Source: Eledone cirrhosa (taxonomy: Eukaryota). Taken from it: DNA of 64,000 nucleotides. Made by a program: the position numbers and the translations under genes. Below are positions 1-64,000 of the stretch, one piece after another. The notes beneath the pieces are model-generated. The model saw only the letters and a list, made by a program, of their open reading frames with translations. It ran no database searches and was not told the DNA's origin. The DNA lies in the NCBI GenBank assembly GCA_964016885.1, contig OZ024741.1, forward strand, positions 147,436,001-147,500,000, read 5' to 3'. Numbering within the stretch: the stretch's first letter is position 1; each line of letters starts with the position of its first letter.

Positions 1-409
1 GCCATCTTGTTTTTGTGTGTGTTGTGTGCTTAGTTTGCGCATGTGTTACATCCGGGTGTCTGTGTGTGTTTATATTTGTTTATTTATTTGTTTATTTACA
101 TGTTACTGGTTGGTTATTTATTCTATGTGTGTGTGTGTTTTCATTTTGTCCTTAATTGTAAGTTGTGATGTTGGTATTCCATTCATGAGAGGCACAAAAA
201 CAAAGAAAAGAATCCCCAGTCACTGAAGAAGTCACAGAATGTGTGACGAAAGAACTTTAACAATATATGAACAATCGTCTGGTTGTGGAACCAACCAACC
301 AACCGGAAATTTATAAATTCCTAAATTTAATAATTTAATTTATAATAAATTGAAGTGAAAGTAACTGGTGCGTGTGTTTCTTATTGGCAACATGACCCTC
401 CCAAAGTAT

Positions 410-416
<7 letters not shown>
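1..416. mobile_element. Penelope-like element family A terminal (pLTR) fragment with internal inversion
   Basis: 1-186 is the reverse complement of ~18040-18320 and ~45810-45990. 187-416 matches ~46010-46146 and ~18340-18570 in forward orientation. It carries a degenerate hammerhead (CTGAAGA 223-229, GAAA 248-251) and ends in (TA)n. Confidence 0.85.
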
Positions 417-447
<31 letters not shown>

Positions 448-459
448 GAACTAACTCTA

Positions 460-1570
460 CTTATGCTGTTGAAGGGGGCAAGCTTCAGGCTTACGGCAAG
501 AGCACCCTGGTGGGTGTTGCACCTAGGGCTGCTGGTGATGTGGGCCTTCAAGTTCTTAGCGCAGGAGTATCCTAGTTTAACTTTGTGTCGGTTAAAGATG
601 GACCGGTATTTATGAACTATGGGAAAGTGTCTATCTAAGAGGGCTAGACATTTTTTCCCTTACACTGGTTTTAACGTTGAGTGAGAAGGGAGGAGAGAAC
701 CAGATAGTTTCTCTATTGTTGCGCTTACTTTTCTTAATGGTGTTGTTGCTAGTGGGAGAGTAAGTGATAGGTTGTGAGAAGCCGCTGTTAGCCAACGCCG
801 TGATATAGTAGGGTGCCGCCCTGTCAAAGATAGCCTTATTAGAGGAGAGGTTTGAGATTCTAGTACTGATATTCTTAACGAAGGACCAGGGTGCTCTTGC
901 CGTAAGCCTGAAGCTTGCCCCCTTCAACAGCAATGTAACACACCAGCTGTAATTTATGAAGCTGTGGTCACTTCCAACCGACCAAACAAACCACAGGAGG
1001 TCAAATCCTGTGTGGGCATGGCGAAGGGCCGATTTAAGGAACGTTTCCTGAACCACCAGTCTACTTTCAGGTACTCGGACAGACGTTCATCCATGAAACT
1101 CGCGAGCCACGTATGGTCCCTCAAGGACTAAAGTATAGACTACTCCATTCAATGGAAAGCCATCACTAAGTCCAAGCCATAAGCAAGGGGAAATCCGACG
1201 TGTGGCTTATGTATTGGCGAACGAATAACTATTCTAAAGAGATTATGCAATAGTGATTGCCTAAACATAAGAATTGAATTTTTCACACGTTGTCCACACG
1301 TCGCCAAACTCCTATTGCATAACTACAAGGCTCCGGACTGATTCTTTGTAATTTTAGTTTCAACCTAAACACTTTTCAGACTTTCTCAGTTATCTCCCTT
1401 ACACCTCTCGCACGCAGTCTAGTATTGCCTGTGTGAAGTGACCGCATGCGCGTTCGTACGGTTGTCCTTCCTGTTCCTATAACCATACCCATTCCGAGTT
1501 GAGGATCCGCTAAGGTGAAACAATTGTTCTCGGTATGGTGGACTAACTGTTGTATAACCACTTCTATAAC

Positions 1571-1575
<5 letters not shown>
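460..1575 (+). mobile_element. 5'-truncated, 5'-inverted Penelope-like element (family B), pseudogenised
   Basis: 886-1340 (+) translates with stops to a PLE GIY-YIG C-terminus (CSCRKPEACPLQQQC..VIYEA..FKERFLNHQSTF..LASHVWSLK..CGLC..CPH). The upstream RT-thumb region is on the - strand (RISNLSSNKAIF..IWFSPPFS). 464-510 and 886-932 are a 47-bp inverted duplication at the breakpoint. Confidence 0.85.
1494..1533 (+). ncRNA. Type I hammerhead ribozyme motif (C3U variant) in PLE-B 3' end
   Basis: CCGAG-TTGAGGA-tcc gctaa ggt-GAAA-CAATTG-TT-CTCGG. Stem I is CCGAG/CTCGG (extendable) and stem III is palindromic. Confidence 0.75.
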
Positions 1576-1630
<55 letters not shown>

Positions 1631-1634
<4 letters not shown>

Positions 1635-1876
1635 ACAGATTAAAGTTTAAGCAAAGAATCGCTGCTTTCACCCTTAACGGGATCTTCTGAAACTAACAAA
1701 GTCAATCTGTAAACGCAGAACTGGATATTTCAAAAAACGTTGCAACCGGAGGAAGACAGGAAGACGATACTTTGGTTCGTGGAAACGTTCGCTGGCAAAG
1801 AACGGGAAAAAACGAATATAATACGTCATTAATAGGAGCGGTGAAAAACAATTACGCGCAAAGACAGAACCACGTT

Positions 1877-1878
<2 letters not shown>
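1631..1878 (+). repeat. Interspersed repeat, probably Helitron-internal
   Basis: The same sequence (aaagtttaagcaaagaatcgctgctttcac...) recurs at ~5406-5640 inside the Helitron-bounded block and at ~37140-37295 beside a Helitron. Confidence 0.65.
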
Positions 1879-1930
<52 letters not shown>

Positions 1931-2153
1931 CAGGGTCGGTGGAACTAGGAGGGGAACCCCATTTACCCCCCACCCCATAATTATATTTTTCTCCTCATCT
2001 ATTTAGATATGCGCTACACTTTATGTACATGTTATGTTGATCGCATATCGAAGTTTTCCTGTCATTTTAGTGTGAAAAGAGCTAAACTAATCACTATAAC
2101 TAAATTGACCAAATTTGGCCCCCCATAATTCAGAAATGTTTCCACCGCCTCTG
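1931..2153. mobile_element. MITE with hAT-like terminal inverted repeats
   Basis: TIRs are cagggtcggtggaa / ttccaccgcctctg. A partial second copy lies at ~31250-31473. No clear TSD because the flanks are microsatellite. Confidence 0.6.
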
Positions 2154-2375
2154 TATATATATATATATATATATATATAATCATGTGTTTATGGACGTGA
2201 GAAAAGGAACTCGGTATCAAACTAGTGTTTAAATATTCATTTAACTGATTAGATTGGCCTATATATATATATACATGTACATTTACCAAGATGCACACTG
2301 ACGATGTATGTGTGTAAGTATTTGTGTCTATATATATGTGTGTGTATACATGTATATGCGTCTATATATATATGT

Positions 2376-2428
<53 letters not shown>

Positions 2429-2494
2429 TAAGTTATTCCGGGTTGAATCGGAGGTAACCACAGTAAGTAAGGTACTCAATACATAGCAGAGTAT

Positions 2495-2610
2495 AAAAGT
2501 TTTAATATAGATGAGATTCTACACGACTAGAACTGTTTCATTCTTGAGAAATCATCAGGAATCTCAAGAATGAAACAGTTCTAGTCCTGTAGAATCTCAT
2601 CTATATTATA
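2495..2610. repeat. Fold-back (~47-bp arms) whose turn-around lies in a truncated hammerhead
   Basis: Arms are taatatagatgagattctac..cttgaga / tctcaag..gtagaatctcatctatatta. The - strand reads CTGATGA-tttctcaagaat-GAAA-cagttc at 2525-2560. Confidence 0.7.
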
Positions 2611-2807
2611 TATATATGAGTGTGTATGTGTGTGTGTGTGTGTATTAGGTTTTTTTTATAGGGAAAATTTGTTAGTTGAAATCACCTAATGTCGATTGCG
2701 CGCTGGATTCATTTCACATAAAAGCTACAGAGGCAAAAATATGAGAAGATACGATATATTTAGAGGTTGCATACTTTGCTGCTTTTTGAATGCTATGCCC
2801 AAAATAA

Positions 2808-2975
2808 TTGTTTCTACTTTTGGCACAAGGCCAGAAATTACCGCAGTACATTATTGGTACTTTATTTCATCGACCCCGTAAGGATGAAAGGCAAAGTTAA
2901 CCTCGGTGGGATTTGAACTCAGACAGTAAAGGGTCGTAACTCTATGCTGAAAAGCATAGTGTCCGACTCTCTAAT
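2808..2975 (-). mobile_element. tRNA-derived SINE (octopus OK/Nin-domain-like)
   Basis: B-box GAGTTCAAATCCC on the - strand and core tcgaccccgtaaggatgaaaggcaaagttaacctcgg. About 11 copies occur in the window. Confidence 0.85.
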
Positions 2976-3469
2976 GCAAACATTTTACTTCATTATTTGT
3001 TGATTGTAGCTAGGTTGTATTTTTCGTCCATTTTCGTCTGTGTCCATGCAAGAGACGTTTCTACCATTTATAGAATCTTAAATGAAAAATAAATGAATCA
3101 TAAATTTAAACTATTTATGTGAAAATATTTTGACATCAGTTATTAGTTTTCATTGTTCGTACAAAGAAGTATTTGGTATTGCGTTGATGAGGAGAGCTTT
3201 TTGATATTTGTTTTGATAATTCAACATGATAATAAGTTAACAATACGGTTTCTTGTATCGTTGGTTCTTAGGTTCATTGCATTGTTGGTTCAGTGTTGGT
3301 TTTGTTGCCTAGTAGCAAACACGCTGATTTTGGCCCAGTTCCATCCGTTGTTACAAAGTTATGAAATAATTTTCTTGTCTTTTGCTTTTCATTACCCGAA
3401 TGGGTTCCAGAAATGTAAAAACTCAAAGACTCGTTAAAATAAAATTGATTAATTGAGTTTGCTTTACAT

Positions 3470-4345
3470 CTTTCATGGCGAATAAAAAAGAGGAAACCAA
3501 ATTTGGCATCTTGAGAAAAATCACAACGGGACAGTTATCTCAGACTCTTCGTAAAAGACATTAGCCAGAAGATCCAAGAAGTGTGGATAAAAGCAAATAT
3601 CCCTACCAAAATAGCAAAAAACATCTGCTCTTCAATCGAGAAATTGATAAGGAGTATCAAGGACTGATAAAAGAAAAATCAAGGAAGACTGATAAAGCAA
3701 TTACAAAGTCTGTAATTTGGAAAGGTGATCTCGAGGAAATGTTTGACATTGCAAGCCAGGACCTTCTCAATTAAAATGATATCCCATCTAAAGACAAAGC
3801 TTTCCTTGAGACACAGTGAAAAGATCCGATGTCTTCATTTATGACGGGTGTTGATGCAGAACATGTGAGAGCCATTTAGAAGGAAAAGAAGATTGACAAT
3901 ATGAAAATAAGAAAGAGAAAACAAGATGAAGATGTTTGAGAAAAGCTTTTGAAAGTTCGTCATCCAGCTCAGTTATTAGTGATGATGATGATGAAATCTT
4001 CAAGTCAGCACCACACCGAAAATCACTGTGAATAAAGACGACTCTCAACGCCACTCTTGTTGTCACATAGGAGCGGGACAAACTATCGGTATAACAATCA
4101 AGTACTTCTTACATCACAATTGCGGAGAGTCTTGGTCACGATGTGTCTGAACTTTCGATTTCCCTCTCAACTGTTTATCGAGCAAGAACCAGTCACCATG
4201 AGAAGATGGCTAAGGAAATCAAGTTCCCACCTGAAAACGGATCCTGGCTAGTCCTCCACTAGGATGGAGAATCATTACTATCGGCTTCCCGATCTAGCAC
4301 ACTCGAAGATCGAATTGTAGTTTTAGTTGAGACTTCATCGATAAG
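3470..4345 (+). pseudogene. Decayed DNA transposase fragment (probably hATm-type)
   Basis: Frame-broken peptides LEEMFDIA..KDKAFLETQ..MTGVD, AESLGHDVSELSISLSTVYRAR and LVLH*DGE..EDRIVVLV recall the HWDGK-type transposases. The family assignment is from memory and was not searched. Confidence 0.55.
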
Positions 4346-4495
4346 TCTTATCAAACTATTCTGAATGATGATGAGCCCATGGAAGATTTTTACCAGCAAA
4401 GAGGGAGATGGTTGAATATCTCCTAACAGTACTGCTTTCTGGAGATCAACCCTGAGAAGACTAAGCCAACCTAAAAGTAGAAGGCTTCACTATGT

Positions 4496-4590
4496 TCCCT
4501 TACTACATTTTCCAGAACCAAGATACAGCACTGACCATCTCAATAAATTATGACAAAAATTACTGTAAAAAGATTCTTTCATCAGAGGGA
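4496..4590 (-). ncRNA. Type I hammerhead motif with long stem II insert
   Basis: The - strand reads TCCCT-CTGATGA-a agaatc..ggttct g-GAAA-atgtag-TA-AGGGA. The inverted partial copy at 4637-4682 preserves GAAA-CTGCAG-TA-AGGGA (palindromic stem III). Confidence 0.75.
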
Positions 4591-4794
4591 TTCTTTTAAG
4601 GATAAAAAAAAATTAAAAATGATATAAACCTGTTAGGAAACTGCAGTAAGGGAACATAGTGAAGCCTTCTACTTTTAGGTTGTTTTACTAGGAATCTTCT
4701 CCTAGGAAAAAACGCATGTGAAGTTTTCTTGTTTTAGATTACTTTACTGGGATCTACCAGTCGGTGACTAATATATATCTCTATCTCTATCTCT

Positions 4795-6766
4795 ATCTCT
4801 ATATATATAAAACGGTAGATGTCTGTCTGTGTGTGTGTATGATTTTTATGCATTTCTACATTTCTCTACCGATGTTGATGATCTTTTTCCAATGTGCTCC
4901 AAATTTACCAAGTCAGGTCAACGCGTAATAATTTTTGCCAAAAGTGTCCTGCTTCTATGAAAAAATATCGATAAATCTAAATACATGCTGTAACCCTCTC
5001 TCTTACACGCTTCATTCATCTCACTACTACCATAAAAAATCTATGAAACGACATACATGTTGCAACTCTCTATATATATATCACACACACACACACACGC
5101 ACACATATACATCTAAAGAGAGAAAGGGAGATGTAGAGAGAGAGAGTGAGATAGGTCGTTATACAGAGAGAGGTACAATATAATCAGATAGAGACAGAGA
5201 GAGAGAGAATGGCGACGAACGGTGGTTCAAACACATACACACACACAAACACATATATATATAAAGACAGAGAGAATGTGACAGAGAGAGAGAGAGATCT
5301 GCGCGTTCTTTATTGTTCTCCATTCTGTAGAAGAAGAGAGAGAGAGCGGGTATGAGTGAGAGAGAGAGAGAGGGTATGAAAAAAAGGGCGAGGGGGTTGA
5401 GAAAGAAAGTTTAAGCAAAGAATCGCTGCTTTCAACATTAACGGGATCTTCTGAAACTAATAAATTCAATCTGTGAACGCAGAATTAAATATTTCGAGAA
5501 ACATTGCAACCGAAGGAAAACAGGAAGACGATATTTTGGTTCGTGAAGACGTTCCGTGGCAATGAACGGAAAAAAAGCGAGGATAATACGTCGTTATGTG
5601 GAGCGAGAAGAACAATTTCATGCAAAGACGAGACCAAGTTAATGTTATAAATGGAGTCGTTAGACTAATATTCTATTTAAAATAACAAAATGATTTCCAG
5701 CCCCGGAGTTTAAGAATGATGTAAATAAAATTGTAAACGAAAATGACAGAGGTTATTAAAATAGTTGTTTCTACTTTTGGCACAAGGCCAGCAAATACCC
5801 AGTACATTACTGGTACTTTATTTTATCAACCCCGTAAGGATGAAAGGCAAAGTTAACCTCGACCGGATTTTAACTTTGCCTTAAAATAGTAAAAGTAAAT
5901 AGTGAAGATTTAGGCCAGTACATACGTATGCGCCGACGGACATACACATACATATACCCCCCCCCCCCACACACACACACGCGTGTGTGTGTAAACCATA
6001 TACATTTCTAGAGTATTTTCACCAAACTTAAGACATAGGTTACTTATGTACTCCGGATGGTCATGGGCACTTTCATTTTTCCAGATATTGATTATAGGGC
6101 CTCCCGGCAGATAACCCCCTTCAACCACTTCCTTGGAGTTGACTGAAGCACTGCAGTGCAATGCAACAAAACGTCATAACTTCTGGAGTTCGCAAACGAT
6201 TTTCACAAAACCTGACACATGGGCTACGTTTGTTCTACAGATGAATGTGAAAGGAACTTAACATTGTAACTTTAACACAGCTACTGAGCGCTCCGAGCAA
6301 CGCCGGGCTTTACTGCTATAGGCGATAAAGTTGTGCAGACAGACAGTCGTGCAGAGAGGTGATATAGGCGATAAAGTTGTGCAGACAGACAGTCGTGCAG
6401 GGAGGTGATAGGCCATAAAATTGCATTCATGTCCATCAATTTCTTTGTTTCAAAATAACTGATAGTTAGGTTACACTGATGTTTTTCTCTGAGACAAGTG
6501 TTGCAGTGTTTACATTTTCGATTTTTGTTAATAGATTACCAGTGCAGTTTTTATCCCCAGCATCCTCTTTTGTTTTAACATTCGAGTTATCGTTATTTTT
6601 TCTTAACTTCATAAGGCATACTGTTGGTTGAGGGAATATTAATCAAAAGTACCACATGAAAGTCTACACTGTAGACTCTACAGTTTTTAAGCCAAGAAAG
6701 GAACTTAACATTGTAACTTTAACACAGCTACTGAGCAGCCCTGAGCAACGCCGGGCTTTACTGTTA

Positions 6767-6768
<2 letters not shown>
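4795..6768 (+). mobile_element. Composite non-autonomous Helitron with two tandem 3' ends
   Basis: The 5' end is TC..tatatataaaacggtagatgtctgtctgt. The 3' hairpin end gagcaacgccgggctttactg(c/t)ta occurs at ~6295-6320 and ~6743-6768. The 3' part matches the reverse complement of 46147-46600. A SINE fragment lies at 5766-5875. Confidence 0.7.
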
Positions 6769-6861
<93 letters not shown>

Positions 6862-7216
6862 TTGGAGAAAGAGTCTTTACCATAGGTGATAATATAAAAG
6901 GCGAGAAGTCAAGGATTTGATAAACACGAACATGGTGGTTCATTAATGTGCAATGAATTGAAAATCCTCTCTGCTCATCTGGGCGATTCGACATTGAGAC
7001 AGCTTAATGGTGCCATTCATATATCAGAAACAAAATCCATCCACTCTCTCAATAGATAATATTAATGAAATAGCAATAGCTCCAAAGCGCCGGCGCCAAT
7101 ATCTAATTGCTAATGCTAAACCTTGATACATAAGGATATATCCATATGTGAAGGTGTGGATGTTATATATATATAACTGGCAATAGTGTAATAGGGGAGT
7201 ATGTGAAAGTATATAC

Positions 7217-7504
7217 CAGTCATGGGCAACCTGCAGCCCGCGAATTTTTCTGAATGTCTCGCCTAAGTCACTTAAGTGAAATCTTTCTGATTTTTTTACC
7301 CCAACTTTTCAGTCGTAATTTATCTTTCTATCATTTTTACGAGCGAGGAAAGCAACGTGTACGAATTCTGAAGAAAAAAATCAAAACAACCTGAGTTACC
7401 GCCCTTTTTTATGTGGGCAAGAATGTAAATTAGCCCTTGCGGCTCACCTGATGATTAACCATATCTCATACAGCCCGTTTCTCGAAAAAGGGCGCCCATG
7501 CCTG
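7217..7504. mobile_element. hAT (Charlie-like) MITE
   Basis: TIRs are cagtcatgggcaacc / gggcgcccatgcctg, with a perfect 8-bp TSD GTATATAC at 7209-7216 and 7505-7512. Confidence 0.85.
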
Positions 7505-8008
7505 GTATATACTATATGTTTATATACACTAAACATGGACGCCTCGCTATTAAAGAAAAAATATTTGTCTCGTTACGAAAAACAATTATTTTTCTTTATT
7601 TTGCTTTGTGAATACATCACAGATATGACAGTAACAGTCGAGAATGCCGAACAGCATTGTTTCAAGATTCATTACTCTTTCATCAGTCACATTCACTCAA
7701 CCCGTACTGTAATGTAAAGAGACTAGAGTCTATATAGATTTTATGTGATGAACGTTTGTCGGAGATGCTCATTTGCATGTAGCAAATAGAAAACATTGTG
7801 TGTCAATCCTCATTTGCATATAGAGCGAAGTTGACTGGTTATAATTAATTGGCAGTATCGTTTAGCGTAATAGGGGTGTACATGAAAGCAAATAGTATTT
7901 TTTTTGTTTTTTGATAACGAGGCTCCCATATGTTTATTGTATATAATCATATAGTTTATACTTAATAATTGCGACGCCTTTAACATTGTATTGATCTAAA
8001 TCCACCAT

Positions 8009-8167
<159 letters not shown>

Positions 8168-9279
8168 TGGTCCCTTTGGTAGTGAGCATCTGTTGGTAAC
8201 GAATTCTGTTGTGTTTTCATACAAAAATAGCGAATGAAAAGCTAATGTAACAAAACCTAACTAAGCTTAGTGTCTTCTCCAACTTTATTTCTTTCTAACT
8301 GCCTTGTTTTGAACGAAATTTTACAGAAATACATTTTCCATGGTATAGATTTTGATTATGCTGATGAAATTCGATGAAGATTTAATTAATTTTTAAAAAT
8401 ACTTACATTAAATTATAATTTTGTTCCTTAATGCTTTCACTTGCTTGAATGCTTTCCTTTTGCGTACGTAGTAGTAGGCTAAACGTAAACTCGAGGATGT
8501 TTTTCATCGTGCCTCCCAATTTCATGTTGATAATGAACAATTCCATCTTAATAATGAATAATATCAATCAGAATAATGTTATAGATTTTCTACTGGCAAG
8601 TAATGTCATTTTTAGAACTATGAATTGTGAAAAAGAAATAATATTAATATAATCATAATCTAAACCTTTGAAATTGTATCTCTGCATTTCATTAAAAAAT
8701 ATACATTATTAATATGCATTATGGTGAAATTCGTAGAACCACTACATTTACATTATTGTTAAGCTAGTAATGAAAGGTCGCTTGAGCATACTCACGCAAA
8801 TTCGTTCTAAGATATTGCTGATCTGTAATTTAGCTTTGCTTCTTCTTTTCTGTGTATGGTATATTGTACCCACTTTTACTTTCGGATGCTATTATATTTG
8901 TAATAGTTTCTGAAGTGGTTTTGTTAAAAACTGTTCACATAATTTTAAGAGAACTGCTGGGAATCCATCAAAGTGTATTGCTGAATATAAACTCATTTCA
9001 TTTATGGGTGGTATTACATTTATTCCCGTCTCAATGTAGTCAATGCAATAGCTGTTCGCTGCCGCTTCTGTATATAGAGTTGTTGTGTCGAAGAACTCGT
9101 ATGGCTTAGTTATCTACGCAGAAGTGAAAACATTTTTGAATTGATAATTCAGTACTTCCCTTATCATTTTTGAAGGGTTGGGATAGGGTAAGTACTTGGA
9201 AGGAACAGACGTAAAAATGTATAAACACACAAGCAAACAAAAACACATATATGAATATATGCATACATGTATGTATATA

Positions 9280-9350
<71 letters not shown>

Positions 9351-9468
9351 TAAAACATGTCTTTAGAATCACTAGATATAATATATACCATTTCCTCTCC
9401 CAATTAGCATAATTAACCATATAAAAAATCAATTAGACCAAGCTATAAGAATAAAGGCTCCTATGAAG

Positions 9469-9705
9469 AAATCTCCGACAAATAACCGAAAGCAGCCCCT
9501 TCGCAGCGGCTACGAACATTTCGACAGCATGTAGAAATCGACCAGATATACAGTCAACTAAACACAATTAGGTGTAAAATAAACTTAAAATCTCCGACAA
9601 ATAACCGAAAGCAGCCCCTTCGCGGCGGCTACGAACATTTCGACAGCATGTAGAAATCGACCAGATATACAGTCAACTAAACACAATTAGGTGTAAAATA
9701 AACTT
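9469..9705. repeat. Tandem direct repeat, 2 x ~118 bp
   Basis: aaatctccgacaaataaccgaaagc...aaataaactta is duplicated almost perfectly. Confidence 0.9.
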
Positions 9706-9730
9706 AGAAGAAATGCGTACATATTTAATT

Positions 9731-9810
9731 ACCTCTACCATGATTTCATCCGTATTTTAAGACATCCGATAACAGGGAATGTCCAAAGCTTCGGATTCAT
9801 CAGAAGTGAG
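9731..9810 (-). ncRNA. Type I hammerhead motif, weak stem I
   Basis: The - strand reads ctt-CTGATGA-ATCCG..CGGAT-GAAA-TCATGG-TA-gag. Confidence 0.6.
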
Positions 9811-9879
9811 CTCAAAATTAGACAATTAATTTTCCAAAGTGATCGCGCCAAAAATACATTCAAAAATATATATATATAA

Positions 9880-9939
<60 letters not shown>

Positions 9940-10063
9940 CATTATATATTACATTATATATATTACATTATATATATTACATTATATATATATTACATTA
10001 TATATATATTACATTATATATATATATATTATATATATATATATTACATTATATATATATTAC

Positions 10064-10101
<38 letters not shown>

Positions 10102-10510
10102 TAAATTTAGTCCTTCATCAGTGATCTTCCAACCTTCATTGGTATTTCATCGCTTTAAAGACCATATACCTCCAGTTGGTGCGAGCAACGGCTAAAGAAA
10201 GTCGTTGGGACACGTAAGTAAGGGGAACGAGCGAGACTGTAAACAATCAAAGATGGTAATGCAACGAAGAGTGAGGAAGAAGGAGTCAAGTCCCAGATAT
10301 CGATGAATATAAGTTCTGTGAAATCGTGGACGAGAGAGAATAAGGACCATCAAACCTGGTCGAAATGTGAGCAAGGAAAGAATTTCGCACAGGTCAAACG
10401 GGAGGAAGAAGGAGTCAAATCCCTGAAATCAGTGAACATAAGTTCTGTGAAATCGTAGACGAGAGAGAATAAAGAACAACCGGCCTGGTCAAAGTGTGCG
10501 TGAGGAAAGA

Positions 10511-10649
<139 letters not shown>

Positions 10650-10717
10650 CAAGGTCTAGCAAATAGAGAAAATGTTTTTAGTTAAATTTTAAAAAATTCG
10701 CAGTACTTACTATATGT

Positions 10718-10799
10718 GCCTTTACTGCGGTTTCATGCTCCAGAATTAACGGAAAATCCAAGCGGATTTTCATTGAGAAGGGACCAATCTTCAGAGGGC
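10718..10799 (-). ncRNA. Degenerate type I hammerhead motif
   Basis: The - strand reads gccct-CTGAAGA-ttg..cat-GAAA-CCGCAG-TA-aaggc. Stem I has one mismatch and stem II is weak. Confidence 0.5.
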
Positions 10800-11147
10800 T
10801 CTTCTCTCCCGGAGAATATAAAATTCCCGAGTTCAATTCACAAACTGACGCCATACAAAATCATTCCGAAATGAGAGCAAATGATGGAAGAAATAATTCT
10901 GTCTGGTGCCCGGTGCAAAGACAAAAGGCAGGGTTGACAGGTCAATGTCCTGCCACTAGAAATAGCAGCAGTCCAAACGGCCAAAATGTTATCTCTACCT
11001 TAGGGGGAGATTAATAATAATAAAGTATGAATTCCTACATGTAAAAAATACATATAGGGAAACAAGTATTATCCAACCGTATGCCAATGTGGTTCTATGG
11101 CGGGTTAATAAATTAACAAGCCAGTATATATGTGTATATATATATAC

Positions 11148-12110
<963 letters not shown>

Positions 12111-12212
12111 TATATATATATATATATGTATATATATACAGATATAGATGTATATATATATATATACACAGATATATATATATATATTTATATATATATA
12201 TACAGATATATA

Positions 12213-12284
<72 letters not shown>

Positions 12285-12315
12285 CATATATATATATATA
12301 CATAAATATATATAC

Positions 12316-12358
<43 letters not shown>

Positions 12359-13532
12359 TATATACACACATATATATAGACTCATATATACATATATATA
12401 CAGATGCATGCACATATATATATATGCATATGTATTTATATTCATGTACATATATTTAAGTGTGTATATGTATGTGTATGTATATATGGGTGATGCATAT
12501 CTACCTATATGTGTAGGTACGTTTATGTGTATATATGTGGGAATTGTGTATATATATGTATATGCATACAATTCGATTACACTTGTTTATAAGGACTATC
12601 TTAAGGTTCGTGATTAATAAACCTATATAATAACAGTCATAACTACATAACAGGTAGTTTTATTAGATATAAAACTTATATATATATTAAAAAAATTTGT
12701 ATAATAACATAAAGTGTATATAACATGAAATTTCCTGTAATATCTTTACAATTGTAACATTTATATAACTAAATAACGTAATTTCCTTCACGCTGCTTTG
12801 ATATTACATAGAAATGATTTTCTATGCTTTTATAAGATTTTCTACGAAAAATCTATAAGTTTATGAAAATTCATATATCTTAAATTAAAAAATCCTTTAT
12901 ACTTTGTATGTATATATTATGTACGTAGATATATATGTATATATATTTATACGTATATATATATTTATATGTATGTATATCTGTGCCTGCGTGTGTATAT
13001 ATATGAAGATATTCTTCTAATAATATATAGATTTTTTTATAATATATAGTCTTAATAAAAATATATAGATCTCAATTTTTAATGTATAGATCTCAATAAT
13101 TTAAATGATAAACTAAACATTTAATCATATTTAAACAATGGTTAAAATTCTCATATTATATATGTATCTTCCATTCAAGATTATTTACATTTCTCTATTC
13201 ATCCATAAAAAATAAATATTTATTTACTCTTTCACTTCATCTCAAATGTTAAGATAACTCAACAACCTATCACTTAGAGTTTTCGCTCTCTTATCTTTCT
13301 CCTTTTTCTCTCTCTTTTTTTCTTTTCGTTTTCTATTTTCTCTCTCTTGTTCTTCTCTCTCTTTCTCTCTTTCTATTTCTCCGTAACCCAACGGCTTATT
13401 TTAAAATATCCAATACTAATTTACATAATAGTATAAAAAAGGTTATAACCCCACTATCCGGGAGCTTCCAACAGTGATGGTTGCATTCTTTAAGGGTATA
13501 TCAATATTTATTTATAAAACTGCTCTATATTA

Positions 13533-13597
13533 TATTTTATCTGATGAAAGCACACCATAATTTAACTTGGTGTCCTTGAAATATGTATAATGAAATA
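13533..13597 (+). ncRNA. Type I hammerhead ribozyme, intact core
   Basis: TATTTTAT-CTGATGA-aag c acacca..tggtgt c ctt-GAAA-TATGTA-TA-ATGAAATA, with an 8-bp stem I. It lies at the 3' end of an AT-rich decayed element, probably a PLE tail. Confidence 0.85.
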
Positions 13598-13646
13598 AAT
13601 ATGGTTTTATAAATATAGTTTCCATTTGTTAATATATATATATGTA

Positions 13647-13721
<75 letters not shown>

Positions 13722-13726
13722 ATATA

Positions 13727-13771
<45 letters not shown>

Positions 13772-13776
13772 ATATA

Positions 13777-13809
<33 letters not shown>

Positions 13810-13864
13810 ATATATGTATATATATATATATATGTATATATATGCATATATGTATACATATATG

Positions 13865-13895
<31 letters not shown>

Positions 13896-13980
13896 GTATA
13901 TATATATGTATATATATATGTATATATATATATATATATATGTGTATATATATATGTAAATATATATATATATGTGTATA

Positions 13981-16900
13981 TATATATGTGAATATAGACA
14001 TAGAATATTCGAAAATATTCTGTATGTTTATAATAAACATTTTGAAGACGTAATCGCTATAGAATAGAATACGTCACGTATTACAATTAGATTCTCGATA
14101 AAAGCAAGGGAAGTAATCTACGCGTTTCATTCTTATTAGAAATCTTCAGGACCACATATCCAGTGCTTTTATCGAGAATGACACAGCTAGAGACTTATAG
14201 AATACTTAGCTGTGTACAGGAACTGGTTTGAAAGAGCGGTTGCCGGTCCGGCAGAAATTAGAAATTGGAATAAATGCTCTGAAATAGCGATATATATGTG
14301 AATATAGACATAGAATATTCGAAAATATTCTGTATGTTTATAATAAACATTTTGAAGACCTAATCGCTATAGAATAGAATACGTCACGTATTACAATTAG
14401 ATTCTCGATAAAAGCAAGGGAAGTAATCTACGCGTTTCATTCTTATTAGAAATCTTCAGGACCACATATCCAGTGCTTTTATCGAGAATGACACAGCTAG
14501 AGACTTATAGAATACTTAGCTGTGTACAGGAACTGGTTTGAAAGAGCGGTTGCCGGTCCGGCAGAAATTAGAAATTGGAATAAATGCTCTGAAATAGCGA
14601 TATATATGTGAATATAGACATAGAATATTCGAAAATATTCTGTATGTTTATAATAAACATTTTGAAGACCTAATCGCTATAGAATAGAATACGTCACGTA
14701 TTACAATTAGATTCTCGATAAAAGCAAGGGAAGTGATCTACGCGTTTCATTCTTATTAGAAATCTTCAGGACCACATATCCAGTGCTTTTATCGAGAATG
14801 ACACAGCTAGAGACTTATAGAATACTTAGCTGTGTACAGGAACTGGTTTGAAAGAGCGGTTGCCGGTCCGGCAGAAATTAGAAATTGGAATAAATGCTCT
14901 GAAATAGCGATATATATGTGAATATAGACATAGAATATTCGAAAATATTCTGTATGTTTATAATAAACATTTTGAAGACCTAATCGCTATAGAATAGAAT
15001 ACGTCACGTATTACAATTAGATTCTCGATAAAAGCAAGGGAAGTAATCTACGCGTTTCATTCTTATTAGAAATCTTCAGGACCACATATCCAGTGCTTTT
15101 ATCGAGAATGACACAGCTAGAGACTTATAGAATACTTAGCTGTGTACAGGAACTGGGTTGCCGGTCCGGCAGAAATTAGAAATTGGAATAAATGCTCTGA
15201 AATAGCGATATATATGTGAATATAGACATAGAATATTCGAAAATATTCTGTATGTTTATAATAAACATTTTGAAGACCTAATCGCTATAGAATAGAATAC
15301 GTCACGTATTACAATTAGATTCTCGACAAAAGCAAGGGAAGTAATCTACGCGTTTCATTCTTATTAGAAATCTTCAGGACCACATATCCAGTGCTTTTAT
15401 CGAGAATGACACAGCTAGAGACTTATAGAATACTTAGCTGTGTACAGGAACTGGTTTGAAAGAGCGGTTGCCGGTCCGGCAGAAATTAGAAATTGGAATA
15501 AATGCTCTGAAATAGCGATATATATGTGAATATAGACATAGAATATTCGAAAATATTCTGTATGTTTATAATAAACATTTTGAAGACCTAATCGCTATAG
15601 AATAGAATACGTCACGTATTACAATTAGATTCTCGATAAAAGCAAGGGAAGTAATCTACGCGTTTCATTCTTATTAGAAATCTTCAGGACCACATATCCA
15701 GTGCTTTTATCGAGAATGACACAGCTAGAGACTTATAGAATACTTAGCTGTGTACAGGAACTGGTTTGAAAGAGCGGTTGCCGGTCCGGCAGAAATTAGA
15801 AATTGGAATAAATGCTCTGAAATAGCGATATATATGTGAATATAGACATAGAATATTCGAAAATATTCTGTATGTTTATAATAAACATTTTGAAGACCTA
15901 ATCGCTATAGAATAGAATACGTCACGTATTACAATTAGATTCTCGATAAAAGCAAGGGAAGTAATCTACGCGTTTCATTCTTATTAGAAATCTTCAGGAC
16001 CACATATCCAGTGCTTTTATCGAGAATGACACAGCTAGAGACTTATAGAATACTTAGCTGTGTACAGGAACTGGTTTGAAAGAGCGGTTGCCGGTCCGGC
16101 AGAAATTAGAAATTGGAATAAATGCTCTGAAATAGCGATATATATGTGAATATAGACATAGAATATTCGAAAATATTCTGTATGTTTATAATAAACATTT
16201 TGAAGACCTAATCGCTATAGAATAGAATACGTCACGTATTACAATTAGATTCTCGATAAAAGCAAGGGAAGTAATCTACGCGTTTCATTCTTATTAGAAA
16301 TCTTCAGGACCACATATCCAGTGCTTTTATCGAGAATGACACAGCTAGAGACTTATAGAATACTTAGCTGTGTACAGGAACTGGTTTGAAAGAGCGGTTG
16401 CCGGTCCGGCAGAAATTAGAAATTGGAATAAATGCTCTGAAATAGCGATATATATGTGAATATAGACATAGAATATTCGAAAATATTCTGTATGTTTATA
16501 ATAAACATTTTGAAGACCTAATCGCTATAGAATAGAATACGTCACGTATTACAATTAGATTCTCGATAAAAGCAAGGGAAGTAATCTACGCGTTTCATTC
16601 TTATTAGAAATCTTCAGGACCACATATCCAGTGCTTTTATCGAGAATGACACAGCTAGAGACTTATAGAATACTTAGCTGTGTACAGGAACTGGTTTGAA
16701 AGAGCGGTTGCCGGTCCGGCAGAAATTAGAAATTGGAATAAATGCTCTGAAATAGCGATATATATGTGAATATAGACATAGAATATTCGAAAATATTCTG
16801 TATGTTTATAATAAACATTTTGAAGACCTAATCGCTATAGAATAGAATACGTCACGTATTACAATTAGATTCTCGATAAAAGCAAGGGAAGTAATCTACG

Positions 16901-17175
16901 CGTTTCATTCTTATTAGAAATCTTCAGGACCACATATCCAGTGCTTTTATCGAGAATGACACAGCTAGAGACTTATAGAATACTTAGCTGTGTACAGGAA
17001 CTGGTTTGAAAGAGCGGTTGCCGGTCCGGCAGAAATTAGAAATTGGAATAAATGCTCTGAAATAGCGATATATATGTGAATATAGACATAGAATATTCGA
17101 AAATATTCTGTATGTTTATAATAAACATTTTGAAGACCTAATCGCTATAGAATAGAATACGTCACGTATTACAAT
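13981..17175 (-). mobile_element. Tandem array of a 310-bp hammerhead-containing unit (non-LTR retrozyme-like), 10 full copies plus a partial
   Basis: tttgaagac recurs at 14041, 14351, 14661, 14971, 15269 (after a 12-bp deletion), 15579, 15889, 16199, 16509, 16819 and 17129. Each full unit has a - strand hammerhead and there is no ORF. Confidence 0.93.
14113..14155 (-). ncRNA. Minimal type I hammerhead ribozyme (first of 10 array copies)
   Basis: GTGGTC-CTGAAGA-t ttct aata agaa t-GAAA-CGCG-TA-GATTAC. Predicted cleavage is after GUA (between 14119 and 14118). It is enclosed by the 15-bp IR ttctcgataaaagca/tgcttttatcgagaa. Confidence 0.92.
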
Positions 17176-17196
17176 TTCGATAAAAGCACTGGATAT

Positions 17197-17239
17197 GTGG
17201 TCCTGAAGATTTCTAATAAGAATGAAACGCGTAGATTAC
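17197..17239 (+). ncRNA. Inverted copy of the array hammerhead at the array/PLE junction
   Basis: gtggtc-ctgaaga-tttctaataagaat-gaaa-cgcg-ta-gattac on the + strand. The flip occurred through the enclosing IR. Confidence 0.9.
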
Positions 17240-17404
17240 TTCCCTTGCTTTAGGCCTTGTTCTTAGTTCTTTCTATTCTATTCCAAAATTTGCTCCTATA
17301 CAAGGGGCAGGTCCCATTTATGTCATTATTTACCATTTTTTCCCATTTGGTTCTGGCTCCTTTATACACTCTGATTCTATGGGAAAAAATGGTAAAAAAA
17401 AAAA

Positions 17405-18067
17405 ATGGTAAATAATGACATAAATGGGACCTGCCCCTTGTATAGGAGTAAATTTTGGAATAGAATAGAAAGAACTAAGAACAAGGCCAATAGAATAAAC
17501 TCATGGTACGATAGCAATAAATACCAGAGTGTAATGTTCATCACTACAACCCCTAGAGGCGAACTAGCCTACAAATTTAGAAGGGCCCTAAAGAAACATA
17601 ATCTCAATATTAAGATAGTAGAAAGACCTGGTACCTCTGTAAAAACACTTATTAGCAAGACATACCCGTTCCAAAGACCCTCATGTATAGATAAGAAATG
17701 TATAACCTGTAAAATAAGCCCCCATATTAACTGTAAAACTAGAAATGTAGTATATAGCATAAGATGTACTGAAGGACAATGTAGAAACAAAAATATAGTG
17801 TACATAGGTGAGACAGCTCGTAGTATAGGGGAACGAATAAATGAACACTGGCGAGACCTCCAAGATAGTAAAGAATCATCTGTGCTCTACCAACATGCTA
17901 AGATAGAACACAGGGGTAAATTAGAGAGCATAGAAATAAAAATAGAATCCACACACAAGAAAGACGCAATGTTTAGGCAAATTACAGAGGCAGTAAGCAT
18001 AAAAGAATTAAAACCAAAATTAAATAGAAAATATGAGTGGAACAGCAACATCACAACTTACAATTAA
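17405..18067 (+). CDS. PLE polyprotein C-terminal fragment: Cys-rich linker plus GIY-YIG endonuclease
   Basis: CIDKKCITC..CKTRNVVYSIRC..VYIGETARSIGERINEH..RQITEAVSIKELKPKLNRKYEW. It is 5'-truncated. Confidence 0.85.
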   Translation: MVNNDINGTCPLYRSKFWNRIERTKNKANRINSWYDSNKYQSVMFITTTPRGELAYKFRRALKKHNLNIKIVERPGTSVKTLISKTYPFQRPSCIDKKCITCKISPHINCKTRNVVYSIRCTEGQCRNKNIVYIGETARSIGERINEHWRDLQDSKESSVLYQHAKIEHRGKLESIEIKIESTHKKDAMFRQITEAVSIKELKPKLNRKYEWNSNITTYN

Positions 18068-18364
18068 GGACAAAATGAAAACACACACACACATAGAACA
18101 AACAACTTACAATTGAAAACACACACAAAATGAAAACACACACAAGACAAAATGAAAACACACACACACATAGAATAAACAACCAACCAACAATAAATAA
18201 ATAAATAAACAAACAAATATAAATAGAAAAATAGAAAAATGAACACAAACACACACAGACACCCGGATGTGGCGCATGCGCAAACTGAGCACGCAACCCA
18301 CACACAAACAAAATGGCGTAGGATAGAAGAAAGGAAAGGCACAGAAACGAAGAAAGAAATCCCC

Positions 18365-18409
18365 AGTCACTGAAGAGGTCACAGAGTGTGTGACGAAAGA
18401 ACTATGACT
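18365..18409 (+). ncRNA. Minimal type I hammerhead in PLE-A terminus
   Basis: AGTCA-CTGAAGA-g-GTCACA gagtg TGTGAC-GAAA-gaac-TA-TGACT. Confidence 0.88.
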
Positions 18410-18625
18410 ATATATATATAAACAACTATCTGGTTGTGGAACCAACCAACCAACCAGAAATTTATAAATTTGTAAATTTATAAATATATATTAAATTAAA
18501 TTGAAGTGAAAGCAACTGGTGCGTGTGTTTCTTATTGGCAACATGACCCTCCCAAAGTATAACAATATCGGTTTCAACACACGATTTCAGATAAAGAATC
18601 TTGCTAAACAAATTCAGAAACGATA

Positions 18626-18695
<70 letters not shown>

Positions 18696-18702
18696 CATAT
18701 AT

Positions 18703-18738
<36 letters not shown>

Positions 18739-18786
18739 TTACATATATATATATTTACATATATATACATATATATATGTATATAC

Positions 18787-18817
<31 letters not shown>

Positions 18818-18819
18818 CA

Positions 18820-21800
18820 TATGTCCTGGGTATGACATTAAACTACATCCAGTGGCAAGGCTCCAGTTCGGGAGTTCAGGAGATGTGGGGAATGTGGAGT
18901 TACCCCTTAGTTGTCATGACTCCCAGGTCTGCCCTGGCCCGGGGTGGTAGTACCTGTTAGGGCTCCATTTATGGGTTAAATAACTACCTTATTCGAGTGG
19001 CGCCGGTAAGGTATTGTCAGCCATTGAAAAGAAATATGGAGAGTCGATCTAACAGCACTAGGGTTAGAGCCCCTAATTACACTGTCAAGGAGCAGCCTGG
19101 TCGTTATGACTCTGCTGGCTTAGAGCCACAGAGAGGGCCAGTGGATGATGGATCAGCTGTCTCTGAGACAAATATAAAGAATGCAGTTTTGTCCTGCAGA
19201 AGAACCATCAAAATGGGCACTTTGAATGTGAGGACTATTCGAACGCTGGAGAAGAGAGAGGAGTTGGGACATCTGTTCGAGGAGAGTGGTATACAGATAC
19301 TTGCGATCCAAGAACACAGGATTCTACACGATGAGCCCGTAGGGAGTGTGATGATCGGGAGGAAGAGCCAGCTCATCACTACATCGGCAGTGAAGAACAC
19401 AACAAATGCTGCAGTAGGAGGAGTGGGTTTTGTGTTCAGTGCAAAAACCAATCTGTTGGTGAGGGAAATAATGCCTATCTCCCCACGAGTGTTGAGGGTG
19501 ACCTTCAATGGAAACCCAAGACTGACAGTCATCTCAGCCTATAGTCCAACCGAGGGGGACAGTGATGTGAATGCCGAGGAGTTCCATGAGGAGGTGTGTA
19601 GAGCTGTCAACACCACTCAGGCACACAATATCCTGCTTGTTTTGGGGGACTTCAATGCACATCTGGGTAAGGAGGGCAGTGAAGATCCTTGCTGGTACTT
19701 CCATAACAACGCCAACCGAAATGGAAGACTACTGAGAGACACCCTGCTGGAGGCGAACTTGATGGCGACCAACCTAAGGTTTAGGAAGAATCTGGGGAAG
19801 ATGTGGACCTACATCTCAGATATGCACCTGTCCAAGTCCCAGATTGATTTCATTCTGGTGAGGAAAAGTGGCGGAATAGTGTTCTGAACACGGAACCATA
19901 CAGCTATTTCAGTACACTGGGTAGTGACCACCGGCTTGTTATGAGTGAGGTCCGCGTGAGCTTAAGAAAGAGCAAGGCTCAGCCCCGGAGAACAATCTAT
20001 GACTGGGGAGCTTTCAAGGAAGATGATAAGCTACAGGAGAGGTTCACAGTGGAAGTGAGAAACAGGTTTAGTGCTCTGTGTGGAGAGTCAGAGGAGAGAG
20101 AGATTAGATGAACTGAGGAGAGTGTGACGAGGAGGTACGGGCACTTCGCCAATGCAGTGGCGAAAGCAAGTGAAACCCTGGTGCCGAGGAAAAAGAACAA
20201 AGAGAAGCACGTCAGCTCTGCAAACCCAAAAGTGTGTGCAGCCAGAGAACACCTGAAAGCTGCCAGGGACCAATTCTATGCTGATCCTACGGAGGAGAGG
20301 ATGGAGACTGTGGAGGTGATGAGGGAAGAGCTCTGTACCGCTTACACTGAGGTCAGAGAGGAGGCACTGATAGAGAAGATCAGAAGTGTGGAGAGAGCGG
20401 TTGACAGATCTGGATGTAAGGAGAGCTGGATGATCATCAACGAGATCACAGGGAGGAAGAAAAGGTGTTCGAGTCAGATCCAGGGAACGGGGCCCGAGGA
20501 TAGGAAGAGGAAATGGCTAGACCATTTTAGGACCCTACTAGGAGATCCACCCTCCACAGCCCAGAGCACTGGGGAGATCAGGCGGCTGTTTGAGGAACTG
20601 GATGTTGAGACAGAGCCCTTCACCAGAGAGGAGCTTCAGAGAGCCAAGAAGAAGATCAAGGAGGGCAAGGCTAATGGAGAAGATGGAGTGGCATCAGACG
20701 TGATGAAGAGGTGTGATTTTGATGATATCATCCTGGGGTTCTGTAACGGGGCACTGGAGAAAGGAGTTGCCCCGAATCAGTGGAGGATCAGTAACATCGT
20801 CCCAGTGCCAAAGAGGGGAGATCTCTCTAACACCAACAACTACCGGGGGATCTCACTGACGTCACTTGTGGCAAAGACCCTCAACAGGATGATTCTTAAC
20901 AGGATCCAGCCTGAGATGGAGAAGAAGCTCAGGGACAACCAGAACGGCTTCAGAGAGGGTAGATCAACCACCAGTCACATCCTGATGCTGAGGAGGATAT
21001 TAGAGGGAGCTAGAGCAAAGTGCCTTCCTGCGGTCATGGTTTTCATTGACTTTAGGAAGGCCTTTGATTCTGTGGACCGTTACTGCCTGATGAAGATCTT
21101 ACAGGCTTATGGAATCCCCAAGAGGATAGTGGACCTGATATCACTGCTCTACACCAACACCAAAGCCCAAGTCATTACACCTGATGGGATGACAGAGTTC
21201 TTTGAGATACTGGCTGGAGTGCTCCAGGGAGATACATTGGCTCCCTACCTTTTTATCATCGTAGTGGACTATTGTATGCGCCTTGCACTGGAGAAACACC
21301 AGGACTCTGGCTTTACTGTAGCACCGGCTCAGAGCAGGAGAGTTGGGGCGAAAAAGGTATCGGATGCTGAATTTGCCGACGACATAGTTTTGGTGACAAA
21401 TACAGTGAAGGAGGCAGAGGATTTGATGCGGGAGGTTGAGACTGTGTCGATGAGTGTGGGGCTGAGAATGAATGAGACTAAAACAAAATATCTGGTAGAG
21501 AATGTTGAGAAGCCAGAAGGGATCACTAATGTAGGCGGGAAGCCGCTGGAATTGGTTGAGGACTTCCTGTATTTGGGAGCAAAGATTGGGAATACGGAAG
21601 ATGATGTGGTTGAGAGGAAGAGCAAGGCCTGGGCGGCGTGTCACAGCTTGAGATCGGTGTGGAAGTCGGACCTTCGTAGAGACCTGAAAATCCGCCTCTT
21701 CATTGCTGTAGTGGAGTCTGTGCTGCTGTGTGGGTCTGAGACTTGGACACTGACCAAGAGACTCACTCAGATGGTGGATGGGTGCTACACGAGAATGCTG

Positions 21801-22140
21801 AGGATGGCTCTGAACATTAATCAGTATACACTGAGGATGAAAAACTCAGAGCTGTATGGGAGCATCCCAAAAGTCAGCTCAAAAGTGACACAGAGGAGAC
21901 TGAGGTTGGCTGGACATGCTCACCGACATCCAGAGTTGACATTGCACTCAGTGCTCCTTTGGGAGCCCCTACATGGACACACTAGAAGAGGAAGACCAAG
22001 GTTAACATATGTTGATGCCCTAAGGACAGACACTGGTCTGTTGGAGATGCAGGATATGGCAGCGATAATGAGGGACAGAGACCGCTGGAGAGAACTCGTC
22101 CATGGATCTCGGGAATTTTACCCGCCTTAGATAGATAGAT
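18820..22140 (+). mobile_element. Near full-length RTE-clade LINE
   Basis: Structured 5' leader, single APE-RT ORF and (TAGA)n tail, inserted in (TA)n. Confidence 0.9.
18997..22130 (+). pseudogene. RTE APE endonuclease + reverse transcriptase, disrupted
   Basis: APE motifs TLNVRT, IQEHR, GDFNAH, QIDFIL and SDH. RT motifs NYRGISL, QNGFR, FIDFRKAFDSV, GVLQGDTLAP and FADD. There is a frameshift near 19861-19866 and an in-frame TGA at 20109. Confidence 0.9.
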
Positions 22141-22171
22141 ATATACATATATATATACATATATATATATG

Positions 22172-22202
<31 letters not shown>

Positions 22203-22249
22203 GCATATATATATACATATATATATACATATATATATATGTATATACA

Positions 22250-22281
<32 letters not shown>

Positions 22282-22301
22282 CATATATATATGTATATAC
22301 A

Positions 22302-22333
<32 letters not shown>

Positions 22334-22438
22334 CATATATAGATTTTGAGTTTATGTTGGTTGTATACCAACACCTCAGTATGCAGGCTGGAGCACTCGA
22401 CGAAGTGCGCAGGTTGGTTTGGTTACTCCGGAGTAGTG

Positions 22439-22878
22439 TAAAATAAAGTTAAATAAAAGTCAAATGATTAAAATTTAGCTTCGTTTATTACTGCTATATA
22501 TATTTCAGTGACAGCCATCTTTGGCTGTGACCTCTTCAGGCAGTTTGAATTAGTATGGTATAGACAAGTACATATGTTGTTTAGGTGTATGATATTGTCA
22601 ATACTCTGATATGCCCAGTTCCTTGTTGGGTTGTTAATTCACTGGGGAACTGGAGTCATATGACTCCAGTTCCCCAGTGAATTAACAACCCAACAAGGAA
22701 CTGGGCATATCAGAGTATTGACAATATCATACACCTAAACAACATATGTACTTGTCTATACCATACTAATTCAAACTGCCTGAAGAGGTCACAGCCAAAG
22801 ATGGCTGTCACTGAAATATATATAGCAGTAATAAACGAAGCTAAATTTTAATCATTTGACTTTTATTTAACTTTATTT

Positions 22879-22880
<2 letters not shown>
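22439..22880. repeat. Perfect spacer-less 442-bp palindrome of a hammerhead-bearing terminus
   Basis: The centre is gtcat|atgac at 22659/22660 and the arms are exact reverse complements by inspection. Confidence 0.92.
22775..22829 (+). ncRNA. Type I hammerhead (mirror copy on - strand at 22490-22544)
   Basis: ACTGC-CTGAAGA-ggtc acagcca aaga tggctgt cact-GAAA-TATATA-TA-GCAGT. Confidence 0.85.
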
Positions 22881-22930
<50 letters not shown>

Positions 22931-22981
22931 CATATATATACATATATATATTTACATATATATATATATACATATATATAT

Positions 22982-23042
<61 letters not shown>

Positions 23043-23044
23043 CA

Positions 23045-23112
<68 letters not shown>

Positions 23113-23134
23113 TATATATGTGCATATATGCATA

Positions 23135-23176
<42 letters not shown>

Positions 23177-23731
23177 TATATATGTGCATATGCATATATA
23201 TATATATATATATATGCATGCATACATGCATCTGTATATATATATGTATATATGAGTCTATATATATATGTGTGTGTGTGTTTCACCTGATTTTTTTCAA
23301 CTCTATGAAATGTACTAATGAGACTCTCAGGCAATCTCGATTATAAAAGGAGAATAAGAAAGATTAAATGAAGCCCGTAATAATAAAGTAAAACTTGGAA
23401 TTGGTAGATATATAGCATTTATCTCACTATCTAGAGGGGTGGGATTACAGGATAACTGGCTGATTAGTAATATTAACAGTAACAGTAGCAATACTTCCAC
23501 ACCAACTGTACTTCAAAAGCAACACAAATAATATAAGTAGTAAATACTCAATTACATCAGCGCTTGCTGATTGCATCGAAGTAAAAATAAAGAATATATC
23601 AATGCTGTACTAAAATTATATATATACTCACCCACACACCCACATACATACATACATTCATATATAAATACATATGCAAACATACATATGTAGACACAGG
23701 CATATATATATATATACACACACACACAAAG

Positions 23732-23824
<93 letters not shown>

Positions 23825-24201
23825 TATATACATATATATATATATTAAATTAAAAATTGATATAATGCTACAAATATGAAAATACTGATAAAGATCAATA
23901 ATTTGGCTTCAAAAACAAACAAAACAGAAAAAATAATAAAATAAATAGGAATTTATTCAATATAAAGAATTGAAACATGAGCAAATTGAGAATGATGATG
24001 TAATGCTACTCTGAAATTAGTATTATTGTTATTTTTATTGGTATTATTGTTATTGTTATTTTTATTATTGTTGTTGTTGATATTATTATTGTTGTTATTG
24101 GAACTTAAACTGAGTAAAGCAACCAATATTTTTATTTCTACAACTGGAGGGAGAAAAGGATGTTTAATAAGAATAACGATTCAAAATTAATAATAATAAA
24201 A

Positions 24202-24364
24202 ATTGTTTCTACTTTAGGCACAAGGCCAGCAATTATCCCAGTGCATTATTGGTGCTTTATTTTATCGACCCCAAAAGGATAAAACGCAAAGTTAACGTTG
24301 GCGGGATTTGAAATCAGACCGTAAATGGCCGTAACTCTATACTGCAAAGCATGGCGTCCGGCGC
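24202..24364 (-). mobile_element. tRNA-derived SINE copy
   Basis: Same core as 2808-2975. Confidence 0.8.
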
Positions 24365-24587
24365 TTATTATTATTGAATGCCATGGTTGACGGAGGCTCG
24401 GCTCTGTAAGTATAGTAATTTTTAACCGTTAAAACAATTGTAAATTGTTTAAAACTTGAACCAAATTGTTGATAAAGACACCCTCCTCCTCGTGAGAGGG
24501 GTCTTTCTGTCCGTTATTTGGCCCTTCGGGGTTAAATAACCAGTTATTGGGGTTTTGTACCCAAAATTTCATTTTAAACAAAAAAAC

Positions 24588-26684
24588 ATGGCTACGAAAA
24601 AGAAATTTCATACGTCACTCCCACTCATTCCGTCTTCTTCTTCCTCAATCATCACTACAGCAGAGAGAAGATTGTCTCTCTCCCTCCCTTCTTTAAATGT
24701 GTCTCTCTCCCTCCCTTCTCTTTCGCAAGCGACGAAAGAAAAGAAAAGTCTCGTGCAAAGCGTGCAAGGTTTCTCCACGACGACGACGACAGCGACGAAA
24801 CAGGTGTGCGGGAAATACGAAAACCCAGTTCATTCGTCTGACGTCAGGAATAATAGCAGTAGCAGCCGTAATAACAACAGCAACAGTGACAATGAAAACA
24901 ACAGTAGCAGCCGCAACAGCATCACCAGCAGCATAAACAACAACAGCATTAGCAGCAGCAACACCAACAACAACCACAGCAACAGCGGCGGAGGCAGTAG
25001 TCGTAGTACCTGCAGCAACAACAAAAGTACCAGCAGCTCTGACGACAACAACAACAGCAGAGAAAAACCAATCTCATTTGCAGGTATTGCGAAAAACTTG
25101 GAAACAATCCTCATAACAAATGAGGAATTAGAGGAAGCGAAGAAGATGGTGACAAAGAACGGACACCGAGCAATCTGCAAGGCAGCGAAAAATTTTTTCG
25201 AAACCCAAGAGCACTGTACGGTCACGTACCGTACAGTAAGTACAAAATCCCGTAGGGTGGAAAGAGCCACAGAGGCCCAAATACAAAAAGCCTTGGGGTC
25301 TGTGTGGCAGAGGAAAACGCACATCACCCGAGGCAAAAAATACGCCACCGTAGACGTACTTTTTGCCACACCCCAGGAGGCCAAGGCCCAATCAGTAGTG
25401 ACCCTAAGGAGCGAGGAAATGGTGTTGGTGCCCTCCTACTGCGGGCAAAAAATTGTGAGGGTCAAACTGACCCACGTCCCCCCCGGAATGACCCCTTCTT
25501 GGCTGGCCGCGTCTGTCCTCGTCGGAATCGAGGACAAAACAACTGTACTGCAAGTACAGAAAAAAGTAAGAGAAGATTGGGTCGGCTCCTCCATTGAGAT
25601 GCTAATCCAAACCAACCAGGAGTGCATCGAAGCTATCCCGGATGTGATAGACTTCGATAACGGCACTCAACTGCCCATAAGTGTTGAGGGCAAACGCCCG
25701 AAATGCTTTCGCTGTGGATCGAAGACTCACCTCAGGGCCTTCTGCAACGAGAAGACCCTGAGAAAGGAGAAAACCCCCCTCCTTCCGAATCCGGCTCCAC
25801 GGCTACCAGCAACAGGACAAGCGGCAACCAGGAACGATAGGTCCGTGGCACCCATACCCACTCCACGGAAATCAAAGACAGCAGCAGCAGTGGAAATATT
25901 AACAACAACAACAGCAATACCAAATGCAGCTGCAACAGAGACTCCAGTGCAAACATCACCAACAACAACAAGTGAAAGAGTGGAGCTGGTACCCCTCCCC
26001 GACCTCACAGAATCAGACATGGAGTGTGAGGTGGGAGAGGGATGGCAAAAGGTCGCAAGAAGGCACAAACGCAGAAGCAGCGCATCGTCGCCTTTGAAAA
26101 GGGAGGAAAGAAATGAGAAAAGGGTAAAGTCTACTGCAAAGAGACCCACAGCAGCAACAACACCAACACCATCACCACCCACACTAGCACCACCATCACC
26201 ACCGGCGACAACCCCACCGCCAACAACACCTTCAACACCACCACCACAAGCACCAACATCGCAAACACAACAACAAAACACACACACCCAGCAACAACGA
26301 CAAGAAAATAGCAGAACCACACCCCACCCCCAGAAAAACAAATGCACGGCAATAAATACACACAACAAGAAACTAATGACTTACATAATTGAACACACAG
26401 ACATTTCACAACAGGACTACATAATACCAGCACCAATCAAAACGCCAACTAACATAAGACTGCTAAAAATAGCACAGAAACAATACACAAACATTAAAAC
26501 GAAATTCCCCAACGCAGTTGGTGATTTCAGGGACCTAGGAGGAACCATCAATCGAAGAGTATACTCAGACATTCTCTTAGAAGAGCCGACGACCAGCCGA
26601 AGGGACGATTCAACGGTCCCTTCACCAGACGATCAAGTGAAAAGGGATGTAAAAACCATCCCTCCTCTACCAAAAGTACGGTAA
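24588..26684 (+). CDS. LINE ORF1 (gag-like nucleic-acid-binding protein)
   Basis: Zinc knuckle CFRCGSKTHLRAFC, with S/N-rich and P/T-rich low-complexity regions. The first ATG is at 24588. Confidence 0.85.
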   Translation: MATKKKFHTSLPLIPSSSSSIITTAERRLSLSLPSLNVSLSLPSLSQATKEKKSLVQSVQGFSTTTTTATKQVCGKYENPVHSSDVRNNSSSSRNNNSNSDNENNSSSRNSITSSINNNSISSSNTNNNHSNSGGGSSRSTCSNNKSTSSSDDNNNSREKPISFAGIAKNLETILITNEELEEAKKMVTKNGHRAICKAAKNFFETQEHCTVTYRTVSTKSRRVERATEAQIQKALGSVWQRKTHITRGKKYATVDVLFATPQEAKAQSVVTLRSEEMVLVPSYCGQKIVRVKLTHVPPGMTPSWLAASVLVGIEDKTTVLQVQKKVREDWVGSSIEMLIQTNQECIEAIPDVIDFDNGTQLPISVEGKRPKCFRCGSKTHLRAFCNEKTLRKEKTPLLPNPAPRLPATGQAATRNDRSVAPIPTPRKSKTAAAVEILTTTTAIPNAAATETPVQTSPTTTSERVELVPLPDLTESDMECEVGEGWQKVARRHKRRSSASSPLKREERNEKRVKSTAKRPTAATTPTPSPPTLAPPSPPATTPPPTTPSTPPPQAPTSQTQQQNTHTQQQRQENSRTTPHPQKNKCTAINTHNKKLMTYIIEHTDISQQDYIIPAPIKTPTNIRLLKIAQKQYTNIKTKFPNAVGDFRDLGGTINRRVYSDILLEEPTTSRRDDSTVPSPDDQVKRDVKTIPPLPKVR

Positions 26685-26719
26685 GTGGTCTTTCCCATCT
26701 TTTCCACTCTATTTTAAAC

Positions 26720-29700
26720 ATGACCTCACTCAGAATAGGCAGCATAAATGCGCGTGGCTTGGGGTCGTCATGGAAGCAGGGTCACCTGCTCAACGACCTC
26801 AGGTCACTAAACATAGATGTAGTGGCCATCAGCGAGACCAGAATCTCCGAAGCACGGGCCTTCGTACCGATCTTCGGCGGCTACGATGTGTACGCATCTC
26901 CCAGCCGTCCTGGATCGGGTGGAGGAGTTGCTGTGCTTTTTCGGAGAGGTTTGGATCTCGCCATACGGGCCATCTTCCTGGACCCAGAGGGTAAGCTGGT
27001 GGTGCTGGACGTGACCAGCGGAGACGGGCAAGCTTTCAGGCTAGTGGCCGTCTATGCCCCGACAGGAGCAGGGCGGCCTGATTTCTTCCGGCGTCTGGAG
27101 ACCTTTCTTGGAACGTCCCGCTCTTTAGTGTTAGTGGGCGACTGGAACGGGATCTTAGATGCACGCTGGGACTGTGTGGGATTAGCGGATAGGGGTGGAG
27201 GGTGCAAGAGCCTCACCAACCTGCTCAGGCGTTTTGAACTGTCTGACAGGTACCGATTGGATTTCCCGAATGTGCCAATGTGGACTTGGACAAACCGCAT
27301 AGGGTCATCCAGATCATATCTAGATAGAGTATTTTGTAGGGAAATAGATAGGTCTAGCATAGGCTGTCCACAATTCAAGATAGTCAGCTACACGGACCAC
27401 AAATTCGTGATCTGTGTGCTTGACTTAGATAGGCTTCATAGACGAGGACCCGGCTACTGGAAGCTAAACGCGTCCTTACCAGCGCGCAAGGCCTACAGAG
27501 ACCGGATTAGCGAACTAGTTAAGCGGGCGTTGACGGGGGCCATCGTCAACAACAAGTGGTGGTTTGCTCTGAAAAGAGCGATTAGAATAGAATCGATTAG
27601 GTTTAGTAAGGCTTTAGCAATAGAGAAAAATAGAGCAGAGGGAGAACTAGTTAGAAAATTAGACGAGGCGCTTAGCAAAGGCATTGCGACCGACGTGCTT
27701 GCGGCGAAATTGGCCCTTGACCAATTCTTCAATGCAAAGCACGAAGGCTGCGTTGTCAGAGCTAGGGTGCGTGCTCTCAGACACGAGGGGACGAAAGCCG
27801 TTCAATGGGCCCGAGTGGCGGAGGCGCGTCGTGGCAACAAAGCCACGATCCGGTCTTTGGTGGACCACGACGGGCGCATGCTACTCGATCCCGGGCAAAT
27901 GTGTGAAGCTTTTCAGCGACACTTCGCTCAGCTGTTCGGGGGCAGCGGGGGGCCGGGTAGAGGGATGGACTTTAGTGTCTACCTCGACGGACTGCCGCGG
28001 CTCTCGGCCACTGAGGCGAAGTGTTGCGAAAAGCCGATAACAGCCGCTGAAGTAAGGGAGGCAATGACTGGCTGCACAAGGGGTAAATCGCCTGGTTTGA
28101 ATGGTCTGCCCTATGAACTTTACGTACAGATGCCAGACTTGTTCGGAGGCCTCTTGGCGGACGTCTACTGCAACTGGCAACAGAACGGGAGAATTCCCAG
28201 TTCTGTGAGCCGAGGAGCGGTGGCACTGCTGAGAAAGGATCCGAACAAGGGGGATAATATAGACAATTTCCGGCCCATAACTCTGCTAAACACAGAGTTT
28301 AAGATTTTGGCCAAGGTGCTAGCAAAGAGGTTGGCGCTTGTCGTTGGTGGTCTGGTGGGAGAGGCGCAGACATGCGCCATTCCCGACAGATCCATCCACG
28401 ACAACCTCCACCTCATGCGATACATCGTAGAGAGGGTAGCTAGGGAACCTGGCACGGGTGGGTCCTTGATCAATTTAGATCAGTCGAAAGCTTTCGATAG
28501 GGTCGACCATCGTTACCTAGCGGCAGTCCTGAGGGCGGCTGGCTTTGGGCCCGTCTTCAGAGGCTGGATCGCTGCCATGCACAGCGACATCTGCTCTGTG
28601 GTGAGAGTGAACGGTCACCTGTCGGAACCGTTCAACATCATGCGCTCGGTCCGCCAAGGATGTCCCCTCTCGTCCCTCTTGTACGTATTGACTCTCGAGC
28701 CATTACTGCACAAACTGGAGACGTTGAGGGGGGTCCCGCGCGAACTAGGATGCGGAAGATCCGTATCAGCATATGCGGACGATGTCACCGTAGTGGTGTC
28801 GAACGCCAAACACATCGAGGCGATCGGCACTACACTAAGAGAATACGAAGCGGTGACAGGAGCAATGATCAACCAGGAAAAGTCAGTGGGCCTGCAGCTC
28901 GGCACCTGGAGAGGCAGGTCCATGCCGTCCAACAGCGTCGTCGGACGCTGGACGGACGGACCGGTTAAATTGCTAGGGGTCTGGTTCGGTCCGGACCTCC
29001 AGACGGACAAAAACTGGGACGAGGTGACGAGCAGGGTGGCTTCTCTCACCCAGAAATGGGCCGAGAGGAAGCTATCCCTGAAAGGTCGAGCGGAGGTGGC
29101 TAACGCGTACATCGCGTCCGTCATCTGCTACCGCCTGACCGTCGTACCTTGTCCTAAGCCTCGCCTGACTGTGCTGGAGCGTTTGCTCTTTCGCTTTTTG
29201 TGGAAGGGACGCGCTCCGATGGTCAGGCGGTCCATCTGTTGTCAACACCCGCTACGTGGAGGGCTGGGCATGCCGTGGCTGATGATGCGCAGGCACGCGC
29301 TCAGGCTACGACATCTCCACCTCTTCCTCGACGGTGATCAGGTGTGGTCGCCGTTTGCTAGACGCGTGTTTCCCCAGCTCGTTTCCTTGACGGAGCTGCA
29401 GTCCTGGGTCAAGCGAAGACCGAGAGGGAGCGCCTGGAGACTGGAATGTCTTCAGGCGCTCACAGCCCTCGACCAATCGGGCAATGTGATCGGTGGAAAC
29501 TCCACCTCGGCGTTCTATAGAGGATTAGTGGAGGGGAAGAGCGACGACGTACTTGGGGAAACTCTAGGCGTCGACGAAAATCAACTAGCCAATCTCTTCG
29601 GAAGAACTTTCGGGCCAGGGCCTATGGACAACTTCCAGAAATCTCTGGCCTGGCAGTGCTACCGAGGAGCCTTGCCAGTTCGGGATAAACTCTACAGGCA

Positions 29701-30139
29701 TGGAGGTGCCGTCAGTCGGGCATGTCCGAGATGCGCGCAGGGCGACGAAACCGTCCTGCACGCACTCGTCCAGTGTCCGAAAATTGCTGACTTGTGGGTT
29801 TATGTCGAACACCTGCTGTCGCGTTTAGGACGGATCCGGCTATCATCTGAGTCCATCGTGAGGATTGCCCCGCCCTCCTCCTTTAGCCGGGAAGGGCAGG
29901 CAGTTTTTATCTGCCTGGTGGCCATGGCGAAAGAGATAGTATGGTGGACACGTTTGAAAGGGCTGAAGACGAGCACTTACCTCTTCGGTGATGCTCTGAT
30001 TGACTTTTTCAAATTTCATTTGAAAAGGAAAATCAGACTAGAGAGGGAAGTGCTCTCTTCCCAGCATTTTGTTGAAAGATGGGTGAGAGAAGCAAGAATG
30101 GCCCGAGTGAATGGGCCTACTCTGAGCATATATCTGTAA
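26720..30139 (+). CDS. LINE ORF2: APE endonuclease, reverse transcriptase, C-terminal zinc finger
   Basis: SINARGL, ISET, GDWN, YLDR, TDH; YWKLNAS; NFRPITLLN, LDQSKAFDRV, VRQGCPLS, YADD; CPRC..ETVLHALVQC. 1139 aa with no stops. Confidence 0.95.
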   Translation: MTSLRIGSINARGLGSSWKQGHLLNDLRSLNIDVVAISETRISEARAFVPIFGGYDVYASPSRPGSGGGVAVLFRRGLDLAIRAIFLDPEGKLVVLDVTSGDGQAFRLVAVYAPTGAGRPDFFRRLETFLGTSRSLVLVGDWNGILDARWDCVGLADRGGGCKSLTNLLRRFELSDRYRLDFPNVPMWTWTNRIGSSRSYLDRVFCREIDRSSIGCPQFKIVSYTDHKFVICVLDLDRLHRRGPGYWKLNASLPARKAYRDRISELVKRALTGAIVNNKWWFALKRAIRIESIRFSKALAIEKNRAEGELVRKLDEALSKGIATDVLAAKLALDQFFNAKHEGCVVRARVRALRHEGTKAVQWARVAEARRGNKATIRSLVDHDGRMLLDPGQMCEAFQRHFAQLFGGSGGPGRGMDFSVYLDGLPRLSATEAKCCEKPITAAEVREAMTGCTRGKSPGLNGLPYELYVQMPDLFGGLLADVYCNWQQNGRIPSSVSRGAVALLRKDPNKGDNIDNFRPITLLNTEFKILAKVLAKRLALVVGGLVGEAQTCAIPDRSIHDNLHLMRYIVERVAREPGTGGSLINLDQSKAFDRVDHRYLAAVLRAAGFGPVFRGWIAAMHSDICSVVRVNGHLSEPFNIMRSVRQGCPLSSLLYVLTLEPLLHKLETLRGVPRELGCGRSVSAYADDVTVVVSNAKHIEAIGTTLREYEAVTGAMINQEKSVGLQLGTWRGRSMPSNSVVGRWTDGPVKLLGVWFGPDLQTDKNWDEVTSRVASLTQKWAERKLSLKGRAEVANAYIASVICYRLTVVPCPKPRLTVLERLLFRFLWKGRAPMVRRSICCQHPLRGGLGMPWLMMRRHALRLRHLHLFLDGDQVWSPFARRVFPQLVSLTELQSWVKRRPRGSAWRLECLQALTALDQSGNVIGGNSTSAFYRGLVEGKSDDVLGETLGVDENQLANLFGRTFGPGPMDNFQKSLAWQCYRGALPVRDKLYRHGGAVSRACPRCAQGDETVLHALVQCPKIADLWVYVEHLLSRLGRIRLSSESIVRIAPPSSFSREGQAVFICLVAMAKEIVWWTRLKGLKTSTYLFGDALIDFFKFHLKRKIRLEREVLSSQHFVERWVREARMARVNGPTLSIYL

Positions 30140-30437
30140 ATTAAAGGTGGAAAACTGGGAGAGGGCACTTGCCTTGGTGGTCAGGGTCATTGTGGCTTTT
30201 TACTGGGCTTTCTCCACAAATGTCCCTCCGAAGTCTCCCCCCTATTGGGGAATTTTTCATTGTTATTTTCATTGTTATTTTTGTTACATCCTGTTTTTGT
30301 TTTTTTACACGCAGAAATGCCCATTTGTACCGTCCTGCATTGTCCTGCACTGTCCTTAATGTCTACTTTATGTAAACCCTTGTGGTTAATAAAGAAATCA
30401 TTATAAAATAGAAACAATTATTATTATTAATAATAAT

Positions 30438-31225
30438 CATTTCTAGTATAGGCACAACGGCAGTAATTTATTTTTGGGGGGAGTTGATTAAATCAATCCC
30501 TGTACGTTACTGGTGCTTTATTTTATCGACCCCGCAAGGATGAAAGGCAAAGCTAACCCCGGCGGGATTTGAACTAAGAACGTAAAGGGTCGTAACTCGA
30601 TGCCACAAAGAATATTGATACTGCATAATAGTTGTTTCTACTTTAGGCACAAGGCGAACAACTTGAAAGGGAGGCGAAAGTCAACTAAATCGACCTCAGT
30701 ACATTACTGGTGCCTTATTTTATCGACCCCGTAAGGATGAAAAGTAAAGGACCATAACGCTATGCCACGAAATATGGTGTCAGACGCTCTACCGATACTG
30801 CATAATAATAATAATAATAATTGTTTCTACTTTTGGCACAAGGCCAGCAATTAACCAGTGTATTACTGGTACTTTATTTTATCGACCCCGTAAGGATGAA
30901 AGGCAAAGTTAACCTCGGCGGGATTTGAACACAGATCGTAAAGGGACGTAACTATGCTGGAAAGCATGTCCGACCCTCTACCGATACTGCCAATTCACCA
31001 ATAATAATAATAATAATAATAATTGTTTTTTTATATAGGCACAAGGCCTGTAATTTGGTGGAGGAGAAAGTCGATTAAATCGACTCCAGTGCGTGACTGG
31101 TACTTTATTTTATCGACCGCGTAAGGATGAAAGGCAAAGTTAACCTCGGCGGGATTTGAACTCAGATCATAAAGGGCCGTAACTCTATGCTGTAAAGCAT
31201 GGTGTCCGACTATGTACCGATAATA
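30438..31225 (-). mobile_element. Cluster of four head-to-tail SINE copies separated by (AAT)n
   Basis: The SINE core is repeated at ~30438, 30632, 30820 and 31025. More copies lie at ~31822-32015 (+), 32100-32265 (-), 33507-33695 (-) and 33855-34000 (+, decayed). Confidence 0.85.
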
Positions 31226-32639
31226 CAAAGTTTCTAATATTGGCAGAAGGCCCCCCCCCCCCCTCCAATAATTATATTTTTCTCCTCAAACTACCAAAAC
31301 CCACATCTATTTGTATATACGCTAAAGTTTATGTTCATGTTATGTTTATCGCATATGGAAGTTTTTTATATCCTGGTTGATATTTGATAAAAACAGCTAA
31401 ACTAATTACTACAACTAAATTAATCAAATTCTTCCCCCCGCCCCCCAATTCAGAAATATTTCCACCGCCCCTGTTATATGTTTCAATTAATTTTGGAAAA
31501 AAAACGAGAATTTGCAGAGATTTAGTAAAATAGCTAACGTTTTCATTATTAAGCTGGTGTTTAGGATTTTAATATAATTATAAACACTTTAAAAGGAACA
31601 GTTTTATTCCCATAAAATCGGGAACTGTTTCAGGCAGGTTAATATCAAGAGGTTTAAACAAACCGAAAGAATAGATCTCAAATATACAACATAAAGAACA
31701 TATGGAATATTTTACATAAGTTACTTCACAAGACATCTGGGTGTGCCAGTGACTGTTCACCTTGTCAGCTAATATGAACAGACGACACTTACATGTTTAG
31801 CAACATTTGACAGTATTGATAGAGCATTGGACAACATGCTTCACTGCATAGAGTTACGGCCCTTTACGTTCAGATTTCAAATCCCGCCGAGGTTAGCTTT
31901 GCCTTTCATCCTTATGGGGGTCAATAAAATAAAGGAACAATCACGCACAGGGGTCGATTTAATCGACTTTTCTCTCCAGCAAAATTGCTGGTCTCGTGCC
32001 TAGATAAGAAACCATTATATATAGAAGTTGTTGACATCACAGGTCGTTAGTTTATAGATCGACCACGAATTGACTTTATATACAAACGAAAAATAATAAC
32101 TGTTTCTACTTTTGGCACAAGGCCAGCAATTAACCAGTATATTACTGGTACTTTATTTTATCGACCCGGTAAGGATGAAAGGCAAAGTTAACCTCGGCGG
32201 GATTTGAACTCAGTCCGTAAAGGGACGTAACTATGCTGGAAAGCATGGCGTCCGACCCTCGACCGATCGGGGGGGGGGGGGCAAGAGAGAGAGAGAGAGA
32301 GAAAGCTGTGCTGAAATAGACACGTCCAGCCCATGCAATCATGGATAAGCGGACGTGAAAAGATGATGATATACACACAAACAAATATATGTATATATAC
32401 ACACACACACATATATATATTATATATATTCCTTACTTGATGTGTGTGTGTTTGGATATACATATATGTGTGTGCGTGTATGACTCATTAATGGTACGAT
32501 TAGATACAGAATTTAGAGATTTCTGACAGTTTGATTGGCTATTCGGATTAATGATGTGGAAAGATAAGTTTGAAATTAACAAGAAAAGCCTGCAAATATT
32601 AAATAACCCTCAGATCTTGACAAACATCATATAACCATA

Positions 32640-32734
<95 letters not shown>

Positions 32735-34868
32735 GCGCGTGCAGTATATGATACATACATACATATATACATACATACATATACAAATATATTATTTATA
32801 ATGTATAATTTATTGTATGTGTTTTAATGAATGTATTTCAAGCCAGCTTCATATCTAGTCCTGTTATACATATAATGGCATATGCTAATATAAACACGTT
32901 AGTATTATACATATATAATAGATAATGATTGATATGTAGGTATGTATTTATATAAATATGTATTTATACATCTATCGATTTATCTATCTGTCGATCCCTT
33001 CCTGTTTGTATGTAACATATTCTTGCATAGCACTTGTTGATGTAGCTATGATATGGTCAATGCTATCAATGTGAGTATTTTGTGGTTTATAGAATTTGAT
33101 ATCACAGCTCTTGCCTTTGCACTCCGGCTAGACTATTGTTTTTTCTGCTGTCTTGCTAAGTGGATATTATCCTTGTAACATTGTCAGCTATTCCATTGTT
33201 AATAATTTGGATTTGTGATTCTGTAGGGAGAATGCTAAAATTTCTTTACCACAGGGCAATTTCAGTAGGAAAGCCATATCTGATAATGTGGAATCCTTTC
33301 AAGTAAAATGTAATAACAAAGATTTAATGCAATACTATAATTATCACAAGTCCCTTCCAGATTCTGATTCTTGGCAATCGGGTCTAATATAATATATCAT
33401 TTTATTCTTTTTATTGATTGCAACCATTTTACTGGCCATGCTTGAGCACCACCCTCATGGGTTTTATTGATAATATCGAAATAACTACTTATTTCATTGC
33501 AATATAATTGTTTCGACTTTTGGCACAAGGCCAGCAAATACCCAGTGCATTACTGGTACTTTATTTTATTGACCCCGTAAGGATGAAAGGTAAAGTTTAC
33601 CTCGGCGGGATTTGAACTCACAACGTAAAGGCGTCATAACTCTATGCTACAAAGCATGGTTTAACGCTCTACCGGTACTGCCAATCCACCGCCTATTGTA
33701 ATATAATCAAAATTGAATATAATTTCGATTACATTACAATAAAAGTGGCAGCTAGATGTAATTTGAATTTTTTATTTTTTTATTTTAGTAAGCAAACTAA
33801 GATATTATTTCTTGCTTACATATAGTAGCAAATTGGCAAATTGGCAGTTATCTGAGTGCCGTATTATAATGTTTTATGGCATTTGTTCCGCTACTTTGTA
33901 ATCTGAGATCAAATTCTGCCAAAGTCAACTTTACCATTCATCATTTGGGAATTAATAAAATAAAGTACCAGTACTAGTGTCGATTTCATCAACTATTCAC
34001 CTAAAAAAAATAATTACAGTTTTCAAACAATCGTAATCCGCAGATATCTGATATCATAAAATTAGACATCCTTTCACATTGCTTCTGATATATATTTAAC
34101 TCTTAACATCCTATAATGATTCAGCAGAAAATGCCTAAAAGATAGTTTGTTAAAGTTTATAGTATCTTTGTTTATAAATATTTATATTATCCCTGTGAAA
34201 ATTTACAGCATTAGAGTAAAGATTTTCATTTGTAATGATAAGTCATAGTGCTGTTTTGTACTTCTGTATTATCGTGACGCAGTCAGAGTACCGTTTTCTA
34301 CTATTGTATTAATGTAATACAATCATAGTACTATTTCGTAATTTAGTACTAATAGGATACAGTCATAGTGCTGTTTTATACTTTTCAATAATGCCTTGCT
34401 AACGTAGTTTTATGTGGTTCAGAATGTCAAGAATTAGGTTTTTCAAACAGTTCAAATTTCCAACTATCTTTAAATTATTCATGTGACTAACGGTTTAGCT
34501 TCATCTTATAATAACAGTGACTTGTTCATATTTGACAAACTATCAATATGAAATAATTAGATTCCGTTGCTAAAATATGTACAATTGCGCCACAATAATT
34601 CTTGATTTTTCTTGATGCTTTTTTTTCTTTGTAATGAGATGTTTCTGTCATTAATGTGTTTTGTATGAAAACGAGACGTAACATGTTTTATTTGTAATAT
34701 TTTACCCTAAAATTAGAAAGTTAGAAATAACTTCAAACGCTTGTTTAAGCTAATGGTATATATTCAAATAGAAATAAACTTGACATGTAATGTAATATGT
34801 ACTTTATTTAATACAGTTCTTATTAATCTTCCATGTCAGATTATCATATCCATATATGTATATATATG

Positions 34869-34931
<63 letters not shown>

Positions 34932-35538
34932 ATACGTGTATGTATATACATATGGAGATAGTATTTAAATGATATTGACGAGAGTGATAATATTTGTATT
35001 TGTGTATTGTGTATCAACAGAAGTCACCAGTGAAGCAGTTTATAACATAAGATGATGATGTATTATGTCATCAGTATAGCAGCATGTAATAGTCATCATT
35101 TTACTAGTATAGTATTACTTTTAGCAGCGTGTAATATGTAACAATAATGTTAACGACAACATGTAGTTCGTTGTAACAGAATTTATTAACAATGTTTAAG
35201 GTGAGAAGAGCTGTATTAAGCTTGGTTGGTTGGCATACCAAATGAAATGAAGAAACAAATTAAGATCTGTAAGAGAAGACACGGTCCAGTGGCTGAAGTG
35301 AGAAGCCAGGCCGTGGTTATGTTGTTGGTTACATATTGGAATGATATTTGCGGAGCAAAAGCAAATGGTTGTTTACCTTAGCAAGGTCAAGCTGCAAGAG
35401 AATTAGTTTATTAAAAGAAGCGGGAATTTTTCCATTTGGACGGAAGTTGAGATACATATCCCTACGCTGATAGCGATTGGCTCAACGTGCGGAAAGGGTA
35501 TCAATGCGCCAAAGGAAAGTAGCTTGCTACATATGTAT

Positions 35539-36110
35539 ATCTATCTATCTAGGGCGGGTAAAATTCCCGAGATCCATGGACGAGTTCTCTCCAGCGGTCT
35601 CTGTCCCTCATTATCGCTGCCATGTCCTGCGTCTCCAACAGACGAGTGTCTGTCCTTAGGACATCAACATACGTTAACCTTGGTCTTCCTCTTCCAGTGT
35701 GTCCATGTAAGGGCTCCCACAGGAGCACTGAGTGCAATGTCAACTCTGGATGCCGGTGAGCATGTCCAGCTAACCTCAATCTCCTCTGTGTCCCTTTTGA
35801 GCTGACTTTTTGGAGGCTTCCATACACTCTGAGTTTTTCATCCTCAGTGAATACTGATTAATGTTCAGAGCCATCCTCAGCATTCTCGTGTAGCACCCAT
35901 CCACCATCTGAGTGAGTTTCTTGGTCAGTGTCCAAGTCTCAGACCCGTACAGCAGCACAGACTCCACTAGAGCAATGAAGAGGCGGATTTCAGGTCTTTA
36001 CGAAGGTCCGACTTCCACACCGATCTCAAGCTGTGGCACGCCGCCCAGGCTTTGCTCTTCCTCTCAACCACATCATCTTCCGTATTCCCAATCTTTGCTC
36101 ACAAATACAG

Positions 36111-36183
<73 letters not shown>

Positions 36184-36283
36184 GAATGAGACTAAAACAA
36201 ATATCTGGTAGAGAATGTTGAGAAGCCAGAGGGGATCACTAATGTAGGCGGGAAGCCGCTAGAATTGGTTGAGGACTTCCTGT
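35539..36283 (-). mobile_element. 5'-truncated, 5'-inverted copy of the RTE LINE
   Basis: 35539-36113 is the reverse complement of ~21564-22140. 36181-36283 (+) matches 21467-21571. A (TA)n tract sits at the inversion junction. Confidence 0.92.
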
Positions 36284-36397
36284 ATAAAATTTATTCTTAA
36301 AGCTTGCTAGATTTGATTTTGTATATCGTTAATTATGCTAATTAGAAGAAGAAATAGTATATATTTTAATATTTGATGATTCTAAAGACATGATTTA

Positions 36398-36436
<39 letters not shown>

Positions 36437-36437
<1 letters not shown>

Positions 36438-36945
36438 TAGCTGACTCGTCCGGCTGGCGCCCGGCTAGGTATACCGGCATTTTATCTTTTTAGGAATCCC
36501 CCCTCCACTCTAGTGCAAAGATACCGCACGCCCTCTCAAGTCAGCGAGGGTGGGAGTAACGTGCTCTGATGTTGGGTGGGTTTGAATAGTTTTTAAGATT
36601 CCCCAGTTCAGCAGCCAGTACGTTAAAGAAAATTGATAGTTACAACAATAAAGGCTGAACAGAGAACACATTTTTTAACAAACTTTACAATAATTTGTAC
36701 AACCATAATGGAAATTCCAAGTAACAGAAAATACATAAATTACATTGTTAGAGCCTCAGAGTATACAATATTTGTTGTTCGGCCCTCGGGAACAAAGATG
36801 AAGAGATTGTTTGGCGAGCTCACCCTAGAGCATCCTACATACAATTGATCATGGGAGAAGCATGGTTTTTCCAGATGAAGGCCAGCCACTTTTAGGGTTT
36901 GACCCCGAGCTTTGTTGATGGTAATCGCGAAGCTTAGTCTCTCTG
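36437..36945 (-). mobile_element. Helitron 3' fragment with Pif1-like helicase C-terminus
   Basis: The - strand encodes RLSFAITINKARGQTLKVAGLHLEKPCFSHDQLYVGCSRVSSPNNL..TTNIVYSEAL. It ends in a GC-rich subterminal stretch plus CTAG at 36437-36440. Confidence 0.85.

Positions 36946-64000: not shown

Follow-up and report, generated by a model that had tools for sequence, protein, structure and literature searches.

The window, the entire stretch of 64,000 nucleotides analysed here, contains a block in which an array of a short hammerhead-bearing unit, termed RZ-A, and a young copy of the Penelope-like element (PLE) PLE-A are set back to back with zero spacer. Tandem-repeat analysis identifies (TA)n target microsatellites at 13632..13987 on the left and 18623..18822 on the right, and there is no (TA)n within the block between 13987 and 18623. 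From left to right, the order is (TA)n, approximately 10.3 RZ-A units on the minus strand, a 75-nt inverted RZ-A piece, a single A, a 128-nt inverted PLE-A piece, 1.24 kb of forward PLE-A and (TA)n. The layout that the initial annotation described at 17160..17500 is thereby reproduced, with coordinates within 1-2 nt, as is its statement that (TA)n flanks the entire block. A search of the whole 3.0-Gb assembly found this junction pattern a single time.

The RZ-A main arm (13980..17176, hammerhead sense on the minus strand) is a tandem array with a period of 310 nt, about 10.3-10.4 copies and 98% matches, and its units differ by three substitutions and one 12-nt deletion. Its outer (left) end coincides with the short end of the family at unit position 310, and its inner end, which falls on unit position 202, is separated by 3 nt from a 16-bp stem. 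The inverted piece (17177..17251, plus strand) comprises unit positions 115-189, is identical in sequence to the array units and has both its ends within the arms of this stem; all three RZ-A breakpoints in the window (202, 115 and 189) are thus located in or at the stem. The piece harbours a type I hammerhead core on the plus strand (CUGAAGA, 17203-17209; GAAA, 17224-17227) with a predicted cut after 17233. The initial annotation let the array flip through its own 15-bp inverted repeat; the inverted hammerhead at 17177-17251 is indeed present, but the repeat measures 16 bp, and at the flip either 6 nt were dropped or the join is blunt and falls 3 nt short of the stem.

The adjoining A (17252..17252) stems from neither parent and is either a non-templated base or a last trace of the target. 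It is followed by the inverted PLE-A piece (17253..17380, minus strand, 128 nt), which matches other young copies exactly and spans positions -1054 to -1181, numbered from the next ATG in a unit of 4,297 nt. As described initially, inverted PLE-A is joined here with no microsatellite between and the forward element comes next; yet the piece is internal ORF sequence straddling the start of the forward arm, not the 5' segment of the element. The central join lacks microhomology. The 5'-truncated main arm of PLE-A (17379..18622, plus strand, about -1153 to +80) starts with 2 nt common to the inverted piece, followed by a short stutter, and carries five private substitutions in 1,218 nt. It includes an ORF remnant of 223 amino acids (17396..18067, plus strand) with a CX4CxxC linker and a GIY-YIG endonuclease domain (E=1e-4), which corresponds to the C-terminal end of P0001, an open frame of 1,312 aa at locus L098. 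Further downstream on the plus strand, the 3' region of PLE-A contains a minimal type I hammerhead motif (18365..18409), its core motifs and stems read off the sequence. The element closes with a 54-nt tail (18569..18622, plus strand), which extends from the short end (+26) to the tail end (+80) and lies within the beginning of the following ORF.

Judged from its sequence, RZ-A appears to be a non-LTR-type retrozyme with a candidate self-cleaving motif and a putative circular RNA. Its 310-nt unit contains one type I hammerhead on the minus strand inside the 16-bp stem; the core motifs and stems I, II and III, the last of them short and palindromic, were read from sequence and folds, and the unit folds much better than its shuffles (z = -5.1). 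An Rfam scan returned no family reaching the gathering score, and the hammerhead call is based on core motifs and stems. No ORF of 120 aa occurs within the array. In keeping with non-LTR retrozymes, RZ-A consists of non-coding tandem units in the range of approximately 170-400 nt, has one type I hammerhead per unit and is dispersed by retrotransposition, as reflected by fixed outer and scattered inner ends. A genome search revealed at least 510 short ends and at least 1,006 tail ends placed exactly against TA, and the units in the window are 100% identical to copies on other chromosomes. At 11350-12110 the window also contains an older RZ-A relative, 321 nt long and about 78% alike, which is likewise two-armed in TA. 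Two more abundant short hammerhead families, found at L189-L219 with 2,431 and 3,023 first-look candidates, form small two-armed units in TA with one long and one short end.

The family was sampled at 159 stretches, 23 near top-scoring arrays, 96 near the first listed short ends and 40 near tail ends. These yielded 164 blocks, a few of which are halves or duplicates of one insertion, and represent part of the at least 510 short and at least 1,006 tail ends; the sampling, of this family as of the PLEs below, is biased toward young copies and toward contigs C1 and C2. In an RZ-A insertion, two arms of opposite orientation meet at their 5' ends, and (TA)n borders each arm on its outer side. One arm terminates at the short end and the other at a tail end about 26 nt past unit position 310, and this pairing is found in 118 of the 123 two-armed blocks for which both ends are visible, a strong result that constitutes a Penelope footprint. 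PLE-A arms end at +26 and +80 from the ATG and are also paired as short and tail, PLE-C pairs its ends with a tail of about 50-56 nt, and a 466-nt retrozyme follows the same rule. At most RZ-A centres there are 0-4 nt of microhomology, and the inner ends are scattered across the unit. Arm ends fall at the hammerhead stem in 44 of 270 cases compared with 34 expected, only a slight enrichment, and stem-to-stem centres account for 3/135.

Both arms of an RZ-A insertion share one haplotype in 112 of 113 two-armed blocks, compared with a discordance of 83% between loci, and thus one template normally serves both arms. PLE-A arms similarly have 30 non-majority sites in common. The sole two-armed RZ-A block with arms that differ at a polymorphic site (L266:476-4494) carries the variant in four units of one arm and is a candidate two-template insertion. 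In one arm at L177:534-6031, units 6 and 12 share four linked variants and units 7 and 13 share a fifth, and two of these five are present in the other arm too; the pattern fits a six-unit circular template read repeatedly, or a later six-unit duplication. Mirror variants were considered as proof that one arm is DNA-copied from the other, but only 4 of 133 RZ-A variants occur in both arms, which is not decisive. The C/G interruptions in the flanking TA follow no consistent polarity rule.

Published hallmarks of PLEs include TA targeting, a tail on one side only and an adjoining copy that is inverted and 5'-truncated (Craig et al. 2021, PMC8557442). A Penelope-type protein was reported to nick both target strands in vitro and to extend them from two start sites, the interval between which corresponds to the tail; a dimer is predicted (PMC11167929). 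The two arms, the short and tail ends and the TA target of RZ-A, taken together with these hallmarks, indicate that RZ-A is very probably inserted by PLE proteins. Regarding PLE mobilisation of the retrozyme, the family-wide end signature represents better evidence than the window junction, for which the term “direct evidence” was an overstatement.

PLE-A itself is classified from its motifs as an EN+ Penelope-like element with a Neptune/Nematis-type linker. The 4,297-nt unit encodes P0001 with DKSG, YVDD and CX4CxxC motifs in a single ORF that combines a reverse transcriptase (RT) with a C-terminal GIY-YIG domain; Pfam gave no RT match on the full frame, and the RT assignment is based on DKSG and YVDD. 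Partial tandems, an inverted 5'-truncated arm, a one-sided tail and a hammerhead complete the hallmarks of EN+ PLEs. The linker motif is located at residue 1186, and two cysteines lie between the GIY and YIG equivalents, a Neptune/Nematis feature. PLEs of the Hydra clade are described as having DKT and RWK motifs, no CCHH and a CxCX5C linker (PMC8557442), whereas P0001 has neither DKT nor RWK and shows CX4CxxC instead. P0001 residues ~295-430 (L098:2214-6149) form an asparagine/threonine-rich low-complexity stretch, which resembles the N-rich inserts described for rotifer Penelope elements (PMC3846280).

The PLE-A sample comprises the 38 loci nearest to the window copy and 17 insertions in 3.3-kb views, many of the latter only partly in view, out of at least 2,397 tail ends; for PLE-C, a second active family, 30 views were sampled. 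The window copy is 99.6% identical to its nearest relatives. Its two arms start 28-39 nt apart, and in 10 of 34 other centres the starts are also within 60 nt. Close-starting arms are found among L091, L093, L095, L108, L111, L120, L124, L125, L127 and L128, and some inverted arms start internally; such starts may be a record of fold-back or internal priming. At L091, L128 and L295, TA adjoins a short inverted PLE-A piece of internal origin. Elsewhere in the window, an older two-armed copy of the PLE-A family (44870-46140, 87%) has a left arm with a tail end and a right arm cut off without TA, and a decayed second PLE family (54227-56840) retains GIY-YIG and a degenerate hammerhead with TA at its end. 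Two elements of LINE type, both encoding endonuclease and RT domains, are located at 18961-22130, beginning about 140 nt to the right of the TA of the block, and at 24540-30139.

How the two elements became fused can be read in two principal ways, and we lean slightly towards one co-integration event of retrozyme and PLE-A. In this scheme, a Penelope-type protein would prime reverse transcription at both ends of one (TA)n break, on two RNAs. The left DNA end would prime about ten rounds of retrozyme unit copying from the short start site, and the right DNA end would prime PLE-A from the tail start site. The left product would stall at the 16-bp hammerhead stem, where a strand switch would invert the 75-nt loop piece; it would then gain one A, copy 128 nt of PLE-A RNA from an internal site and finally be end-joined to the right arm through the two shared bases. 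The initial annotation had attributed the junction to an RT that jumped between two RNAs. As a sole cause this fails, since jumping yields segments of the same polarity only, whereas on each strand of the window block segments of cDNA polarity alternate with segments of RNA polarity. RNA-to-RNA jumping alone is therefore insufficient, and hairpin-guided inversion or pre-existing double-stranded DNA is needed too. At the join, the sense-polarity 75-nt piece intervenes between the two RNA-derived segments; if it is read as a loop inverted within the stem, the underlying join is one of retrozyme cDNA to PLE cDNA plus one A, that is, a template switch.

Several observations support co-integration, and this part of the original proposal, a single integration, is the one that stands with a slight advantage over a rival nearly as good. 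The outer ends of the block are an RZ-A short end and a PLE-A tail end, and the pairing rule is thus kept across two families. Both partners belong to the youngest layer. Moreover, the join is free of TA, whereas a PLE-A-family copy within 300 nt of an RZ-A block, found at 9 of the 164 blocks, is always separated from it by TA (9/9).

Similar joins occur at three further loci (L092, L107 and L234), all of them TA-free, head to head, with short and tail outer ends and partners of similar age. At L092:3607-7327 a young arm of the 466-nt retrozyme with a short end is linked via 3 nt of microhomology to a 179-nt PLE-A piece and a PLE-A tail arm; the retrozyme units show one difference in 1,318 nt and PLE-A three private changes in 2,232 nt, and the locus is a cleaner candidate for a template switch than the window block. 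L107:627-3776 comprises a PLE-A tail arm, a 24-nt inverted piece and a related retrozyme arm that stops at the short-end position, on AT-rich DNA rather than on a microsatellite. At L092 and L107 alike, retrozyme and PLE-A are connected in one polarity via one short piece, as expected of a same-polarity template switch. Finally, at L234:897-2853 a PLE-C tail arm lies head to head with a short arm of a PLE-A subfamily, with TA outside both, 2 nt of microhomology at the join and each partner about 98-99% identical to its nearest copies; this is a candidate mixed-arm insertion of two autonomous families. It is about an even bet that Penelope complexes can write two RNAs, one per break end, and that the window block, L092, L107 and L234 are mixed-arm insertions amounting to about 1% of events.

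Other features count against one mixed event. Single-template arms are the norm, as documented by the 112/113 RZ-A blocks and the shared PLE-A sites. The expected enrichment of junctions between RZ-A and PLE-A is absent: there are no further fusions among the 164 other RZ-A blocks or the 55 other PLE-A insertions. Taken singly, each half of the window block also resembles an ordinary insertion centre, with stem-to-stem joins on the one side and short inverted pieces such as those at L091, L128 and L295 on the other. Four segments recur in 1/164 RZ-A blocks (L251:1218-5951), where a head-to-head centre was copied twice, and a hammerhead loop inversion like that in the window was found in none of about 1,290 other RZ-A units.

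The main rival, to which we assign a somewhat less than even probability, holds that two successive insertions into the same (TA)n were followed by loss of the intervening TA and of the outer parts of the inner arms. For this, roughly 1.08 kb of PLE-A and no fewer than 147 nt of retrozyme must have disappeared, through target resection as the second element inserted or through deletion at a later time within the PLE-A palindrome, which is near-perfect and 1.2 kb long. (TA)n is the target of both families, and one of the nine PLE-A-family neighbours, at L286, is 99.3% identical; such very young neighbours are scarce (1/164), however, which speaks against this route. Joins to finished or older neighbours that lack TA, or nearly so, are known: at L102 12 nt were lost from the older element, and similar joins are present at L172 and L117/L221. 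L102 and L172 had been considered as chimeras and were rejected, since the partners are finished older two-armed insertions. Foreign TA-free joins are found at 6 of 38 PLE-A loci (L092, L093, L096, L102, L107 and L117). The sequential joins at L102, L172 and L117 and the mixed joins at L092, L107 and L234 thus provide examples of both routes in this genome.

Two insertions would further predict four segments with two normal-looking centres, as seen, and the small distance between the PLE-A starts is ordinary for this element. From the at least 1,006 RZ-A and at least 2,397 PLE-A tail ends, we infer by a rough product that about 0.05-0.3 such fusions are to be expected. The PLE-A part may also be older: five private substitutions are counted over its 1,346 nt and three over the 3,272 nt of the retrozyme (P=0.052), which hints weakly at insertion of PLE-A before the retrozyme. 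Counts between co-inserted arms are not overdispersed for RZ-A (P=0.27) but nearly so for PLE-A (P=0.054), which weakens the imbalance. At the same time, the mutation counts oppose the commonest version of the rival, with PLE-A inserted second. Sequential insertion needs a chance breakpoint inside a 16-nt stem arm (about 6%), leaves a central join without microhomology and predicts complementary outer ends in half of the cases; such ends are seen in four of four mixed joins, for which random neighbour fusion would give a chance of 1 in 16. By a rough estimate, co-integration and the sequential route differ in likelihood by no more than a factor of two or three.

An assembly mis-join between two repeat copies is highly improbable. 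Such repeats do break assemblies, N gaps occur at some sister loci, and no junction-spanning piece was present among 24 of about 2,770 short-read contig pieces from three runs, perhaps of other individuals; on 16900-17700 these runs contain both families at very high depth. The block lacks N, however, its ends follow a biological rule, and a collapsed repeat is hard to reconcile with the five private PLE-A substitutions and the array variants specific to single units. Equally improbable is copying of the whole block from a fused donor locus via read-through RNA: PLE terminal repeats are described as able to carry unrelated sequence in trans (PMC3846280), but the junction is found once in the assembly, and the main arms are opposite in polarity, so that one RNA cannot template both. 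Even jointly, mis-join and fused donor account for only a very small share of the probability.

Co-integration, even if true, would place both RNAs at one break and would not make the PLE-A protein the usual carrier of RZ-A. PLE-A is not shown to be the specific helper; its designation as such in the initial annotation went too far, given that nothing links RZ-A to PLE-A over another active PLE family. RZ-A does not resemble the ends of PLE-A, PLE-B and PLE-C beyond the level of shuffled sequence (11, 88 and 19 of 200 shuffles as high, respectively; positive control 0/200), and at about 26 nt its tail is about half as long as the 54-nt tail of PLE-A. PLE-C was considered as a parent of RZ-A and rejected: the 64% match downstream of PLE-C at L117, which looked like pLTR homology, comes from a decayed relative of RZ-A that has become fused into a PLE-C 3' region lacking part of its length, and other PLE-C copies carry a different end.

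With these findings, retrozyme mobilisation by PLEs, proposed since 2020, gains a countable footprint of two arms, two fixed starts, a TA target and one template. The single window locus is ambiguous, and the mixed-arm class is a testable extension of the proposed mechanism. If mixed-arm insertions are real, retrozyme and PLE RNA would have been captured in the same integration event at the sequence level, and the class would bear on the origin of the unexplained inverted PLE structure. If instead two insertions account for the block, it serves as a warning that TA-targeting elements become fused frequently enough to mimic template switches.

Comparable structures are known from L1 elements, where twin priming by internal priming generates a short inverted piece and an RNA jump generates U6-L1 chimeras, the latter of one polarity and with one 3' end. 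The window block differs in having two outward 3' ends and alternating polarity. A literature search, with subscription journals and preprint supplements outside its scope, found no report of retrozyme-PLE junctions or two-armed retrozyme insertions.

For animal retrozymes, PLEs have been proposed as the mobiliser on account of shared hammerheads, co-occurrence and pLTR homology (Cervera and de la Pena 2020, PMC7229834; Li, Clavereau and Pollet 2026, bioRxiv 10.64898/2026.07.22.740005). Like RZ-A, the metazoan non-LTR retrozymes of these papers are non-coding tandem units with one type I hammerhead each, form many dispersed arrays and reside in hosts with active PLEs. Unlike for RZ-A, the text consulted mentions neither two-armed insertions nor fixed ends nor mixed junctions, and while pLTR homology is argued there, RZ-A has no detectable similarity to the ends of three PLE families. 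The EN+ PLEs, as far as described in PMC8557442, share with PLE-A a single ORF, RT motifs, GIY-YIG, CX4CxxC, a 3' hammerhead, partial tandems and a (TA)n target. Their tail is given as 30-40 nt, whereas that of PLE-A is 54 nt; its open frame, at 1,312 aa, is long and includes an asparagine-rich stretch, and the inverted arm of the window block is mostly another element. The closest biochemical parallel is PAc in vitro (Frangieh et al. 2024, PMC11167929), for which, in the portion of the study consulted, the tail is set by two start sites close to the beginning of the ORF and both strands are nicked and extended, as appears to be the case here; PAc was used with the RNA of the element itself, whereas the event proposed for the window block would involve a non-autonomous RNA and two templates.
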